A stretch of DNA of 60,101 bases from Promethearchaeota archaeon. Its GTDB lineage: Archaea; Asgardarchaeota; Lokiarchaeia; Sigyniarchaeales; SOKP01. The position numbers and the translations under genes are program-made. Shown here piece after piece: positions 1 to 60,101 of this stretch (the stretch's first letter is position 1; each line of letters opens with the position of its first letter). The notes beneath the pieces are model-generated. The model did not search any database. It saw only the letters and a list, made by a program, of their open reading frames with translations, and had not been told where the DNA came from. The stretch covers positions 1 through 60,101 of the forward strand of contig JBHLON010000021.1 in the NCBI GenBank assembly GCA_048940445.1, in the 5' to 3' direction.

Positions 1-297
1 TCCTCCTTGCCCAGCACACAATCCTTTAGGATGACCTAAAAATTCAAGTAATAATAAAGTTGGATCTATCCCTCGCATTAAAAATGGTGGTGTTCCACGA
101 TGATCAACTGCTATCGCATCACCATGTTCTAATTGTGAAACTACAGATGCTATTATAGCTTCCTCTCCAGTTCCAAGATGCATTTCACCGGAAATCTTTC
201 CTTTCTCCCATAAATCTTTAACTGCATTCTCGAAAAGGCGACTATATAGCATATTTCGATAGAGCTGCCATATTTCGAACTCGACCATAATATCCAT
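1..297 (-). CDS. TPP-dependent 2-oxoacid/acetoin dehydrogenase E1 alpha subunit (N-terminal part, runs off window start)
   Basis: Manual translation MDIMVEFEIWQLYRNMLYSRLFENAVKDLWRKGKISGEMHLGTGEEAI...DHRG...GLCAGQGG matches E1-alpha N-terminal motifs (R.FE, G..H...GEEA, HR). Alternative ATG at 288. Not in ORF track. Confidence 0.85.
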   Translation of the reverse strand, partial: MDIMVEFEIWQLYRNMLYSRLFENAVKDLWEKGKISGEMHLGTGEEAIIASVVSQLEHGDAIAVDHRGTPPFLMRGIDPTLLLLEFLGHPKGLCAGQGG

Positions 298-452
298 ATA
301 ATTAAACTTCCTTTATCTTTTTTAATTTTTTAAAATATTTTCTAAGATTAGGTGAAAATGGTGTATTTCGTACAAAAATTAGACATCTTATTTAAATTAT
401 TAAAACATTTTTTTTATCTTAATAAAAAGATAGAAATTTATGAGGCGATGTT

Positions 453-686
453 ATGAGATTCTGCCCATATTGTGATAATATCTTAATTCCAAAGCACAAA
501 GTGTTATATTGTAAGGTATGCGAGAAAACTTTCAGCTATGATCTCAAGAATGATGAATACACGATTATACAGGCAATTAAACATGATAATAATGAGTCTA
601 CTTTAGTTATCAAGGAAGGTATAAAAGAGGATAAAATAACTTCAAACGATCGAGAAGCTTTTGAAGATTTCTTTCAAGTTTCTTAA
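453..686 (+). CDS. Short TFS/RpoM-like zinc-ribbon protein (N-terminal ribbon only)
   Basis: MRFCPYCDNILIP...LYCKVC is the RpoM/TFS N-terminal ribbon signature; no C-terminal ribbon. Confidence 0.7.
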   Translation: MRFCPYCDNILIPKHKVLYCKVCEKTFSYDLKNDEYTIIQAIKHDNNESTLVIKEGIKEDKITSNDREAFEDFFQVS

Positions 687-732
687 CTACAAAAATAATT
701 TAAATAATTAGAAATACAATTTCATCAATAAT

Positions 733-758
733 TAGTTAGTATGAATAGTTAGTATGAA
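733..758. repeat. Perfect 13-bp tandem duplication TAGTTAGTATGAA x2
   Basis: Seen directly at 733-745 and 746-758. Confidence 0.9.
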
Positions 759-1354
759 GAAACCCTGAGCTCAATTTGTCTTGACCTCTCAATAGGAAAT
801 TATATAGATAAGCACTAACAATATTTCGATTTAAACTCAAGATCGCAATCCCATCTCAACCGATAACTAGCATTTATTTATCGGAATCATTGAAAAATTT
901 ATTACCCTTCATTTTTTTGTTTTAATTTGTGCTCAATAGGTATCACCGTAAGAGCAGATTACTCAATTTCAGCCATGAGGATTCTCTCTCCTTAGAAGGA
1001 GTTTTTCACAACCTTGACAAATAAAACTATAAAGTCATTTATTCTCTGTAATTTCAATTGTATTTAAATGGCCACAAAATGGACAATGTATTCGATATTT
1101 GTGTCTCATAATATTCGATGAAGATAAATATGAGATTAATATAAATCTTCGTATTAAATTACTTAAATAAATTTTAGATAAACTTAAATAAATCTAAGAT
1201 TGGAAAAAAAATCTAAGAAGAAATCAAATAAAGTTTAAAAAGAATTCATATCTACGATATCAAATAATTGATAACATAATTTTATCAACTGATAAAATTA
1301 GAAATAAATTAGCCAGTTTATAAAAGATTATAATAATATATTGATATTAGCTTT

Positions 1355-2002
1355 ATGGGATTATTTCTATTTGCTTCAGCAGTAAAAAATAAATCTTCAG
1401 TTGAAGTCTCAGCTTCAATTAAATCCTATTTAGCCCGAAGAAATATTAACACAGATGTTAAATCTTTTTCTGAATGGATAGATGCTAAACAAAAGAAAGA
1501 CTATGATATTCATGATGTTATCAGTGAGCCAATTTCAATGACAGCAGTTTACCCAAAGCTGAATAATTGGTCTATTGTAATTTATAATAATTGTCATTTT
1601 GAAGAAAAAGAAATCAGTAAGTTTGTATCGATTCAATTACAAACATTAGTTTCTTTAATTGAAGTATATGATTCTGATGTATGGTATCATTATGTATTTT
1701 TTAATGGTAACCAAGTGGATCAATTTTGTTCATCTCCTGAAGAATATGAGAACCGAGAAAATTGGAATTCACTAAAAGGAAATTTAAAAAAAGTTAGTTT
1801 TTATTTCGATGTGGAAGAACAGATTATCAAACCATATTTCTTCCAATTTAATTCAGAAAATCGATCAAATTACCAGTTTAATAAAGCTCATGAGGATGAT
1901 CGATATCCGTTAGGGAGTGAATGGGTTTTTATTGACTTTTGGAAAAGATTAGGTATTATTTATCCTTCTATGACTCCTGAAATACTGATTATTCATGAAT
2001 AA
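1355..2002 (+). CDS. Hypothetical protein (alpha/beta, YDSD.W motif)
   Basis: 215-aa ORF, ATG start; no confident family. Confidence 0.7.
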   Translation: MGLFLFASAVKNKSSVEVSASIKSYLARRNINTDVKSFSEWIDAKQKKDYDIHDVISEPISMTAVYPKLNNWSIVIYNNCHFEEKEISKFVSIQLQTLVSLIEVYDSDVWYHYVFFNGNQVDQFCSSPEEYENRENWNSLKGNLKKVSFYFDVEEQIIKPYFFQFNSENRSNYQFNKAHEDDRYPLGSEWVFIDFWKRLGIIYPSMTPEILIIHE

Positions 2003-2082
2003 CATTAAAAATAGCTTCTAATCTGTTCTGAAACTCGGGAACTATCAATAATTTTATTCTTGGTAATAAAATTAAGTTAAAT

Positions 2083-3267
2083 CTAATTATTAGGGATATT
2101 AATAGGATATTTACCATATTTTCTTCGAATATTTTGCATTGCTTCAAATCTATCTACAGTTATTGCCGGATTAATGGAATGTCCACTGCTAAATATATAT
2201 CCCCCACCTGGGGCTATCTCTTTAATTAACCTTAATGCATAATTTTCAATTTCAGAGATGGTTCCTGTTGCCAGCATCATAGGACTTAAATTGCCTGCGA
2301 ATGTAATTTGATTTCCAAATTTTTTATTTAATTCAAATATGTCATACTTCGGATTTGCTGTCGTTGGTTCGATGGGATTTATCGCATCTATCCCACATTT
2401 TATTAAGTTTTCAAATATTTCTAATAAGTCTCCATCAGAATGCAGTAAAATCTTAGTGTCTCGTTCATGAGCTGCAGAACAAATCCTTGTTAACCATGGA
2501 AAAATATACTTTTCATAATATTTAGGTCTCATAAATAAACCATTCTTATACCCATAATCATCTAAGAGTACTATTAACTGTGCATCAAGTTCAGCTAAGA
2601 TCTTGACTAATTCTAATGTAAATTTACCTCTGTCATCAAATATTCTCTTTGCTTGCTTAGGTCTGGTTAATATTCTGGAAAAGACTTCTAACCCAAAGCC
2701 TTCCCAGGTTAATTCCATCAAAGCACCCGTGGAAGGAACTGAAAAAATCTCATTTTTTAGTTCTTTTTGGATATCCCTTCCTCCTAGAAAACTATTAATT
2801 CTTGGTTCCCAATTTGGGTCTGGTTGCTCCCAGCTTTCATAATCTTCATAGCTTTTAAAAACACTACCTTGATAACCCAAAATCAAAGTTCCATCTTGAT
2901 AATACTCGAATTTCATTATCCTCCCATATTCATCAATGAATCCGTCTGATTCTTTTAATATTTCACGAGGATAAAGACTAGAAAGAGTCGTCACAATATC
3001 TATACCGGACCTACGGAAAAGTTCATGAGTTTGGATGTATCCCTTTTTGAATGTATCTTTTTTCTCTAAATTTTCTTTTAAAATTTTATTTCCATGTCTC
3101 CTATTCTTTAACTTCAGTATATCATAAACATCTTCTCCTGGAGTGAGACCATAATATCTCATAATTTTATTATTAGTAAAAGTACTTTCAAATGCGGGAA
3201 TTCTATCTGGTTCTTTATGATCAAGTGTCGTCAAAACTCTTTCAGGAGCTTTCATCTTTTCTCTCAC
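2083..3267 (-). CDS. Uroporphyrinogen decarboxylase / MtaA-CmuA methyltransferase family protein
   Basis: ERV...HKEPDRIP N-terminus, DEYG, DDYG, HSDG, GNL, GGGYIFSSGHSI. Confidence 0.85.
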   Translation of the reverse strand: MREKMKAPERVLTTLDHKEPDRIPAFESTFTNNKIMRYYGLTPGEDVYDILKLKNRRHGNKILKENLEKKDTFKKGYIQTHELFRRSGIDIVTTLSSLYPREILKESDGFIDEYGRIMKFEYYQDGTLILGYQGSVFKSYEDYESWEQPDPNWEPRINSFLGGRDIQKELKNEIFSVPSTGALMELTWEGFGLEVFSRILTRPKQAKRIFDDRGKFTLELVKILAELDAQLIVLLDDYGYKNGLFMRPKYYEKYIFPWLTRICSAAHERDTKILLHSDGDLLEIFENLIKCGIDAINPIEPTTANPKYDIFELNKKFGNQITFAGNLSPMMLATGTISEIENYALRLIKEIAPGGGYIFSSGHSINPAITVDRFEAMQNIRRKYGKYPINIPNN

Positions 3268-3280
3268 TATTTTAATACTT

Positions 3281-4717
3281 TCAATAAAAGAATCTCCAAT
3301 CGTTTCTCTCTAAACGACTCCAGAATTGTCTCACAAATTTAGCAATTTCATCGTTTCCTTTCATCAATTCTTTTAGAGCAAGTAATAATTTTTCTTCTCC
3401 AAATTTAAGGATTGGAAAAAGCGATAATTTTTTTAAATTTTCATCTTTGAAATATTCAAAATTTTTTAGACAATATTCAACTAAATCAGTTTTTTTCAAA
3501 TCTATAATCAGTTTTAAAACCAATTCTTTTTTCTCTTCTAAATTATTTTCATTATCATCAAAATTCTCTAAGATTCTTATAAACTCTCTTTTTAGGGCTT
3601 GCAATTTATCAAGAATTTCGGGATTGGTAACTAAGAACTCTCTTATGAAATCTAAACTCCAGTTATCTCCAGAGTTAAGAAAGCTAACGATCTTGTCTTC
3701 GTTCAAAGTATTTAATTCCTGCATTTCAATAATAAGGGGTCCATCGATGATTTGATATTTTTTTATATAGTCAATGACAATTTCTTTCCAATTTTCGATA
3801 TTTTCCTTTAACACTAAGATTGCTTTTAGTATGTCAGTTATTAATCGAGGGTTCTCACTTTCATTTAATTTTTGCAGAAGAATCTTCTTAAACCTCTCAT
3901 TGGTTTTGTAACTTTTCGCAATTTGATCTAAAGAATCAAATGGATAATTCAAGGTGGTCAAAAACTCAAGAGTTTCTTCTTCAAGGGGCAACGCTAATAC
4001 AGCTGCAACTCTAAAAATATTCTTTTTAAGTTCCATTTTGTTATTTAAAAGCTCTTGATTGTTTCTTTTTTCTTCTTTAATTTCAGTTAAGTACATTTTA
4101 AACAATTCTGTAATAGCATTTATGTCTTTTAATTCAACAATTTTACCTAAATTCTCAAATGCTTTCACTATATATGTGTTTAAGTTATAGTCTCCTCTCC
4201 TAACTTTCTTGCCTTGTCTTAGAATTAATGTTTCTATCAATGGATCAGGAGTTTTAGCTACAATATTTTCCAATAATTCTCCTATAACATAATCTATTTC
4301 ACCTTCAAAGGATTTACAATACTCAAAAACAGGCTCAAAGACTAAAGAGTTATCTAATTCACAAATTCTTCTTACATGATGTTCTCTTAGTGAAGTTCGT
4401 ATTTCTGTTGATCCCCCATAATACAAAACTTCCCTTTTATCCTTTAACATCTCTGAAATGACATTTTGGATTCTTAATTTTATATCTTCTTCCACAATTT
4501 TACTTTCCTCTAAAATATAAAATATTCCTAAGAAACTCCAAGCCCTAAGTATGACCTCATTTGTATCAAAAAGGTCAAGAAAAAAGTTTAAATCTTTTTT
4601 ATTTACAATCGGTTTAAAGATGTTTTTAAAAGTGGAAGTAAGCTCATCTTTAGGGCTAACTTCTATAGGAGAATAACCCTTTCTTAATTTATTTACAATT
4701 TTTTCTTTGTATGACAT
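3281..4717 (-). CDS. Hypothetical alpha-helical (HEAT/ARM-like) protein
   Basis: 478-aa Leu/Glu/Lys-rich helical ORF, 13 bp upstream of the UroD-family gene. Confidence 0.6.
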   Translation of the reverse strand: MSYKEKIVNKLRKGYSPIEVSPKDELTSTFKNIFKPIVNKKDLNFFLDLFDTNEVILRAWSFLGIFYILEESKIVEEDIKLRIQNVISEMLKDKREVLYYGGSTEIRTSLREHHVRRICELDNSLVFEPVFEYCKSFEGEIDYVIGELLENIVAKTPDPLIETLILRQGKKVRRGDYNLNTYIVKAFENLGKIVELKDINAITELFKMYLTEIKEEKRNNQELLNNKMELKKNIFRVAAVLALPLEEETLEFLTTLNYPFDSLDQIAKSYKTNERFKKILLQKLNESENPRLITDILKAILVLKENIENWKEIVIDYIKKYQIIDGPLIIEMQELNTLNEDKIVSFLNSGDNWSLDFIREFLVTNPEILDKLQALKREFIRILENFDDNENNLEEKKELVLKLIIDLKKTDLVEYCLKNFEYFKDENLKKLSLFPILKFGEEKLLLALKELMKGNDEIAKFVRQFWSRLERNDWRFFY

Positions 4718-4837
4718 GCTTATACAAATTCTATTTTATTAGGCATATTAATATTTTCATAATTTTTTATTTTTCTTGCCAATTTCCATCTTGATAAAAA
4801 AGAAAAGTTGATTAAAAAGATAAAAAATTAAGATCTA

Positions 4838-7188
<2,351 letters not shown>

Positions 7189-7231
7189 TAAAGAGAAGGA
7201 GAAAAATAAAAAATATAAAATAACTCTACTA

Positions 7232-7681
7232 TTAATCCTTTAATAGCTCTATGATGTGATCAGTAATTTTTTTTTCTAATTTAATATCATTAGGATAACC
7301 TTTAACCAAACCTTCAGAAATTTTCTTGTTTAAATATTCTTCAAGATCATTTTCATAGTCAAAATCATCTAAAATGCTAAAAACTTCTTTTTCTAAAACT
7401 TCTTTTAGAAAGATAAACAGTACAATATCTTTAGCTTCTTCTATGTAATTAGAACCTACAACAAGGATATAATTATCATAAAAAAGTTTTCCTTGATAAC
7501 AGAATATATTTGAATTTCCCCATATTTTTAATTTGTATTTGAGGAAGTCTAATACTCCAATAATATCTAAAGGATTTTTCTCTATTTGGAGTTTGAAGCA
7601 AATTCCGACTTTTTCTTTAATATCATATTTAGAATACAAATCCTTAATTTTTTGTATTAAATCATTTAATTGAAAATTCAT
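7232..7681 (-). CDS. Hypothetical protein
   Basis: 149-aa ORF; start codon overlaps the stop of the upstream gene (translational coupling). Confidence 0.6.
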   Translation of the reverse strand: MNFQLNDLIQKIKDLYSKYDIKEKVGICFKLQIEKNPLDIIGVLDFLKYKLKIWGNSNIFCYQGKLFYDNYILVVGSNYIEEAKDIVLFIFLKEVLEKEVFSILDDFDYENDLEEYLNKKISEGLVKGYPNDIKLEKKITDHIIELLKD

Positions 7682-8160
7682 TTTTCGTTTTTCTCATCAC
7701 TTAATATAGATTCTAACAATTCTGCAGAACTTATAATAAATTTAGGACATAACTCCTCAAATAAATTGTCTCTTTCAGCTTTTTCGCTTCCCTCAATAGT
7801 GCTGATATCGCATCCAAGAAGCTCTCTACATATAATTGTTCCATTAATACTTTTAAACTTATTTATAAATTCTTTCCCCATCTCATATGTCAAATCTTTA
7901 TTCATTTGGTCTTCAATGTCTAAATTTCTATATTTTAAACCTATAACCATTAAAGCTCCTGTAACCGCTCCACAAGTATTTCCAGTTCTGGCGATTCCTC
8001 CTCCAAAAGTACTTGCTATTTTATATGCTAGATCTTCATCAATACCATATTTTGGACCATAAGTCTTAAGTATTGTTTGAGAACAACTATGACCATGACT
8101 GAAAAAAGATTTAACTTTATCAATTTGACTCATATAATTTCTAATTAAACAAAGCTTCAT
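7678..8160 (-). CDS. C_GCAxxG_C_C family putative redox-active protein
   Basis: SCSQ, FGGG, TCGAVTG, ICRELLG, CPK motifs. Confidence 0.9.
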   Translation of the reverse strand: MKLCLIRNYMSQIDKVKSFFSHGHSCSQTILKTYGPKYGIDEDLAYKIASTFGGGIARTGNTCGAVTGALMVIGLKYRNLDIEDQMNKDLTYEMGKEFINKFKSINGTIICRELLGCDISTIEGSEKAERDNLFEELCPKFIISSAELLESILSDEKNEK

Positions 8161-8239
8161 ATATTTTTCTAGGAGATTATTAATTTGCTTTGAAAATTTA
8201 AATTGATCCTAATATTACTAGAAACATTAATATTTTTCT

Positions 8240-8773
8240 GTGGGGAAAATGAATAAATCAAATGTCGATTTTCGTGGAATGAGCTTTCTCTTTAGGATCC
8301 GGGATCTATTTCATCCTCCAATAGAAAAGGTCGAAAAGGCGGGAATTAACGAGGGAGATTATGTACTAGATTATGGATGCGGTCCTGGAAGTTATACACT
8401 GGCAGCAGCAGAAAAAGTTGGTCCTAACGGGAGGGTAGTTGCTGCTGATATTCATCCATTAGCAATTAAGAAAGTGGAAAATAAAGCAAATAAAAAAAAT
8501 TTTAAAAATATAGAAACTATCCAAACAGATTGCAAAACTAACCTTGAAGATAACACTATTGATGTAATAATTTGTTTTGATGTACTACACGGAATCGAAG
8601 ATAAAGAATGTATTATAAAGGAATTTTTCCGAGTTTTAAAACCAAATTCCATTTTATCCTTTGATGATCATCATATGAAAGAAGATGAAATAATCGAATT
8701 AATCACTTTAAATAACTTATTTGAATTAAAAAAAAAAAGAGAAAAGCAGTATAATTTCATAAAGATTGAATAA
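8240..8773 (+). CDS. Class I SAM-dependent methyltransferase
   Basis: VLDYGCGPG motif I, ADI, RVLKP. Confidence 0.9.
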   Translation: MGKMNKSNVDFRGMSFLFRIRDLFHPPIEKVEKAGINEGDYVLDYGCGPGSYTLAAAEKVGPNGRVVAADIHPLAIKKVENKANKKNFKNIETIQTDCKTNLEDNTIDVIICFDVLHGIEDKECIIKEFFRVLKPNSILSFDDHHMKEDEIIELITLNNLFELKKKREKQYNFIKIE

Positions 8774-8816
8774 TTAATTCTAACCAAAGTAGCTTAAACT
8801 TGATTTAAAAGTTAAC

Positions 8817-10877
8817 TTAATTAATCGTTATTTCTAATTTTAAAAGATCCTCAAGCTTAGATGAAGAACCTACATAAATTGAGTATACAATGGCTTCAAT
8901 CTCCCATGATTTTGATTCTGGATTATACCATGCTAAATCTCTTTTTAAAAATTCTATATGTACTCTTTTAGTTTCATTTGATTTCAAGTTTATTCTTTTA
9001 AATCCTTTTAGAAGCTTTATTGGACGCTCAATTCTTGAGTTCTCAAAACCTACATATACTTGAACAATTTCTTCTCCATCACACTTTCCAATATTTGTAA
9101 CATCAACCTTCACAATAACTTTATCATCTGTTGCTTCTAAATGTAAATTATCATACTTATATTTAGTATAACTTAATCCAAAACCAAAGGCGAAGGCTGG
9201 TTCTATAGATTCTTTCTCAAATTTGGTATAACCATGATAATATTTGTACTCAATTTCAGCAACAAAGGCATTGAAATAAGGTAATTCTGAAGTATTTTTA
9301 GGGATTGTAAAGGGTAACTTCCCACTAGGATTAATCTTACCAAAAATGACATTAGCTAGAGCAGTTCCTCCTTCCATTCCGGAATACCAACTCATTATAA
9401 TGGCCGGAACATTATGCTTCCATTCTTCTACTATTATTGCACTTCCTCCAACTAATATGACCACACAATTAGGATTTACTTTTGAAATCGCATTAATGAG
9501 CTTAACTTCTCTGGATTTAAGCCTAAGGTCTAATCTATCTCCAACTTTTCTAGGATATTCCTTGATATATTCTCCCTCATCTTTATAAGTATACCCTACA
9601 ACTAATATGACAGCATCAGTAGTTTGTGCTACATCTAAAGCATTTTTTAAATTAAAGCCATTTTGGTAAACAACATCAATATCTTTTCCGGCAAAATTCT
9701 TTATACCTTGCAATACAGTAGTAACATTTTCTTGTCTGACTCGACTACTCCCATGATCTCCAGTATTTTTTAATTCGGCTAAACGTCCAATAACAGCTAT
9801 TTTTTTTAGATGTTCTTTTTGCAGGGGAAGAATATCTTGTTCATTCTTAAGTAGAACCATGCTCTTTTCGGCTATTTTTTGAGCTAATTGAATATGTTCC
9901 TCACAACCAACTAAGCTTTCATCATACTTTTGAGGGTCTTCCCTCATAACAAATTTCAATACAGTAAGGATTATTCTTTTGGCAGATTCATCAATCAACT
10001 CAGGAGAGACTAATCCTTTTTTTACAGCTTTGATTAATTTGTGACCGTAATATTTAGGTCTTGGCATTTCAACATCCAATCCGCCCTTAATACCTTTAAT
10101 TGTGTTATAAAGTCCATCCATCCAATCGGAATGTACGAAACCTTTAAAGTTCCATTCTTCCTTTAGGATAGTCTTTAATAAATAAGAATTTTGCCCACAA
10201 TATTCTCCTCGAAGTTTATTATAAGCTGACATAACAGTTGCGCATCCTTGATCGATGCATCGCTTAAAGTGTGGTAGATAGACTTCTCGTAGAGTACGTT
10301 CATCCATTCTTACATTGACTTTAAACCTTGAAAACTCTATGCTATTTGCGGCAAAATGTTTAATAGTTGCCATTACATTATGCTTTTGTACCCCTCGAAC
10401 TAAAGAACTACCCATTTCTCCAAGAAGAAATGTATCTTCTCCGTATGTTTCTTGAGCTCTTCCCCATGATGGATGACGTAATAAATTGATACAAACACCT
10501 CCAAAAAGATTTGCTCCACGAGCTCTTGCTTCCTTACCTATCGCTTCACCAACCTTTTCCTCTAAATTAATATCCCAAGTAGCAGCCCGTGCCATAGATA
10601 CAGGAAAGCAAGTGGATCCTGGTATAATCACCCCTCTAGGGCCATCAGTAAACATAAAAGGAGGAATATTAAGGCGTTTAACACCACCACCTGGATAAGG
10701 GCGAGCACCAATTTTTCTATCTTTTAATAGAAACTTGTAAAAATGATGCCCAGACATTAAGTAGACCTTTTCTCTTAGAGTTAATTGAGGAATTATCTTC
10801 TCAACGTATTCTTCTATTTTTTTTTCATTCATTCCTTTGTAAATGCTATTTGAAACCATAATTAAATTAAGAGTCAA
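8817..10877 (-). CDS. Glycoside hydrolase family 3 beta-glucosidase with C-terminal Fn3-like domain (probable start ATG 10832)
   Basis: TDGPRG, GRAQETYGED, KHF, MSAYN, SDW nucleophile, LLKN, PSGKLP, FGFGLSYT. Confidence 0.95.
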   Translation of the reverse strand: MTLNLIMVSNSIYKGMNEKKIEEYVEKIIPQLTLREKVYLMSGHHFYKFLLKDRKIGARPYPGGGVKRLNIPPFMFTDGPRGVIIPGSTCFPVSMARAATWDINLEEKVGEAIGKEARARGANLFGGVCINLLRHPSWGRAQETYGEDTFLLGEMGSSLVRGVQKHNVMATIKHFAANSIEFSRFKVNVRMDERTLREVYLPHFKRCIDQGCATVMSAYNKLRGEYCGQNSYLLKTILKEEWNFKGFVHSDWMDGLYNTIKGIKGGLDVEMPRPKYYGHKLIKAVKKGLVSPELIDESAKRIILTVLKFVMREDPQKYDESLVGCEEHIQLAQKIAEKSMVLLKNEQDILPLQKEHLKKIAVIGRLAELKNTGDHGSSRVRQENVTTVLQGIKNFAGKDIDVVYQNGFNLKNALDVAQTTDAVILVVGYTYKDEGEYIKEYPRKVGDRLDLRLKSREVKLINAISKVNPNCVVILVGGSAIIVEEWKHNVPAIIMSWYSGMEGGTALANVIFGKINPSGKLPFTIPKNTSELPYFNAFVAEIEYKYYHGYTKFEKESIEPAFAFGFGLSYTKYKYDNLHLEATDDKVIVKVDVTNIGKCDGEEIVQVYVGFENSRIERPIKLLKGFKRINLKSNETKRVHIEFLKRDLAWYNPESKSWEIEAIVYSIYVGSSSKLEDLLKLEITIN

Positions 10878-11035
10878 TATAATATCCTTAATTATTTGAG
10901 GAAATTAATGATTTATTTAAAATCTAGTGCAAATAGAGAATATTTGACTTTTTTGATATAAACTTGAAAAAATTTTATCTGGAATTGAGGGTTTATATAA
11001 TATAAATCATACAAGAGACCGGCGTAAAAAAAGTA

Positions 11036-12298
11036 ATGGAAAATGAATTACAGAATTACATGTATAAATTCATTGAAAATATTTGTAATGAAATTGGACC
11101 AAGAGAATCTGGGACTGTAGAAGAAATTCTAACAGGTAATAAAATAGAAGAAGAATTTAAAAAAATTTGTGATGAAGCTTACCAAGAAGAATATAGTAGT
11201 CATCCTCATGCCTTTCTTGGTGGAATACGTTATGGTGCGATACTAGTTTTGATTGCAATTAGTCTATATTGGTTATCATTATTGATTGAGCTAAATAATT
11301 GGCGAATTGAATCATTTTATAGTACCTTATTCATTATCATTGCAGTTGTTTTAGTTGCTATTGCAATCTGTTACTTTATTTTGAATGTAATGAAATATTA
11401 TGAAGTCTTTGATTTTCTTTTTCCAAGAAAGAAATCAAAAAATGTAATTGGGATTATTGACCCTTCTGAAGAGGTAAAAAATACTATCATTTTTTCTGCA
11501 CATCATGATTCTGCTTTTGAATTCAATACATTCTATTACTTTGGACGGCTGGGACAAATCATAATTAATTTAGGTTACTTTGGAGTAGCAGTTATTTTTA
11601 TAATACTCCTTTTAAAACTTATATTTCAGTTGATATCTTTTAACTTCGAAATTTTATTTTTCTCCTTTGGTATATTTTTTTTAGCATTTACACCAATAGG
11701 AATTGTTTATATATTTTTTCACAGTTATCACCCTGTTCCTGGAGCTGTTGATAACTTATCGGGAGTTTCTATTATAATGGGAATAGGAAAGTATCTTTTT
11801 GAAAATAAAAATAATCAAGATATATATCCTACAAATACCAGAGTATATCTAATATCTTTTGCTGGTGAAGAAGCAGGGCTAAGAGGATCTAAAAGATATA
11901 TAATGTCTCATATTAAAGAATTAAAAGAGAATCAAACTATAGTTATCAATTATGATAGTATAGCTAAAAAGGATATTCTCATATGCATAGATAGAGAACC
12001 AGGAATTGGAGCTAAACATGATCCTATAGTCTTTAAAACCTTATATAAGATTGCTAGCAACCTTAATAAGAATGCGAAAATAAGCTCGGTTCCTTTCGGA
12101 GCAACGGATGCAGCAGCGTTTAGCAAAAAGAAGATTCCTGCTACCTCGTTTTTCGGTTTGAGTTTAAAAGATGAACTTGTCCCCTATTATCATACAAGAA
12201 AAGATCAACCTGAAGTAATAGAAAAAGAAGCATTAGGACAAGCAGTTCAAATTGGTGTTAAGTATTTAAAATGGATAGATTCAGAAAACAAGAAGTAA
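11036..12298 (+). CDS. M28 family metallopeptidase with inserted transmembrane segments
   Basis: SAHHDS, GAVDNLSG, GEEAGLRGS, TD, YHT..D; four hydrophobic helices. Confidence 0.88.
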   Translation: MENELQNYMYKFIENICNEIGPRESGTVEEILTGNKIEEEFKKICDEAYQEEYSSHPHAFLGGIRYGAILVLIAISLYWLSLLIELNNWRIESFYSTLFIIIAVVLVAIAICYFILNVMKYYEVFDFLFPRKKSKNVIGIIDPSEEVKNTIIFSAHHDSAFEFNTFYYFGRLGQIIINLGYFGVAVIFIILLLKLIFQLISFNFEILFFSFGIFFLAFTPIGIVYIFFHSYHPVPGAVDNLSGVSIIMGIGKYLFENKNNQDIYPTNTRVYLISFAGEEAGLRGSKRYIMSHIKELKENQTIVINYDSIAKKDILICIDREPGIGAKHDPIVFKTLYKIASNLNKNAKISSVPFGATDAAAFSKKKIPATSFFGLSLKDELVPYYHTRKDQPEVIEKEALGQAVQIGVKYLKWIDSENKK

Positions 12299-12309
12299 TT
12301 ATGTAATTT

Positions 12310-12705
12310 TTAATATAATAATCTTAATTTTCTTATATAATCTTCAATATTGGTGAATAGATTATTGATTTTCGAGTTTTCGTTTAATATGAGTGAGAGA
12401 AATGTTTTCTCGTCACACACAATAATTATGATAGTATAATGTTCTAATTCTACAACAGCTTTATTAAATGTTTTTCCTCCAATAGTTTTCCCCAAACCTA
12501 TTATACTTTCTAATGCAGAGGCACACATAGAAGAAAATTCGTCAGCGTTAAATTGCGGACATTCTTCAGTTAAATTTTCTGAAATTATACTTCCTTCTCT
12601 AAATGAAAGTAATACTCCTTTTAACTTACCTTCAATTTTTATTTTTTTTAAGATCTGGGTTAAGATTTTCAATTTTTGGTCCTTACGTGACCCTATATCA
12701 TTCAT
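12310..12705 (-). CDS. Roadblock/LC7 domain protein
   Basis: GVLLSFREGSIISE...FSSMCAS pattern and size typical of roadblock fold. Confidence 0.75.
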   Translation of the reverse strand: MNDIGSRKDQKLKILTQILKKIKIEGKLKGVLLSFREGSIISENLTEECPQFNADEFSSMCASALESIIGLGKTIGGKTFNKAVVELEHYTIIIIVCDEKTFLSLILNENSKINNLFTNIEDYIRKLRLLY

Positions 12706-12767
12706 TTTCTGTGTGGAGAAATCTTCTAATAAATAAGTTAATTAATCCTTCTATAAATTTTTAATAT

Positions 12768-14186
12768 ATGGAGAATGGAACAGATGATAAAGAAATAGAG
12801 GGATTATTAAAAAAATCAAACAGAAAATTTATCGAAAGAGACTTAATTGAATTCTTAAAGATCCCAAGCAATACTTTAAATAAAAAAGGAATTCAAGATG
12901 CTATGGAGTTTATAATTAGCTATATCTCACCATTTACTCAAAAAGTAGATGAAATTGAAGGTAAAATAAATCCCCTAATCTTTGCAGAAGTAGAGGGCCA
13001 ATTAAAATCATCATTACTGATTTACATGATGTATGATACTCAGCCAGTTCATGATGATACAAAATGGTTTTCAGGTCCTTTTTCTGCTGAAATACGAATC
13101 TTGCCAAAACCATTAGATATGTTAGGAAAATGTATTGTCTCACGAGGAGCGTATAATTCTAAAACTCCTCTTCTAAGCTTTTTAAATGTCATAAAGATCC
13201 TAAAGGAAAGTAAAAAGTTACCAATCTCTTTGCTCTTATTATTTGATGGAGAAGAAGAAGTTGGATCACCTACATTATTAAAATTTTTGAAGAATCAAAA
13301 AGATCTATTTAAAAAATGTGGCAATGCATATTATCCTGCTGCTAAGTTAGACTTGGAGGGAAAAGCAGTACTTAAATTAGGATATAAGGGTATTCTTTCC
13401 CTCAATATTAAGCTATTTTCTGAAAATGAAGAGACTCACTCTGCTTATAGTTCGATCATACCAAACCCTGCAGTTGAATTAATATGTTTGTTAAATCATA
13501 TTTATTCCGAAAATAAATTCAATATTCCCTCTTTAAAAAGGACATACAAACTAAACAATCAAGAAGAAATAATAATAGATACCTTAAGTAATAAAATCGA
13601 TATTAACAAAATAAAGATGAAGGCAGGAATTACTCAAACATTTGAAGAAAATGCAAAAGAAGCATTTATTGACTTTTTATTTAATCCCACATTTAATATT
13701 TCTACTTTAAAGTCGGGCTATTTGGGAGAAGGCATAAAAAATATAGTTCCTATTAGTGCGGAATGTAATATTGATATTAGATTTTCTCATGATATTTCGG
13801 TTGGTGAAATTTATAAAGAAATAAAAAGTTTAATTGAAAAATTTGCTGAAAAATCGAAATTACAAGTAAAATTAACCAAAAATATTTGTTATGAAGGTTC
13901 TAGAGTTAGTATAAACTCAAAGCTTACAACAAGTTTATTAAAAAGCTTTCAGACACTAAAGGTAAAAGCTGAAATTTGGCCATTGAGTGCAGCATCAGCC
14001 CCATTAAGCCAAATTCAAAAAGATTTGGGCTTAGATTTTATAGTTGGTGGTTTAGGGTTGGGCGGTTATGCTCATTCTCCAAATGAGTTTATTCAAGTTG
14101 ATTCAATATTGAACATGCGTCTTTCTAACTATTACTTTTTAAAATATTATTCTAAAGATAATTCAAAATTGTTGAAAACAAATTAG
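12768..14186 (+). CDS. M20/M25/M40 family metallohydrolase with atypical metal ligands
   Basis: YMMYDTQP, SRGA, DGEEEVGS, GYKG, HS, HSPNE. Confidence 0.85.
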   Translation: MENGTDDKEIEGLLKKSNRKFIERDLIEFLKIPSNTLNKKGIQDAMEFIISYISPFTQKVDEIEGKINPLIFAEVEGQLKSSLLIYMMYDTQPVHDDTKWFSGPFSAEIRILPKPLDMLGKCIVSRGAYNSKTPLLSFLNVIKILKESKKLPISLLLLFDGEEEVGSPTLLKFLKNQKDLFKKCGNAYYPAAKLDLEGKAVLKLGYKGILSLNIKLFSENEETHSAYSSIIPNPAVELICLLNHIYSENKFNIPSLKRTYKLNNQEEIIIDTLSNKIDINKIKMKAGITQTFEENAKEAFIDFLFNPTFNISTLKSGYLGEGIKNIVPISAECNIDIRFSHDISVGEIYKEIKSLIEKFAEKSKLQVKLTKNICYEGSRVSINSKLTTSLLKSFQTLKVKAEIWPLSAASAPLSQIQKDLGLDFIVGGLGLGGYAHSPNEFIQVDSILNMRLSNYYFLKYYSKDNSKLLKTN

Positions 14187-14328
14187 TTTTAAAATTAAAT
14201 TACCTTGATCCAAATTAAAATATGGGATTATGTATAAATTATTTAATTTAAAATACATTTTTTGAACTATAAATTATAGATATATTAAATTTTTGAGTAA
14301 AGCTAGATAGTCTTTAATAAATTCTAAT

Positions 14329-14883
14329 ATGAGGTACTGGAAAATGGAAAGTGATGCGATGTATAAAGTATGCCTTTTTGGAGATGGAGGAGTGGGAAAA
14401 ACGACACTAGTTACAAGATATCTAACAGGAATCTTCAAAGGTAATTCCACAATGACAATTGGAGTAGACTTTCACGTAAAAAAAATAAAAGTAGAAGGAA
14501 AAAGAGTTAGTCTACAAATATGGGATTTTGCTGGTGAAGATCGTTTTAGATTTTTATTACCAAGCTATGTTGTAGGCTCTTCTGGTGGAATTTTCATGTA
14601 TGATATTACAAGGTACTCGAGCTTGAAGAACTTTAAAGATTGGATAGAGATTTTCAAAAAAGGATATATTGGAGATAAAGAACAGTTATTACCTGTCATT
14701 ATGGTTGGTGGAAAATTAGATTTACAATATAAACGAACAGTTTCTACTCAGGATGCATATGATTTAGCAAAAAGCTATAATTTATATGGATATATTGAAT
14801 GTTCATCTAAGGATGGCCGTAATGTAGAAGAGATTTTTATTGAAATGGGTAAAATAATGTTGCATAGATCCGGCATTTTATGA
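14329..14883 (+). CDS. Rab-like small GTPase
   Basis: G1 GDGGVGKT, TIGVDF, G3 WDFAGEDRF, G4 GKLD, G5 CSSK; no prenylation cysteine. Confidence 0.93.
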   Translation: MRYWKMESDAMYKVCLFGDGGVGKTTLVTRYLTGIFKGNSTMTIGVDFHVKKIKVEGKRVSLQIWDFAGEDRFRFLLPSYVVGSSGGIFMYDITRYSSLKNFKDWIEIFKKGYIGDKEQLLPVIMVGGKLDLQYKRTVSTQDAYDLAKSYNLYGYIECSSKDGRNVEEIFIEMGKIMLHRSGIL

Positions 14884-14956
14884 AACTCTAAAAATTCTCT
14901 TACTAGGGATTGACTCTTTTAATACCTTATCTTAGCTTGCACAAAATTTTCATCGA

Positions 14957-15301
14957 TTATTTCGATCTTAGTTCCGCTCTATTAATTAAGTAAATTAAAT
15001 GGGATCCATACATACTTTTATTAGCAATATAAGAAAATTCCACATTGTTCTCATTTGTATTTCTATAAATCGTTTCAAATATTAAAATGGTTTGTCCCAA
15101 ATTTAGTTCTTTCTTATAAGAATATATTATTACATTATCAGAATAATATTCAACTCTTTTTTGGCGAGTACGAGCTTTTTCTATCAGATCTTCTAATTCT
15201 TTCGAAAAAGAGGAACTACTATCTCTTACAACTATATTTAATTCTCCAATTATATCTAAATCCTCTAAATTCTCTATATTTATATCCTCTAAATCCTCCA
15301 T
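14957..15301 (-). CDS. Hypothetical protein
   Basis: 114-aa ORF with upstream GAGGT-like RBS. Confidence 0.55.
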   Translation of the reverse strand: MEDLEDINIENLEDLDIIGELNIVVRDSSSSFSKELEDLIEKARTRQKRVEYYSDNVIIYSYKKELNLGQTILIFETIYRNTNENNVEFSYIANKSMYGSHLIYLINRAELRSK

Positions 15302-15441
15302 ACCTAAAACCTCAAAAATTTAATGCACCTAAGTAATAAAAATTCTAGATTAAAAAAATTCTCTTTTAGATAATTGGTGTTATCAAAAGTATCTATAATT
15401 TATAAAACTACATAAAAAGAATCTATATAACTTTTAAGAGA

Positions 15442-16287
15442 TTAGGACATAAAAATGTCGTTTAATTTTTCTAAAACAATATCTGGTATTAAATTTTTAT
15501 CAAAACTTGTCCTTTTCTTTGATTTTATCTGATCTAACTCATTTCGTGAAGTAACACCAGTTAATACCAGTGCAGTCTTTATACGTGCTAAATTTCCTGC
15601 TGCAATATCAGTATTTAAACGGTCCCCAAAGATAACAGCTTTGTTAGGTTCTATTTTGGCTTCTCTGAGAATTAATTCAATACCATATGGTTCAGGTTTC
15701 CCAAAGATCTTAATCGGTTTAATACCAGTACAAAATTCAAGGGCCTTTACCATTACACCTGCACCTGGTAAAAATCCATCAGCAACTGGTAGGGTCGCAT
15801 CAGCATTAGTAGCATAAAATTGAGCTTTTCCTTCTAAAAGACACTTCTGGGCAAATGCTAAACTGTTATAGTTAAAATCGCGATCTAAACCTACAATTAC
15901 GAAATCTACTTCTTTATAATCTGATTTAGCAGTCATTATTTCATGTCCATAAGCCTTTAATTCCTCTTTTAACCCAATTTCACCAATTATAAAGATTTTT
16001 GCTTTCTCTTTTAATTTTGAAATCTCTTTAGCGGTGATTGAAGCACTTGTATAGAAGTCATTAATTTGACTATTTATATTAAATTGTTTTAATTTATCAA
16101 CATACATCTGACGAGAAGCAGTGGAATTGTTTGAATTATAAACTACTTTTATTGATATTTGTTTCAATTGATGAATTACTTTATCTACACCTAAGATTAA
16201 TTGATCCCCTCTATAAACAATTCCATCTAAATCAAAAATAGCTAATTCAATCCCCTGAAATTCTTTAATTAAATCAGCCACTGTCAA
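15442..16287 (-). CDS. HAD-IIA (NagD-type) phosphatase
   Basis: FDLDG, SNNS, ATNAD, GKP, GDRLNTDI, TGV. Confidence 0.92.
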   Translation of the reverse strand: MTVADLIKEFQGIELAIFDLDGIVYRGDQLILGVDKVIHQLKQISIKVVYNSNNSTASRQMYVDKLKQFNINSQINDFYTSASITAKEISKLKEKAKIFIIGEIGLKEELKAYGHEIMTAKSDYKEVDFVIVGLDRDFNYNSLAFAQKCLLEGKAQFYATNADATLPVADGFLPGAGVMVKALEFCTGIKPIKIFGKPEPYGIELILREAKIEPNKAVIFGDRLNTDIAAGNLARIKTALVLTGVTSRNELDQIKSKKRTSFDKNLIPDIVLEKLNDIFMS

Positions 16288-16288
16288 A

Positions 16289-17410
16289 TTACCATCCTAC
16301 ATGCAAACCTAATAATAAAATAAAAAATTGAATCCCTATTGGAATAAAAATTGGATTTAATATGTTATCTGCTGTTACAGCTGGTAAATAATCAGTCACG
16401 AAAAAGATTAATGCTCCCACTATGGCATAAATAGGTCCAACAAAAATTAGTCCAATTATATAAGCCACAGTTGTTCCTGCGATAAAACCCTCAATAGATT
16501 TTACATCCTTACTCCTTAAAAGAATCTTATGTTTCCCAAACTTTCTTCCAATCAGAGCCGCGGCTGCATCAGAGAAGCATGCAATCAATATTCCTGCATA
16601 AAAAACTTCAAGGTAAAGAATATTTGCCATATACAACATATAAGAAAATACGATTCCAGTAATAATATAAATTTGTGGACCTAATGCATTCTTTTCTTTA
16701 TTTCTAAGAATGGACCGACTAATAAAGTTAAAAAGGGAATATTCAGGGCCTTTTATTACACGAAGTAAATCAGATATTAGCGCAAATATTAATGCACCTA
16801 ATAAACCCATCATCGTAAGACCAATGACAGCTTGATTATCTCCAAGTACATAAGGAAAAAGTGAGACACTCCCCCATAAAAGTTCATATGATGATTTTAA
16901 TTGATAAATTAGAATGATAACTCCATCGCTAATTAATAATGTGAGAATAGGAGCAAATACTACCAATAATCCCATTAAATGAAAACTTTTTCTTATTAGT
17001 TCCATTTTAAAAGGAATTTCCTCTTTATAAGGATTCTCTATTGTCATTTTTTCGATAAATCTTCTCAAACGAGATTTTTCTTCTTTAGCAATGTCCTTAT
17101 AATCGTGATATTTTTTTATTTTTAATCTAATAATCATAACAAAGATACCGTTGAGAAGGAGATTAATCCCTATCCACCAGACCATGAAACCATTATAAGG
17201 GTAAGGAAAAAAGTGGAAAAGAAGATTGTATAGTCCAAAAGCAACTAAACAAGCCCCGGTAAGCACCGTGGAAACCGCTCCATATCGATTTTTAGCCTTA
17301 TGACCGCCGTATGCAATAAACACCATTATAAGAGCAAATATGAAAAGAATCAATGATAATCCTAAATTATATATAAAATCAACAAGAGCCCAGAAGTCCA
17401 TATTAATCAT
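16289..17410 (-). CDS. Dolichol/phytol kinase-like (CTP-dependent) integral membrane protein
   Basis: ELIRKSFH, SDAAAALIGRKFG, KSIEG, DNI; multiple TM helices. Confidence 0.85.
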   Translation of the reverse strand: MINMDFWALVDFIYNLGLSLILFIFALIMVFIAYGGHKAKNRYGAVSTVLTGACLVAFGLYNLLFHFFPYPYNGFMVWWIGINLLLNGIFVMIIRLKIKKYHDYKDIAKEEKSRLRRFIEKMTIENPYKEEIPFKMELIRKSFHLMGLLVVFAPILTLLISDGVIILIYQLKSSYELLWGSVSLFPYVLGDNQAVIGLTMMGLLGALIFALISDLLRVIKGPEYSLFNFISRSILRNKEKNALGPQIYIITGIVFSYMLYMANILYLEVFYAGILIACFSDAAAALIGRKFGKHKILLRSKDVKSIEGFIAGTTVAYIIGLIFVGPIYAIVGALIFFVTDYLPAVTADNILNPIFIPIGIQFFILLLGLHVGW

Positions 17411-17482
17411 TTAAACATCAATTTACTTATTTTAATAATTAATAATCAAATAATTATACTTTGGTTTCTAAATATCTTTGGT

Positions 17483-18544
17483 ATGGATCAATTTGAAACA
17501 GATTTCATTAAAACACTGCAAACAAAAGAGACATCCACGGTTCCCTTATATTGTCCTGGATACCCTGAAGTAACCTTCTTAAATAGGTATATCAACTTAT
17601 ATAAAATTAATGTTAAATCATCAGATTTTTTCCTAAATCAAAAGAATTTCGATATTATAAAGAGGTTAGGATTCGATGCTATTTCTCTATGGGATTTCAG
17701 ACGAGGACCAGGAGGTTATTCGGTAAATAAGCAAATTAGAGTGGATGGGTGGGGGAGAATCTATAAGAATGATTGGTATCAATGGGATGGTGTTTTCAAA
17801 AGTAAAAGTATAATCGATAATTGGGATCATTTAATTCTTCCAACTGAAGAAAGTTTAATGCTATTAGAAAAAATGTGGCCTCAATTAAAGCAAAAGCTGA
17901 ATATCGTTTTATCACTACCAGGTTTATTCGAAAAGACATGGCAATCAATGGGATTCCTCTATTTTTCAAGATGTCTAAAAAAAGAAAAATTCTCTCTTAT
18001 TTCAAGTGTAATTAATTTCTTTTCAGATTATTTAAAGAAATTGATAATAACATTGCAGAAAATTGGGGTTAACCTATTTCTTGTTGCTGATGATTGTGCT
18101 TATAAGAAAAACGAGTTTATTTCAACGAGTCTATGGAAAAAGCTGTTTCTTGTAAAATACCAAGAAATTGTAAAACATATCCACCATAAACATAATTTGG
18201 TCATTTTACACTCTGATGGTTACATTCCGAATTTTTTGGATGCATTTTTGGAAATCGGATTTGATGCAATACAGGGTTTTGAACCAAGTGCGGGAGTTGA
18301 TATATTTCAACTCTTTGAAAAATTTACAAACCAAATATGTTTCATTGGCAATCTTGATATCGCTATTCACTTAACTTTTGGATCTGTCACCCAAGTTAAA
18401 AAATATGTCATAAAATTAATGACAAAAGCTCAGAAGAATAATGTCTCTTTAATAATAAGTCCAACTCAGCAAATAAACGCAAAAGTCAAGCCCGAAAATA
18501 TAAATATAATGATTGAAACTACTAAGTCTCATAACTTATTATAA
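17483..18544 (+). CDS. Uroporphyrinogen decarboxylase / MtaA family protein
   Basis: DGWGR, ADD, HSDG, GFEP, GNLD, PEN. Confidence 0.8.
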   Translation: MDQFETDFIKTLQTKETSTVPLYCPGYPEVTFLNRYINLYKINVKSSDFFLNQKNFDIIKRLGFDAISLWDFRRGPGGYSVNKQIRVDGWGRIYKNDWYQWDGVFKSKSIIDNWDHLILPTEESLMLLEKMWPQLKQKLNIVLSLPGLFEKTWQSMGFLYFSRCLKKEKFSLISSVINFFSDYLKKLIITLQKIGVNLFLVADDCAYKKNEFISTSLWKKLFLVKYQEIVKHIHHKHNLVILHSDGYIPNFLDAFLEIGFDAIQGFEPSAGVDIFQLFEKFTNQICFIGNLDIAIHLTFGSVTQVKKYVIKLMTKAQKNNVSLIISPTQQINAKVKPENINIMIETTKSHNLL

Positions 18545-18813
18545 TTGCCTTACAAACTTTTCAGAAAAAAACCTTTCATTTCTCTCAAATAAATTATTAG
18601 AAAGACATTATCTTATTGTATTAAACAATTTTATGCACTTTTATCCAGATATTATACAACTTAATAAACTAATAATAAGGAACATTTTTATATATAAAAC
18701 GAATAAAAAAAAATAAATAACACAATCTACTTTAAATATAAATATGGTTTAAGATAATTATTATCTAATAAATTATCAAGTTTCTTTAAGAATAACTAAA
18801 AGTGAAGGAGTAA

Positions 18814-19194
18814 TTGAGCGAGATGGAACCCAGTACCCCCGAAAATCTTGATGAACTTTTGAAAAAACTCTTGTCAGCTATCCCGGAAGTAAAAGCCGCA
18901 GCCATAGTATCGGCGGAAGGGCTTCCAATTGCTTCGGCTCTTCCACGAGATGTTGATGAAACAAGAATTGCCGCAATGACCGCAGCTTTACTCTCCTTAT
19001 CCGAAAGAGCTATTATCGAGATGAATAAAGGCGATTTTGACCAGCTGTACATTAAGGGAAGTGATGGCTATCTTTTAATTCTCCAAGCTGGTCCAAATGC
19101 TGTACTAACAGTGTCTGCAGATAAAGACGTACGACTTGGGTTAATCTTACTGGATTGCAGGCGCACATGTGAAAAGATAGCTCAACTCATTTAA
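18814..19194 (+). CDS. Roadblock/LC7 (MglB-like) protein
   Basis: AAAIVSAEGLPIASALP, IAAMTAALLSLSER, G..GY, LGL; GAAGGAG RBS, TTG start. Confidence 0.93.
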   Translation: MSEMEPSTPENLDELLKKLLSAIPEVKAAAIVSAEGLPIASALPRDVDETRIAAMTAALLSLSERAIIEMNKGDFDQLYIKGSDGYLLILQAGPNAVLTVSADKDVRLGLILLDCRRTCEKIAQLI

Positions 19195-19309
19195 ATTATT
19201 ACAAAAGTATCTATTTTATCTATTTTATATTATGTTATAATTTTTATCTAAAGCCAAAGACTATCTTATCCTAAAAAGATTTAAAAATAACTTTTTTTAT
19301 TAATCTTTT

Positions 19310-20059
19310 ATGACATATACCCCTTTTGAGATTCGAGTCTTACCAATATTTCCTTACTACCTTATTCTTTCTGTTTTTGGGATTTTCTTAACTATAAAGA
19401 TGTATTTTAAATGGCGTGAGAGAAAAGTAACTCCTCCACTTTATCTTTCTATCACTTTTACCTTTTTTACATTGGCATTAATAATGTTGGCAGTAGGTTT
19501 AGCCGAAGCAATTATTACGGGATTTTATAAAGAAATTTATCGTTTTTCTTTACCTTTTGCGTATTCAATGGTTGTTTTTGCGGATATTTTCCTATACAAA
19601 TTCGTAAGTCAAATTACAAATAAAGGGAAGAGTTTATTCATTCCATTGATTCTAATAGGAATCCTCATAGTAATTATGCTGTTTTTACCCTGGAATTGGT
19701 GGGGCGTTCCACCGGTAGATTATGAAGGGCAATTAAATATTCGATTATTTTCAACATTAAGTTTGGTATTATATTCATACTTAATTTATATCATCATTGC
19801 TGTGACATGTAGAAGAGCTATGAAGGAAACTGATGACAAAATTGCTTTAACAGGTCTAAAACTATTGTTTTATGCGATGATATGTATGATCTTCTTTTTC
19901 TTAATGTTTATAGGAGACACATTAATGATTGTTTTACTAAATCATCCTGGATACTCAATATTTGTGTATATTGCGTGGATTTTTGCTGTAGCTTTTTACA
20001 TATTAACTTATTTGTCTCTTGTTATGCCAAAATGGCTGGTAAAAAGGATAAAAAAATAA
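19310..20059 (+). CDS. Seven-transmembrane membrane protein without output domain
   Basis: Seven hydrophobic segments counted; C-terminal MPKWL..K. Confidence 0.75.
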   Translation: MTYTPFEIRVLPIFPYYLILSVFGIFLTIKMYFKWRERKVTPPLYLSITFTFFTLALIMLAVGLAEAIITGFYKEIYRFSLPFAYSMVVFADIFLYKFVSQITNKGKSLFIPLILIGILIVIMLFLPWNWWGVPPVDYEGQLNIRLFSTLSLVLYSYLIYIIIAVTCRRAMKETDDKIALTGLKLLFYAMICMIFFFLMFIGDTLMIVLLNHPGYSIFVYIAWIFAVAFYILTYLSLVMPKWLVKRIKK

Positions 20060-20221
20060 AATTTACATTCTTTTTTTTTATTTTTTGTTTTGCTTCAATT
20101 TATAATTGTTTTTTGAAGGTAATTAAAGAACCCTATTTGTTTCCTTCTGTTCGGAGGAAAACCAAAAATTATTAATTTTATGGCATATTTTATAGGTTAA
20201 TCATATTTCATCTGTTTATCT

Positions 20222-20226
20222 GGTGT
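20222..20226 (+). promoter_or_regulatory. Shine-Dalgarno GGTGT 6 nt upstream of the ATT start of rpoE1
   Basis: GGTGT-CCTGCA-ATT. Confidence 0.6.
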
Positions 20227-20232
20227 CCTGCA

Positions 20233-20829
20233 ATTTTTAAACTCTTTCAAATTCAAGGTAAAATTGAGATTCCTCCGTTCTTATTTGATCAACCTAAAGA
20301 AGTTTCGGCTCGCATAATTCTCTCTGAGGATTATGAGGGAATAATTACGAAAGATTATGGATTTATAATTGCTATAGTCGATGTCGTTGATGTTGGACCT
20401 GGAATTATCATTCCTGGAAATGCCAACACATTTCATGAAGTGGAGTTTACAATTCTAGCCTTTAAACCAGTTATCTCAGAGGTTGTGGAAGGAGAAGTTG
20501 TAGAAGTAGTAGATTTCGGAGCTTTCATAAGACTAGGACCTTTAGATGGGCTAGTTCATGTATCTCAGATCTGTGATGATTATATTTCCTACGAACAAGT
20601 AGGAAATCGATTCATCGGGAAGGAAACGGGAAAAATTCTGGAAGTTAATGATGTTGTAAGATCAAAGATTATTGCTGTTTCATTAGGTACCGGTAGAAGT
20701 GGGAAATTAGGATTAACAATGAGACAAAAATTCTTAGGTAAAGAAGAGTGGATTACACAAGATATTGAAGAAGAGTTTTCGGCGAAAGAAGAAAAAAAGA
20801 CAGATGAAAAAGCCGATATTGAAAAATAA
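20233..20829 (+). CDS. rpoE1: DNA-directed RNA polymerase subunit E' (Rpo7); probable ATT start at 20233 (track start 20440 is internal)
   Basis: Frame extends upstream as (I)FKLFQIQGKIEIPPFLF...YEG...G.IIAI; S1 domain DFGAFIRLGPLDGLVHVSQI; in-frame TAA at 20173 with no ATG/GTG/TTG before 20440. Confidence 0.92.
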   Translation: MFKLFQIQGKIEIPPFLFDQPKEVSARIILSEDYEGIITKDYGFIIAIVDVVDVGPGIIIPGNANTFHEVEFTILAFKPVISEVVEGEVVEVVDFGAFIRLGPLDGLVHVSQICDDYISYEQVGNRFIGKETGKILEVNDVVRSKIIAVSLGTGRSGKLGLTMRQKFLGKEEWITQDIEEEFSAKEEKKTDEKADIEK

Positions 20830-20839
20830 AGATAAAGAA

Positions 20840-20844
20840 GGTGT
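20840..20844 (+). promoter_or_regulatory. Shine-Dalgarno GGTGT 6 nt upstream of the ATT start of spt4
   Basis: AAGGTGT-ATTACT-ATT. Confidence 0.65.
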
Positions 20845-20850
20845 ATTACT

Positions 20851-21042
20851 ATTTCAAAAGAGCGCGCATGTAAGAATTGCCATTTAATAACAAAAAATGA
20901 GCAAATCTGTCCTAAATGTAAAACTCACAGTCTAAGTGATGATTTTACAGGGGAAGTTATAATTATACAACCTCAAGAATCAAAATTTGCTGAATACTTG
21001 AAAATTCATTTTCCTGGTAAGTATGCGTTAAGAGTTCGCTAA
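20851..21042 (+). CDS. spt4: Transcription elongation factor Spt4 (RpoE''), ATT start; missed by ORF track
   Basis: Manual translation (I)SKERACKNCHLITKNEQICPKCKTHSLSDDFTGEVIIIQPQESKFAEYLKIHFPGKYALRVR; conserved position after rpoE1. Confidence 0.93.
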   Translation: MSKERACKNCHLITKNEQICPKCKTHSLSDDFTGEVIIIQPQESKFAEYLKIHFPGKYALRVR

Positions 21043-21626
21043 TGTTCTTGCAATATTGATAAAAACTTTTTGACGGCTTTCTGTATTCTCTTATCTAATT
21101 CCACCATCACTATTCCTTCTGGAATAGGTTGTTTTGAATCTGTGATAGGAGGTTGTCCATAAAATATTAAATCTTTTAAATTTTTATCATAATTTAATTC
21201 GGAAATGAGGGGAAGAACTAATAGATCTTCCTCTCCTTCTACAATTTTGATCAATGTTTTTCTTTTTGAAAATAAAATTTTTTTAAATAAATTAAAGCTT
21301 TCTATGTTGATTGTACCTTTTGGGTTCTTAAATTCAATGATCTCCTCAAATAGTTCCTGAGAATTAATAATGATTTTATCTCTTTGAGTTTTTTCATCAA
21401 CAACACAGACACGAATATAATTATTTAAAAAGTTATTTTCAATAAAATCATTAGATACAATATCACCAACAAGGTAAATATTAACTTTAAAGCCCGAATT
21501 TAAAAATTTTCTAATGATTTTCTCAACTTTAGGGATAGTTTCTGTCCTAGTACCAGAAATTAATTTTCCTAATGGTTTGGTAAATTTTGTTCTCTCTTTT
21601 TCGGGTAAATTTAACATTTCCGACAT
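21039..21626 (-). CDS. dpcK: DUF359 family GTP-dependent dephospho-CoA kinase
   Basis: PLG, VGDIV, VDEKTQR, NPKGTI, EGEEDLL, YGQP, EG motifs. Confidence 0.88.
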   Translation of the reverse strand: MSEMLNLPEKERTKFTKPLGKLISGTRTETIPKVEKIIRKFLNSGFKVNIYLVGDIVSNDFIENNFLNNYIRVCVVDEKTQRDKIIINSQELFEEIIEFKNPKGTINIESFNLFKKILFSKRKTLIKIVEGEEDLLVLPLISELNYDKNLKDLIFYGQPPITDSKQPIPEGIVMVELDKRIQKAVKKFLSILQEH

Positions 21627-21770
21627 CTCTTACTTTGATTTAGGTTCAAATTCATTACAATATTCAAAAAACCAAAATTTTATTTCTTATTGTTCTTTAA
21701 TGTTTTATAACTTTATATATTCTTTAAGTTATCTGATCTACATAGAATTACAATCGTTAAAAGGTTCACA

Positions 21771-22124
21771 ATGTCATTTGAAATCAAGATTTTAGAAGAA
21801 AAAAAGAATCCTTTAATAGATAGGACTGAATTGAAATTCAGAATTGAACATTTTGGACAAGGAACTCCTAACAGGTTGGAATTAAAAAAAAAAATCGCTG
21901 ATTTGAAAAAGTCAAATGAAAAATTGACTATTATCAGAAATATCAAAACTCATTTTGGTTCTGGTCATGATATCGGTATTGCGCACATCTATGAAAATGC
22001 AAATGAACTACAATATTTTGAACCATTTCACGTTCAAACAAGGAATTTAGAAAAAGAAACACGGACAGAAATATATAAATTAAAAAAGAGAAAAGAATCT
22101 TTTAAGCATTTATTTGAATATTAA
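21771..22124 (+). CDS. rps24e: 30S ribosomal protein S24e
   Basis: NPLIDRTE, TPNR, T.FG, AHIYE. Confidence 0.92.
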   Translation: MSFEIKILEEKKNPLIDRTELKFRIEHFGQGTPNRLELKKKIADLKKSNEKLTIIRNIKTHFGSGHDIGIAHIYENANELQYFEPFHVQTRNLEKETRTEIYKLKKRKESFKHLFEY

Positions 22125-22150
22125 TGATTAACTTTTAAAGTGACTTAATT

Positions 22151-22372
22151 ATGGCCAATACATCAAATTTATATAAAATTGAAGGAAATAAATTAATAAG
22201 AACTCATAGAACATGTCCTAAATGCGGACCCTCTTATTTTCTTGCTGATCATTACGACAGATCATCTTGTGGGAAATGCGGCTATACAGTATTCAAAAGA
22301 AAGGGAAGTAAAGGAGCAGCTAAAGTAGCTTCTAGAAGAACTCCAAGAAAACGCATGAAATCAAAAGAGTAA
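22151..22372 (+). CDS. rps27ae: 30S ribosomal protein S27ae
   Basis: CPKCG..FLADH.DR..CGKCGYT; basic C-terminal tail. Confidence 0.95.
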
Positions 22373-22438
22373 TAAAAGAGATAATTAATTTTCTTTTGGA
22401 TTTTGTCTATTTTTCCAAAATTTCGCTAATAGATATAA

Positions 22439-23464
22439 TTGGCGGATATAATGAAGCTAAATGAAAGCCTTTGCTTAGGTATTGAATCAACTGCCCATAC
22501 GTGGGGTGTTGGAATCGTTGATTATAATGGGAATGTTTTAAGTTCAGTCAATGACATGTATATTCCTAAAAAAGGAGGACTCCACCCTGTATTAGTTCGC
22601 GAACAGCATTTAAATAATTTTATGAGAATTTTGAAGGAAGCTCTCGCTCAAGCTGAATGTTCAATTAAAGATATTGATCTGATCGCTTTTAGTCAAAGTC
22701 CCGGTCTTGGACCTGTGTTAAAAATAGGTGCGCTTGTAGCACGTTTGTTAAGCCAAAGTTTGGGTATTCCTATTGTTGGAATTAACCACTGTATTGCACA
22801 TATAGAAATAGGAAGGTTAATGTGCAAAATTAAGGATCCACTTACACTTTATGTATCCGGTGGTAATACAATAGTTAGTGCTTTTGAATCTAGAAGATAT
22901 CAAGTTTTTGGAGAGACTTTAGATATTCCTGTAGGCAATTTACTTGATTCTTTTGCTAGAGAAGCTGGCATCGCTCACCCTGGTGGTCCTAAAATTGAAG
23001 AACTAGCAAAAAAGTCTGATAAATATCTCACTCTCCCTTATATTGTTAAAGGAATGGATTTATCATTTTCTGGGCTATTTACTGCTGCCAAGAGGTTATT
23101 GAATTCCAAAAAATATGGTAAAGATTACTTTTTAAAAGATATCTCTTTTTCCTTACAAGAAACTGCTTTTTCAATGCTTACGGAAGTCACAGAAAGAGCT
23201 CTTGCTCACACAGAAAAACAAGAAGTCTTACTTACTGGAGGTGTAGCAGCGAATAAAAGGTTACAAGAAATGATAAGATCTATCAGTAATGAACATAATG
23301 CTAGATTTGAGGTAGTACCTTTAAAGTTTGCAGGGGATAATGGTGCTATGATCGCATGGACAGGAATTTTGAGGCATAAAAAAAGCGGAGAACAAAAAAT
23401 TTCTGATACAATAATCAAACCAAAAGAAAGAATGGACAATATTAATATTCCTTGGAGAAAATAG
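22439..23464 (+). CDS. kae1: KEOPS t6A synthase Kae1
   Basis: LGIESTAHT, PGLGP, NHCIAHIE, VSGGNT, GETLD, GGVAAN, DNGAMIA. Confidence 0.96.
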   Translation: MADIMKLNESLCLGIESTAHTWGVGIVDYNGNVLSSVNDMYIPKKGGLHPVLVREQHLNNFMRILKEALAQAECSIKDIDLIAFSQSPGLGPVLKIGALVARLLSQSLGIPIVGINHCIAHIEIGRLMCKIKDPLTLYVSGGNTIVSAFESRRYQVFGETLDIPVGNLLDSFAREAGIAHPGGPKIEELAKKSDKYLTLPYIVKGMDLSFSGLFTAAKRLLNSKKYGKDYFLKDISFSLQETAFSMLTEVTERALAHTEKQEVLLTGGVAANKRLQEMIRSISNEHNARFEVVPLKFAGDNGAMIAWTGILRHKKSGEQKISDTIIKPKERMDNINIPWRK

Positions 23465-23471
23465 GTGATAA

Positions 23472-24152
23472 ATGATAGAGTCTAACGTTACTAAAAAGGA
23501 GTTAATTCATAAAGGTGCAGAAGCGAGTTTATTTTATGGACATTGGTTTGACAAAGAAGTAATATTTAAACAACGTGTCCCTAAAAACTATCGAATTGAA
23601 CAACTTGATAAAAAAATTCGTACTATAAGAACTCTAAATGAAGCACGTGCTCTTATAAAAGTAAAAGAGTATGGAGTAAACACTCCCCAAGTGTATGAAA
23701 TCGACATAGAAAACTCAACAATAATTATGAAATATATTTCTGGTAAAAAGCTGAAAAATCTAATTTCGTCTTTAAATCTTATAAATAAGAAGAATATTTT
23801 TACTAAACTCGGACATATCATTGCTATTTTGCATACTAACGGCCATATTCATGGTGATATAACTACGAGTAATGTAATTGTAACGCAAAAAGAAGACATA
23901 TTTCTTATCGACTTTGGCCTCCATGATTATTCCGATTCTATAGAAGATAAAAGCGTTGATTTGCATCTTCTAAAAAGAGTTCTAATTTCATCCCATGGAG
24001 ATAGCTTTAAACTATGTTTTAATGCCTTTATCGAGGGTTATCGCTCAGAGTATAAAGAAAAAAGAATTGAAAATTGTAATGAAATAATAAAGAACATCTC
24101 TATTATAGAAACTAGAGGACGATATGTAAAAAAAGAACATAGATTATTATAG
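23472..24152 (+). CDS. bud32: KEOPS kinase/ATPase Bud32
   Basis: GAEA, K.Y R..LD, HGDITTSN, IDFGL, EDKSVDL, RGRY. Confidence 0.95.
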   Translation: MIESNVTKKELIHKGAEASLFYGHWFDKEVIFKQRVPKNYRIEQLDKKIRTIRTLNEARALIKVKEYGVNTPQVYEIDIENSTIIMKYISGKKLKNLISSLNLINKKNIFTKLGHIIAILHTNGHIHGDITTSNVIVTQKEDIFLIDFGLHDYSDSIEDKSVDLHLLKRVLISSHGDSFKLCFNAFIEGYRSEYKEKRIENCNEIIKNISIIETRGRYVKKEHRLL

Positions 24153-24415
24153 TAAAACATTTTCAATCACAATATATATATATGCTAATAATCGTTCAAA
24201 TTCTAAATAAATTTTTCAAAATAATTTATATCTGATTTAGAATGCTTTAAATACTTTATATAGGGAGAGATAATTTTATAAACAAGTTTTACTTATAATT
24301 TATTATTAAAAAGATGGAATAAGTTAAGGGTAGCAATTATTTTTGTCATCCCTTTTACTCTAAAATATTTATACGTCATTATTTTGCAGCTATAACTAGA
24401 AGGAAGTAAGTAGCT

Positions 24416-24616
24416 TTGCCAGATAAGAAAAAAAAGAAAAAACCATCAATGCAAAATATTACTATTAATATTCCTGAATGTTATGATAAAAATATACAAA
24501 AATTAATCGAGATGAAAATTATCCCAAGTCGCTCTGAGGCAATTAGAACAGCATTACGAGAATTCTTACACAACGAGTATAAGAATTTAAAATTATTAGG
24601 ATATTTTGATGAATAA
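24416..24616 (+). CDS. Ribbon-helix-helix (CopG-like) regulator
   Basis: MQNITINIP...PSRSEAIRTALREFL. Confidence 0.88.
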   Translation: MPDKKKKKKPSMQNITINIPECYDKNIQKLIEMKIIPSRSEAIRTALREFLHNEYKNLKLLGYFDE

Positions 24617-24640
24617 AACTTAAAAGAAAGGAATTTATTA

Positions 24641-24886
24641 TTACCTTCTTTTTCTAATTTTTCTAGCTTCTCTTTCAACTTCTCTTAAGATTACGATATC
24701 ATTTTCCCTTACAGGACCTTTTACATTTCTAGTTAAAATTCGATTTTTATCTGGACCTTCTAAAATTCTTACTTTTATTTGACTAATCTCACCAGTTAAA
24801 CCAGTTCTGCCTACAATCTGTATAACTTCTGCTGGAATGGAATTATCATCAGCTTGTGCTCCTTTTGACTTATCTAATTTAACCAA
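24641..24886 (-). CDS. rps28e: 30S ribosomal protein S28e
   Basis: [12 protein letters not shown]...RNVKGPVR..D...EREAR; TTG start behind GGTGA. Confidence 0.96.
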
Positions 24887-24899
24887 TTATTTCACCATC

Positions 24900-25271
24900 T
24901 CATTTCTTCAAGGTGCTTAACTTTTTAATAACGTTGTCTAAAATATTCTCATTTCCAGTTCCTAAATTCTCAATTGCTATCGCAGATGCTCCTACATTAA
25001 TTCTAACAGTATTCCCTAATTCTTTCTTTGTGGACAAATAGCCATATGGGATTGATTTTTCTTCACATAATAAAGGAACATGAAAAAGAATCTCCGGAGG
25101 GCTTACATCTTCAGCCATAACGACAATTTTGGCATTACTTCTTTCAATAGATTTAGTAACTTCATTCATTCCTCTCCTTATTTTAGAGTCTCTTGCTTCT
25201 GCTATAGTCCCCAAGATATTTTTTAATTCATTCTTTATATCGTCAGGAACTTTAAATTTTACATAACTCAT
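24900..25271 (-). CDS. rpl7ae: 50S ribosomal protein L7Ae (start at ATG 25271, behind GAAGGAG)
   Basis: MSYVKF.VP, GMNEVTKSIER, AEDVSPPEI..H.PLLCEEK. Confidence 0.95.
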   Translation of the reverse strand: MSYVKFKVPDDIKNELKNILGTIAEARDSKIRRGMNEVTKSIERSNAKIVVMAEDVSPPEILFHVPLLCEEKSIPYGYLSTKKELGNTVRINVGASAIAIENLGTGNENILDNVIKKLSTLKK

Positions 25272-25455
25272 ATTTTTCTCCTTCAAATATATAATTCTTA
25301 ATATATTATCATAATTCATCGATTTTGATAAAATATTAAATTGATAATGTAAAAAAAATTTTTGGATAATTTAAGGAAAATTTAATTATTTTCGAAAAAT
25401 TTTTTTTATCCCTTATATTATTTTCAATTGGATATACTATTTTTTAAAAGGTGAA

Positions 25456-25662
25456 TTGATTATAATAATACCCATTCGATGTTTTTCTTGTGGCAAACTT
25501 ATAGCTCACGTATATAAACCATATCTTGAACTTCTCGAGAAGGGCGAGAGTTCTGATGATGCTTTCAATCAACTTGGAATTAAAAGATTCTGTTGTCGTA
25601 GAATGATAGTTAGCCACGTAGATTTAATGGATGACTTATTAAAGTTTTCACGACTCCAATAA
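25456..25662 (+). CDS. rpoN: DNA-directed RNA polymerase subunit N (Rpo10)
   Basis: IPIRCFSCGK...LG..RFCCRRM. Confidence 0.96.
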   Translation: MIIIIPIRCFSCGKLIAHVYKPYLELLEKGESSDDAFNQLGIKRFCCRRMIVSHVDLMDDLLKFSRLQ

Positions 25663-25769
25663 AGAATTAAATATAATTGGAACTTTAAAAGTATAAATAC
25701 CCACGCATAAATATAAAAATAATCTGTGCATAAATTATTTTAAAACAAGACAGAAGTATTTCCAGATAG

Positions 25770-27116
25770 ATGCAAAGTTCAGCATTTAAAAGTTTATGCT
25801 TTATTTTTGGTACCCTCTTTTTATGCTTTGGTTCAGTTGTGCAACCTATTTTTCCATTTAACTGCAATCAAATTAAAAGTCAACAAGCACATAATCCTGA
25901 TTCATGGTCAAAAATAATTTCTCTGGAACATCAACGTTTAAATCAACCTAACTTAAAATTAATCAATGAAAGCATTTATGTCATGGGATCAGTATATTCA
26001 TTTAATAGATATGAGGATTATCTTTACATAGCTAAATTTAACACATCAGGTACAAAAATTTGGGAACAGATATATCAAGAATCACCTTCTTGGGATTATT
26101 GTTTTGAATTTGATTCTAAAGAGAATCTTTATATAATTGGCAATAGATGGAATGATTACATGTCATCCAGTTCATATCCCTTTTTATTAAAGTTTAGTGC
26201 TTCAGGAGTACTGATATGGTCAAAAATATTAGATTTTTATAATTACACTAATATTCATTCAATTCAAATAGATGTTAATGATTCTATCTACATCACTGGA
26301 GCCAGTTATAGTACTGGAAGACAAAATTTTTTATTAAAGTTAGATGCCTCAGGTAATCTTATTTGGAATCAAGAGTTAGATGAGAATTATATTCATATTT
26401 ATGGGTCACTCTTATGTTATAACAATCATAGTGTAATTTATTCGAAATTATACCCCCAAAACATCATTTTAACTGTGGGGGATTATAATTCTGAAATATG
26501 GATTATGAAACTTAATAGTACAGGCATTATACTTGATAAAGTCTACATTGGCAAGATAGATTTTACTACAGGGCAGGAATTTTATTTAGGGTTGGATAAA
26601 GATATTTATGTTTTCTTTTATAAAAGAACCCCTTTTCTATTAAAATATGATACTAATTTAAATTTCATTTGGAATATTACTATGAATCAAAACTTTGCAA
26701 ATATGCTCTCAGTGTATATAAATCTTAGGGTTGATTCTAACCAAGATATTACTTTTATTTATGATGCTAAAAGGAATGGTTGTGATATTGGCATTCTGAA
26801 ACTTAACAGTTCAGGTCAGGTAACAGATCATTACTTTTGGGGCGGTTCTTACGATGATACAATCGGTGCAATTGAAATGGATTCACAAGATAATTTATTT
26901 ATAGTATGCCAAGCCGAATTCTATCATATTTGGACAGATCCTGAAACCTATCCAGTATTAATTAAGAATCCTATACCTAATGGAAAACCTCCAGCTTATC
27001 AGAGTTATGATATACGTGACTATTACATCTTTTCATTTTTGGGTATATTAAGCCTAATTTCTGTAATTTCTCTATTTTCAATTCTAAAACATAAATCAAA
27101 AAAAAGAGTAAATTGA
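25770..27116 (+). CDS. Secreted beta-propeller repeat protein with C-terminal membrane anchor
   Basis: Signal-like N-terminus, repeated K.(D/N).SG...W and DS..N.YI.G motifs, C-terminal TM plus basic tail. Confidence 0.8.
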   Translation: MQSSAFKSLCFIFGTLFLCFGSVVQPIFPFNCNQIKSQQAHNPDSWSKIISLEHQRLNQPNLKLINESIYVMGSVYSFNRYEDYLYIAKFNTSGTKIWEQIYQESPSWDYCFEFDSKENLYIIGNRWNDYMSSSSYPFLLKFSASGVLIWSKILDFYNYTNIHSIQIDVNDSIYITGASYSTGRQNFLLKLDASGNLIWNQELDENYIHIYGSLLCYNNHSVIYSKLYPQNIILTVGDYNSEIWIMKLNSTGIILDKVYIGKIDFTTGQEFYLGLDKDIYVFFYKRTPFLLKYDTNLNFIWNITMNQNFANMLSVYINLRVDSNQDITFIYDAKRNGCDIGILKLNSSGQVTDHYFWGGSYDDTIGAIEMDSQDNLFIVCQAEFYHIWTDPETYPVLIKNPIPNGKPPAYQSYDIRDYYIFSFLGILSLISVISLFSILKHKSKKRVN

Positions 27117-27611
27117 CAGAGGAAACAAAGGAATAAATATCGCTAAAAGCCCAACGAAAAATGATGATGCATTAGCTATAGATGTTGAAATGAATAAGAT
27201 ATCATTTCCTTTTATTGAATTTATGAAAATCTTGTTTAATTCAATTTTGAAGAGAAACCATTCTATGAATATTACTAAAATTTCTACTCCTAAAATATAG
27301 AACCAAAAGAAAGAATATAGATATCGAGATATAATATATGCAAGTATTTGAGTAAGGGGAAACGTTACTAAATTAACTTTAAAGCAGGATAAAAGCACTT
27401 TACGATTCCATTGGTTGTTAGTCATTATTAATTGAAATATCCCATATTCAATAGAAGTACCTATAAGGAAGAAAATAATTAAACAAATTGACCGCATAAA
27501 TGGATCTTCCGGTAGATTAACTGCTACTGGATCAGCATTCCCTCTTATTAACACCAACTCAAAAACTAAAAAGTTAATGAATAATAAGTAGAATAAATTT
27601 CGTCTTTTCAC
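27096..27611 (-). CDS. Integral membrane protein
   Basis: About five hydrophobic helices; IE, NLVT.P, E..V..IE, AN..SF..G motifs. Confidence 0.7.
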   Translation of the reverse strand: MKRRNLFYLLFINFLVFELVLIRGNADPVAVNLPEDPFMRSICLIIFFLIGTSIEYGIFQLIMTNNQWNRKVLLSCFKVNLVTFPLTQILAYIISRYLYSFFWFYILGVEILVIFIEWFLFKIELNKIFINSIKGNDILFISTSIANASSFFVGLLAIFIPLFPLSIYSFF

Positions 27612-27700
27612 ATAATGAAGAGGGGCAGGAGACTATAAAACACTTTTGGTAGAAATCAAACTTTATATATCTCTAAAATTTATATACTCTTGAAAATCTA

Positions 27701-27883
27701 TTATTGTTTTCCGTAATAGGAAGTCCATCTGGTTTTACGTGGATTCTTATTATATTTTAGCATGGCCTTACGACATTTTGGTGTGCAGAAATTCAAGATT
27801 GTTCCATCACGCCTCACAAACATGTGACCTCTTCCAATTGGAATATCATAGCCACAAAAAGAACATTTTTTTACTTTGACCAT
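27701..27883 (-). CDS. rpl24e: 50S ribosomal protein L24e
   Basis: CSFCG..I..G.G.MFVR.DG...FC..KC...NPRK..WT. Confidence 0.96.
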   Translation of the reverse strand: MVKVKKCSFCGYDIPIGRGHMFVRRDGTILNFCTPKCRKAMLKYNKNPRKTRWTSYYGKQ

Positions 27884-27911
27884 TGCTATATCATCTCAAG
27901 ATTAGTAAATA

Positions 27912-28331
27912 TTATTCTTCTTCCCCTTTAACTTTAAATAATTCGACATCTCCGTAATTAACCACACTTAGATTTATTAATGTCATATCAAAAGTAATCT
28001 CATTTCCCCGAACCATTTTTCTTCGCTTCTGTCCCTTTCTTTTTGGTTTATATCCTGTTCCGCGTTTTGTGGCTAAAATCCTTTTTTTAACTGGACCGTG
28101 TACATCTCTTCTCATTGGAAATCCACTTGAATCAGAGCCGCCAGTGATTTTAAATTCATAGTTCGGAAATCCTATTATACCTCCATTAATTGAGTCTCCA
28201 ATTTTCATACCTTCAAATCTAAATTTCTTTTCGTCGATTTCCACTAACTTGGATAACCCTTTTCCGGGACCAGTTTTTCCACCAGAAATATTCAGCTTAT
28301 ATGTTCTTTTCTCTGAACTCATATCTATCAA
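27912..28331 (-). CDS. rps6e: 30S ribosomal protein S6e
   Basis: ITGGSDSSGFPMR.DV.G, RRKMVRGN.I. Confidence 0.95.
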   Translation of the reverse strand: MIDMSSEKRTYKLNISGGKTGPGKGLSKLVEIDEKKFRFEGMKIGDSINGGIIGFPNYEFKITGGSDSSGFPMRRDVHGPVKKRILATKRGTGYKPKRKGQKRRKMVRGNEITFDMTLINLSVVNYGDVELFKVKGEEE

Positions 28332-28489
28332 ATTTTTAAAGAGAGAACTACTATGAAAAATAACCTAAAATTTAAAAATTTTATTGATTTCGCAGTGTTT
28401 CTCATAAATCTGTCATTCTATTAAAAATAATAAAATTTATTTTAACGATCAGTACCTATAAAATTATAGAATATCTAGGATTTGGTTAA

Positions 28490-29290
28490 ATGCAAATTTT
28501 TGAAGTTCTTGAACTACGAGAAAAGCCATTTTTTCTGACTGTAGATGTAACAGAAGGAGAAACTGTACGCGACGTGTTGACTGACTCTAATAGTTATAAA
28601 GTATATTTATTAGTGGATCATGATACTAAACGAATTTGGACTTATAATGGTCCCAATAGTTCACTAAAACTGCAAATATTCGGTGGCATCCTTGCTAATA
28701 TGCTTCGGAAACAACTTAAACTATTTTATCGAATATACCCTTTAAATATGTATACAATAGAGGAGAAAGAATTTCTAGAAATCTTAGATAAACCATTGGG
28801 AGAAGGAAGAGCAAGACCTATCGAGAAAAGTGATTTTACTGAAACTAAAGAGACTTCAACTACCGGAGATTTAATAATACATAATCCCCGATTAAAGAAT
28901 GCAATTGAAACTATAAAAGATTATCATCTTCCTCAAAATTTTAAAAGAGTATTTGTCATTATAGGTGGTATCCTATATTCAGAAGAAGAAATTACAGAAA
29001 CGTTTTTAAAGGAAGAAAACATAACAAAAGAATTTGTAAAAATGGGGCGTCTCAATAACGGATTTACATTCTTTAACGATCGTAATTATTCTATTCGTTT
29101 TTTAGTGAAGAACCGTGCTATTCAAGGATTGGAACTCTTCATTCCTGAATATGAAAAGATTATTCCATTAGAATTAAAGGTACCTTTAATTCCTGAAGAA
29201 AAATTTAGTAGAGAAGGCAAAATTGAATCCTTGATTAAATCTTTTAATATTCCTAAGAAAATACCAGATAAAAACAATAGTACAGATTAA
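28490..29290 (+). CDS. Gelsolin-like domain protein with C-terminal unknown domain
   Basis: N-terminal L...KVYLLVDHDTKRIWTYNG..SS....A..LR...EF pattern resembles a gelsolin repeat. Confidence 0.65.
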   Translation: MQIFEVLELREKPFFLTVDVTEGETVRDVLTDSNSYKVYLLVDHDTKRIWTYNGPNSSLKLQIFGGILANMLRKQLKLFYRIYPLNMYTIEEKEFLEILDKPLGEGRARPIEKSDFTETKETSTTGDLIIHNPRLKNAIETIKDYHLPQNFKRVFVIIGGILYSEEEITETFLKEENITKEFVKMGRLNNGFTFFNDRNYSIRFLVKNRAIQGLELFIPEYEKIIPLELKVPLIPEEKFSREGKIESLIKSFNIPKKIPDKNNSTD

Positions 29291-29313
29291 ATTAAAAAAT
29301 CCAGCCAACAAGC

Positions 29314-30645
29314 ATGATATTACTTATTAACCCTAAGACAACTAAACCTTCAGAGATTCAGAGTGAATTTTTTAGAGAACCTAACTTAGGGATACTTTAC
29401 ATAGCTGCTATGTTAGATAAATATGGTATAGATGTAGATATTTTAGATTTAGAGCATTATTCTGAATTGAGTGAAATAAGTTTAAGAGATATAATCATTG
29501 AAAATATACGGGATAAAATTATAATTGGAATCACATCACTGACAAATACATTTGACTTAGCTCTTAAAATTGTTAACATTGTTAAGGAATATAGTAAGGA
29601 AAAGTTTATTGTATTGGGAGGTCCACATGTCTCCTTTTATTATAAAGAAATTTTACAATCCACTAAAAATGTTGATTATATTTGTGTTGGTGAAGGTGAA
29701 GAATCCTTTCTCCAATTATCAAGAGTGTTAATGGATTACAATGATATAAAACCTCAAAATTACGAGGATAAAATAGAGAAAATAAGAGGATTAGCTTTTA
29801 ATAACTCGAATAATAGACTAATTTTTACAGGTTATCCGGATTTTATTGATATCGAGATAATTCCCTTACCAGCACGATATAAATTAGAATCTAATGGTTA
29901 TTATCGAGTAGCTAATATTATTATAAATCGAGGGTGTCCATATCATTGTTCTTTTTGTTCTCGCCAAAAATTGTTTAAGAATGTGAGAATCAGGACTATA
30001 GATTCGATCTTATCCGAAATAAGAGATATTATTGCTTACCAAAATTATACTTATATTAATTTCTATGATAATATCAATATTGAAACCTCATTTTTTAAGG
30101 GCTTCTTAAATATGTTTCTTGAAAATAAGATAAATATGCCCTGGGGATGTGAATTAAGAGTAGATAGTATAACAGATGACCAAGCTTACCTCCTAAGTAA
30201 TGCTGGATGCAGATTAGTTGCCACTGGTATCGAATCAGCCAGTATTGAAGTCCTAAAGCAAAATTTAAAATATCAAAATCCTAGGGATGTTATGAATGGT
30301 ATTATTAATTTAAAGAAATACGATATTCCAATCCAGGCATATTTTGTATTAGGGTTACCCGGTGAAACTGAGGCAACCTTTAATCACACTCTTGAGTTTA
30401 TCAAAAAATTACCTTTTGGCGCGGATGATAAAATAAATTATTTTATTGCGACTCCATATCCCGGTTCACGATTGTGGGAAGAGAAAGACAAGTTCAATAT
30501 AGAAATTATTGAAAAAGATTTCACGAAATATGATTGTCAGCATATCATCTTTGAAACTCCAGATCTTAAAAAGGAAATTCTTGAGAAGCTATATCAAAAA
30601 GCTAAAGCTATTGAACTTTATTTCCAAAACAAATCCAACAATTGA
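29314..30645 (+). CDS. Cobalamin-binding radical SAM protein
   Basis: LG..YIAA, GGPH, GEGE, RGCPYHCSFC, GIES, GLPGET, PYPGS. Confidence 0.93.
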   Translation: MILLINPKTTKPSEIQSEFFREPNLGILYIAAMLDKYGIDVDILDLEHYSELSEISLRDIIIENIRDKIIIGITSLTNTFDLALKIVNIVKEYSKEKFIVLGGPHVSFYYKEILQSTKNVDYICVGEGEESFLQLSRVLMDYNDIKPQNYEDKIEKIRGLAFNNSNNRLIFTGYPDFIDIEIIPLPARYKLESNGYYRVANIIINRGCPYHCSFCSRQKLFKNVRIRTIDSILSEIRDIIAYQNYTYINFYDNINIETSFFKGFLNMFLENKINMPWGCELRVDSITDDQAYLLSNAGCRLVATGIESASIEVLKQNLKYQNPRDVMNGIINLKKYDIPIQAYFVLGLPGETEATFNHTLEFIKKLPFGADDKINYFIATPYPGSRLWEEKDKFNIEIIEKDFTKYDCQHIIFETPDLKKEILEKLYQKAKAIELYFQNKSNN

Positions 30646-30651
30646 GACAGT

Positions 30652-30966
30652 TTAACGAGGTCTATATGGCATACAATATGGAAAAGCCCTATAGAAAGTT
30701 TCAAAAGCTTCTCTTTCTTTGCCCTCATGAATTAAACTTTTGACCTTTATTAAATTGACTTTCTGTTGTTTAAATGGTTCTGGTCTATCGCGTTTAATCT
30801 CACGGTTTGTGATTAGGGTACTTAATAATTCAATTATCTTATCTCCGTTTCTTTCTTTAAAATTCTTGAAATCTTTATGACATAGTTCTAAAGAATTACT
30901 TTCTTTTGGATCTTTTGGATCCCTTCCTTGGGGGGTTGAAAACATCTTTAATGATACTTTACTAAT
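30652..30966 (-). CDS. Hypothetical protein (possible ATT start at 30966; first ATG 30945)
   Basis: 97-aa ORF from ATG; GGTGA plus 6 nt precedes an in-frame ATT seven codons upstream. Confidence 0.6.
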   Translation of the reverse strand: MSKVSLKMFSTPQGRDPKDPKESNSLELCHKDFKNFKERNGDKIIELLSTLITNREIKRDRPEPFKQQKVNLIKVKSLIHEGKEREAFETFYRAFPYCMPYRPR

Positions 30967-31199
30967 TATTTCTCACCCTTTTTGTATTGTTTAAAAATTT
31001 GTTACCTTAATGTATAAAAAAATTTCGCTATTTATAATTTACTGCGCTCGTATCTTTAATGATTAATACTCTTTTTAAGATGATTTGTTACATAATTTTA
31101 TTAAGAGAGAATTAACTCTAATTTAATGTGGATATTGAATTAATCATATTATCCATAAAATACAATAAAATAAAAAGAAGATAAGTACTGTGTTTTTGT

Positions 31200-32492
31200 A
31201 TGGCAAAACCGGAATATTTTATCGGAGAAGCTTTAATTGGAGAGGCTCCTGATCTCGCCCATATCGATTTAATTATTGGCTCAAAGGATGGCCCTGTTGG
31301 AGTTTCTTTTGCAAATGCATTAAGTTCACCTTCAATGGGTCATGGTGGGTTGTTAGCCTGCATCAGACCAAACTTGTTATCCAAACCCATTAGTCTTGTT
31401 ATCCCAAAAGTTACAGTCTCTAAAATGGAAGAAGCAAATAAAATATTTGGCCCTGCTCAAGCAGCTGTAGCAAAAGCTATAGCCGATGCTGTAGAAGAAA
31501 ATCTTATTCCAATGAATAAACTAGATGAGTGGTTGTTAATTGTAAGTGTGTTTATTCATCCCGCTGCGACTGACTACCGAAAGATTTATCAGTATAATTA
31601 TGGAGCTACAAAATTGGCAATCCAAAGAGCATTAAAGCATTATCCTCCTATAGAAAAAATCTTTTATGACAAAGATCGTGCAAAGCATCCTGTAGCAGGA
31701 TTAAGAGTTCCAAGATTGTGGAGACCCCCCTATCTTCAAATCGCATTAGATCATCCAGAACTCTCACACCAAATAAAAGTGGTGCAACAATTACCAAAGA
31801 GCGATAGAATTATTCTTGAGGTTGGGACTCCCTTTCTAAAGAAATATGGAGTAGAAGCAATTAAGAAAATTCGAGAACTAGAATCTGATAAATTTATTGT
31901 TGCTGATTTGAAAACTCTTGACGTAGGAAAATTAGAAGTAGATTTTGCATTTGATGCTACTGCTGATGCTGTTGTGGCTAGTGGACTGGCATCGGCTTCC
32001 TCCCTTGATAAGTTTATTTTGGAAGCCCAAAGACTTGGAATTTATGCTTTTATAGATACCATGGAAGTTGCGGATCCAGTAAGCAAATTAAAACTACTAA
32101 AACAAATTCCTAATGTAGTAGTTCTGCATAGAGCTATTGATGTTGAACTTGCTACAGAATCGACGTCACCAGATGCAGAACAACGAGCACGATGGGGATT
32201 AGTACCTGAAATAAAGCAATTATATAAAGATAAAAAATTGGCTTCCGGTAAAGATCGTGTACTTATTGCTGTTGCTGGAGGAATCGAACCTTCTACTGGC
32301 AGATATGCACTTGAAATGGGCGCGGATATTTTGATTATAGGGAGGTTTATAACGTCATCTAAAGATATTAAAAATTCAACAAGACAATTGCTTAATATGA
32401 TACCTGGTTATTCAGATATTGACTTAAAGAGAATTCATACCGAAGATGATGATAGCTCAGTAAATCAAAGAGCTGCGGCAAAATGGGATTAA
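31200..32492 (+). CDS. fae-hps: Bifunctional formaldehyde-activating enzyme / 3-hexulose-6-phosphate synthase
   Basis: GEALIG...AHIDL.IG.K.GPVG, FGPAQAAVAKA, YNYGATK; PPYLQIALD, EVGTP, ADLKTLD.G, HRAID, VAGG. Confidence 0.95.
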   Translation: MAKPEYFIGEALIGEAPDLAHIDLIIGSKDGPVGVSFANALSSPSMGHGGLLACIRPNLLSKPISLVIPKVTVSKMEEANKIFGPAQAAVAKAIADAVEENLIPMNKLDEWLLIVSVFIHPAATDYRKIYQYNYGATKLAIQRALKHYPPIEKIFYDKDRAKHPVAGLRVPRLWRPPYLQIALDHPELSHQIKVVQQLPKSDRIILEVGTPFLKKYGVEAIKKIRELESDKFIVADLKTLDVGKLEVDFAFDATADAVVASGLASASSLDKFILEAQRLGIYAFIDTMEVADPVSKLKLLKQIPNVVVLHRAIDVELATESTSPDAEQRARWGLVPEIKQLYKDKKLASGKDRVLIAVAGGIEPSTGRYALEMGADILIIGRFITSSKDIKNSTRQLLNMIPGYSDIDLKRIHTEDDDSSVNQRAAAKWD

Positions 32493-32557
32493 TTACATTG
32501 TTCTTTTTAAAAAAACTAATTTCTATTTATTAAGATAAAAGCTAGAAACAAATTAAA

Positions 32558-32728
32558 TTAATCTTTAAGAATTAATTTCTTAATTCGTTCTGGTAAGAGA
32601 AATCCGATATAGAATTCAATAGAGCTAGACAATAGTATTAATCTGGCAATTATATAGATAGGGGTAGTTGAAATTGGGAAATCTAAAACAGTTCCTATGG
32701 TAAATGAGATAAATGCCGTTAAAAGCAA
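32558..32728 (-). pseudogene. Remnant encoding the last two TM helices of a 7TM-type membrane protein
   Basis: Manual translation LLLTAFISFTIGTVLDFPISTTPIYIIARLILLSSSIEFYIGFLLPERIKKLILKD*; in-frame stop five codons upstream; C-terminus resembles that of 19310-20059. Confidence 0.55.
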
Positions 32729-32766
32729 CTTTTTTTGAACTTAAACTTTTTCTATTTTAGCCTTAA

Positions 32767-33309
32767 TTAATCCATTACATCTGTACTTACTCTATCCTCC
32801 GTACTTCTCTTTTTTTTTTGAAAGATTTTATGCTGACGCATTAATTCATCTTCCAAAATTTTAATTTCTCTCCTAGATTTAAAGATTTCTTCCTCTTCAT
32901 TTAAAGAATTAAAAATTTCTTTTTCATTCCTTCCCTGTTTATACAGTATTATAAAATCAGTAATAACTTTCTCATTGAAAAAGATATAATGATCATTAAC
33001 CGAAATAATAGCCCATTTTTTCTTATCTTGTTTATTAATAAGGTTTTGCATTGTAGTCTTGACTTCTTGCAAAGATTGATTTAATTCTTGTGCAATAGCT
33101 CGGTCTTCAATGACCTTATAATCTCTCATGAAATGTAGCATTTTTTTTTTAAAATTAAGGAAAAAGAAATAATAAATAATAAGAGAAAATATGAAGAATA
33201 GGATTAGAATTATGGAAATTATAGGATTATAAAAATAAACTGCAATTATAGGTACTAATACTACATAAAACCAATATTTTTTCACGGCAGATTTTATTTT
33301 ATTAGCCAA
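32767..33309 (-). CDS. Membrane-anchored protein (2 TM) with cytoplasmic winged-helix-like domain
   Basis: N-terminal hydrophobic hairpin then KVIEDRAIAQELNQSLQEVKTTMQNL. Confidence 0.65.
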   Translation of the reverse strand: MANKIKSAVKKYWFYVVLVPIIAVYFYNPIISIILILFFIFSLIIYYFFFLNFKKKMLHFMRDYKVIEDRAIAQELNQSLQEVKTTMQNLINKQDKKKWAIISVNDHYIFFNEKVITDFIILYKQGRNEKEIFNSLNEEEEIFKSRREIKILEDELMRQHKIFQKKKRSTEDRVSTDVMD

Positions 33310-33391
33310 TTCCTACCCCGATTTTATTCTAAAAATAAGGTATATTATAGTAATAAAAAACCCTATATAAAAGTATCATAAAATTATAAAG

Positions 33392-34906
33392 CTATCGAGT
33401 AATTTGAGTTGCGGATTTAAATTTTTGATTTAACGGAGGGGACTTCACCTTTTTTTGACGTTCTTTTATTTTTTCTAGAGCTTCTTGAACCATTTTTTCT
33501 TTTTTTGAATATTTTTCAAATAGTTCAGAAAAGGTGCTAATATCAATGTCTCTGTTATCATATAAAAACTGTAGTTGTTTAATAACTCGTCCTATTGCGG
33601 CTTTTTCATTTCGGAGCGACTCGAATTCATTTATTCGAAATTTTGTATCAGGCTTGAACTTTAATAATTCCTGCAATTCACTTTGTTCAAGTCTTGTTGA
33701 GGGAAATTTAGTTAAATACATTGTAGATTTTGGAGCAATAAGGGGAGTATTCTCAGGAATAATGACAATCGGTTCAGGGTCATCTATCCTTTTAGCATCA
33801 ATTGTTTTAATAGCAGGAACATCATTTTCAATAATTTCTTTATTAACTAAAGATAAATAACCAATTAATTGTTTTCTTCGTTCCTCAGATAATTCTTCAG
33901 AGTGGGTAACTAGATCTTCCCATATAGCTTCTGCTTCAAGAAAGTAATAATTCGCTTTTTGTAACAGCGACTGAGACTGTTTTGATTGTTGATCATTAAA
34001 TAGTGATCTCGCCTTCATTAAACAAGCTTTCCCGTTATAATAGCTGATTAAAGCTTGTATCTGTTGTATTTTTTTTGGCTCGTGCTGTTTTAGGTAATAA
34101 AAGCGTTTCAATAGAGCAACTAATCCCGAATACATTTTAGAAGTTAGAGTATAATTTTTATTTTCTTCTTCTTCAATTCTAATTGCAAGGTGTTGAGCTA
34201 GAAATCGTGATTCTTCGGATTTTAACTCAAGATATTCTGCAGACAAACAAGTACCAATATCCTCTTGGCGAGTGTGTGCTGTACTAAAATAAGACGCCGT
34301 TTTATAAGCTTTACTACATTGTACCATGCACAATACTGCATTTTGAATCATATTTTCTTCCTCATAATCTTTAGACATGAATGAATAAGCTTGAGCTAGA
34401 ACCCATAAGGCGCGAGCACATTCGAAGTTTAAATCCCAGATTTTTATTTCTCGATTTTCAATCGAGTCATAAAAAGTGGGGTATATATCTAAATCTTTAA
34501 AAATTTTTACTTGACTATAAAGCTTATAGTTCACATTTAGTAATGTAATATATTCATATACATGGTTGACAGACTTCATAGTAATTATTGATATATCATC
34601 TTTCAATGACTCATCAAGCTTTCTTATTTTATGATAGCAATAACGAATTTTTTGCATATGTTCTTCTGAAAAGAAGGATTTCAGTTCAGGAGAAGGAAGA
34701 GGTTTTACATTTTTTGGTCTTTGTTTCAATTTTAATAGCATTTTAGCTCGTGTAATATAATCAAGGGCTAATGATTGATTAATCCCTCTGATAAGGGTTA
34801 ATTCATCTACTTTTGAACACGCTAATTGTTCCACTGTAGTAATACCAGCCGACTTTAAAGATTTTGCACCTTCTTTGCTTAAACCATTTAGTTCTTCAAT
34901 AAACAT
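33392..34906 (-). CDS. HhH domain + Bro1-like helical domain + C-terminal steadiness-box-like hairpin
   Basis: N-terminal IEELNGLS...LKSAGITTVEQLA...IRGI; central LNFECARALW.LAQAYS and LS.E.L.....RFLAQ; C-terminal I..L...D...IDISTF. Confidence 0.6.
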   Translation of the reverse strand: MFIEELNGLSKEGAKSLKSAGITTVEQLACSKVDELTLIRGINQSLALDYITRAKMLLKLKQRPKNVKPLPSPELKSFFSEEHMQKIRYCYHKIRKLDESLKDDISIITMKSVNHVYEYITLLNVNYKLYSQVKIFKDLDIYPTFYDSIENREIKIWDLNFECARALWVLAQAYSFMSKDYEEENMIQNAVLCMVQCSKAYKTASYFSTAHTRQEDIGTCLSAEYLELKSEESRFLAQHLAIRIEEEENKNYTLTSKMYSGLVALLKRFYYLKQHEPKKIQQIQALISYYNGKACLMKARSLFNDQQSKQSQSLLQKANYYFLEAEAIWEDLVTHSEELSEERRKQLIGYLSLVNKEIIENDVPAIKTIDAKRIDDPEPIVIIPENTPLIAPKSTMYLTKFPSTRLEQSELQELLKFKPDTKFRINEFESLRNEKAAIGRVIKQLQFLYDNRDIDISTFSELFEKYSKKEKMVQEALEKIKERQKKVKSPPLNQKFKSATQITR

Positions 34907-35147
34907 TATTGGACCTCAAAATTTATAATAGATGTTTTAAATGATGTGTATAAATAATATAGGTAAGGTCACTTTTTAAACTATCTTTCCCTTTTTCACG
35001 GGACAAAAAGGAATTCCCACACTTAAAGATTTTTATATAGTGTAAACATTTAGTTCAATATCTATAGAATATTTAATTCTCCTATGCGAAATAATTAGAA
35101 TGTTATGTTTAGGTATTTAATATATCTATATTTCACAAATTAACTTA

Positions 35148-38100
35148 ATGATGAATATGCAATTAATTGAACATAGAAAAAAGTCGATTAAAACCATTTT
35201 ATTAATTGGATTATTTTTATTTTTTAATCTTACTCCAATTATGCAATATCTAATCCCCAACGGAACAGAGAAAGATAAAATTCATGATGATATAACTCCC
35301 TCCCTCTCTGAGACGAATAAAGCATATATTCATATTGATAATAATTGGACTGAGACGGCAGCTTTTTATGATTGGTGCATAGGCTTAGGATCTTGGAATG
35401 ATCCGTTTATCATAAAAGATTTAGAAATACATATAAATAGTTCAATTGCAGGGATTTACATCAATAACTCTCAAAATGTTTATTTTATTATAAAAGATTG
35501 TTTAGTGAGCAATAATTCTACGAAAGCATTAAGTGCTGGGATAAGATTGGAAAATTGTATTAATGGTAGAATTACGGATTGCGTATCTAATCGCAATTCA
35601 GTTGGGATTATGCTTATTAATAATTATAATTCATCCATTGATAATTGTAATGTCTCTTCTAATAATTTCGGAGTATACATTGAACAGAGTAGTAGTGATA
35701 TTAGCATCTATGAAAATAATATCTTAAACAATGTAATTCAAGGAGTCAATATTACAAATTCTAACGATAATTTAATCTACAATAACAATTTTAAAAACAA
35801 TACAATGCATGCAATTGATTTGGGTGCAAATAATGCTTGGAATAAAGAGGATCAAGGAAATTATTGGGATGATTATGATGGGAAAGATGCGGATGATAAT
35901 GGAATAGGAGATTCTCCATACATAATTTCTGGTTCTGCAGGAGGGCACGATAATTATCCCATTTGGTGGGATGCCCCTGTTATTAATGTAATTTCCCCCC
36001 TCCCCTACTCATTATTTGGAGTTTTACCGCTTAACTTTAGTGTCTCTTTAGAAGAAGGAGTAAGCCATAGTTGGTGGTATATGATTGATACAAATCCAAC
36101 CAAGAATCAATTCATCACAAATGGGTCAATTGATCCGCTTCTTTGGAGTCTAATGGTAAACGGTTCACATACTATTTTCTTTTATGTCAATGATAGTAGA
36201 GGATACGAAGATTTTGAAGCAATAGTTATTTATAAGGATATTGAAACACCTTCGATTGACATTATCTTTCCTGAAAGTAATTTCATATTTGGAAATAGTT
36301 CATGTAATTATACTATTGTCATCCTCGAATCGAATCTTAATTCAACTTGGTACAAAGTAAATAATGGATCTTCAGTTTACTTTAATGGAATTTCTGGCTT
36401 GAATTATGGTGTTATTTCCGAAAATGAATGGACTTTACAACCTAATGGCTCTATTGTAATAGAATTCTTTGCTAATGACACTATGGGCAATCTAGGAAAG
36501 ATTAACGTAACTGTATACAAAGATATTATCCCACCCATTATTGAACTCGATAAACCAACTCAATTTGAAATCTTTGGGATGGGTCCTCCAGAATGTAATG
36601 TATCTTTTTATGATATAAACGGAGTGAACACAACATGGTATTATTTAACTGATGGAATTACAATAACTCCAACGAGAGAATGGACCGGTGGTATTTATAC
36701 TGAAGATTGGAATGCAATGTCTAACGGAACGGTGACCATTTTCTTTTATGCTAATGATACATTAGGCAATATTGCGTCAGTTAATATATCGATTTACAAA
36801 GATATCATTGCTCCCAGTATTCTTATTAGTGAACCACATCCATACGATCTAGTTGGAGGTAATCCACCTATATGTGATGTGACTTTTTATGATAGAAATG
36901 AAGTCAATACTACCTGGTATCAGTTAACTAATGGTACTTTCACCACAAATTCACGAATATGGACTGGAACAATTGATACTAACGATTGGAGTATGCTACC
37001 GAACGGTACAATTACGATTATTTTTTATGCAAATGATAGCTTAGGAAATATTAATTCTGAAAGTGTTGTTATTTATAAGGATATTATATCTCCTTATATT
37101 ACAATTAATGAGCCAAAAACCAATGAAATCTATGGTCAAAATCCACCTGATTGTGATTTGACTCTATATGATATTAATTTCATTGATAACGTATGGTATA
37201 AATTAACCGATGGAACCACAACTACGAGCGTTCGTGATTGGATGGGTGCTATCAATCTGAATGATTGGAACGCCATGAATAATGGCACTGTCACCATCAC
37301 TTTTTATGCAAATGATACCTTAGGCAATATAGCGACAGCTAACGTTTCTGTATATAAAGACATTATACCTCCCTCTATAACTATTGATAAACCAAATCCT
37401 CATGAAGTATTTGGTGAATCTCAACCAGAATGTAACGTATTATTCGAAGATACTAATGGAGTGGATTCCACATGGTACCAACTAACTGATGGTACAATCA
37501 CCACTGCTGTTCGCGAATGGACTGGAATAATTGCTCCTTCCGATTGGACAACATTAGGCAATGGCACAATCACTATCCTTTTTTATGCAAATGATACTCT
37601 GGGCAATGTAGCGAATAATAATGTCTCAGTTTATAAGGATATCATTGCTCCAATCATAACTATAATTAAACCTGGTCTCCATGATGTATTTGGTGAATCT
37701 CAACCAGAATGTAACGTATTATTCGAAGATACTAATGGAGTGGATTCCACATGGTACCAACTAACTGATGGTACAATCACCACTGCTGTTCGCGAATGGA
37801 CTGGAATAATTGCTCCTTCCGATTGGACAACATTAGGCAATGGCACAATCACTATCCTTTTTTATGCAAATGATACATTAGGCAATATAGCGAATACTAA
37901 TGTCTCAGTTTATAAAGATATCATTTCTCCTTCCATAATTATTAATGAGCCAAAATCCTATGAGCTCTACGGCCAAAATCCACCTGATTGTGATTTGACT
38001 CTATATGATATTAATTTCATTGATAACGTATGGTATAAATTAACCGATGGAACCACAACTACGAGCGTTCGTGATTGGATGGGTGCTATCAATCTGAATG

Positions 38101-41100
38101 ATTGGAACGCCATGAATAATGGCACTGTCACCATCACTTTTTATGCAAATGATACCTTAGGCAATATAGCGACAGTTAACGTTTCTGTATATAAAGACAT
38201 TATACCTCCCTCTATAACTATTGATAAACCAAATCCTCATGAAATATTTGGTCAGGCTGTCCCTGATTGTGATTTAACCTTATATGATAGAAATTCTATT
38301 GATTTTGCATGGTATCAGTTAACAAATGGTATTTTTACTACTGCAATTCGTGAATGGACAGGTATTATTCACATTGATGACTGGAATGCTATGCCTAATG
38401 GAACAGTGACTATTATCTTTTATGCTAATGATACATTAGGCAATATAGGGACATCTAGTGTATCAATCTATAAAGATATCATTGCTCCCAGTATTCTTAT
38501 TAGTGAACCACATCCATACGATCTAGTTGGAGGTAATCCACCTATATGTGATGTGACTTTTTATGATAGAAATGAAGTCAATACTACTTGGTATCAGTTA
38601 ACTAATGGTACTTTCACCACAAATTCACGAATATGGACTGGTTTAATTGATGTCGATGATTGGAATATGATGGTGAATGGGTCTGTGATTTTCATATTAT
38701 ATGCAAATGACAGCGTTGGAAACATAAACTATGAGAGTGTTCTCTTACATAAAGATATTATATCCCCAATCATTATTGTTAACGAGCCTCACTCTCATAA
38801 TGTTTTTGGTCAAATTCCTCCTGATTGTGATTTAACCTTATATGATAGAAATTCTATCGACTACGTGTGGTATCAGTTAACAGATGGCACCCTGACTACA
38901 ACAATTCGCGAATGGACGGGTATTATTCATATTAATGATTGGAATGCAATGTCTAACGGAACAGTGACTATCTCTTTTTATGCTAATGATACTGTTGGCA
39001 ATATAGGGGTATCTAATATATCAATCTACAAGGATATAATAGGTCCGGATATTAATATCATCAATCCAATGCCCCATAGTGTATTTGGGATAAATCCACC
39101 AATATGTGATGTGACTTTTTATGATAGAAATGAAGTTAGTACTACTTGGTATCAATTAACTAATGGCACTTTTACTACAAATTCACGGATCTGGTCTGGA
39201 TCAATTGATATTGATGATTGGAATTTGATGGCAAATGGATCTGTGATTTTTATATTATATGCGAATGATAGTGTTGGAAACATAAATTTTAACAGTATTT
39301 TCTTATATAAAGACATTATATCCCCAATAATCATTATTAATGAGCCTCAATCTTACGAGATCTTTGGCCAAATTCCTCCTATTTGTGATTTAACCTTATA
39401 TGATATTAATTTCATTGATAATGTATGGTACGAGTTAGCCGATGAAATTACAACTACAAATTCTCGTAACTGGACTGGGATTATTCATATTGATGATTGG
39501 AATGCAATGTCTAACGGAACAGTGACTATATTTTTTTATACTAATGATACATTAGGTAATATAGCTACTGCTAATATTTCAGTATATAAAGATATTATAT
39601 CTCCAATCATCATTATTAATGAGCCTCAATCTTACGAGATCTTTGGGCAAATTCCTCCTTATTGTGATTTAACCTTATATGACGGAAATTCAATTGATGA
39701 TGTATGGTATCAGCTAACCGATGGGACCATTACTACAGCAATTCGTGAATGGACTGGTATAATTCACAATGATGATTGGGGCGCAATGTCTAACGGAACA
39801 GTGACTATTACATTTTATGCTAATGATACTGTTGGCAATATTGGAACAGCTAATGTTTCAATTTACAAAGATATAATTGGACCATATATTAATGTCATCA
39901 ATCCGGCCTCCCATAGTGTATTTGGGATAAATCCTCCTGTTTGTGATGTAACTTTTTATGATAGAAATGATGTAAATACTACGTGGTACCAATTAACAGA
40001 TGGTATAACCACGACATCTCCAAGAATTTGGAGTGGCTGGATTTATATTGATGACTGGAATGCAATGTCTAATGGATCAATCACTCTTATCTTTTATGCT
40101 AATGATACCGTTGGTAATATCGGGATGATTGAAGTTTCAATTTACAAAGATATAATTGGTCCATATATTAATATAATTAATCCAACACCCAATTCCGTAT
40201 TCGGAAAACCAGTGCCTAGTTGCACCGTAACTTTTTATGACATTAATGGTTTAGATACAACATGGTATCAATTAACTAATGGTGTTATTACAACTCCTCT
40301 CCGAGAATGGACTAATTTTATCTATACAAGTGATTGGAATGCAATGCCTAATGGAACTGTTTTTATTGTCTTCTTCGCTAATGACACGCTCGATAATATG
40401 ATTTCAGTCAATGTTAGTATATATAAAGATAGTATCTCTCCAGTAATCATTATAAATGATCCGCAACAAGGTCAGTTATATGGAATAACAGCTCCAATGA
40501 TTAATATAAGCGTAAGTGATGCCCATCTTGAAAGTGTCTGGTATCAATTGGATAATGGGTCTATTATCACTCCATATCAAGAATGGTTCGGTTCTATTTC
40601 TCAAGAAGATTGGGACCTGATAGGAAATGGAACTGTAATTGTTCGGTTTATTGCCTATGATTCTGTTAATAATTTAGCCTCAGCTACATTGACTCTCAGG
40701 AAAAATATATTTGATCCCGTTATTATTATATTAGATCCTGTCGAGAATGAATTAACAGGTTTAAATCCACCAGACATAATTCTTTATATTAGTTCTGCAT
40801 CTACAGATACAATTTGGTATCAGATATATAATGCTACTTTCTCTACATCAAGTATAATATGGGACGGCTCCATAAATCTTATAGCTTGGCAAACCTTTGG
40901 AAATGGATCATTAAGCATAATATTTTATATGAACGACACTCTTGGAAATGTAGGATTTGATGTTGTTCTATTGAGAAAAGACACCATATCACCAATTCTT
41001 TTAATCAACTCTCCTACGCCTTTTACCTTATATGGGCTTACTCCTCCAAACGTAAGTATTACTTGTTATGACGAAAACTCAATCTCCTCTATTTCTTATC

Positions 41101-42338
41101 AATTGACAAATGGTGTAACCACTACGTCTTCAAGAATTTGGGATGGCTCGATTCATATTGATGATTGGAATGCTATTGGCAATGGTACGGTAACTATTAT
41201 ATTTTGTGCTGAAGATGTTGTTGGCAATCAAGTTTTTGCTAATCTTACAGTCAGAAAAGACATTATTTCTCCTGATGTGTTTATTTATTATCCTAAAACA
41301 GGTCAATTATATGGTTATCAAAAGCCTTCAGTCTTCTTTTATGTAATTGAAGGAAGTGGCGTTTCTGAGATTTCATATCAATTGATTAGCGATACCTCAA
41401 GTTCTGCAATAATAAATTGGAACGGTGAAATTGCCCAAAGCTTATGGAATGAATTTGGTAACGGCACAATTACTATTTTTATTTATGCTATAGACATCAT
41501 GGGGAATCAAGGCGTTGATTTTGTTATAGTTCGGAAGGATATCATTGCTCCAACCATAATTATAATTAAACCCGGATTATACGATGTGTTTGGTGAATCT
41601 CAACCTGAATGTAATGTATCATTTGAAGATATTAATGGAGTGCATTCCACATGGTACCAACTAACTGATGGAACATTTACCACAAATTCACGAATCTGGT
41701 CTGGATCAATCGATCTTGATGATTGGACAGCATTTGGTAATGGCTCAATCACAATCATTTTTTATGCAGATGATATTTTAGGTAATGTAGCGTCTGCTAA
41801 TGTCTCAGTATATAAGGATATCATTTCTCCATCTATCTCAATACTATCTCCAGCTAAATATCAGAAAATTGGACGAGATGCTCCATTTTTTGAATTAAAT
41901 ATCTTAGAAGGAAACTTAGACTCTTGCTGGTATAGAATTCTTGGTATTGATACGATTATTCTTTTTTCTGGATCCAACGGAACGATTGATCAAATATTAT
42001 GGGAAACAATATGGGACAATACAGCTTTGAATGGAACTATTACCATTCGCTTTTTCGCAGAGGATCGATTGCATAATCTTAATTATAGTGACGTTACTGT
42101 CTTAAAATATTATGAGTCAGAAACGCCCCCTCAACTCCCCACATTTCCAATTGAGCCTCTAGATCTTTTAGCCCTTGGATGTTTAGGTGGTATAGCGATT
42201 TCGCTCCCTTTAATTGTTACAAGGAGTCGAACTTATAAATCAAGTGATAAAAAGAAGAAACATACATTACAGCGAGTACTTATTCTATCAATTTTTCTAT
42301 TAACTTTAGTAACCATAGTAGTTATCACAACTTACTAA
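35148..42338 (+). CDS. Giant cell-surface protein: signal/TM, NosD-like right-handed beta-helix, ~22 Ig-like repeats, two C-terminal TM helices
   Basis: G.GSWNDPFII, Asn-rich beta-helix, GNYWDDY.G.D...GIGD.PY, repeated KD...P.I.I..P...W...NG...FYAND..GN. Confidence 0.9.
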   Translation: MMNMQLIEHRKKSIKTILLIGLFLFFNLTPIMQYLIPNGTEKDKIHDDITPSLSETNKAYIHIDNNWTETAAFYDWCIGLGSWNDPFIIKDLEIHINSSIAGIYINNSQNVYFIIKDCLVSNNSTKALSAGIRLENCINGRITDCVSNRNSVGIMLINNYNSSIDNCNVSSNNFGVYIEQSSSDISIYENNILNNVIQGVNITNSNDNLIYNNNFKNNTMHAIDLGANNAWNKEDQGNYWDDYDGKDADDNGIGDSPYIISGSAGGHDNYPIWWDAPVINVISPLPYSLFGVLPLNFSVSLEEGVSHSWWYMIDTNPTKNQFITNGSIDPLLWSLMVNGSHTIFFYVNDSRGYEDFEAIVIYKDIETPSIDIIFPESNFIFGNSSCNYTIVILESNLNSTWYKVNNGSSVYFNGISGLNYGVISENEWTLQPNGSIVIEFFANDTMGNLGKINVTVYKDIIPPIIELDKPTQFEIFGMGPPECNVSFYDINGVNTTWYYLTDGITITPTREWTGGIYTEDWNAMSNGTVTIFFYANDTLGNIASVNISIYKDIIAPSILISEPHPYDLVGGNPPICDVTFYDRNEVNTTWYQLTNGTFTTNSRIWTGTIDTNDWSMLPNGTITIIFYANDSLGNINSESVVIYKDIISPYITINEPKTNEIYGQNPPDCDLTLYDINFIDNVWYKLTDGTTTTSVRDWMGAINLNDWNAMNNGTVTITFYANDTLGNIATANVSVYKDIIPPSITIDKPNPHEVFGESQPECNVLFEDTNGVDSTWYQLTDGTITTAVREWTGIIAPSDWTTLGNGTITILFYANDTLGNVANNNVSVYKDIIAPIITIIKPGLHDVFGESQPECNVLFEDTNGVDSTWYQLTDGTITTAVREWTGIIAPSDWTTLGNGTITILFYANDTLGNIANTNVSVYKDIISPSIIINEPKSYELYGQNPPDCDLTLYDINFIDNVWYKLTDGTTTTSVRDWMGAINLNDWNAMNNGTVTITFYANDTLGNIATVNVSVYKDIIPPSITIDKPNPHEIFGQAVPDCDLTLYDRNSIDFAWYQLTNGIFTTAIREWTGIIHIDDWNAMPNGTVTIIFYANDTLGNIGTSSVSIYKDIIAPSILISEPHPYDLVGGNPPICDVTFYDRNEVNTTWYQLTNGTFTTNSRIWTGLIDVDDWNMMVNGSVIFILYANDSVGNINYESVLLHKDIISPIIIVNEPHSHNVFGQIPPDCDLTLYDRNSIDYVWYQLTDGTLTTTIREWTGIIHINDWNAMSNGTVTISFYANDTVGNIGVSNISIYKDIIGPDINIINPMPHSVFGINPPICDVTFYDRNEVSTTWYQLTNGTFTTNSRIWSGSIDIDDWNLMANGSVIFILYANDSVGNINFNSIFLYKDIISPIIIINEPQSYEIFGQIPPICDLTLYDINFIDNVWYELADEITTTNSRNWTGIIHIDDWNAMSNGTVTIFFYTNDTLGNIATANISVYKDIISPIIIINEPQSYEIFGQIPPYCDLTLYDGNSIDDVWYQLTDGTITTAIREWTGIIHNDDWGAMSNGTVTITFYANDTVGNIGTANVSIYKDIIGPYINVINPASHSVFGINPPVCDVTFYDRNDVNTTWYQLTDGITTTSPRIWSGWIYIDDWNAMSNGSITLIFYANDTVGNIGMIEVSIYKDIIGPYINIINPTPNSVFGKPVPSCTVTFYDINGLDTTWYQLTNGVITTPLREWTNFIYTSDWNAMPNGTVFIVFFANDTLDNMISVNVSIYKDSISPVIIINDPQQGQLYGITAPMINISVSDAHLESVWYQLDNGSIITPYQEWFGSISQEDWDLIGNGTVIVRFIAYDSVNNLASATLTLRKNIFDPVIIILDPVENELTGLNPPDIILYISSASTDTIWYQIYNATFSTSSIIWDGSINLIAWQTFGNGSLSIIFYMNDTLGNVGFDVVLLRKDTISPILLINSPTPFTLYGLTPPNVSITCYDENSISSISYQLTNGVTTTSSRIWDGSIHIDDWNAIGNGTVTIIFCAEDVVGNQVFANLTVRKDIISPDVFIYYPKTGQLYGYQKPSVFFYVIEGSGVSEISYQLISDTSSSAIINWNGEIAQSLWNEFGNGTITIFIYAIDIMGNQGVDFVIVRKDIIAPTIIIIKPGLYDVFGESQPECNVSFEDINGVHSTWYQLTDGTFTTNSRIWSGSIDLDDWTAFGNGSITIIFYADDILGNVASANVSVYKDIISPSISILSPAKYQKIGRDAPFFELNILEGNLDSCWYRILGIDTIILFSGSNGTIDQILWETIWDNTALNGTITIRFFAEDRLHNLNYSDVTVLKYYESETPPQLPTFPIEPLDLLALGCLGGIAISLPLIVTRSRTYKSSDKKKKHTLQRVLILSIFLLTLVTIVVITTY
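36519..42110 (+). repeat. Intragenic tandem repeat, unit about 279 bp (93 aa), with near-identical blocks
   Basis: Unit starts at 36519, 36798, 37077 and onward at 279-bp spacing; 37407-37597 = 37686-37876; 37137-37406 ~ 37974-38243; 36798-36967 ~ 38472-38641. Confidence 0.95.
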
Positions 42339-42407
42339 AGATGACAACTTTGATTACTCTTTTTAATAGATCTCATTTCACTTGTTATGTCTAGTGATAA
42401 TAGTTTC

Positions 42408-42929
42408 TCATGAATATAATGCAGGATCTGCTAAATCACTAGGTTCTAAGTACTTTTTATCTATTTTATCGATGCAATATTCTTCCATTAAAAAGTGACA
42501 ATAAAGTGTTGAGTTATAAATTTTCCGAACAGTCTTGAAAAATCGATCTTTTGATATAAATCCACTTTCTTCCAAATATATTTGATCTGTTATTTGATAT
42601 CGATTTAATGTTAACTCAAGTCGAAATAAAAGGTTATTTTGGAGTAAAAATTTACGTAATTCGATATAAAATTGGGTTTTTTTGTTAGGTTCTATGGCAT
42701 CGAGAGCTTGAACAAACACATCTTGTATTTGAACTCCTAATGAAATCGTAATATAATCTTTATCTTTAGGCATAATAACTTGTAATGGATGCCTTTGCTG
42801 CCCAGTGGGAAACCCAAAAACATAACCAAATTCAATTTTAGGATCAGTTATTTTTTTTCTTAATATATTTTCGCCTTCTAAATATTTTAACAGAAGATCT
42901 TCCGCTTTTTTACTTTTTTGGCTTGTCAA
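42408..42929 (-). CDS. DUF2299-like protein (probable TTG start at 42929)
   Basis: YLEGENIL.KKI.D...EFG..F..P, PK.KD, IY..D....D.FFK..RK pattern; ORF extension to 43058 looks non-coding. Confidence 0.6.
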   Translation of the reverse strand: MTSQKSKKAEDLLLKYLEGENILRKKITDPKIEFGYVFGFPTGQQRHPLQVIMPKDKDYITISLGVQIQDVFVQALDAIEPNKKTQFYIELRKFLLQNNLLFRLELTLNRYQITDQIYLEESGFISKDRFFKTVRKIYNSTLYCHFLMEEYCIDKIDKKYLEPSDLADPALYS

Positions 42930-43090
42930 CGTTAAATCTAATATAGAGCATATTAAATAAAAAGTTAACTTATGATTTAAACCGAAAGATATAAAAAAAA
43001 AAAGAGTAGAATTAATCGTCGCATAGTTAACTGGCGATGAGAATTGTGATAACCTCATGGGGAGTTGGGGATTTTCTTAATACAATCATG

Positions 43091-43750
43091 CTAATGTGTC
43101 TGTATTAACTTAAACTGCTGTTGTTCTTCACTACATCCAACCCATAATGTTTCATAATACAAACATACTTCTTTGCCAGGTATGGTTGGATTATCTATTA
43201 ATGGGAATGCACCATCTGGCCATTGGTTGCTTTCCAATATAATCTTGTCATCAACCGTAAACGTGGCTGTCCAATATTCCACGCAGTTGAGAACATCAGG
43301 GTCAGCATTAGTCCAAACTACGTTGATTGTACCCTTATATTCTCCTTTCTGGCAGAGAGTAATAGATCCGTCAACTGGCTCATAACCACCGGTTACAGCG
43401 ACGGTAACAGAATAACCTAATAAATCATCTTGAGAGATGCACAATGGAAGTACATCAGGCAAGTTATAATCAACAATCTTAATTTCACCTTTTTCGGTAT
43501 CCATACAACCGCAGCCTTTTTGAGCTACAGACACGTTCAGATTATACCCTGATAAATATAAGTCATTACCAGCAATATTAACTTGGACCCTATTATAGTC
43601 CAAATTTATTGGAGGTTTTATAATATCAGTTGTTAGAGAGCCCCCAACCAATGCAAATCCCAACAAAATAGATAAAATCACCAATAGCAGAACCCCCGCA
43701 ACGATAGAGAGATCCAACTTAACTCTATCTATTTTCATGGGTTTATTCAC
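43091..43750 (-). CDS. Cys-rich membrane-anchored extracellular protein
   Basis: N-terminal TM, beta-rich domain with seven Cys including CGC. Confidence 0.7.
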   Translation of the reverse strand: MNKPMKIDRVKLDLSIVAGVLLLVILSILLGFALVGGSLTTDIIKPPINLDYNRVQVNIAGNDLYLSGYNLNVSVAQKGCGCMDTEKGEIKIVDYNLPDVLPLCISQDDLLGYSVTVAVTGGYEPVDGSITLCQKGEYKGTINVVWTNADPDVLNCVEYWTATFTVDDKIILESNQWPDGAFPLIDNPTIPGKEVCLYYETLWVGCSEEQQQFKLIQTH

Positions 43751-44158
43751 TATGCTTTTTTTTTAATCACCACTCTTATTGAATTTGAATTTAAGTAGTT
43801 TTCACAACTTAGATTCAAATATTATTTATGTCATACCCATATATATATGTTTCCCTAATTGTTATTTTTGAAATAGCAAGCTATAATTTGTTTGAGTGTT
43901 AAATTTATAAGCGATTGGGTAAAAAAGAATTTCTTAATTATAATATAGTCCAGTTTAAGTAATTCTCGAAAAGAGATTAAGGAGATAACTATTAATCCTT
44001 AATTGAGACTAATATATTAATTTTTATAACAGTATTTAAATCAATTAAGTTGATTATTCAAAAGAATTTATTGTATTATGACTAATTTTTAAGAAGTTAA
44101 AAAAAATATTAATAAAAAATATAATATTTTTCAAACAATAATCTTTTCTTGAATATTT

Positions 44159-46414
44159 TTATTTGATAGGTCGTGAATTCGCTTGAAAAATAGGACCAAT
44201 GAACTGGGAGTATAAAATGCTATACTGCATTTGATTTGATACAATTGAAATCATTTCGCTTTCTTTATCAGTAGCAGGTCCAATGATTACTTCCTCAGCA
44301 TCACGGGTAACCGCAAAGAATTCTCCTGTGCTACTGAGTTGTCTAAACTGAATATTTCCCAAAGCCATCATTTTTCTAATAATATCACCATATTGGCCCA
44401 TATCCCAATGGCTAGTGAGTAGGAATCTAGCTGCCTTTTTCTGATAGGCATATTCACTAACAACTTGTAAAACTTCAGGGATAACAGATGGCATGACCAC
44501 AATTATAGAGGATTTAGTTCTAAAGACGGCATCCTTAATTGCAGCGATCATAGCTTCTTTACCTACAATTGGCCAAGTTGTTACCTCCGCTAATTCTGGG
44601 ATTGCTGCTGAAGCACTGAAGATATCCTTTAATTTTGATTCATTCTTTTCTGCTAACTCTGTTGCATCATCAATAGAATTCATAAACCTTAAGGTAAAAT
44701 CAGCAATTGCATCCTTGATATTTTGAGTCGTATCTCTTGTTGTATTAGATAAGCTATTTTGGAGGGTTTTAGCATTTTGTTCATATTTAGATTTATGATC
44801 TGTGAGCATTTGACTTAAATTTCTATCTAAATCCGCTGATTCATCACCCCATAAACTAATTTCATTTGTAATTTTTTCAGACGCATCTGCTTTTCCAGCA
44901 ATAAATTTATTGTCAACTTCTCTAATCCAATTTGATTTTGTTTGTTTTACCTCAGTATCAAAACTAGTATAATGGGTTAAGGAATCGTCTTTATGTTTGT
45001 TAATTGCTTCATCATATTGTCTGTGATGTTGTTTAAGTGAATTTTCTAATCCATCTTTTAACTTTATTGTAGTGTCTGAACAATCCTTCACACCACTTGT
45101 GAGCGTATTATTAATTTCACCAGCCATATCAGTAGCTAATGTCTCTAGTTGAACATTAATTGTTTCTTGAGCCTTTTGGTCAAGATCAGTAGTTTCACTT
45201 ACTACATTATCATTTTCCTTAGTCATTATATCAGTAATTTCACCTTTTAAAGTATCATTAGTATCTCTTGTATCTTTGATATAGTTCTCACTCACATTTA
45301 CGAAATCGTCTTTCATTGGTTCAGTATACTTTAAAACGTTTTGGATTGTAGTCTCATGTCGAGCTTTATATTTTTTCTTTTTGCCCATCCAAAAGAATCC
45401 TTTCTTTGCCATATCGCCTGAAAAGTCAGTAAATCGGTTAGCATGTTCTAAAAGATTCTCGATAAGAGTTAATGTCATGCTTTTAAATTCATTCGTTTGT
45501 TCAGTCAAAATACGGTGTCTCTCATCAACGGTTGCCTTCAAATTAGTAGAAAGTGTGTCAGTTGTGTTTTTCAAATGATTAAGATGTTCCTTCAAAAGAC
45601 GAGAAATTCTTTCTTTTAAATCAGTAATAATTTTATCCATTCGTTCTAAATATTTCTCAAGAATTTGCTCCATTCTAGGTTTTAAATCACTGGCTATAGT
45701 TTTATGTCTCTCCACATGATTATCTAAATCTGTTTTTAAATCTTTTTCTAAATCGTCAACTCGTTTAGAAAAATCATTTAGTAGATCAGATATAAGAGAA
45801 GTTAAATTGTCTTTTGTTTTATTGACAGTTGTCTCATTCTCCTTAATTTTAGAGTCAGAAATAGTTTTCAGATCTGAATTTAATGTATCTAAAATCTTAT
45901 GGAGATTTTCTTCCAATGTTTTGGAAGTATCAGTAAATCTATTTCGAGCTTCATTGATTCGTTCTCTTTTATTATTATTTTTTGTGTCAGAATCAGAAAA
46001 GAATGCTTTAATTTGGTTATCAACAGCTGTCTCAACCTCATTAATGCTTTTATCTTGAATTGCTTCTAATTTTTCAAATCGCTTTGCTTGATCAGCTAGG
46101 ATGTGATCTTTAATTTTTCCAATTTCTTCTCTGAAATCTTCTGATTCTCCAATATATAATTCAAAATAAGGTTCAAGTGGGATAAATCTATCCACAATCC
46201 CAGTTACCTTTTTAAGAAACCCTTTTTCAACTAACCAAGTAGTAATCTCTAAAATTGTTTCATAAGTGAGCTCTTCATGTTCATCCATTAGGGTTAAATA
46301 TACTTCCGATGCGGTAGCTCTCGGTACTCTCAAATAGACTAAATAAACAAGGATTTGCTCCTCAGTGAATCCATATCTAGTGAAAATTTCCTTAGTAATT
46401 TCTTTTAGAGTCAT
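44159..46414 (-). CDS. TrmB-like wHTH + long helical/coiled-coil insert + C-terminal PLD-like (TrmB effector) domain
   Basis: N-terminal GFTEEQILVYL.L...TASEV...LVEKGFL...RF.P.EP; C-terminal W.IVG.EAM......KSSIIVVMP...RD.EEVII. Confidence 0.8.
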   Translation of the reverse strand: MTLKEITKEIFTRYGFTEEQILVYLVYLRVPRATASEVYLTLMDEHEELTYETILEITTWLVEKGFLKKVTGIVDRFIPLEPYFELYIGESEDFREEIGKIKDHILADQAKRFEKLEAIQDKSINEVETAVDNQIKAFFSDSDTKNNNKRERINEARNRFTDTSKTLEENLHKILDTLNSDLKTISDSKIKENETTVNKTKDNLTSLISDLLNDFSKRVDDLEKDLKTDLDNHVERHKTIASDLKPRMEQILEKYLERMDKIITDLKERISRLLKEHLNHLKNTTDTLSTNLKATVDERHRILTEQTNEFKSMTLTLIENLLEHANRFTDFSGDMAKKGFFWMGKKKKYKARHETTIQNVLKYTEPMKDDFVNVSENYIKDTRDTNDTLKGEITDIMTKENDNVVSETTDLDQKAQETINVQLETLATDMAGEINNTLTSGVKDCSDTTIKLKDGLENSLKQHHRQYDEAINKHKDDSLTHYTSFDTEVKQTKSNWIREVDNKFIAGKADASEKITNEISLWGDESADLDRNLSQMLTDHKSKYEQNAKTLQNSLSNTTRDTTQNIKDAIADFTLRFMNSIDDATELAEKNESKLKDIFSASAAIPELAEVTTWPIVGKEAMIAAIKDAVFRTKSSIIVVMPSVIPEVLQVVSEYAYQKKAARFLLTSHWDMGQYGDIIRKMMALGNIQFRQLSSTGEFFAVTRDAEEVIIGPATDKESEMISIVSNQMQYSILYSQFIGPIFQANSRPIK

Positions 46415-46653
46415 AAGTATTTCTCCAATTTTTAAATTCGGTTTATGTAAAAATTAAAATTAATATAATTATAAATGAATTCCTTTTCAATAATTTTATT
46501 ATATTTTAAAGTGTATAATAATATTTTCAAAATTATTATATTAAAACTTAAGGATACGGTTTGCTGATCTAATTCAATTTAGCTCAATCAAGTCGTAATT
46601 TGAAAGAATTATTTAGTTCTTTGTTAATTGGGAAAAATTATTCCTCAATCCTT

Positions 46654-46661
46654 TTTATATA
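46654..46661 (+). promoter_or_regulatory. Putative archaeal TATA box for the 46702 gene pair
   Basis: TTTATATA about 40 nt upstream of ATG; weak evidence in AT-rich DNA. Confidence 0.4.
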
Positions 46662-46701
46662 GATTTTATTTGTAATTATTAAAATAATTGAGAGATAAAA
46701 A

Positions 46702-47388
46702 ATGAAAAAATTAAGTAAAATTCTTTTGAGTACAATGTTTTTAATGATGGTTGTTTCTACTTTTGCTTCATTGAATGTCGTCGCTATCGAATCTCCTGAT
46801 GAATCTTATAATATTCCTATTGACACTGCCCAAAGAACGGTAGAGGCAAATACAAGAACGATGTTTCGTTTTCGGCAACAAACTCAATTGACATTCCAAG
46901 CTAATGTAAATTTAGAATTAAATATGGATTGTCAGGCATTACAAATTGGAGTCAAAGATTTTATAATTGAGATTGATGGAGATCAAAATCTACAGATGAA
47001 TATGACCTGCACAAGAGAAGAAATTCAATTGGGACTGCAAATGGGAAATACATACAGAATTAGAAATCGCAACATGTATCAATATCAAGAAGGTTTTTGT
47101 TGTTATATTGAGTGCAATGGAACCTTCTTACAAGCGAGATTAAGAATACAAGCAACTAACCAGAACAGAGTAGGGACATGGGCTTATTATAACGAAGCAA
47201 CAAATGAGTGGACAGCCGTTCCAACAAGTATTGAAGATGGATATTTGACTGCACTCGTGGATCATTTTTCATACTGGACCATTTTAATTCCGGAAGACAC
47301 TACTCCATACGTAACCATAGGAGTTAGTATAGCCGTTGTAGCTGTTGTCGTTATTCTGGGTGTACTCTATTACAAGAAAAGAAAATAG
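46702..47388 (+). CDS. Secreted, C-terminally anchored surface protein with HFS motif
   Basis: Signal peptide, beta-rich ectodomain, WAYYNE...W...PT...YLTALVDHFSYW, TM, KKRK tail. Confidence 0.8.
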   Translation: MKKLSKILLSTMFLMMVVSTFASLNVVAIESPDESYNIPIDTAQRTVEANTRTMFRFRQQTQLTFQANVNLELNMDCQALQIGVKDFIIEIDGDQNLQMNMTCTREEIQLGLQMGNTYRIRNRNMYQYQEGFCCYIECNGTFLQARLRIQATNQNRVGTWAYYNEATNEWTAVPTSIEDGYLTALVDHFSYWTILIPEDTTPYVTIGVSIAVVAVVVILGVLYYKKRK

Positions 47389-47457
47389 AACATTATAAAT
47401 ATATTTTAAAACAATAATTTTTTTTATTTTTTAATAAAGTAAAAAATTTGAGAATAA

Positions 47458-48708
47458 ATGGGCTTAAATATTTTAAAGAACAATAAAAGTCGTAGACTTA
47501 GTTTAATAGTTTTATTCATTCTTATTTTCCAATTTACATTTTTTATATATCAAGTTTCAGCCAGAAAAGAAGTTATTCCTGCGTTTTCTATCACTGATGA
47601 AATTAATCCAAATGAAACAGTGAATTATGAATTCCCCAATAACATTATTTTTGGGATATCTACAAATGTTTTTATAGATATTAGTATTGATTATGAAAAT
47701 AGAATATCAAACCGTCAAATATTTTTAATAATCGAAAATTCATCACCAATTTCTCTAAACATTACATCAAAAATAGATATGGGTGGTTTTAACTTGACCC
47801 AGCAACCCAATGCTCCTCGAAAAGGAAATAATCAATATCAATATAGATATAATTGTATTTATCGAATTTCTTCTAATGTAACCATTGAAAATATTACAAT
47901 TCGAAGCTTAAAAACAGGTTTTTATGGTTTAACTCCGACCAATCAATATACAATAGGGCTTTATGAAACTTCTCAAGGTTCATGGCAACTTATAGATACA
48001 ACTCAAACAATAAATGAAACAAGTTCTGAAAATTATTTAGAAAGTTCGCTTTTAAATGTTGAGGCAAATACCGATTATTATATTACTTACTTTGAGATAA
48101 CTGAGGTCTTTGAAGGATGGTTTTGGATAATCTTAATCATAATTTTAGCAGCAGCTTTTGGGTCTATAGCAATCTTAATATCCAAAAAAGATTATTTCCA
48201 TTACCTTAGGACTAGGCAAACACCTATAGAAAAAGGGGCTCATCGATTAAGCTTGGAGGAAGTCTTAGAAAATGAGAATAGAAATTTAATAATAGATTTA
48301 GTGCTTAAAAACCCGGGAATTCATTTCAATGAACTTTTAAGAGAGACAGGAATAGCCGCTGGGAATCTTGTATGGCATCTAGATATATTAGAAACTTATA
48401 AAGTAATAGGTAAAAAGAGAATAGGAAAGTTTATAGTTTATTTTCCATATTATCAAAAAAATCCGATATCAAATTTAGATGTAGAGCTAAGTAAGAGTAA
48501 ATTGACTTTAGAAATCTTGGAAATGATAGAAAGAGAGCCTGGATTATGGAATAACTTGATCACTAAACGCATGAAAGTGGACCATAAGACTATTCAGTAT
48601 CATGTAAATAAATTAAAAGAATTAGGATTGATTAATTTTAGAAAAGATGGACGGAAGAAAAAGATTTATCCTAATCTTGATGCGGAATATTTCAATAATA
48701 AAGATTAA
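47458..48708 (+). CDS. Membrane-tethered transcriptional regulator: ectodomain + TM + tandem winged-helix domains
   Basis: Signal/TM, ectodomain, TM WFWIILIIILAAAFGSIAIL, then LENENR..I...V..NPGIHFNEL...WHL..LE and I.REPG......I.YHV.KL...G. Confidence 0.88.
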   Translation: MGLNILKNNKSRRLSLIVLFILIFQFTFFIYQVSARKEVIPAFSITDEINPNETVNYEFPNNIIFGISTNVFIDISIDYENRISNRQIFLIIENSSPISLNITSKIDMGGFNLTQQPNAPRKGNNQYQYRYNCIYRISSNVTIENITIRSLKTGFYGLTPTNQYTIGLYETSQGSWQLIDTTQTINETSSENYLESSLLNVEANTDYYITYFEITEVFEGWFWIILIIILAAAFGSIAILISKKDYFHYLRTRQTPIEKGAHRLSLEEVLENENRNLIIDLVLKNPGIHFNELLRETGIAAGNLVWHLDILETYKVIGKKRIGKFIVYFPYYQKNPISNLDVELSKSKLTLEILEMIEREPGLWNNLITKRMKVDHKTIQYHVNKLKELGLINFRKDGRKKKIYPNLDAEYFNNKD

Positions 48709-48746
48709 ATTTATATTTCTTTTTGCCCATTTTAATATGATAAAAA

Positions 48747-49250
48747 TTGATGGATCCTGAAAAGCTTTTACAATTTTTAAAAAACCGAAGATCTATTCGG
48801 AGTTTTCAAGAAAAGAAGATCTCTGATAAAGAAATAGGGATGATCTTAGAGGCAGGTAGATGGGCTCCAAGTGCCTCAAACAGACAACCTTGGGAGTTTA
48901 TTGTTGTTAAGAGTGAATCAAAAAGGCAAGAACTCGCAAGAATCGCAATTTATGGTAAATTTATTAGAGAGGTTCCTGTTTTAATTGCTATTATCGGAAA
49001 AATAAACCAAAACCCAAAATGGTACATTCAAGATACATCATTAGTGTCGATGAATATGATGCTTATGGCCTGGTCATTAGGAATAGGAACTTGCTGGATT
49101 GGTTCAATGGATCGGGATAAGGCAAAACAAATACTTGGACTTGGAAAAAATGATTATGTTCTTACAATCTTACCAATGGGCTACATTGAAGGCGAAATTC
49201 CACAACCTACTAACAGAAAGGCTTTAGAAAAAATAACCAAGGAAATTTAG
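48747..49250 (+). CDS. Nitroreductase family protein
   Basis: RRSIRSF, APSASNRQPWEF, LGIGTCWIG. Confidence 0.94.
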   Translation: MMDPEKLLQFLKNRRSIRSFQEKKISDKEIGMILEAGRWAPSASNRQPWEFIVVKSESKRQELARIAIYGKFIREVPVLIAIIGKINQNPKWYIQDTSLVSMNMMLMAWSLGIGTCWIGSMDRDKAKQILGLGKNDYVLTILPMGYIEGEIPQPTNRKALEKITKEI

Positions 49251-49261
49251 AAAATGATCTT

Positions 49262-50428
49262 CTATACCAGCAATGTGAGATCTTCAAGTGTTTCTGGAGC
49301 GCTTGTTAATTTCTGATAACCTTCTTTCGTAATTAATACTGTATCTGAATGACGAAAACCTCCTAAACCTGGAATATATATTCCTGGTTCGATACTAATT
49401 ACCATGTTTGCTTCAAGTCGACGATCATAACCTTCAGCAATATAGGGCGCCTCATGACCAGTAATTCCAAGACCATGACCCGTACGATGGATGATATAAT
49501 TACTATATCCTCTCTTCTCTATGAACGCTCGTACTTTTTTATCTATTTCACTCATCATCATACCGGGTCTTAAAAGACTAAAAGCTAATTCTCTGGCTTT
49601 AATCATGGTGTTAAAAACTTCTTTTGCTTTGTCTGAAATGGTTCCTAAGAAGAAAGTCCGTTCCAATTCAACTCCATAACCATCCACTTGAATCTGGACC
49701 ATCGAAACATGAGGTCCGCCTTGTTCCATCTCTGCAAAAATGTATGGAACCAAATGAGGATCGTGAGAAATTGAAGGTGGCCACACTGCAGCAGTAGCTT
49801 GAGTGGCTTTAAAATTAGCATTAGGAATATCCTGCACAATCTTTGACGTAATAGCATCAGTCACTTCTTTATAGAGTGCAAATTCTAGTACTTTAGGGTG
49901 ACATTTCTTAAGTAATATCTTATGGCCTTTATTTACAATTTTACAAGCATGAATAATTCTGCCAACTTCATAATCAGTTTTTATCATTCTAACTTCCTCG
50001 ATAATATCCACAATTGTCTTGTTACCAGGAGTTTTTTCTCCTATCCCTACTGGCATAGAAGATTCTATGCCGACTTTGGTGTTCTCTGGGATCAGGTTCT
50101 GGTAAATATCAAACCAATTTTGACCTTTAAGAGCAGGAAATTCATAATAGGTGATTATTTGGGTCTTAGAAATTGTTCTTTCTTCAAAATGACCTTTCTC
50201 CAATAATGGAAGTAGCATTTTTGGGGTCTCATTTCTAGGGATAATCAAAATAAAAGGGCGTTCATGGATATAAAATGTAAAATTAGTCAAATAATAGATG
50301 TTGACGGGATTACAAGAGACATAGTAATCTAAATTTTCTTTTTTCATTAAGACCTTAACTTTTTCAAGCCTTTTCTCTAATTCGATTTTATCAGGAGGTG
50401 ATTTTATAGCCTTCATGTTATTATACAA
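49262..50428 (-). CDS. M24 (Xaa-Pro peptidase/creatinase) family protein
   Basis: N.YYLT.F, RMIK, ERTF, HRTGHGLG..HEAP, SIEPGIY, RHSDTV. Confidence 0.9.
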   Translation of the reverse strand: MYNNMKAIKSPPDKIELEKRLEKVKVLMKKENLDYYVSCNPVNIYYLTNFTFYIHERPFILIIPRNETPKMLLPLLEKGHFEERTISKTQIITYYEFPALKGQNWFDIYQNLIPENTKVGIESSMPVGIGEKTPGNKTIVDIIEEVRMIKTDYEVGRIIHACKIVNKGHKILLKKCHPKVLEFALYKEVTDAITSKIVQDIPNANFKATQATAAVWPPSISHDPHLVPYIFAEMEQGGPHVSMVQIQVDGYGVELERTFFLGTISDKAKEVFNTMIKARELAFSLLRPGMMMSEIDKKVRAFIEKRGYSNYIIHRTGHGLGITGHEAPYIAEGYDRRLEANMVISIEPGIYIPGLGGFRHSDTVLITKEGYQKLTSAPETLEDLTLLV

Positions 50429-50513
50429 CTTTTAATCCAATGTGTAATTAATATTTAGAAAATAATCTTAATTTTAATCAATATTAAATTATTAATGAAT
50501 TTAGGTTATAATT

Positions 50514-52037
50514 ATGGTGCTAGAAAAATTAGAACCCCAAATTGTTTGGAAAATTTTTGAGGATATTATTGCCAATACTCCTCGACAATCTCAGAAAGAA
50601 GAAAAAATTCGGACTAAAATTAAAGCCTGGTTAAAGCAACAAGCAGAATTAAAAGACATGAATATTCAGATATCAGAAGATGCTACGGGAAACATAATGA
50701 TTAAAAAAAATGCTACAGTTGGGATGGAAACGACTCCATCATTACTTCTTCAAGCTCATTTAGATATGGTTTGTGAATCCAATAGACCAGAAGGATACAA
50801 TTTCGATGAGCAAGGAATACCTATTAGAATTCAAGAGAATGGAGAATGGATTGATGCAGACGGAACTACATTAGGCGCAGATGATGGAATTGGTGTAGCA
50901 TTTGCGTTGGCATTATTGGTTGATGATGAAATGTTGAATTACCATGGGCCTATTGAAGTACTTTTTACAGTAAATGAAGAAAATGGTTTTACTGGTGCTA
51001 CAAATCTCGATCCAATTGAGTTTAATATTCAAAGTAACTATATGATAAATTTAGACAGTGGACCGCTTGGAGAAATCACAATTGGATCTGTTTGTGGAGG
51101 GAGAACTATATTCATCCAGGAATTTGAATGGTTAGAAGGTGATTCAATAAAGGATCTCTCATTTATTGAATTGAATATCAGCGGTCTTTTGGGAGGTCAC
51201 TCTGGAGCTGATATTCATCTACCCAGAGCGAATGCTAATAAATTAATTAGTAAAATTGTATCAAATATACTCCAGAGTTTTGATTTATATTTATGTTGGT
51301 GGAATGGGGGTTCTGTTTCGAATGTAATAACTCGAAGTGCAGATGTAAAGTTTGCTATAAATTCAAAGGATAAGGAAATTTTTCAAAAACAACTTGAAAA
51401 TGAAATTTCATCAATTTATAATTATTATAAATCTTCAATAGAAGGTCATCAGATATTAGAACCAAATATGAACATCTCATGGAAAAATTCAGATCCAGAT
51501 AAGATTTTATCCATTAAAGACACACATACTATAGTTTACACAACAAGTCTTTTTCCTCAAGGTGTTTTGAGGTATTCGCCATTCTATGAAAACTTTCCAG
51601 AGTCTTCTAATAACTTTGCAATCGTTTGGACAAAAGAAAATCAAATTATTATTCGTTTATATCCGCGTAGCATCGTTAGATCAGAATTGAATTCATTTAG
51701 ACGTTCTATGGTCCAATTAGGGGAATTGGGGGGTTGGGAAATGGATTTGAAGTCTATCTTACCAGAATGGATGCCAAAACCTCATTCAAAATTTTTACAT
51801 TATGCAAGAAAACAATATGAATCTGTCTTTCAAAAACCTATTAAAACAAATTTAATTCATGGAGGTTTAGAAACAGGAATGATAAGTCAGAAGATACCCG
51901 AATTAGAATTAATCTCAATTGGTCCTACAGTTATTGGAGAACATACTCCTGATGAAAAACTAAAGATTGCTGACGTTGGAATTTTATACGAAGTTTTAAT
52001 ACAGATAATAAAGCATATGTCTATGATTGAAACGTAA
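50514..52037 (+). CDS. pepD: Aminoacyl-histidine dipeptidase (M20C)
   Basis: LQAHLDMV, GTTLGADDGIG, NEE.G..GA, NLDS, GGHSG.DIH, HGGLE.G, SIGP, H.PDE. Confidence 0.92.
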   Translation: MVLEKLEPQIVWKIFEDIIANTPRQSQKEEKIRTKIKAWLKQQAELKDMNIQISEDATGNIMIKKNATVGMETTPSLLLQAHLDMVCESNRPEGYNFDEQGIPIRIQENGEWIDADGTTLGADDGIGVAFALALLVDDEMLNYHGPIEVLFTVNEENGFTGATNLDPIEFNIQSNYMINLDSGPLGEITIGSVCGGRTIFIQEFEWLEGDSIKDLSFIELNISGLLGGHSGADIHLPRANANKLISKIVSNILQSFDLYLCWWNGGSVSNVITRSADVKFAINSKDKEIFQKQLENEISSIYNYYKSSIEGHQILEPNMNISWKNSDPDKILSIKDTHTIVYTTSLFPQGVLRYSPFYENFPESSNNFAIVWTKENQIIIRLYPRSIVRSELNSFRRSMVQLGELGGWEMDLKSILPEWMPKPHSKFLHYARKQYESVFQKPIKTNLIHGGLETGMISQKIPELELISIGPTVIGEHTPDEKLKIADVGILYEVLIQIIKHMSMIET

Positions 52038-52050
52038 TGCAGATTTAAAT

Positions 52051-52953
52051 TTAACTCAAAATATATCCATTACTTTTCAATTCAATTAAATTTTTTTTAA
52101 GAAATTTGTCAAAATGCTTTTGAATCATAATCAATTCTGCTGCGACTTCATATTCCTTGAAATCACTATAATATTTATAAATAAAATTTTTTGCTTTAAA
52201 ATCTTCCACTTTAATAGGGGTACTTTCTGAGAATTTTGATAAAATACGTTCGTCTCGTTTGTAAATAATTGATAAATAATTTTTCAATCCTTCAGCTACA
52301 TCCTTTCTACCAATAATTACACCTTTATGACCAGTTACAGCTATTTCAATATCAAGGTTCTCAAGCTTTTTAATTGAGCTTTCAAATTCAAGTAAATCAG
52401 AATCAATACCTGCATAAAAAACAAAATTTGTTAAATCTATATCCGCTAAAAACGCTATTTTAGAATTCAATTCATAGAAAGAACAATGCCCTGCTGTATG
52501 ACCCGGAGAATGAACAACTTTTATTACATACTTCTCACTTAATTTTATAAGTTCATCATCTTCAATAGTTTTATCTATTTTAGTATTTTCCAACCTTAAA
52601 GCATCTTCTAACCAACTAAAAGATTCAGCAGCTGGAGTATTTTTAACACCATAATACTCATTAACTCGATCAACATTTTCAACAAGATATTTATCTTTTG
52701 GATGAATAAAAAATTTACAATTTTTTAGGATTCTATTTCCAGATATATGGTCTTCATGCCAATGAGATAATAGAACGAAATTGATTTCAAACTCCTTTTT
52801 TAATTTCCTTAACAATCTAGTTGAGATACCAGTATCAAACAAGTAATCTTGAATAAGTAAAGAATGCGAATAGGGATATTTACCATTTCTTGCCCCTTGA
52901 ATAAAAAAGATATCAGGAAAATCTTCTGAAATTAACTTAAAAGAGTCTTGCAT
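52051..52953 (-). CDS. Metallo-beta-lactamase fold hydrolase
   Basis: SHWHEDH, PGHTAGH, AD, GH. Confidence 0.9.
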   Translation of the reverse strand: MQDSFKLISEDFPDIFFIQGARNGKYPYSHSLLIQDYLFDTGISTRLLRKLKKEFEINFVLLSHWHEDHISGNRILKNCKFFIHPKDKYLVENVDRVNEYYGVKNTPAAESFSWLEDALRLENTKIDKTIEDDELIKLSEKYVIKVVHSPGHTAGHCSFYELNSKIAFLADIDLTNFVFYAGIDSDLLEFESSIKKLENLDIEIAVTGHKGVIIGRKDVAEGLKNYLSIIYKRDERILSKFSESTPIKVEDFKAKNFIYKYYSDFKEYEVAAELIMIQKHFDKFLKKNLIELKSNGYILS

Positions 52954-53095
52954 ATTACATTTAAATTAAATTACTTTATAAAAGAAAGCATTCAAAAAGT
53001 CTTAAACCTTTCTACTAATTTAGAACTAAATATCAAATAAAATGAGAGACCCAATATATAACTGTATAACAAAAATCAAACTTTATATATTGTAA

Positions 53096-53575
53096 TTATT
53101 TCTCTCCCGTTTCTTCTTTTAAAAAGAAAAATTTTCTTCCACTATGAACATTAACAAAATGATTTTTATATTTTTCAATTTCTTCTTGAATCTCTTCTAA
53201 TTCTTGATTCTTTAACATGCTATTAAAAATATGTAAGGTTGAGAGATAAAGTTTAGGAACAAATGTATCAATTTGAGAAAGCTGATAGGCTAAATCAATA
53301 ATTGATGAATAATCAATTTTTAAATTGATTTCTCGATTTCTAATCTGCTCAATAATCTCTTTTTCTAACTTTCGCCTAGATACAGTACTCCATATTAATT
53401 CATAAACAAAATAATTTACAGCTTGCACTGCTTCAGTAAAAATCGCAACACCAGTAGCAATCGCTATACTCCTTGTGAAAATATAAACTGTTAAAGTTCC
53501 TAATAATAACGTAATGCCTCTATAAATTAAACTTTTTATTAAAGTAGTTTTCCATTCAACCTTTTGAAAGTTCAT
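53096..53575 (-). CDS. DUF2061-like membrane domain with helical C-terminal extension
   Basis: TLIKSLIYR...YFVYELIW. Confidence 0.7.
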   Translation of the reverse strand: MNFQKVEWKTTLIKSLIYRGITLLLGTLTVYIFTRSIAIATGVAIFTEAVQAVNYFVYELIWSTVSRRKLEKEIIEQIRNREINLKIDYSSIIDLAYQLSQIDTFVPKLYLSTLHIFNSMLKNQELEEIQEEIEKYKNHFVNVHSGRKFFFLKEETGEK

Positions 53576-53811
53576 AAATCTTACCTCTATGTTTTTGATG
53601 AATAAATAATTAAATCTATAAACGGAATTAATACTTTGAGTATATTAAGTGATTTTAAATCTAATTTACAAATTAAAAGAAAAAACAACTATAGGATAGA
53701 TACCCGTTTTTGTATATAAATATATAGAAAAACTGACTTGAAATTAAATGGTATCATAACATTTGGTAAAATATATTATCTTGTTATTATAAAAAAAAAA
53801 ATGATAATTAT

Positions 53812-53997
53812 CTATTTCAAAGCGTAATAACATCGTTTAGGTGAGTGGAGTTTCCCTTCGTCTTTTAACTCTTTAATTATTTTGGAAACTTCCTTAGAGT
53901 CTATTCCTAATTCGGATGCAATATCGCCTGGACGTAAAGGTTTTTGAGAACTTTTAAAAGCTTCAATTACATTTTCCTTAATTGTCATTATTATCAC
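53812..53997 (-). CDS. Small winged-helix protein
   Basis: PLRPGDIASELGIDSKEVSKIIKELKDEGKL.SPKRCYY. Confidence 0.85.
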   Translation of the reverse strand: MIIMTIKENVIEAFKSSQKPLRPGDIASELGIDSKEVSKIIKELKDEGKLHSPKRCYYALK

Positions 53998-54231
53998 AGA
54001 ATTCTAAATCTTAAGAATTCATGATTATATAATAAAATACTACATATGAATATTGCATATATAATCAGTTATACTGCTAATCTCCAATTATATCTCTTTC
54101 TTCGGAGTGTCTAATTGCATTTTTACTTATATAAATTTCTTTCTTTTTAATGAATATTTACTGGAAAATTAGATGAAAATCTATAATTGTGGATTAATTT
54201 CTAAATAAATACGTGATTTTTTTAATGTTCT

Positions 54232-55707
54232 CTAATAACTTTTTGCAATATATACTGTGCATCCAGCTGGCTTTCCACATATTATACACGTAGCAAATTC
54301 ATGTTTTTCTTCATCAACTCTTTTACCGCGTACAAACCCCTGAATCTCTTTTTCGACTATCTCAGCACATTTATATCCATCCATATCAATTGAGCAAAAA
54401 CCACAACATACAATTTTTCCATTATTAATCGCTTGAATAGCAGCATCTTTTTCATAAACACATTCAACTTGAGACTCAAAATCTATCAAAGATTTCTTCT
54501 TGATTTCGATTGTATAATTTTCAGAAATTTCCTTTACCTTAGATATTAAGTCTTTTTCTTTTAAAATAAATCTCTTATTGTCATGACGCCTTACAATTAT
54601 AACTTGTTTTTTCTCAATATCCTTTGGACCTATTTCTATTCTTATAGGGACTCCTTTTAATTCCCAATAATAATATTTATTTCCAACAGATTCATCAGAA
54701 TCATCGATTTTAACTACATATTCATCTTTTAATTTAGAATAAATCTCTTTAGCTTTTTTAATAACAATTTCCTCTTTCCCTTTATATATAATGGGAATTA
54801 TAATGATTTGAATTGGTGCTAGATCAAATGGCAATATTAAGCCTTTATCGTCACCTAAATAAGCAATCATAGCTCCGTAATTTCTACTCTGAGCAGGTCC
54901 ATAACAAGTCTGATATGCATATTTTTCTTCTCCATCACTATCGACAAATTTTACTTCAAAAGGTTTGGCAAAATTTTGACCTAACAAATGCGTTGAAGGT
55001 AGCTGTAAAACTTTTCCTGAACCCATTAAAGCGTCAGCGGCATATGTATGAACAGCTCCTGGGAACTTATCCCATTCAGGCCTCTGAAAAAATATAATAG
55101 GGATACAGCATTCATCTTGAAGAATTTCATATGTTGTTACCATATCTTCTTTGACTTGATTCATCGCATCCTCCATTGTGGCAAATACATTATGCGATTC
55201 AATCCAATGAAATTCTCTACCTCTAAAGAGAGGTCTTGTCATTTTCCCTTCATATCTCCATACTTGGCAAGATAAATATCTTTTGAATGGCAAATCTTTA
55301 TAACTACGTATCCATAAAGCATACATTTTATAGAGAGCAGTTTCACTTGTTGGGCGTAATGCTAAACGCTCTGTTAGCTTACCAGAACTCCCCGCTTCTG
55401 TAACCCAAAAAACCTCAGGCGAAAAACCCTTAACGTGTTGAGCTTCTAATAAGAAGTTTGATTCGGGAATAAGGGAAGGCATAGTCAATGGGAGATGACC
55501 TTTTTTATCTAACAAATCCTCTGTTTTATGATACATTTTTCGAATTGTGATTGTCGCCCATTCTCTATAAACAACAAAACCTTTAATATTATATCTAATA
55601 TCTACTAATTCCGCTTTATTAATTAATTCGGTATACCATCCAGAAAAGTCCTTATCTTTAGCTATAGTTATTCCAGTTAAAGGAGCTTCATCTTTCTTTT
55701 TAGCCAT
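54232..55707 (-). CDS. proS: Proline--tRNA ligase (archaeal/eukaryotic type)
   Basis: FS.WY, RPTSET, RYE..TRPL.R.REF.W.E.H, H.LGQNFAK, WELKGVP.R.EIG, C-terminal Zn site, AKSY. Confidence 0.97.
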   Translation of the reverse strand: MAKKKDEAPLTGITIAKDKDFSGWYTELINKAELVDIRYNIKGFVVYREWATITIRKMYHKTEDLLDKKGHLPLTMPSLIPESNFLLEAQHVKGFSPEVFWVTEAGSSGKLTERLALRPTSETALYKMYALWIRSYKDLPFKRYLSCQVWRYEGKMTRPLFRGREFHWIESHNVFATMEDAMNQVKEDMVTTYEILQDECCIPIIFFQRPEWDKFPGAVHTYAADALMGSGKVLQLPSTHLLGQNFAKPFEVKFVDSDGEEKYAYQTCYGPAQSRNYGAMIAYLGDDKGLILPFDLAPIQIIIIPIIYKGKEEIVIKKAKEIYSKLKDEYVVKIDDSDESVGNKYYYWELKGVPIRIEIGPKDIEKKQVIIVRRHDNKRFILKEKDLISKVKEISENYTIEIKKKSLIDFESQVECVYEKDAAIQAINNGKIVCCGFCSIDMDGYKCAEIVEKEIQGFVRGKRVDEEKHEFATCIICGKPAGCTVYIAKSY

Positions 55708-55803
55708 AGTTTATTTAAAGAAGTCATGAAATTTTAAATATTTTATGAATAACAATACTAAAAATAGGAGTTTTGTCCTTAAAATGAGGATTTTAAGAGG
55801 ATA

Positions 55804-56541
55804 TTAATTATCAGGCAATAATTTAGCATTAGTTAGAATTGAACCTGCTCGAATAATAACCTTGAACTCTTTTGATTCTAAATAGTCTTTAATCGCCATT
55901 TCGACGTCTTCTAACTGATCATCTTCGATTCCCTTTGAATAGGTAATAACTGATTCTACGCTATCTAACAGAATTTTGTGACTTTTTTGAGGTTTAATAA
56001 TTGAGATGAATTTTGCGCCAGACATATATCCTATCTTTCTTATTTCTTGTTCTAATGGACCAATCGCAAAATATTCTCTCTCTTTTCTTTGAATTTTCTC
56101 AGCTAATATTTTTTCTAAATCATTCCTTGTTTTCTTATCATAGAATGCAGTTAATTCTTGTGCTGAAATATTTGCAAACTTTCCCGAAATCAACTTTTCC
56201 TTCTCTTCTATAAATTTGATTACAACATCATAATACTTTTCATCCATTTTTTGAAATTGTTCAACATTCTTAACAAAATCTGTTAAAATATCAATTAATT
56301 CATAATAAAACTTTAATGAAGCTTTAATCTTTAACTTATCATCTAATTCTTTTATTTCAGGGTAATATTGCTTCAAAATCTTGTTGATCCTCCGATTACA
56401 TTGAGCGCATAACTTGGCGATATCATCGACACAACTAATAGACTTTTTATGAAACTGTGTAAGTATTGCTTTATCTACTTCAATTAAATCTTCAAAAATT
56501 TCAGCAATCTTAGCTTTATATTTTTTTTCAATATAAGCCAT
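55804..56541 (-). CDS. Hypothetical protein (helical N-terminal domain)
   Basis: 245-aa ORF co-oriented between plsY fusion and proS. Confidence 0.65.
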   Translation of the reverse strand: MAYIEKKYKAKIAEIFEDLIEVDKAILTQFHKKSISCVDDIAKLCAQCNRRINKILKQYYPEIKELDDKLKIKASLKFYYELIDILTDFVKNVEQFQKMDEKYYDVVIKFIEEKEKLISGKFANISAQELTAFYDKKTRNDLEKILAEKIQRKEREYFAIGPLEQEIRKIGYMSGAKFISIIKPQKSHKILLDSVESVITYSKGIEDDQLEDVEMAIKDYLESKEFKVIIRAGSILTNAKLLPDN

Positions 56542-56606
56542 TCTAAAAAATAGATAAACTGAGAATTTAAAACATTATCTTTTTATTAATAGAATTTATG
56601 GAATTA

Positions 56607-57815
56607 TTACTTGAGCCCAAAAAAGGTCCCAACAGTCATAATTGTACCACTTACAAGAGAAACTGTGAAATTATCATTGATCTGGAATGAAAATAGTTCG
56701 ATTAATGGTGCTGAAATTCCTCCAATTATTAAAACTACTAAAGGGATACCCAAAGTTGTATATAAAAAGAATCCACAAATTAATACTGCTCCATAATATG
56801 CAAGAGTCCCCTCAAGTGTTTTTTCAAAGATTTTGTGTCTTCCAAATGCTAAACCAAAAACTTTTGAGAAAATATCACCAAAAATCAAGAAAGTTAAAGC
56901 AGTGATTGCTATAGAAGATTCAAAAAGAAGGAAAGTTATAAATGCCGCCACTAGAAATAATGTCATCGACGAAAATTTTCTTTCTTCCCCTTTCCTAAAC
57001 ATAGCTTTTACTTTAGTTGTTAAAACTAAATTTGTTTGCTTATGGAGAAATCTAGTGATATCCAAAACAATAAAACATAGTCCTATAATTCCTATTATCG
57101 TAAGTGCTACTGATTTGTCAAAAAATACGTAAAATAAGATAAATAACGCTGCTAATGGTCTTGTTGCCGTTCTCCACCAATGAAGCTTGAAATTTTCATC
57201 TTCAATAACCATTTTTTTTTTAGTGATAGTATTATAAATACCGATTGATACAATATAAGCTAATATGATGGTCAAGTAAATCGTATATCGAGCTTCTGGG
57301 TAATATATAAAAAGCGCATAAGCAAGCACAGGAATTACCATAATACCTATAATTTCTCCAACTTTCGTGATATATCCAAAAATTGCAACAATAATTAACA
57401 GAAATAACAAGATAAAGAGAATTTCGGTGCTATAAACAAAATAATTAACGAGATAGTATAATAAAATTCCTGTAGAGGTTGCCATTCCTTGCCCTCCTTT
57501 AAATCTTAAATAAAAGGGAAAAATATGTCCAACAATGGCTGCAAGTCCGCTAATCTGTATAAATATATAATCTGCTCCAAGAAGAAATGCGATATACATA
57601 GATAACAATCCTTTAAGAGTATCATAAAAGGCAGTTGGAACAGCATAAGCAATTCCTAAAGTTTTATATACATTCGAAGTTCCTGCATTTTTCGTACCAA
57701 CCTCTCGTATATCTAACTTCTTAAGACGCCCAAAAATATATCCTGGATTTATTGTACCGATTATGTATCCAATAACCACACCAAGTACATTCACTAAAAC
57801 AGTAATAGCATCCAA
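56607..57815 (-). CDS. plsY: Glycerol-3-phosphate acyltransferase PlsY fused to a dolichol/phytol/DGK1-like kinase domain
   Basis: PlsY motifs GYIIG, DIR..G..NAGTSN, D.LKG, GH.FP....F.GG.G.AT; C-terminal GD....FG..FG, KTLEG, DN. Confidence 0.85.
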   Translation of the reverse strand: MDAITVLVNVLGVVIGYIIGTINPGYIFGRLKKLDIREVGTKNAGTSNVYKTLGIAYAVPTAFYDTLKGLLSMYIAFLLGADYIFIQISGLAAIVGHIFPFYLRFKGGQGMATSTGILLYYLVNYFVYSTEILFILLFLLIIVAIFGYITKVGEIIGIMVIPVLAYALFIYYPEARYTIYLTIILAYIVSIGIYNTITKKKMVIEDENFKLHWWRTATRPLAALFILFYVFFDKSVALTIIGIIGLCFIVLDITRFLHKQTNLVLTTKVKAMFRKGEERKFSSMTLFLVAAFITFLLFESSIAITALTFLIFGDIFSKVFGLAFGRHKIFEKTLEGTLAYYGAVLICGFFLYTTLGIPLVVLIIGGISAPLIELFSFQINDNFTVSLVSGTIMTVGTFFGLK

Positions 57816-58032
57816 CTGATCCTCACCGAAATAGATAGTAATCTATTATTTATAAATATGTTTTAGGCATACATTGGGCATTTCATTAATAAAACAATAA
57901 GATTAACCGCAATTTATAATCCTATTTAATTTAAGTATGAGGCTCATGGAAAAATAAAAATATTAGAAAAAGAAAAATAAAAAAATCTTACAACTAACTC
58001 AGATTTAAATAATCTTAGAAAGATTAACCGAT

Positions 58033-58971
58033 CTATCCGAGTTTACTTTTTATTTGTTTAGATCTACTCCTTAGGGTGACTTCGGTGACTTTCGCTATCT
58101 CTGAGACTTCTGCTTGAGTTTTTCGGCAATTACTTTGCTTTGCAGCCATGTAAATTACACTTGCAGCTAATCCTTTTGGATCTTTTCCGGTACGCAATAA
58201 TCCATTCTTAGAAGCTTGAGCAAGCATATTAATTGCTTTTTTCTGTACTTCCATAGGTAATCCCAAATCATTACCAAATCGAAATACCAGCTGTTCTGCT
58301 GTAATGGGCTTATATCTTAGATTTAATTCAGGTAAAACTTCTTTTACAACCATTCCTAAGCTTCTATGGACTGTTCTTCTGGGGGTCATGGACGCATCGC
58401 ATACTTCTTCTAATAATCGTGGAAATTCATGTACTCTTATAGCAGCATATAGAGAAGCTGCAATAAAACCATCAATTGATCTCCCCATTGTCAACTTCTT
58501 TTTAGCTACAACAGAATAAATCTTCCATGCAGTTTCTTTAATGTACTCAGGGATATTCATTTTAGAAGTTAACATCTTTAATTTCGGTTTTGCCTCCCAG
58601 AAATTGCGCTCAATGCTTGAAATCAGTGAATTCTGAATCTTGGATAATCTAGAAAACAATGTCTTTCCTTTTGCATTAATTAATCGTCCTTTTGAATCTA
58701 TTTTGGTGTTGGGTAACATAGTTCTTGGTCCAAATTCTCTCCATCTTGGTTCAGTCCTTCTCCTTTTGTTAACCTCTTCTACGGTATATGCTCTTCTTTC
58801 ATTTCCAACTAGATTTCGACTCTGAATCATTCCGCAGTTTAAACAAACAATATCGCCATCTCTTGACTCAATACATGGATTATCGCAACACTGCTCACTA
58901 CAACTAGTCTCATCTGAACTTGATCGTCCCGAATAGTTCCGGAGTCTGTCTTTGTAACTCATGTTCTTCAC
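58033..58971 (-). CDS. tfb: Transcription initiation factor IIB
   Basis: Zn ribbon VCLNCG, E.RAY, two cyclin folds (GRS, GKDP.GLAA, VTEVTLR.R). Confidence 0.95.
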   Translation of the reverse strand: MKNMSYKDRLRNYSGRSSSDETSCSEQCCDNPCIESRDGDIVCLNCGMIQSRNLVGNERRAYTVEEVNKRRRTEPRWREFGPRTMLPNTKIDSKGRLINAKGKTLFSRLSKIQNSLISSIERNFWEAKPKLKMLTSKMNIPEYIKETAWKIYSVVAKKKLTMGRSIDGFIAASLYAAIRVHEFPRLLEEVCDASMTPRRTVHRSLGMVVKEVLPELNLRYKPITAEQLVFRFGNDLGLPMEVQKKAINMLAQASKNGLLRTGKDPKGLAASVIYMAAKQSNCRKTQAEVSEIAKVTEVTLRSRSKQIKSKLG

Positions 58972-59322
58972 TTTTTTGTATTAATTCTAGTATTGTATCT
59001 AAATACAGATAATAAAATTTAACTCTTTTAAATTATAAATTATAAGATCTCTTATTGATACCTTATAATTTAAATCTATCCAATGAGTTAGTAAGTAACT
59101 CGAATATATAAAAATGTTATCCAAAATTATAGTATTCTGTGGGGCAACATACCCATCTACAATGATGAATTAAAAAAAATAAGTTAAAAATATAAATATC
59201 TTAAAATAGAGTAATCCTTCAAAATTTTCTGGATTTATTCGTTAAAGCTTCATTAAAAGGTTCTTTTCGTCGTACAATTTTTACTTATAACTTTAATTAA
59301 ATGCACTAATACATTAATGAAT

Positions 59323-60101
59323 TTATTTGAATTTTGGAATAATCTGAGGTCCATTAGGTAATATTAATACTTTTGCATCTTTCCCATGTTTTAATAAAGA
59401 TACATGTAATGCATCCTCAATTGAATTTGCATATTTCAAACCAATATTTCCTAATTCTGTCTCTTTTAACGAGGACACGACATAGATTTCGGCTTTCATC
59501 ATGATTCGAGCTAATATTTGTATTTCCCATTGATCAGGAATTACAATTTCGTTATGTAATATTTTATTATATAGCTCACTAGGACTTTTGTTAGAAAAAA
59601 GAAATTCCTCGAACTTATCATGTCCCTTTCCAATTCCTTCGCTACATTCGTTTACAGAAATAATAGTCCCTCCTTCTTTAACAGCTATTTCTGCAATCGC
59701 CATACTTTTTACGGCTTGGTATAAATTGAGATCTAATGGATATCCTCCATTTCCGCATATTACAATATCAAACGGTTCACTAATTTCTTCAAAAATAAAT
59801 TTTAATTGATAATTGATAAGCTCTTTATGGACTTCTTCCAAATTTCCAGCTGCTACGTTAGAAATTTTATGCTTTTCATTGATGCAAACATTTATTATGA
59901 AATCCACTCCAACTAAATTAGCGATTTCAGTTGATGCTTTAGCCATTGGATTATTTTTATAAATTCCAAATCTTGAAAATGGAGAATCTATATTTCTAGC
60001 GGAGTGATTTGCTTGTATTGTATTTTTACCCGCAATTCCTGGTAGGATAGATTTGCTACCTCCAGAAAATCCAAAGAAGAAGTGTGGCTCCACATAACCA
60101 G
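59323..60101 (-). CDS. larA: Nickel-dependent lactate racemase family protein (C-terminal part; start outside window)
   Basis: EPHFF.GFSGG.KSILPG, NH, GYPLD.NLYQ.VK, EC.EG.G, DQW, P.G. Confidence 0.9.
   Translation of the reverse strand, partial: GYVEPHFFFGFSGGSKSILPGIAGKNTIQANHSARNIDSPFSRFGIYKNNPMAKASTEIANLVGVDFIINVCINEKHKISNVAAGNLEEVHKELINYQLKFIFEEISEPFDIVICGNGGYPLDLNLYQAVKSMAIAEIAVKEGGTIISVNECSEGIGKGHDKFEEFLFSNKSPSELYNKILHNEIVIPDQWEIQILARIMMKAEIYVVSSLKETELGNIGLKYANSIEDALHVSLLKHGKDAKVLILPNGPQIIPKFK

Follow-up and report, generated by a model that had tools for sequence, protein, structure and literature searches.

In this Lokiarchaeia-type Asgard archaeon, an ATT codon (20233–20235, + strand) behind a strong ribosome-binding site almost certainly serves as the translation start of the gene for Rpo7, a stalk subunit of RNA polymerase, judging from the DNA sequence and its alignment with that of relatives. 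The explanation that we consider highly probable combines initiation at ATT 20233, a strong Shine-Dalgarno (SD) element that compensates for the weak codon, a lineage-wide tolerance of ATT, ATC or ATA starts (collectively termed ATH), and the same arrangement at the adjacent Spt4 gene. The stretch of DNA analyzed here (60,101 nucleotides; hereafter, the window) corresponds to contig C20 in an assembly of 3.64 Mb, which is 93% complete and has a GC content of about 30%.

The Rpo7 frame on the + strand is bounded upstream by the stop codon TAA 20173–20175 and closes at its own stop, TAA 20827–20829. Re-reading this frame confirmed the claim of the first-pass annotation that neither ATG, GTG nor TTG occurs between TAA 20173 and position 20440. 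The earliest such codon is GTG 20440–20442, and an ORF list limited to canonical starts contains only the 129-aa Rpo7 product that begins there. Read from the ATT, the coding sequence (20233–20829, +) comprises 198 aa plus TAA and is identified as Rpo7 (RpoE') by Pfam matches to SHS2_Rpb7-N and S1 and by its homologues, which carry the name DNA-directed RNA polymerase subunit E' in their sources. The SHS2_Rpb7-N domain (PF03876) spans residues 10–62 (E 1e-10, above the curated cut-off), and the S1 RNA-binding domain (PF00575) spans residues 82–153 (E 2.7e-11), both counted from the ATT. GTG 20440 is an internal Val codon at residue 70, so that a start at this position would delete the entire SHS2 domain. 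The placement of SHS2 at residues 10–62 also bears out the earlier statement that the conserved Rpo7 N-terminus precedes the first canonical start by about 69 codons. By itself, the codon-free run proves little, since stretches of 69 codons free of ATG, GTG and TTG account for 9% of in-gene windows of this genome and are therefore not rare in genes here; the weight of the argument comes from domain content and from relatives.

Rpo7 was the single best match in 60 of 61 genomes of the class, which supports orthology, and its closest homologues belong to Promethearchaeota, Lokiarchaeota and other Asgard MAGs, with a protein from the Loki's Castle metagenome at 80% identity. The public protein of the same contig (P0001) has 198 aa and begins MFKLFQ; the source annotation thus already uses ATT 20233. 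Over the 68 codons that follow the ATT, the protein is identical to that of the two closest species at 68 of 68 positions, despite a dS of 0.8–0.9, and omega for these codons is 0–0.13 against all members of the genus, with synonymous sites saturated (dS 0.8 to above 3). Such strong purifying selection indicates that the stretch is translated. Expression from GTG 20440 alone, which would yield an S1-only protein of 129 aa and leave the upstream part untranslated or decaying, can draw on the standing of this codon as the first canonical start and as the origin of the sole ORF in the start-codon-limited list. We regard its probability as negligible: the SHS2 domain is encoded by precisely those 68 codons before the GTG, where the low omega is found at saturated dS, and GTG 20440 has no preceding SD.

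The codon aligned to ATT 20233 was located in 78 genomes of the class, where it reads ATG in 37, ATT in 28, TTG in 8, ATC in 3, and ATA and GTG in one each, counts that ignore kinship and should not be read as independent samples. In the window's own genus (g1), ATT or ATC is found in 26 of 31 genomes (ATT 23, ATC 3, ATG 5). Genus g13 has ATT in all four of its genomes and genus g15 has one ATT and one TTG, while the sister genus g12 is canonical throughout (16/16) and other families carry ATG or TTG, with the exception of a single ATA. Absence of a canonical start before the conserved Rpo7 N-terminus was seen in 31 other assemblies. A gene tree from which the start codon was left out places ATH as the ancestral state of genus g1, and the ATG cases of the genus are separate reversions, four of the five having been placed on the tree, each in a different subclade. 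On the 76-row tree, the codon switches between ATH and canonical 10 times; counted by exact codon, there are 18 changes. Across the 31 genus genomes, the third base of the start codon is T, C or G, and never A.

These comparisons also bear on what kind of codon this is. ATT 20233 aligns with the ATG or TTG of relatives, and ATT, ATC, ATG, TTG and ATA interchange at exactly this site, as expected if the ATT occupies the position of the initiator Met, a placement already made from the sequence of the window by itself; the interchange identifies a start codon rather than an Ile codon and excludes a sequencing error. An assembly or sequencing error with ATG as the true codon has a single point in its favor, namely that ATG is just one base away from ATT. 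With ATT, ATC or ATA present at the same Rpo7 site in 32 independent assemblies from four genera, we give this reading next to no credence. The first-pass annotation had held that ATG in close relatives would speak against the ATT; the distribution within the genus, with ATT and ATC far outnumbering ATG, instead favors it.

Further upstream, several related species have in-frame stop codons at −3, −6 and −9 before the aligned Rpo7 codon, which leaves no room for an upstream start in those species. CTG 20212, previously listed as a weaker alternative, is indeed in frame and was rejected as a start: the codon is CTT in the closest relative, and other species have the stops at −3, −6 and −9. If translation in this species began 30 nt before the ATT, at ATA 20203, which is in frame, the protein would gain the 10-residue extension IFHLFIWCPA. 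The sequence AGGT lies 5 nt upstream of this ATA; the closest relatives have ATA or ATC at this position, and a database protein of 207 aa (P0002) has ATG. We nevertheless consider this start very improbable. In other species that carry the ATT it is blocked by in-frame stops at −6, −9, −15 and −24, and ATG-started homologues begin exactly at MFKL or MYKL, without an extension of the IFHLFIWCPA type. Comparison of the present genome with its closest relative showed that two of the four changes in the IFHLFIWCPA codons are non-synonymous, versus none in the next 68 codons, and nucleotide conservation within 20203–20232 is explained without coding by the SD that sits inside this stretch. The 10 extra residues of P0002 probably stem from an artefact of its annotation.

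The SD core of Rpo7, GGTG at 20222–20225 (+), lies 7 nt before the ATT and in register with the G-rich peak of the genome; it is the same element that had been described earlier as GGTGT followed, after 6 nt, by ATT 20233. Among 1177 confident ATG starts of the genome, G is enriched from −14 to −8 with a G-G-T-G pattern at −11 to −8, and the GGTG before ATT 20233, like that before the Spt4 ATT, occupies the same −11 to −8 interval as in the SD-led ATG genes. Across the class, 30 ATH-start Rpo7 genes have an upstream sequence that can be read, and GGTG at −11 (±1) precedes every one of them, as compared to 2 of 46 canonical ones. Since kin are not independent, we also compared 7 independent pairs on the tree: the SD changes with the codon class in 5–6 of them and never against it, although the significance of this result is weak (sign test, p about 0.03). 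In the first four ATG revertants examined, the SD is degraded in three and displaced in one; in the fifth (G055), GGTG is still in register. A weak Rpo7 start codon goes with a strong SD.

The same combination recurs in the next gene. Spt4 (PF06093) lies directly downstream of Rpo7, as in the archaeal rpoE'-rpoE'' (Rpo7-Spt4) operon, with which it shares the gene pair, the order and the domains. After TAA 20833, the Spt4 frame reads RRCITISKERACKNC, with no ATG, GTG or TTG ahead of the CxxC zinc ribbon. From ATT 20851, the Spt4 (RpoE'') coding sequence (20851–21042, +) comprises 63 aa plus TAA and has no canonical start, and the Pfam match spans residues 4–63 counted from this codon. Its SD core, GGTG at 20840–20843 (+), stands 7 nt before the ATT, the same spacing as for Rpo7. 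The ORF list built from canonical starts misses the Spt4 gene completely. In relatives, the Spt4 start codon is mostly ATG or TTG; it is ATT in six close species and ATG in two equally close ones, pointing to a fast turnover from ATT to ATG in this gene. Spt4 genes without a canonical start are also present in family f6 (L133–L135) and in some genomes of genera g12 and g16 (L109, L121), which indicates that ATH starts are not confined to the window's genus; the head of one such gene outside the genus reads TGA GGA ATT TAT ATT CGC. Unlike most relatives outside the genus, in which both cistrons start at ATG or TTG, both start at ATT here. Within the window, Rpo7 and Spt4 are the only two genes of the ATH type.

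The gene order continues from Rpo7 and Spt4 through a gene on the opposite strand to S24e, S27ae and Kae1. From its sequence, we take the opposite-strand gene to be a GTP-dependent dephospho-CoA kinase-like protein, and the names S24e, S27ae and Kae1 are likewise presumptive, being read from the sequence. Upstream of Rpo7, an A/T-rich block (20156–20183, +; AAAAyCAmAAATTATTAATTtTATg), which contains TAA 20173, is at least 80% conserved in the upstream alignment of the genus. A motif resembling this block, AAACCAAAAwTTwT, is found at 21669–21683 (+) upstream of the S24e gene, and the window holds 8 matches to the A/T-rich motif at no more than one mismatch, versus 2.6 expected. We regard the block as a putative BRE/TATA promoter that would serve the rpo7-spt4 operon and may represent a lineage consensus; with a promoter there, the transcript would start near 20195–20210.

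To place the two genes in the context of the genome, 2735 ORFs were considered that show coding-like codon usage and span 100 codons or more; 180 of them have at least 25 codons before the first canonical start. Tables of GGTG-to-codon spacing were uninformative because they are swamped by in-frame GGT codons, and SD 4-mers or 5-mers precede leader codons of every kind at a background of 2–7%. The signal became informative once only in-register SDs were counted, and only for codons within 10 of the upstream stop. With these limits, an SD precedes 48 of 787 ATT, ATA or ATC codons versus 78 of 4461 other codons, a 3.6-fold enrichment (Fisher p 1e-10). The 48 ORFs with an SD-led leader ATH, about 1.8% of ORFs, constitute a lower bound. 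Leader ACG codons, too, are enriched behind SDs (4/19).

We then turned to domain boundaries. Twenty candidate ATH genes were scanned with Pfam, of which 12 are supported by domain boundaries, 8 are uninformative and none is contradicted. In the 12 supported genes, the domain begins 2–16 residues after the ATH codon (one of the 12 has ACG), well before any ATG, GTG or TTG, and the Pfam match starts at model position 1–5, or at position 20 in the case of the luciferase-like protein. The supported set comprises a Ras-like GTPase, a RagA-like GTPase, CobA, Usp, GcvT, a peptidase M29, the MIT domain of Vps4, V-ATPase subunit D, AFOR, LarA, the luciferase-like protein and SMC. GcvT (contig C69 of this genome, G000, 1944–3038; L082) appears to start at ACG behind GGTGT, with its GCV_T domain from residue 13 and its first canonical start at residue 32. 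We conclude that ATT, ATC or ATA starts are tolerated in this lineage, at a rate of a few percent of genes, and that a device specific to Rpo7 is probably not involved.

The initiation machinery was examined in relatives. aIF1 (PF01253) was not found in this incomplete assembly, nor was the 3' end of 16S rRNA; ARAGORN detected 10–13 tRNAs in the assembly and found no Met tRNA in this MAG. GC-rich RNA genes are largely absent from the MAG, and one of the few detected tRNA genes is an intron-bearing tRNA-Ile(UAU). Of 20 aIF1 loci from relatives in the genus (L054–L074), 18 have a frame in which no canonical start precedes the zinc knuckle and SUI1 domain, with a conserved head reading TGA-AAA-AAG-AGT-ATT. 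A pattern search recovered the canonical initiator anticodon stem-loop GGGCTCATAACCC (anticodon CAT) in 8 of 26 genus genomes; ARAGORN called no tRNA in two loci taken from the anticodon-stem-loop pattern matches, one of which (L045) is a CAT match. Initiator-like stem-loops with anticodon GAT (GGGCTGATAACCC) were seen at G002:C40:4530-4542 and G022:C155:2660-2672. These are probably ordinary tRNA-Ile(GAU), and their occurrence in just two genus genomes is too few to explain the ATH habit.

In the mechanism that we propose, pairing of GGTG with the 3' end of 16S rRNA would bring AUU into the P site. There, the ordinary initiator Met-tRNA, with its anticodon CAU, would decode AUU as near-cognate despite a mismatch at the third position, and the Rpo7 protein would accordingly begin with Met. 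The efficiency of AUU is expected to be below that of AUG, with the strong SD offsetting the weak codon, and the identical mechanism would operate at Spt4 ATT 20851 in the same operon. Since the genome is AT-rich (30% GC), ATG-to-ATT mutations could become fixed wherever a strong SD is present. Start-codon stringency, which is presumably set by aIF1, would be permissive in this lineage. In Sulfolobus, according to a statement cited in PMC6237735, aIF1 discriminates against non-canonical starts. The lack of a canonical start in the aIF1 genes of relatives suggests a start-codon stringency that is both permissive and self-setting, to which the ATT start of aIF1 itself may contribute.

AUU starts are classic in bacteria, and ATT is a permitted start in translation table 11. 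In E. coli, infC, which encodes IF3, starts at AUU and is subject to autoregulation, and pcnB starts at AUU as well. As in infC and pcnB, an SD-led AUU that is near-cognate for the initiator tRNA serves as the sole start of an important gene, and the parallel with infC extends to the lineage's fidelity factor: aIF1, which corresponds in function to IF3/eIF1, has no canonical start in relatives. Unlike IF3, Rpo7 is not a fidelity factor; the archaeal system is that of aIF1, aIF1A and aIF2, and dozens of genes are involved.

These parallels raise the question of whether the ATT is a selected, gene-specific regulatory device of the infC kind, by which translation of Rpo7 (and Spt4) is kept low or made responsive to aIF1, as opposed to a by-product of AT-biased mutation. 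The persistence of ATT or ATC in the genus despite saturated synonymous sites (dS 0.8 to above 3) would fit selection, as would the exclusion of A from the third position in all 31 genus genomes, which implies that the start site is not neutral, and an aIF1 without a canonical start in relatives would supply a common regulator. Five separate ATG reversions within the genus and the canonical codons in all 16 genomes of sister genus g12, in contrast, show that the ATT is dispensable; Spt4 switches between ATT and ATG among the closest species, and ATH also serves as the start in dozens of unrelated genes (GTPases, Vps4, SMC, metabolic enzymes). Moreover, Rpo7 is an RNA polymerase subunit whose product does not discriminate between start codons, so that it could not close a direct feedback loop of the infC type. 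On balance, we consider a selected device rather unlikely, although it is the most credible of the rivals weighed here, and favor tolerance of the weak codon behind a strong SD. The first-pass annotation had drawn on infC to describe AUU initiation as rare and regulatory; the likeness to infC holds to the extent set out above, but the regulatory part is probably too gene-specific, given that dozens of genes including Spt4 use ATH. Feedback of the infC type may apply to the aIF1 of relatives, and not to Rpo7. A broader proposal, that ATH-started genes, including aIF1 (in relatives), Rpo7 and the elongation factor Spt4, form a translational regulon of this Lokiarchaeial family, strikes us as doubtful, and more so than a selected device at Rpo7.

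Near-cognate initiation has also been reported from archaea. Ribosome profiling of Haloferax volcanii showed near-cognate codons at about 30% of the putative alternative initiation sites (PMC7261190), and the ribosomes of this species, as proposed for Rpo7, thus initiate at near-cognate codons. The Haloferax sites are alternative or extra sites that were set aside by the authors (PMC7261190), whereas the ATT of Rpo7 is the only start that a conserved, essential gene has, and it persists stably across the genus. Closer in lineage, a 'rare ATT start codon' has been proposed for the tubulin gene AtubA in a Heimdallarchaeial (Kariarchaeaceae) Asgard MAG (PMC13394414). There too, an upstream ATT, at a plausible distance from a ribosome-binding site, restores the conserved N-terminus of an Asgard protein, which in that case was too short as deposited; unlike Rpo7, AtubA is a single anecdotal case from another class, without a census, a link to SD strength or a genome-wide count (PMC13394414). 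Beyond this remark on AtubA, our literature search brought up no systematic account of ATT starts from Asgard archaea. Together, these comparisons place the Rpo7 ATT as a well-supported case of SD-assisted near-cognate initiation, a kind already known. What is new here is the class-wide census of Rpo7 start codons, the tree-based link between ATH and a perfect SD, and the second ATT start at Spt4.

The consequences extend to how Asgard proteomes are read. Gene finders restricted to ATG, GTG and TTG shorten Rpo7 to 129 aa without SHS2 and lose Spt4, and dozens of other Lokiarchaeial proteins are likewise truncated, including eukaryote-signature small GTPases and Vps4; such truncations distort the inventories that underlie the discussion of eukaryogenesis. 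For the organism itself, core transcription genes have a stable ATT start that is tied on the tree to a perfect SD, and aIF1 has no canonical start in relatives; taken together, this suggests a less stringent choice of start codon in this Asgard lineage than in model archaea.

Follow-up and report, generated by a model that had tools for sequence, protein, structure and literature searches.

Which codon starts the spt4 gene of this Promethearchaeota archaeon (Lokiarchaeia; GenBank assembly GCA_048940445.1), and how would a ribosome select it? In the window, the whole 60,101-nt stretch of contig JBHLON010000021.1 that we analysed and to which unprefixed coordinates refer, spt4 lies on the forward strand downstream of rpoE (Rpo7). 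Reading the frame directly, we found no ATG, GTG or TTG between the in-frame stop codon that bounds it on the 5' side (TAA, 20833-20835) and the first Spt4 cysteine. A first-pass annotation made from the sequence had drawn attention to this arrangement, and its coordinates for the stop codon and for the absence of canonical starts before the first CxxC hold. As it also stated, Spt4 is missing from the mechanically made list of open reading frames (at least 30 amino acids), which has no entry in this frame because no canonical start precedes the first cysteine.

An intact spt4 gene without a canonical start codon

Downstream of TAA 20833 the frame reads AGA AGG TGT ATT (20845) ACT ATT (20851) TCA AAA GAG CGC GCA TGT and stays open to a TAA at 21040-21042. 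Read from the second ATT, the coding sequence (20851-21042, forward strand) comprises 63 codons and the stop, and its earliest canonical start-type codon lies 49 codons past that ATT. The frame read from 20845 matched the Pfam Spt4 profile PF06093 with an E-value of 2.3e-14 (53.7 bits against a cut-off of 25), and residues 6-65 of this reading cover the whole profile (positions 1-77). When the whole genome was scanned with PF06093, the frame scored 52.3 bits and was the sole Spt4 match in the assembly (3.64 Mb, 93% complete). The translation contains both CxxC motifs of the zinc ribbon, at 20869-20880 (Cys7 and Cys10) and 20908-20919 (Cys20 and Cys23); these zinc cysteines are invariant across more than 100 orthologous loci. 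The product also carries a C-terminal GKYALRVR.

The predicted protein shares its length of about 60 residues, its four-cysteine zinc ribbon, a C-terminal GKYA(L/I)RV motif and an end-to-end alignment (E ~1e-11) with archaeal Spt4/RpoE'' (P. furiosus, PDB 3QQC and 3P8B; M. jannaschii, 3LPE). The position of the gene directly 3' of rpoE' (Rpo7) is shared as well, and the order rpoE then spt4 was the same in all relatives examined. Residues 2-61 of P. furiosus Spt4 (3QQC chain E, 61 residues) align with residues 3-63 of the protein read from 20851 (E 9.8e-12), so that a start at this codon would yield a normal N-terminus, with six residues before the first cysteine compared with five in the solved archaeal Spt4. 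What differs is the start codon, which here is almost certainly ATT instead of ATG. In a protein database search the closest cluster representatives were 86-89% identical to this Spt4 and none reached 90%; because the clusters were built at 90% identity, the lack of a closer match is no proof that ATT-start Spt4 proteins were never called. A convergent 195-amino-acid open reading frame on the reverse strand (21039-21626) overlaps the last four bases of spt4 (21039-21042).

An unusual start codon might reflect a sequencing or assembly error for ATG, a reading favored only by the fact that ATT starts are rare elsewhere. As the first-pass annotation had argued against such an error, we compared contigs from four other sequencing runs belonging to three studies, and these showed no differences at 20838-20853 or at 20233-20235, the start of rpoE; both ATT codons are thus unchanged in every run. 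The same ATT is also present in spt4 of four other species-level genomes, and we consider the chance of an error to be negligible. Alternatively, spt4 of this clade could be a decaying or untranslated gene that has lost its ATG, with the ATT as a remnant. The absence of a canonical start and the omission of the gene by gene callers would fit, but between ATT-start species dN/dS is 0-0.03 at a dS of 0.25-1.3, staying this low even where dS reaches 0.7-1.3, and the 17 nucleotide differences between spt4 of this genome and that of its relative G017 are all synonymous. The protein retains all four zinc ligands and its C-terminal GKYALRVR, no other Spt4 exists in the 93% complete genome, and five species keep the ATT despite a changing spacer. 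Decay is thus very improbable, and spt4 is an intact, functional, single-copy gene under strong purifying selection.

The start codon of spt4

Both ATT codons named earlier as candidate starts (20845-20847 and 20851-20853, forward strand) are present, and only the second proved tenable. It lies 7 nt behind the GGTG core (20840-20843) of a Shine-Dalgarno (SD) site, AAGGTG (20838-20843, forward strand), in the layout already noticed from the sequence: GGTGT (20840-20844), the six nucleotides ATTACT, then ATT 20851. The homologous codon is ATT in three related genomes (G017, G018 and G021) and in MAG YT2_053, and ATG in G019 and G012. In G021, only CAA and ATT stand between the in-frame TAA and the conserved SK(D/E)RAC. 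An alignment of spt4 leaders showed that the ATT is kept in five species though the surrounding spacer varies. The Spt4 start column, taken over 87 distinct loci of Lokiarchaeia, contains ATG 55 times, TTG 19 times, GTG eight times, ATT four times and ATA once. In the genome, TTG accounts for about 12% of leucine codons and GTG for about 12% of valine codons; a column restricted to ATG, TTG, GTG, ATT and ATA therefore behaves as a start codon and not as an ordinary residue.

The start could instead be the other ATT, at 20845, or a non-near-cognate codon within 20836-20866. ATT 20845 is in frame and downstream of the TAA, but it stands 1 nt after GGTG, too near for an SD interaction, and relatives have ATC (G017) or a TAA stop (G021) in its place. 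Non-near-cognate codons, for their part, form no peak at 7 nt behind GGTG genome-wide. We give this alternative as small a chance as gene decay, and from alignment and spacing spt4 almost certainly starts at ATT 20851, 7 nt behind GGTG.

Two further candidates were rejected. The out-of-frame GTG within GGTGT begins a frame that ends after about 10 codons, and a Rpo7-Spt4 fusion by TAA readthrough would have to pass two stops in a row. Elsewhere in Lokiarchaeia, Spt4 of two MAGs outside the ATT clade (loci L064 and L106) seemingly starts at ATA behind GGTGA, and at two other loci (L119 and L122) a candidate Spt4 ATT stands 6 nt behind GGGTGG, beside an in-frame GTG.

The upstream gene rpoE has the same layout

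The first-pass annotation had remarked that two adjacent core genes share this layout, and it recurs exactly in rpoE: GGTGT (20222-20226; GGTG core 20222-20225, forward strand), six nucleotides, then ATT 20233, 7 nt behind the core. The rpoE coding sequence (20233-20829, forward strand) begins at ATT 20233-20235 and ends at TAA 20827-20829, as supported by its Pfam domains and by orthologue alignment. Read from 20233, it encodes an SHS2_Rpb7-N domain at residues 10-62 and an S1 domain at residues 82-153, and ATT 20233 aligns with the ATG, TTG or GTG of orthologues. We rejected the earliest canonical start-type codon of the frame, GTG 20440-20442 (forward strand), as the start. Beginning there would cut off the SHS2 domain, and in contigs from three of the four other metagenome runs a G>A change at 20442 turns it into GTA, which marks it as a freely varying valine codon. 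The expectation that annotation pipelines would miss or truncate such genes is borne out at this locus, with spt4 unlisted and rpoE losing its SHS2 domain when called from GTG 20440.

At the same 87 loci, the rpoE start column reads ATG (51), ATT (21), ATC (5), TTG (5), GTG (3) or ATA (2). In a quick maximum-likelihood tree (IQ-TREE quick search), the ATT and ATC starts fill one clade of 28 species, in which 20 have ATT, four have ATC and four separate members have ATG. A GGTG at a spacing of 6-8 nt precedes all 21 ATT and all five ATC starts (26/26) and none of the 51 ATG starts; each of the four ATG members inside the clade has lost or shifted its GGTG. A promoter-like AAACCAAAAWTT upstream of rpoE was no commoner genome-wide than scrambled controls and was dropped.

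ATT, ATA and ATC starts across the genome

If AUU initiation were routine, as had been proposed, ATT should be enriched 5-7 nt after SD sites throughout the genome. A simple tally of the codons that follow GGTG anywhere was dominated by glycine codons (GGT-G) read in frame. We replaced it with a count confined to the codons that precede the first ATG, GTG or TTG, back to the upstream stop, in 2882 non-overlapping stop-to-stop open reading frames of at least 120 codons. The control consisted of the 54 codons outside the start and near-cognate sets. A GGTG stood exactly 7 nt upstream of 36 of 3315 ATT, ATA or ATC codons compared with 21 of 17939 control codons (odds ratio 9.4, Fisher p 5e-16), a strong enrichment at the spacing found in spt4. 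By codon, the counts were 19/1677 for ATT, 14/1206 for ATA and 3/432 for ATC. The peak is sharp, with 2, 19 and 6 ATT codons at spacings of 6, 7 and 8 nt behind GGTG, and a spacing of 7 is the genome-wide mode for ATT and ATA and a main spacing for ATG.

At the same distance behind GGTG we counted 21 ATG, 14 TTG and eight GTG starts, so that ATT, ATA and ATC make up about 46% of the starts there. In this setting AUU initiation can be called routine. As an overall share the proposal needs qualifying: defining the SD more broadly gave about 54 genes above background, which sets a lower bound of about 1.5-2% of long open reading frames, since the statistic picks up only SD-led cases in long frames. 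At least 40-55 long frames, core genes among them, are affected. The proposal also needs widening beyond ATT to ATA and ATC, together with a few ACG or CTG candidates behind GGTG (C69:1944, forward; C53:3876, reverse; C95:11485, forward; C134:48891, forward). The CTG at C95:11485 precedes an HTH_3 domain that starts at residue 11, and the earliest canonical codon of its frame comes 57 codons later.

In six of twenty candidates checked against Pfam, a domain starts 4-16 residues past the ATT, far ahead of the earliest canonical codon. The six encode a Ras-family GTPase, a RagA-like GTPase, V-ATPase subunit D, SMC, a luciferase-like enzyme and a zinc-ribbon protein. As to how widely the habit extends, rpoE starts with ATT or ATC in 24 of the 28 clade species, whereas in the neighboring family, sampled as 800 kb of one complete genome (31% GC), there was no enrichment 7 nt behind GGTG (2/588 vs 9/3587).

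Several other frames were recorded in the course of this analysis. Within the window, two reverse-strand frames (30966-30652 and 15319-14957) have an ATT 6-7 nt behind GGGTGA or AGGTG and an ATG 6-7 codons downstream, which leaves their starts ambiguous. On another contig, two adjacent paralogous U32-peptidase-like genes (C119:5110 and 6895, forward) share the leader AAAGGTGAAGAAAA in front of their ATT. Also in the window, an exceptionally long open frame extends over about 2400 codons (35124-42338, forward).

SD strength varies inversely with start-codon strength

At the Spt4 loci, a GGTG at a spacing of 6-8 nt accompanies only one of 55 ATG starts, compared with six of 19 TTG, three of eight GTG and four of five ATT or ATA starts. 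Genome-wide, canonical starts carry such a GGTG in 2.6% (ATG), 5.5% (TTG) and 4.3% (GTG) of cases. The species behind the rpoE and Spt4 comparisons are related, so that counts across species are not independent; despite this kinship, the repeated joint changes of GGTG and start codon argue for compensation between SD and codon strength. Because ATG orthologues have lost the GGTG, we infer that a weak codon and a strong, exactly spaced SD together set protein output. The inverse relation in rpoE and spt4 orthologues would then represent compensatory tuning of translation initiation.

The initiation machinery

The SD site AAGGTG at 20838-20843 is complementary to the GGATCACCTCCT 3' end of the 16S rRNA of genus relatives. 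The 16S gene itself was not found in this MAG. Among 42 genomes of the genus, 25 have a 16S 3' end that is canonical through GGATCACCTC, and the three loci that could be read further end in CCT.

The initiator tRNA and aIF1 had been suggested as places to look for a change in fidelity. No such change appeared in the anticodon arm of the initiator tRNA-Met, which we found by motif search and manual splicing on contig C139 (12818-12980, reverse strand). It has A1:U72, a GGG/CCC anticodon stem and a CAT anticodon, and the gene is interrupted by two introns, one of 25 nt after position 37 and one of about 63-65 nt in the T-arm region. ARAGORN detected only 13 tRNAs in the MAG and missed the initiator even with its intron search, and it returned nothing in the loci of relatives. 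A second initiator-type arm with another anticodon was not found in the assembly. Taken as gene sequences, the initiator tRNA of this genome and the anti-SD of the genus both look canonical.

The suggestion regarding aIF1 gave a mixed outcome. In this assembly neither a Pfam SUI1 match nor a tblastn match with the aIF1 of a relative was obtained, and the genes that flank aIF1 in G019 and G021 have no close counterpart. In five other genomes, aIF1 and the 16S 3' end are about 9-10 kb apart on one contig (L140, G019:C22; L151, G020:C34; L149, G013:C181; L157, G011:C86; L155, G008:C3). Five of the six genomes of the genus without an aIF1 match (G012, G017, G018, G023 and G024), as well as the present genome (G000), also lack the 16S 3' end; in the sixth, G004, the 16S end lies on a contig shorter than 3 kb. 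The proximity of aIF1 to 16S and the joint absence of the two in most of these genomes point to an unbinned rRNA-linked contig and not to loss, and the absence of aIF1 here looks like a binning gap.

Where it is present in the genus, aIF1 has no canonical start. All 18 matches (genus g1, L136-L161) are free of ATG, GTG and TTG from an in-frame TGA to the zinc knuckle. This interval has an invariant ATT (reading I-K-D/E-D/E-x-I-C) and otherwise codons of the AAA, AAG or AGT type; the nearest SD-like element to the ATT is a GTGA 10 nt away. In other families the aIF1 genes mostly have TTG, ATG or GTG at this place, with ATA found twice in another family (G037 and G030).

A model for Spt4 initiation

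We propose, with a probability of about 0.88, that spt4 is translated from an rpoE-spt4 messenger by SD-guided initiation at a near-cognate AUU. In this scheme AAGGUG at 20838-20843 would base-pair with the 3' terminus of 16S rRNA, which reads GGAUCACCUCCU in the genus, and the pairing would put AUU 20851, 7 nt downstream, into the P site. There the ordinary initiator Met-tRNA (anticodon CAU) would accept AUU despite the mispairing of its third base. Decoding by this tRNA means that Spt4 should begin with methionine. We infer this decoding, along with the placement of rpoE and spt4 on one messenger, from the sequences described above. Several points weigh against the model: the aIF1 of S. solfataricus is reported to discriminate against AUU in vitro, the species compared are related, the SD core of spt4 comprises only 5 nt (AGGTG), and the rpoE stop lies 21 nt upstream, so close that coupling to rpoE termination may contribute to Spt4 initiation. 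Such coupling cannot explain the ATT of rpoE itself or the genome-wide pattern.

A stronger form of this idea holds that Spt4 is made mainly by termination-reinitiation, with ribosomes that finish at TAA 20827 restarting 21 nt further on, the start codon mattering little and the SD being secondary. The two genes do share strand and frame, with 21 nt between them, and their order is conserved at all loci examined. However, rpoE, behind an intergenic region of about 170 nt, uses ATT with an identical SD spacing, and most ATT and ATA starts genome-wide lie exactly 7 nt behind GGTG regardless of the upstream gene. Spt4 orthologues with weak starts carry GGTG far more often than those with ATG, which argues for SD-dependent initiation. 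Reinitiation as the main route is accordingly unlikely, albeit the most probable of the alternatives that we weighed, and the start codon of spt4 would be ATT even so. A dedicated or modified initiator tRNA could also read AUU, AUA and AUC as cognate codons, removing the mismatch. The use of ATT, ATA and ATC alike would agree with this, and tRNA modifications are invisible in DNA; yet the only initiator-like tRNA found has the CAT anticodon, the GGG/CCC stem and A1:U72, and the ACG and CTG candidates fit single-mismatch tolerance of CAU better than a new anticodon. The lack of a second such arm with another anticodon points the same way, as weak evidence given the 13 tRNAs detected in the MAG. 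We rate a special initiator tRNA as about half as probable as reinitiation, and only slightly more so than gene decay. Of all these readings, initiation at AUU through the ordinary initiator tRNA, guided by the SD, is the best supported.

Discussion

Starts of this kind are rare in well-studied organisms. In E. coli, infC and pcnB are the only confirmed AUU-start genes, and AUU, AUA and AUC give 1-2% of the output of AUG (10.1101/063800); the AUU start of infC serves the autoregulation of IF3 (PMC4705826). The resemblance to spt4 lies in an SD-led AUU start of an otherwise ordinary gene, and E. coli IF3 and the aIF1 of this genus have in common that the gene for a fidelity factor lacks a canonical start. 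The scale is different, with two isolated AUU genes in E. coli and, here, about 46% of the starts 7 nt behind GGTG and at least 40-55 long open reading frames. The initiation apparatus is also unlike that of E. coli, being of the archaeal/eukaryotic type (aIF1, aIF2), and autoregulation, described for infC, is here only a possibility. SD motifs are not prevalent in a cultured Lokiarchaeon (review, PMC7531240), and our full-text literature search found no paper on ATT, ATA or ATC starts in Asgard archaea.

The closest mechanistic framework is the proofreading by aIF1 described for S. solfataricus and Pyrococcus abyssi (PMC4705826; PMC6237735), in which an SD-prepositioned 30S tests the P-site triplet locally; we assume that the same framework applies here. 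The aIF1 of S. solfataricus rejects AUU complexes in vitro (PMC4705826), and given this reported discrimination, efficient use of AUU would need some relaxation. The work on Sulfolobus and Pyrococcus thus describes rejection of AUU complexes by aIF1, while the lineage studied here, as far as its gene starts tell, evidently accepts AUU at many genes.

Near-cognate initiation in the present lineage also has a counterpart outside the archaea. In eukaryotes, initiation occurs at CUG, ACG, AUU and other near-cognate codons, and eIF1 is autoregulated via the poor context of its own start (reviewed in PMC4705826). The same set of single-mismatch codons and, apparently, a weak start in the fidelity factor's own gene are shared with the lineage studied here. 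The eukaryotic cases need scanning and a Kozak context, whereas the determinant here would be an SD at a fixed distance of 7 nt.

The putative ATT start of aIF1 in this genus suggests a possible feedback loop like that of bacterial infC. A wider reading, which we put forward tentatively and regard as possible though somewhat doubtful, is that stringency is relaxed genus-wide. AUU, AUA and AUC, and sometimes ACG or CUG, would be regular starts 7-8 nt behind GGUG, SD and codon would co-evolve to hold expression steady, and an AUU-started aIF1 would close an infC- or eIF1-like loop that sets start-codon stringency for the whole cell. If true, this would place a cell-wide stringency loop in archaea near the eukaryotic stem.

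For annotation, gene callers limited to canonical start codons miss Spt4 and deprive Rpo7 of its whole N-terminal domain, and small GTPases, V-ATPase subunit D and SMC are shortened. Because genes are missed or shortened in this way, inventories of core genes and of 'eukaryotic signature' genes in Asgard MAGs are biased. For the biology of the lineage, this archaeon, whose initiation factors are of the eukaryotic type, appears to tolerate AUU, AUA and AUC at many genes when given a strong, exactly spaced SD. It offers a natural system in which to study the respective shares of aIF1, aIF2, the ribosome and the SD duplex in start-codon selection.

Follow-up and report, generated by a model that had tools for sequence, protein, structure and literature searches.

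A TrmB-derived protein of Asgard archaea with mirror-paired helical arms and a putative membrane-binding tip

A gene in a Lokiarchaeia genome encodes a 751-aa protein in which two TrmB-type domains, one at each terminus, are separated by two very long helical arms. Mirror-image antiparallel pairing of these arms is strongly supported by four lines of evidence that are independent of structural models, i.e., paired insertions, charge register, covariation, and a mirror deletion. The protein (P0001) represents a variant of the TrmB scaffold that is real, conserved, and apparently undescribed, although its constituent domains are already known, and this variant is probably structural in role rather than a working regulator. 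The gene occupies positions 44159-46414 (ORF 46414-44159, minus strand) of the window, by which we mean the whole 60,101-nt stretch of Promethearchaeota archaeon DNA analyzed here, and its orthologs have a matching start. The closest relatives come from Promethearchaeota (Lokiarchaeia) genomes, share 72-97% identity with the protein, and are nearly all exactly 751 aa long; the protein is labelled as hypothetical or TrmB in databases. The curated families of Pfam and NCBIfam gave no match above cut-off for the 751-aa protein. A sigma-70 promoter scan yielded hits at chance level, the sigma-70 model being unsuited to archaea.

Terminal domains, helical insert and midpoint loop

The TrmB-type winged helix (aa 1-82; 46169-46414, minus strand) gave a weak Pfam TrmB match on aa 13-82 (E=0.0013, under the cut-off here), and the same family is over cut-off in many orthologs (e.g., P0218, P0148, P0163, and P0127). 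The winged-helix fold is intact in the structural models, where it matches the winged helices of Fur, MecI, and TrmBL2, consistent with the wHTH that a preliminary description of this DNA had placed at aa ~1-82. The PLD-like domain, which the same description had located at aa ~605-751, was recovered as aa 610-751 (44162-44587, minus strand); over 131 residues it aligns with subdomain one of the effector domain of TrmB (2f5t, Z 18.3, rmsd 1.8). The protein terminates at the equivalent of TrmB residue 242, before the sugar-binding subdomain, and the second TrmB subdomain with its sugar ligands N305, G320, and E326 is therefore absent. The PLD catalytic motif HxK-x4-D is also absent: Asp D705 is kept, with no conserved His or Lys preceding it.

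TrmB reads DNA via Tyr50 and binds sugar by its second subdomain, and Tyr50 is the key DNA residue in the characterised TrmB, TrmBL1, TrmBL2, and TrmBL3 proteins (PMC4158304). Here, the recognition helix (aa 51-63; 46226-46264, minus strand) is acidic and has Leu55 where TrmB has Tyr50. None of the 56 non-redundant long members has Tyr at this position, three of them keep the preceding Arg, and the recognition helix is variable as well as acidic across the set. The three short TrmBs of the source genome retain the R-I/V-Y signature, including Tyr50. Basic residues of the wing (K67-K68 and R76) are conserved, so non-specific DNA binding is possible, and the net charge of the winged helix did not separate the long family from short TrmBs. 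Judged from its residues, the head does not look like that of a working TrmB. With the R-I-Y signature lost, the sugar-binding subdomain absent, and no conserved operon found, a regulatory reading is weakened, and so are the terms "regulator", "effector domain", and "chromosome tether" that had initially been applied to the protein.

The insert (aa 83-605) contains two Pro (P246 and P366) and 11 Gly, in agreement with the earlier account of some 520 residues nearly free of both. It comprises arm 1 (aa 83-336; 45407-46168) and arm 2 (aa 349-603; 44606-45370), both encoded on the minus strand and both forming an unbroken hendecad helix. The period is 3.66 residues, with a power of 8.0 (arm 1) and 4.3 (arm 2) at 11/3 compared to 0.2 and 0.1 at 3.5. 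In the AlphaFold model, the arm helices are 254 and 258 residues long, whereas TrmB has one short dimerisation helix.

Between the arms lies the midpoint motif KKGFFWMGKKKK (aa 337-348; nt 45406-45371, minus strand), a basic/aromatic loop and candidate membrane-binding tip. Re-deriving the coordinates from the ORF showed that its position at the midpoint of the insert had been given correctly. The motif is the most basic 14-mer in the whole protein (+7; the insert overall is -22), and no other hexamer of the insert favours the interface as strongly as the one it contains (Wimley-White -4.3 versus -2.1 for the best hexamer elsewhere in the insert). It had been called the one aromatic/basic break; this stands in that it is the only aromatic cluster of the insert and its most basic segment, but the arms also carry scattered core Phe and Tyr residues.

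Lokiarchaeia tips share the conserved residues G339, G344, K345, and K347. Scoring for the best basic/aromatic/Gly-Pro window placed it no more than eight residues from the midpoint in 17 of the 19 members that have 751-768 aa, as well as in all 11 longer Lokiarchaeia orthologs scored; the motif keeps its midpoint position in proteins from 751 to 1052 aa. Beyond Lokiarchaeia, a basic/hydrophobic midpoint loop is kept in several Asgard classes, more as composition than as sequence, and within one of the two clades of the head-domain tree (the first, described below) the tips diverge widely (GSAWKALLFGK, KAGLLKRPDP, and RRSFIGRFG). Since composition rather than sequence is conserved, a lipid surface fits better than a specific partner. 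The helical hydrophobic moment of Promethearchaeum-side tips is low (0.07-0.17), so these tips are no classic amphipathic anchor. A search for the tip region retrieved no solved structure or Atlas cluster, an absence that does not in itself make the tip novel. Judging by composition, it is fairly likely that the midpoint loop binds membrane.

Mirror pairing of the arms

Lokiarchaeia orthologs of 751-1052 aa carry equal extra length near aa 170 and aa 510, in the form of paired insertions of +11, +40, +44, about +51, +62, +84, +106, and +150 residues. The arm-1 insertion site, where longer orthologs have 11-150 extra residues, corresponds to aa ~163-176 (45887-45928, minus strand), and the arm-2 site of the matching insertions to aa ~496-512 (44879-44929, minus strand). 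One ortholog is 11 residues shorter in each arm, around 290 and 383. The lengths of the two arms correlate with r=0.998 over 14 length classes and, when further orthologs were added, with r=0.999 over 18 length classes that differ by 22-residue steps in both arms; because the orthologs are phylogenetically related, these coefficients are a description and not a test. The insert measures 521-546 residues in different classes despite an identity of ~20%.

When conserved charged positions were paired in the register i+j=684, nine opposite-charge pairs and zero like-charge pairs were obtained (R95-E589, K102-D582, R112-D572, E117-K567, D143-K541, R159-E525, K227-E457, D231-K453, and K267-E417). 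Other antiparallel registers score no more than 4 (mean -0.1, sd 1.7) and parallel ones no more than 5. For the Heimdallarchaeia family, the best charge register is centred on its own loop. Covariation peaks at i+j 682-689 (z 8.7 versus 4.2 for parallel pairing); on the gap-free 751-aa set alone, the antiparallel value (z 5.2 at 682) is close to the parallel one (z 5.0 at offset 340), and covariation is therefore counted as supporting evidence only. In two short head-only paralogs (P0133 and P0135), one of which is named Sigynarchaeota, aa ~123 is fused to aa ~560, and the ~436 deleted residues are symmetric about 342. P0135 has an additional C-terminal Pro/Lys-rich linker followed by a helical domain.

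The AlphaFold model of the 751-aa protein (mean pLDDT 81, pTM 0.39) consists of the winged helix, a helix at 83-336, a low-confidence loop at 337-345 (tip pLDDT <50), a helix at 346-603, and an alpha/beta domain at 613-749. The Heimdallarchaeia ortholog, which is 19% identical and was folded from its own alignment, also gave two helices broken at its own motif. In both AF2 models the helix is broken only at the motif, where the chain folds back, and both align with solved hairpins centred on the motif. The hairpin and the head contact were deduced from secondary structure and from the ranges over which structural matches align. The match to a 260-aa TrmB model spans residues 1-750 of the AlphaFold model (TM 0.54 as given by this match, rmsd 3.7), and the two TrmB halves thus adjoin in the model. 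Paired indels, charge register, and models therefore agree on the antiparallel fold-back that had been proposed from the DNA alone and place its centre at aa 342, giving ~255 residues (38 nm) per arm, and the predicted structure is in line with the accompanying idea that both TrmB halves are reunited at one end. A homodimer prediction for aa 200-485 gave an ipSAE of 0.34 against a mark of 0.42, a value that is not counted as evidence in either direction.

Three residues of the arms form a further conserved set. His233 and His237 are encoded within 45704-45718 and Cys445, the sole Cys in the protein, at 45080-45082 (all minus strand). They are conserved in 39/40 (H233), 40/40 (H237), and 39/40 (C445) Lokiarchaeia sequences and recur in several distant orthologs; in one ortholog, His233 and Cys445 are lost together. 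His237 lies opposite Cys445 in the i+j=684 register. The three residues may constitute a metal or redox site ~15 nm from the tip, or a mere polar core layer.

Distribution, paralogs and gene neighbourhood

A single-sequence search found matches in 215 of 301 genomes of the Asgard phylum, and a profile search found one in all 10 genomes tried. Named members include Heimdallarchaeota, Jordarchaeales, Freyarchaeum, Atabeyarchaeia, Helarchaeota, Baldrarchaeia, Borrarchaeum, and Harpocratesius. Only archaea are represented in the Atlas clusters of the long form, with Promethearchaeota as the most frequent taxon. A FastTree phylogeny of the head domains is divided into two clades (support 0.95 each); the first contains 750-770-aa forms from several classes along with Lokiarchaeia expansions, and the second mainly tip-less forms of 830-1730 aa. 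Within Lokiarchaeia, length varies 1.6-fold. Many long paralogs are without the basic/aromatic midpoint tip, and five proteins of 968-1162 aa (L121, L122, L124, L129, and L126) have a Pro/Lys/Gly-rich midpoint loop with no aromatic cluster.

The source genome has a single copy of the tip-bearing form and three other paralogs with winged helix, coil, and PLD-like domain (G000 C84:34870-37056, C22:3-1505, and C134:58401-60332), which have shorter coils and C-terminal extensions. Another of its genes, at C134:20027-20923, encodes a coiled coil and a PLD-like domain with no winged helix.

Across the phylum, no operon recurs around the hairpin gene; its neighbours are conserved only as synteny within one family, and the neighbourhood names no partner. 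As a lead towards a Rab-like GTPase, a directly adjacent P-loop gene was looked for and found beside none of the four paralogs examined. In most genomes of its family, but not in other Asgard lineages, the hairpin gene is adjoined by a divergent pair of genes for related membrane-anchored proteins (46702-47388 and 47458-48708, plus strand). The protein of 47458-48708 has a C-terminal cytoplasmic double HTH of the HVO_0163 type and is likely a membrane-tethered regulator. On the other side, a gene for a Cys-rich protein of 219 aa that has a membrane helix at its N-terminus and no Pfam or NCBIfam match (43091-43750, minus strand) adjoins the hairpin gene in the closest genomes only. The most frequent downstream neighbour in the order, on the opposite strand, is a putative Fae-Hps fusion gene (31200-32492, plus strand, in the window). 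The window also contains a gene for a 2396-aa surface protein with a NosD-like beta helix, ~20 Ig-like repeats of ~95 aa, and C-terminal membrane helices (35148-42338, plus strand), as well as one for a protein of 504 aa (33392-34906, minus strand), in which an N-terminal helix-hairpin-helix is combined with a helical body that belongs to no known family.

Possible roles of the TrmB-derived rod

TrmBL2, the Thermococcales chromatin protein (PDB 5BPD), and TrmB (PDB 2F5T and 3QPH) have the identical order of winged helix, helix, and PLD-like domain and are the best structural matches (Foldseek E 9e-8, with TrmBL2 on top; Z 18.3 and 17.5). Like TrmBL2, the 751-aa protein ends without a sugar-binding barrel. 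It differs from both in having two ~255-residue hendecad arms and a loop in place of one short linker helix, in the loss of Tyr50, and in the lack of a target operon. SMC, Rad50, and arcadin-4, the last of which belongs among the Rad50 ATPases (PMC9389158), also unite two head halves, one from each terminus, through a long antiparallel coil whose apex is specialised. The rod described here has no ATPase motifs, hinge, or zinc hook and is built on hendecads instead of heptads; an SMC/arcadin-4 identity was rejected, as a winged helix and a PLD-like domain, not a split ABC ATPase head, make up the termini. Matches to ZorA, SpiroCoCo, and flagellin were far under cut-off and were also rejected.

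The explanation that accounts best for these data, put forward tentatively, is a strut of defined length that is held at the membrane by a putative lipid-binding tip and carries a repurposed TrmB head. In ordinary TrmB, dimers form by domain swapping through antiparallel helices (PMC4158304), and symmetric growth of this helix explains the origin of the rod: on a TrmB/TrmBL2-like scaffold, sequence and models show the short dimerisation helix lengthened symmetrically into two hendecad arms, which are held in register at i+j=684. The resulting rod, about 38 nm long here and about 61 nm in 1050-aa orthologs, has the basic/aromatic loop at its central fold, and at the opposite end the winged helix lies next to the PLD-like domain. 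The loop would dock on the cytoplasmic face of the membrane, with Phe/Trp inserted and Lys on anionic head groups. MinD-type membrane-targeting sequences have a Lys-Gly-aromatic-aromatic stretch followed by basic residues, as does the tip; the likeness is one of composition, the tip being an internal loop of low hydrophobic moment and not a terminal amphipathic helix. More speculatively, the head, which no longer has the features by which TrmB reads DNA and binds sugar, might serve as a self-assembly or protein-binding module, and a partner, or a lattice of the protein's own heads, might be kept at a fixed distance from the membrane. Points against the strut are the low pLDDT of the tip and its low hydrophobic moment, the conserved basic wing residues, the 1.6-fold length range within Lokiarchaeia, the many long paralogs that lack such a tip, and a gene neighbourhood that names no partner.

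The same swapped-domain dimerisation of TrmB implies that an extended, domain-swapped antiparallel homodimer of 75-80 nm would fit all register data, since paired indels, salt bridges, and mirror deletions are accommodated equally well if each arm 1 pairs with arm 2 of the other chain. Such a dimer, with a head at each end and the motifs meeting mid-rod as a hinge or double membrane patch, could cross-link two structures, and the absence of a central Gly/Pro break from many long paralogs and head-only forms would suit it. However, members of the tip-bearing group always have a Gly/Pro loop, variable in length, at the centre. From one side of this loop to the other the hydrophobic stripe is displaced by about two hendecad positions, which prevents the helix from continuing straight through the tip; monomer models fold back too, though a monomer model has no alternative. 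We regard the swapped dimer as unlikely for the tip-bearing protein. A chromosome-to-membrane tether or membrane-state-sensing regulator, whose head binds DNA while the tip holds the membrane, is likewise a minority reading that we consider less probable than the strut. DNA binding might be non-sequence-specific, as in TrmBL2. This reading draws on the intact winged-helix fold, the conserved wing residues, and an architecture closest to that of TrmBL2, and on the nearly invariant His-His-Cys set, which could relay a metal or redox signal along the rod. It is at odds with the loss of Tyr50 and, in all but three of the 56 long members, of its preceding Arg, the variable, acidic recognition helix, and the lack of a conserved target operon.

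The rod also superposes on the cytoplasmic hairpin of chemoreceptors (PDB 2CH7 and 3G67), likewise a long helical hairpin, with Z 10-11.6 and rmsd 9-10, values within the range of generic helical matches. Chemoreceptor hairpin arms vary in length by matched steps. By analogy with the hairpin tip that binds CheA/CheW, the tip of the 751-aa protein could bind a protein or a nucleic acid; its basic and aromatic residues would suit RNA or DNA too, and four of its residues are conserved within Lokiarchaeia. Nevertheless, this is improbable given that the tip sequence varies among lineages, that Pfam and NCBIfam gave no chemoreceptor family match, and that a simple pattern screen of the source genome found no canonical chemoreceptor tip motif. 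At the level of these family searches no sequence relation to chemoreceptors was seen, the tip is basic/aromatic and not a CheA/CheW-binding motif, and the membrane end would be the hairpin tip instead of the base. Exchangeable apolipoproteins (apoA-I and apoA-IV) have an 11/22-residue amphipathic periodicity in common with the arms, which matched Pfam Apolipoprotein with E=1.9e-8, gave weak apoA-I/A-IV matches, and lengthen in 22-residue steps. Arms that open and coat membranes or lipid bodies via these repeats are nonetheless highly improbable: the PF01442 score of 34.7 bits is far from the gathering cut-off of 90, globular TrmB domains occupy the ends, and the strict, fixed register between the two arms shows their hydrophobic faces to be paired with one another.

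In the literature searched, which covered few subscription papers, no description of this architecture, its matched length steps, or the range of the family was found. Asgard archaea are the closest known relatives of eukaryotes, and their cells are unusual in shape, form protrusions, and possess an actin cytoskeleton. To our knowledge, few Asgard structural proteins are known beyond actin, tubulin, and ESCRT. The hairpin family is directly testable: the protein is soluble, variants of different length as well as head-only and tip-less forms occur naturally, and Lokiarchaeia in culture can be imaged. Its phylum-wide range, the rod length kept across classes, and the change of length in matched steps mark it out as a concrete candidate for a spacer or tether attached to the membrane, and a transcription-factor scaffold has apparently been converted to a structural role. 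In a broader and more doubtful scenario, the TrmB-derived rods, an ancient family that spans the Asgard archaea in two old clades, with several members per genome and sizes of about 320-1730 aa, would be an unrecognised structural system, in which tip-bearing members act as putative membrane-anchored rulers and long tip-less members extend or cross-link them via the shared head, so that nucleoid or cytoskeleton might be spaced from the membrane.

Follow-up and report, generated by a model that had tools for sequence, protein, structure and literature searches.

Two adjacent genes lie at positions 46,702 to 48,708 of the window, that is, of the whole stretch of 60,101 nucleotides from a Loki-type Promethearchaeota archaeon which was analysed here. 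The first encodes a small surface protein (gene 1), and the second a one-pass membrane protein that carries tandem winged helices (gene 2). The question raised by this locus is whether the two proteins act together in passing a signal into the cell and, if so, what part the surface protein plays in sensing.

Layout of the two genes

Both open reading frames are present at the following coordinates, with the predicted layouts given alongside:

46702..47388, + strand: gene 1 (P0001, 228 aa); signal peptide, residues 1–29; MAIN/GAIN-B-like beta-sandwich, 30–197; transmembrane (TM) helix, 204–222; YYKKRK tail
47458..48708, + strand: gene 2 (P0002, 416 aa); signal peptide or anchor, residues 15–33; pseudo-MAIN ectodomain, ca 37–216; TM helix, 224–242; then a near-invariant juxtamembrane segment and tandem winged helices at 273–330 and 348–408

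MAIN here denotes the Microbial Autoproteolysis INducing domain of Brogan and Rudner, of which YfkN of B. subtilis is an example (bioRxiv 10.64898/2026.05.12.724683).

The hydrophobic segments of gene 1 fall at residues 11–29 and 204–222 and its C-terminal end is YYKKRK, in keeping with the initial annotation, which had this gene ending in a TM helix and KKRK. In gene 2 the hydrophobic segments are at 15–33 and 224–242, and the basic residues found before the first and after the second of these place the winged helices in the cytoplasm, as had also been supposed, and not outside the cell. The idea that the two frames are the halves of one split or frameshifted gene was rejected, since each has its own signal peptide and TM helix, and this in more than 60 genomes.

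The cytoplasmic part of gene 2

As judged from its sequence, gene 2 is an HVO_0163-type tandem winged-helix regulator: the Pfam family PF24266 (HTH_HVO_0163_N) matches residues 273–330 (E 2.6e-15, 56.7 bits against a cut-off of 31) and a second winged helix-turn-helix (wHTH), HTH_24/MarR, matches residues 348–399 (E 4e-10, 39.4 bits against a cut-off of 21.9), both above the curated cut-offs. In terms of structure, the C-terminal domain matches those of ArsR/MarR proteins with Z of ca 11. The two fold searches run on the complete model of gene 2 were taken up by winged-helix matches and are hence uninformative on its ectodomain. For the cytoplasmic part, the top Foldseek matches are tandem winged-helix proteins such as TFIIIC, ScpB and ESCRT-II, which would suit a different reading, namely that gene 2 is not a transcription factor but a membrane protein scaffold of the ScpB/ESCRT-II type, with the palindrome described below serving some other regulator. 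Against this, the Pfam families matched above their cut-offs are DNA-binding ones, the ArsR/MarR structures matched are those of repressors, and a palindrome of the type expected for a dimer is conserved at gene 2's own operon, such that the scaffold reading is very improbable. Searches of the literature gave no functional account of HVO_0163, beyond one incidental mention, and nothing relevant on archaeal membrane-tethered winged-helix factors.

Homology of the ectodomains and linkage of the genes

It had been proposed from an alignment by eye that the two ectodomains are alike along their length. This likeness is real. In a single pairwise BLASTP comparison it is weak (E 0.009, 20% identity), whereas with profiles it lies far above chance. 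An hhalign comparison of the ectodomains alone, which had been suggested as a check, gives 85.9% probability with E 5e-6 over 142 columns and thus supports the homology. Moreover, when hidden Markov models (HMMs) built from one family's ectodomains only are run against the other family, matches are found for 87/87 gene-1 ectodomains (median 26 bits) and 120/120 gene-2 ectodomains (median 24 bits), as compared with best scores of 8.3 bits (n=1,740) and 7.9 bits (n=2,400) for the shuffled controls. Composition and TM segments were rejected as the source of the likeness, since the ectodomain-only HMMs outscore all of the shuffles. The gene-2 ectodomain also cross-matches gene-1 orthologues in other genomes (best E 4.8e-8), and a search of 1.8 billion representatives with the gene-1 profile returns proteins with a TM helix and a wHTH at E 2e-62, 8e-16, 2e-6 and 1e-4. 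The ectodomains of gene 1 and gene 2 are homologous and paralogous.

The linkage of the two genes is tight. In 64 of the 65 assessable Promethearchaeota species-representative loci they are neighbours in the same orientation, and they are adjacent in ca 59 of 60 family genomes, with both genes absent from the same 8 genomes; the locus is conserved throughout an entire order of Asgard archaea, and the pair recurs in three divergent lineages (L002, L049 and L050). In rare relatives (P0220 and P0274) the two are directly fused, in that a domain bearing the motif H-F-S, which is discussed below, is found on the regulator itself; a search for relatives of P0274 matched nothing except P0274. Taken together, the homology is significant, the genes are linked elsewhere and the wHTH lies in the cytoplasm, so that none of the three outcomes which would have spoken against the initial annotation was found.

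Fold of gene 1 and its putative autoproteolysis site

The AF2 model of gene 1 has pLDDT >90 over most of the ectodomain. Its matches among solved structures are to the GAIN domains of BAI3 (Z 7.0), CELSR1 (6.2) and CD97 (6.0), with 119–130 residues aligned at an rmsd of 3.7–4.6, and then to CARD8 FIIND (5.9), ankyrin ZU5 (5.5) and NLRP1 FIIND (4.8), although Z of 5–7 is middling and, by the tool's own warning, this range may reflect a common beta-sandwich arrangement. The top Foldseek matches to the model are likewise GAIN and ZU5 domains. No significant family, and no GPS, GAIN or ZU5 match, is found for gene 1 in Pfam at E up to 1. The assignment of the ectodomain as a GAIN-B/MAIN-type beta-sandwich is therefore best described as supported by the model but not proven. 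It consists of one domain of ca 170 residues, without the large passengers, adhesive or enzymatic, which are typical of MAIN proteins though not strictly defining for them.

Within this fold, one short motif and its counterpart in gene 2 are of particular relevance:

47263..47271, + strand: codons of H188-F189-S190 in gene 1; predicted autoproteolysis site, between F189 and S190, in the turn that joins the final two beta strands
48076..48084, + strand: codons of Y207-Y208-I209 in gene 2, aligned to the H-F-S of gene 1 and of the H-F-S-bearing regulator relatives; nucleophile absent

The turn is flanked in the model by strands 181–186 and 191–197 and precedes the last strand. S190 does not vary among 41 homologues, in which H188 and F189 are each conserved to at least 90%. 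Furthermore, solved N-terminal fragments which end at the P1 residue align exactly up to F189, these being NLRP1 (ending at 1212), GPR56 (382) and ADGRF1 (566), with the cleavage sites of the chains taken from PMC3210808, PMC13123842 and PMC9046087. The gene-1 profile also matches the segment just before the anchor in large bacterial surface proteins that are SLH- or wall-anchored (library-wide E 9e-10 to 3e-4), and these carry H-F-S or H-L-T; in P0320 this match overlaps one to the Pfam GPS family PF01825. In bacterial MAIN domains, cleavage between the F and S of H-F-S has been demonstrated by Edman degradation and S-to-A mutants (bioRxiv 10.64898/2026.05.12.724683). Self-cleavage of gene 1 between F189 and S190 is most likely. 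Neither the H-F-S site nor the GAIN-B/MAIN fold had been remarked upon in the initial annotation.

The ectodomain of gene 2 is modelled with pLDDT >90, its strands in the order found in gene 1. In place of the H-F-S triad, however, it has Y-Y-I, and it is therefore predicted to be unable to cut itself; no H-x-S/T is found at the position of the cleavage turn in any of the 61 Loki-type gene 2 regulators examined. In other words, from its residues, the gene 2 ectodomain is a homologous but pseudo-MAIN domain. Since this paralogue has replaced H-F-S and yet kept the strand that follows it, selection on gene 1 appears to act on catalysis rather than on the fold alone.

These observations bear on whether gene 1 is cleaved at all. 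It may be argued that the motif is merely structural, such that gene 1 would chaperone or stabilise the ectodomain of the regulator, in the manner of the ToxR/ToxS-like pair of the initial annotation, and the heterodimer would sense a ligand or its own folding state. The paralogy of the ectodomains, the strict linkage and an oligo-T tract which would give an excess-partner design (see below) would all suit such an arrangement; self-cleavage is lacking in some GAIN and ZU5 domains, and the buried Phe of H-F-S has a structural role. We nevertheless hold this to be unlikely, given the invariance of the nucleophile S190 and near-invariance of H188, the loss of all three residues from a paralogue of the same fold, and the fact that nearly all tested MAIN domains with H-F-S do cleave. 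The motif thus points to a sensor based on cleavage or shedding rather than to a simple chaperone partner.

Regulatory DNA

Three DNA elements accompany the pair:

46625..46651 (27 bp), + strand: imperfect palindrome AATTGGGAA-N6-TTCCTCAAT; lies immediately upstream of the TATA box and is a candidate operator at which a dimeric winged-helix regulator would bind
46652..46661, + strand: TATA-box-like element TTTTTATATA in the promoter of gene 1, ca 45 nt ahead of the ATG, as read from the sequence
47418..47432, + strand: oligo-T tract T8-A-T6, between the genes and downstream of the gene 1 stop

Of 21 orthologous promoters, drawn from several genera, 20 have the palindrome in the same position while their flanks diverge, and a strict regular expression recovers it from 48 of another 64 loci. 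The TATA-like element is conserved beside it in the orthologues, and is presumed to be an archaeal TATA box. In a scan of the organism's own genome with a position weight matrix, the gene 1 promoter scores 42.3 bits, as against 25.2 bits for the next best match, which is inside a response-regulator-like coding region on contig C94; this search for a regulon gave no second convincing site, and matches to the palindrome core with one mismatch are barely more frequent in the genome than in the control. Another regulator might instead bind the palindrome, such as that encoded by the divergently transcribed TrmB-like gene.

Archaeal transcription terminates at oligo-T. The T-rich tract between the genes, which had been noticed earlier as a feature that might lower expression of the regulator, is confirmed as T8-A-T6 and is conserved, with runs of 8–13 in 21/21 loci and a T run of at least 7 in 64/64 spacers of orthologous pairs. 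It is likely, given how archaea terminate transcription, to be a terminator or attenuator between gene 1 and gene 2. The spacer also contains a possible TATA-like element.

The regulatory DNA admits a further reading, in which the two proteins are not physically coupled: the regulator would sense through its own ectodomain and control gene 1, a shed surface protein, as its main target, the common fold being a relic of an old duplication. That the genome has its only strong palindrome at the promoter of gene 1, and that the oligo-T tract and possible spacer TATA-like element suggest partly separate transcription, are both in line with this. Such independence is difficult to reconcile with near-perfect adjacency and co-absence across many genera and three distant lineages, or with the existence of natural regulators that bear an H-F-S domain, and we give it a rather low probability. 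For the same two reasons, a MAIN-type domain that is part of the sensing step fits better.

Proposed mechanism and its significance

On balance, we consider it probable that the locus is a conserved, autoregulated transmembrane signalling pair, composed of a cleavable sensor and a membrane-tethered regulator. This proposal takes as its observed basis the structure and linkage of the genes, the homology and fold class of their ectodomains, the position of the motif and the conserved DNA elements; self-cleavage, association of the ectodomains, binding to DNA and the direction in which regulation runs are added as conditional steps. Gene 1 would be a small type-I surface protein, the whole ectodomain of which is a MAIN (microbial GAIN-B-like) domain that cuts itself between F189 and S190. 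Its N-terminal fragment of ca 160 residues would remain bound, by non-covalent contacts, to a stub that comprises the last strand (SYWTIL), the TM helix and the tail, KKRK. At the cell surface, the like ectodomains of gene 1 and gene 2 would associate, such that the regulator would change state when the gene 1 fragment is lost or unfolds, following shear, contact or envelope damage. The regulator would act on the palindrome by the gene 1 TATA box, either from within the membrane or after intramembrane cleavage, and would be kept scarcer than its partner by the oligo-T tract. Site-2 protease genes are present in the genome, unlinked to the pair.

A more specific version of this mechanism would see in it an archaeal counterpart of adhesion-GPCR or Notch-type mechanotransduction, where fragment loss driven by force or contact after self-cleavage is read by a paralogous pseudo-domain on a membrane-bound transcription factor, which is thereupon activated, possibly by intramembrane proteolysis. 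This analogy is tentative, and we regard it as possible but doubtful. Were it to hold, microbial GAIN-like domains would gain their first role in signalling, and this among the archaea most closely related to eukaryotes.

For the pair itself, a MAIN-type domain is tied to a transcription regulator in three ways, through strict linkage, paralogy with the sensor domain and direct fusion in rare relatives, and the locus may be the first link between a microbial GAIN-like (MAIN) domain and signalling into the cell. If the pair does signal in the way set out above, archaea would have cleavage-based surface sensing that feeds gene control, and the logic of GAIN-domain receptors would predate 7TM coupling. 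The system is small, with a 170-residue domain and a 27-bp DNA site.

Comparison with known systems

A close likeness is to the bacterial MAIN domains, which a 2026 preprint describes as devices that release enzymes and adhesins from the surface (bioRxiv 10.64898/2026.05.12.724683). They share with gene 1 a GAIN-B-like beta-sandwich, an H-F-S turn ahead of the final strand, a signal peptide and a surface anchor placed right behind the domain. Gene 1 differs in that its domain stands alone, with no passenger, and in that its C-terminal surface anchor is the TM helix 204–222 with KKRK and not a sortase or SLH anchor. It is, moreover, paired with a transcription regulator, and fused to it in rare relatives, whereas, according to the preprint, the C-terminal MAIN fragment left on the cell had not been connected with signalling (bioRxiv 10.64898/2026.05.12.724683).

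The GAIN domains of eukaryotic adhesion GPCRs and the ZU5/FIIND domains of PIDD, NLRP1 and CARD8 offer the best structural matches, with their cleavage P1 aligned to F189, and the tethered agonist of adhesion GPCRs (T-x-F-A-V-L-M) resembles the hydrophobic strand after the cleavage site in gene 1 (S-x-W-T-I-L). Unlike eukaryotic GAIN/GPS (Pfam PF16489 and PF01825), however, gene 1 has no helical GAIN-A subdomain, no GPS cysteine pattern and no Pfam GPS match. In place of a 7TM or death-fold domain it has a single TM helix, and the output is proposed to lie in a second protein, the one-pass winged-helix regulator.

A prokaryotic transmembrane route from a self-cleaving domain to a transcription factor, as proposed here, is found in RsgI/SigI of Clostridia, where self-cleavage is extracytoplasmic, the fragments stay together and the signal reaches the transcription factor via a site-2 protease (PMC10328401). 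There, however, the SEAL fold is unrelated, the site is Asn-Pro, the protein concerned is an anti-sigma factor rather than a DNA-binding protein, and the cleaved domain belongs to one protein, as opposed to a cleavable partner and a non-cleavable paralogue.

Lastly, ToxR consists of an N-terminal cytoplasmic OmpR-type wHTH, a TM helix and a C-terminal periplasmic domain, and has ToxS as its partner. With ToxR/ToxS (and CadC-type) systems the present locus has in common a one-pass DNA-binding protein, the gene of which is beside that of a small one-pass partner with an outside domain. The original suggestion of a ToxR/ToxS-like circuit accordingly stands only for its two-gene logic. It does not extend to topology, which is reversed here, with the ectodomain N-terminal and the DNA-binding part C-terminal, or to the DNA-binding domain, since gene 2 has ArsR/MarR-like tandem winged helices where ToxR has an OmpR-type domain; and whereas ToxS is not a paralogue of ToxR, gene 1 is a paralogue of the sensor domain, with a cleavage motif of its own.

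Architecture of the gene pair

The pair consists of a surface protein (gene 1, P0001) and, downstream, a membrane-tethered tandem winged-helix protein (gene 2, P0002; the regulator), organised as follows:

46702-47388, + strand: gene 1, 228 aa, starting with a signal-type segment, then ~170 residues of ectodomain, TM helix 204-222 and the tail YYKKRK
47458-48708, + strand: gene 2, 416 aa, with a basic N-terminus, hydrophobic segment 15-33, ectodomain ~37-216 and TM helix 224-242, then basic juxtamembrane residues, PF24266 (273-330, 56.7 bits) and a winged helix of HTH_24/MarR type (348-399), these last three forming the predicted cytoplasmic part

The charge distribution along the sequence places the putative DNA-binding part of gene 2 in the cytoplasm, in agreement with the initial annotation. 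ArsR and MarR repressors match its C-terminal winged helix at Z ~11 in a structural search, and the reading of gene 2 as a scaffold that does not bind DNA appears very improbable.

Relationship of the ectodomains

In a single BLASTP comparison the resemblance between the two ectodomains is marginal (E 0.009); it is at the level of the families that their kinship becomes clear. Alignment of the ectodomains alone with hhalign gives 85.9% probability (E 5e-6, 142 columns). The gene 2 ectodomain HMM scores a median of 26 bits, and at most 42, against all 87 gene 1 ectodomains, and the gene 1 HMM a median of 24 bits against all 120 gene 2 ectodomains, where the best composition-matched shuffles reach 8.3 bits (of 1,740) and 7.9 bits (of 2,400), respectively. 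When whole genomes were searched, the gene 2 ectodomain recovered gene 1 orthologues from nine other genomes (lowest E 4.8e-8), and gene 1 likewise recovered gene 2 orthologues. Among 1.8 billion representatives, the gene 1 profile recovers membrane-tethered winged-helix proteins at E 2e-62, 8e-16, 2e-6 and 1e-4. The strand order is identical in the AF2 models of both genes.

A predicted self-cleaving domain in gene 1

The AF2 model of the gene 1 ectodomain has a pLDDT mostly >90. Foldseek returned no match to it below E 0.001, its top rows being GAIN domains and ZU5. An all-against-representatives structural search returned the GAIN domains of BAI3 (Z 7.0), CELSR1 (6.2) and CD97 (6.0), the FIIND of CARD8 (5.9), ankyrin ZU5 (5.5) and the FIIND of NLRP1 (4.8), with GPR110, GPR97 and GPR56 at lower ranks, all belonging to one class of self-cleaving beta-sandwiches, although the Z values are not by themselves decisive for the fold class. 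What makes this assignment firm is the addition of motif, position and a sequence link. Across the gene 1 family S190 is invariant and H188 and F189 are each present in at least 90% of sequences, and the model places this H-F-S in the turn joining the final two strands. PIDD and Nup98 are cleaved at the motif H-F-S, CARD8 and NLRP1 at SF|S, and in bacterial MAIN (Microbial Autoproteolysis INducing; GAIN-B-like) domains cleavage at HF|S has been established by Edman degradation and serine mutants (bioRxiv 10.64898/2026.05.12.724683). Moreover, solved N-terminal cleavage fragments ending at P1 (NLRP1 1080-1212, GPR56 to 382, ADGRF1 to 566) align with the model exactly to residue 189, the published sites being S1213, L382/T383 and T567, respectively (PMC3210808, PMC13123842, PMC9046087). 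The gene 1 profile ends in a block, W-A-Y-Y-D-E ... H-F-S-x-W-T-I-L, that also matches large surface proteins of bacteria bearing HFS or HLT, in the segment immediately preceding their SLH domains or other wall anchors; one such match overlaps a Pfam GPS match. Fold, motif, position and sequence link together thus mark gene 1, on model and sequence, as a minimal, TM-anchored MAIN-type protein with predicted cleavage between F189 and S190.

Several variants of the domain occur in relatives. In P0208, P0212, P0215, P0217 and P0302 it is repeated in tandem, in two or three copies, each ending DHFSxWTxL, such that several cleavage sites per chain are predicted. Homologues P0071, P0079, P0081 and P0086 carry, in a beta-sandwich loop, an insert of 40-60 residues made almost wholly of C-x-C repeats (e.g. 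CECQCQ..CECECECKC), which could be metal-binding or redox-sensing. A second gene-1-like family of ~300-320 aa, found in several genomes (e.g. G192:C18, G077:C41, G117:C28), has an insertion between query residues ~138 and 134 and is encoded elsewhere, not beside the regulator.

The H-F-S position in gene 2

At the position of D-H-F-S-T in gene 1 and its HFS-bearing relatives, gene 2 has D206-Y207-Y208-I209-T210. H-x-S/T is absent from this position in each of 61 Loki-type gene 2 orthologues, every one of which reads (Y/F)(Y/F)(I/V/L/F)T. In other words, the gene 2 ectodomain retains the fold and the last strand yet has all three catalytic-site residues substituted, as expected if the HFS of gene 1 serves chemistry and not packing alone. 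A non-cleaving chaperone pair is an unlikely account. In two relatives the regulator bears HFS itself. One of them, P0274 (SHFSTF), retains an HFS partner upstream. The other, P0220, known from one short contig only, couples a gene-1-type ectodomain via a TM helix to the cytoplasmic part of the regulator; like gene 2 in the window it precedes a nitroreductase gene, and its reading frame stays open as far as the start of the contig, across a stretch resembling a signal peptide.

The window's own genome also encodes a 239-aa regulator paralogue (G000:C121:1627-2346) that shares the juxtamembrane segment and tandem winged helices but has several N-terminal TM helices and no ectodomain; its gene follows that of a 201-aa membrane protein. 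The cytoplasmic module is thus reused with other membrane sensors.

Conservation of the pair

The linkage that the initial annotation proposed to survey holds widely. In a sample of 301 genomes of the phylum, including 68 of the window's family, both genes are present in 60 of the 68 and both are missing from the same 8; where both occur they lie head-to-tail on one contig in all but one genome, and the pair extends to the sister family within the order. In independent species-representative genomes (the named records all being Promethearchaeota-type Asgard MAGs, some under other submitter labels), a co-oriented gene 1 homologue lies 38-101 nt upstream of the regulator at 64 of 65 assessable loci. 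As relatives are not independent, these counts are evidence of conservation, not statistics. Three far more divergent metagenomic lineages keep the order: P0263 then P0274, P0231 then P0344, and P0359 then P0313, the last adjoining an Arf-family GTPase gene. In one relative (G273:C206:3034-3581), the gene 2 orthologue beside an intact gene 1 is broken by in-frame stops, which may reflect either a pseudogene or faulty assembly.

Regulatory DNA and neighbouring genes

Two elements flank gene 1:

46625-46651: imperfect palindrome AATTGGGAA-N6-TTCCTCAAT, upstream of gene 1, a candidate operator
47418-47432: oligo-T tract T8-A-T6, after the gene 1 stop codon

The palindrome directly precedes TTTTTATATA. 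Across several genera, 20 of 21 orthologous promoters have it in the same place, with variable flanks, and its strict pattern is matched in 48 of 64 further loci. In the own genome a PWM scores 42.3 bits at this site and no more than 25.2 bits elsewhere, the second-best site (25.2 bits) lying inside a gene; no additional target gene was confirmed in this genome. Most simply, the palindrome would serve autoregulation by a dimeric winged-helix protein, and we infer that gene 2 is the protein acting there; since the palindrome overlaps the BRE position, it is compatible with activation or repression alike. With its candidate operator upstream, gene 1 might instead be the regulator's target only, which seems rather unlikely.

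Oligo-T is a termination signal for archaeal RNA polymerase, and the level of gene 2 is therefore probably lower than that of gene 1, gene 2 being made by read-through or from a weak spacer promoter. Of the earlier suggestion that a T-rich tract lowers regulator expression, the tract itself is conserved (runs of 8-13 T in 21/21 loci and of at least 7 in 64/64), the lowered expression being probable only.

Further genes lie around the pair:

35148-42338, + strand: 2396-aa open reading frame, upstream of the region
44159-46414, - strand: 751-aa protein gene, divergent from gene 1
48747-49250, + strand: nitroreductase gene, 38 nt after gene 2

The 751-aa protein begins with a winged-helix-like segment, continues as a very long coiled coil, for which only a weak match of apolipoprotein type was obtained, and ends in a globular part; at L047 and L048, two distant relatives, a 751-aa gene is placed likewise, and the gene may thus share the intergenic control region with gene 1. 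A nitroreductase gene follows the regulator at L001, L047 and L048 as well, such that co-transcription with gene 2 may occur.

Proposed mechanism and comparison with known systems

In the preferred reading, gene 1 would cut itself and present its N-terminal fragment on the remaining stub, and the pseudo-MAIN ectodomain of gene 2 (homologous, without H-F-S) would associate with gene 1. The regulator would then be switched by loss of the fragment and would act on the promoter of its own operon. Release of the regulator by intramembrane proteolysis and DNA binding while membrane-held are equally possible, the former because the genome has three M50-type genes, all unlinked to the pair.

A literature search found no paper on the gene 1/gene 2 pair. 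MAIN domains have been described in a single preprint of 2026, according to which no signalling has been linked to them (bioRxiv 10.64898/2026.05.12.724683). In bacteria, self-cleavage can feed a transcription switch, as in RsgI (PMC10328401), whose fold is, however, unrelated to that of the gene 1 ectodomain.
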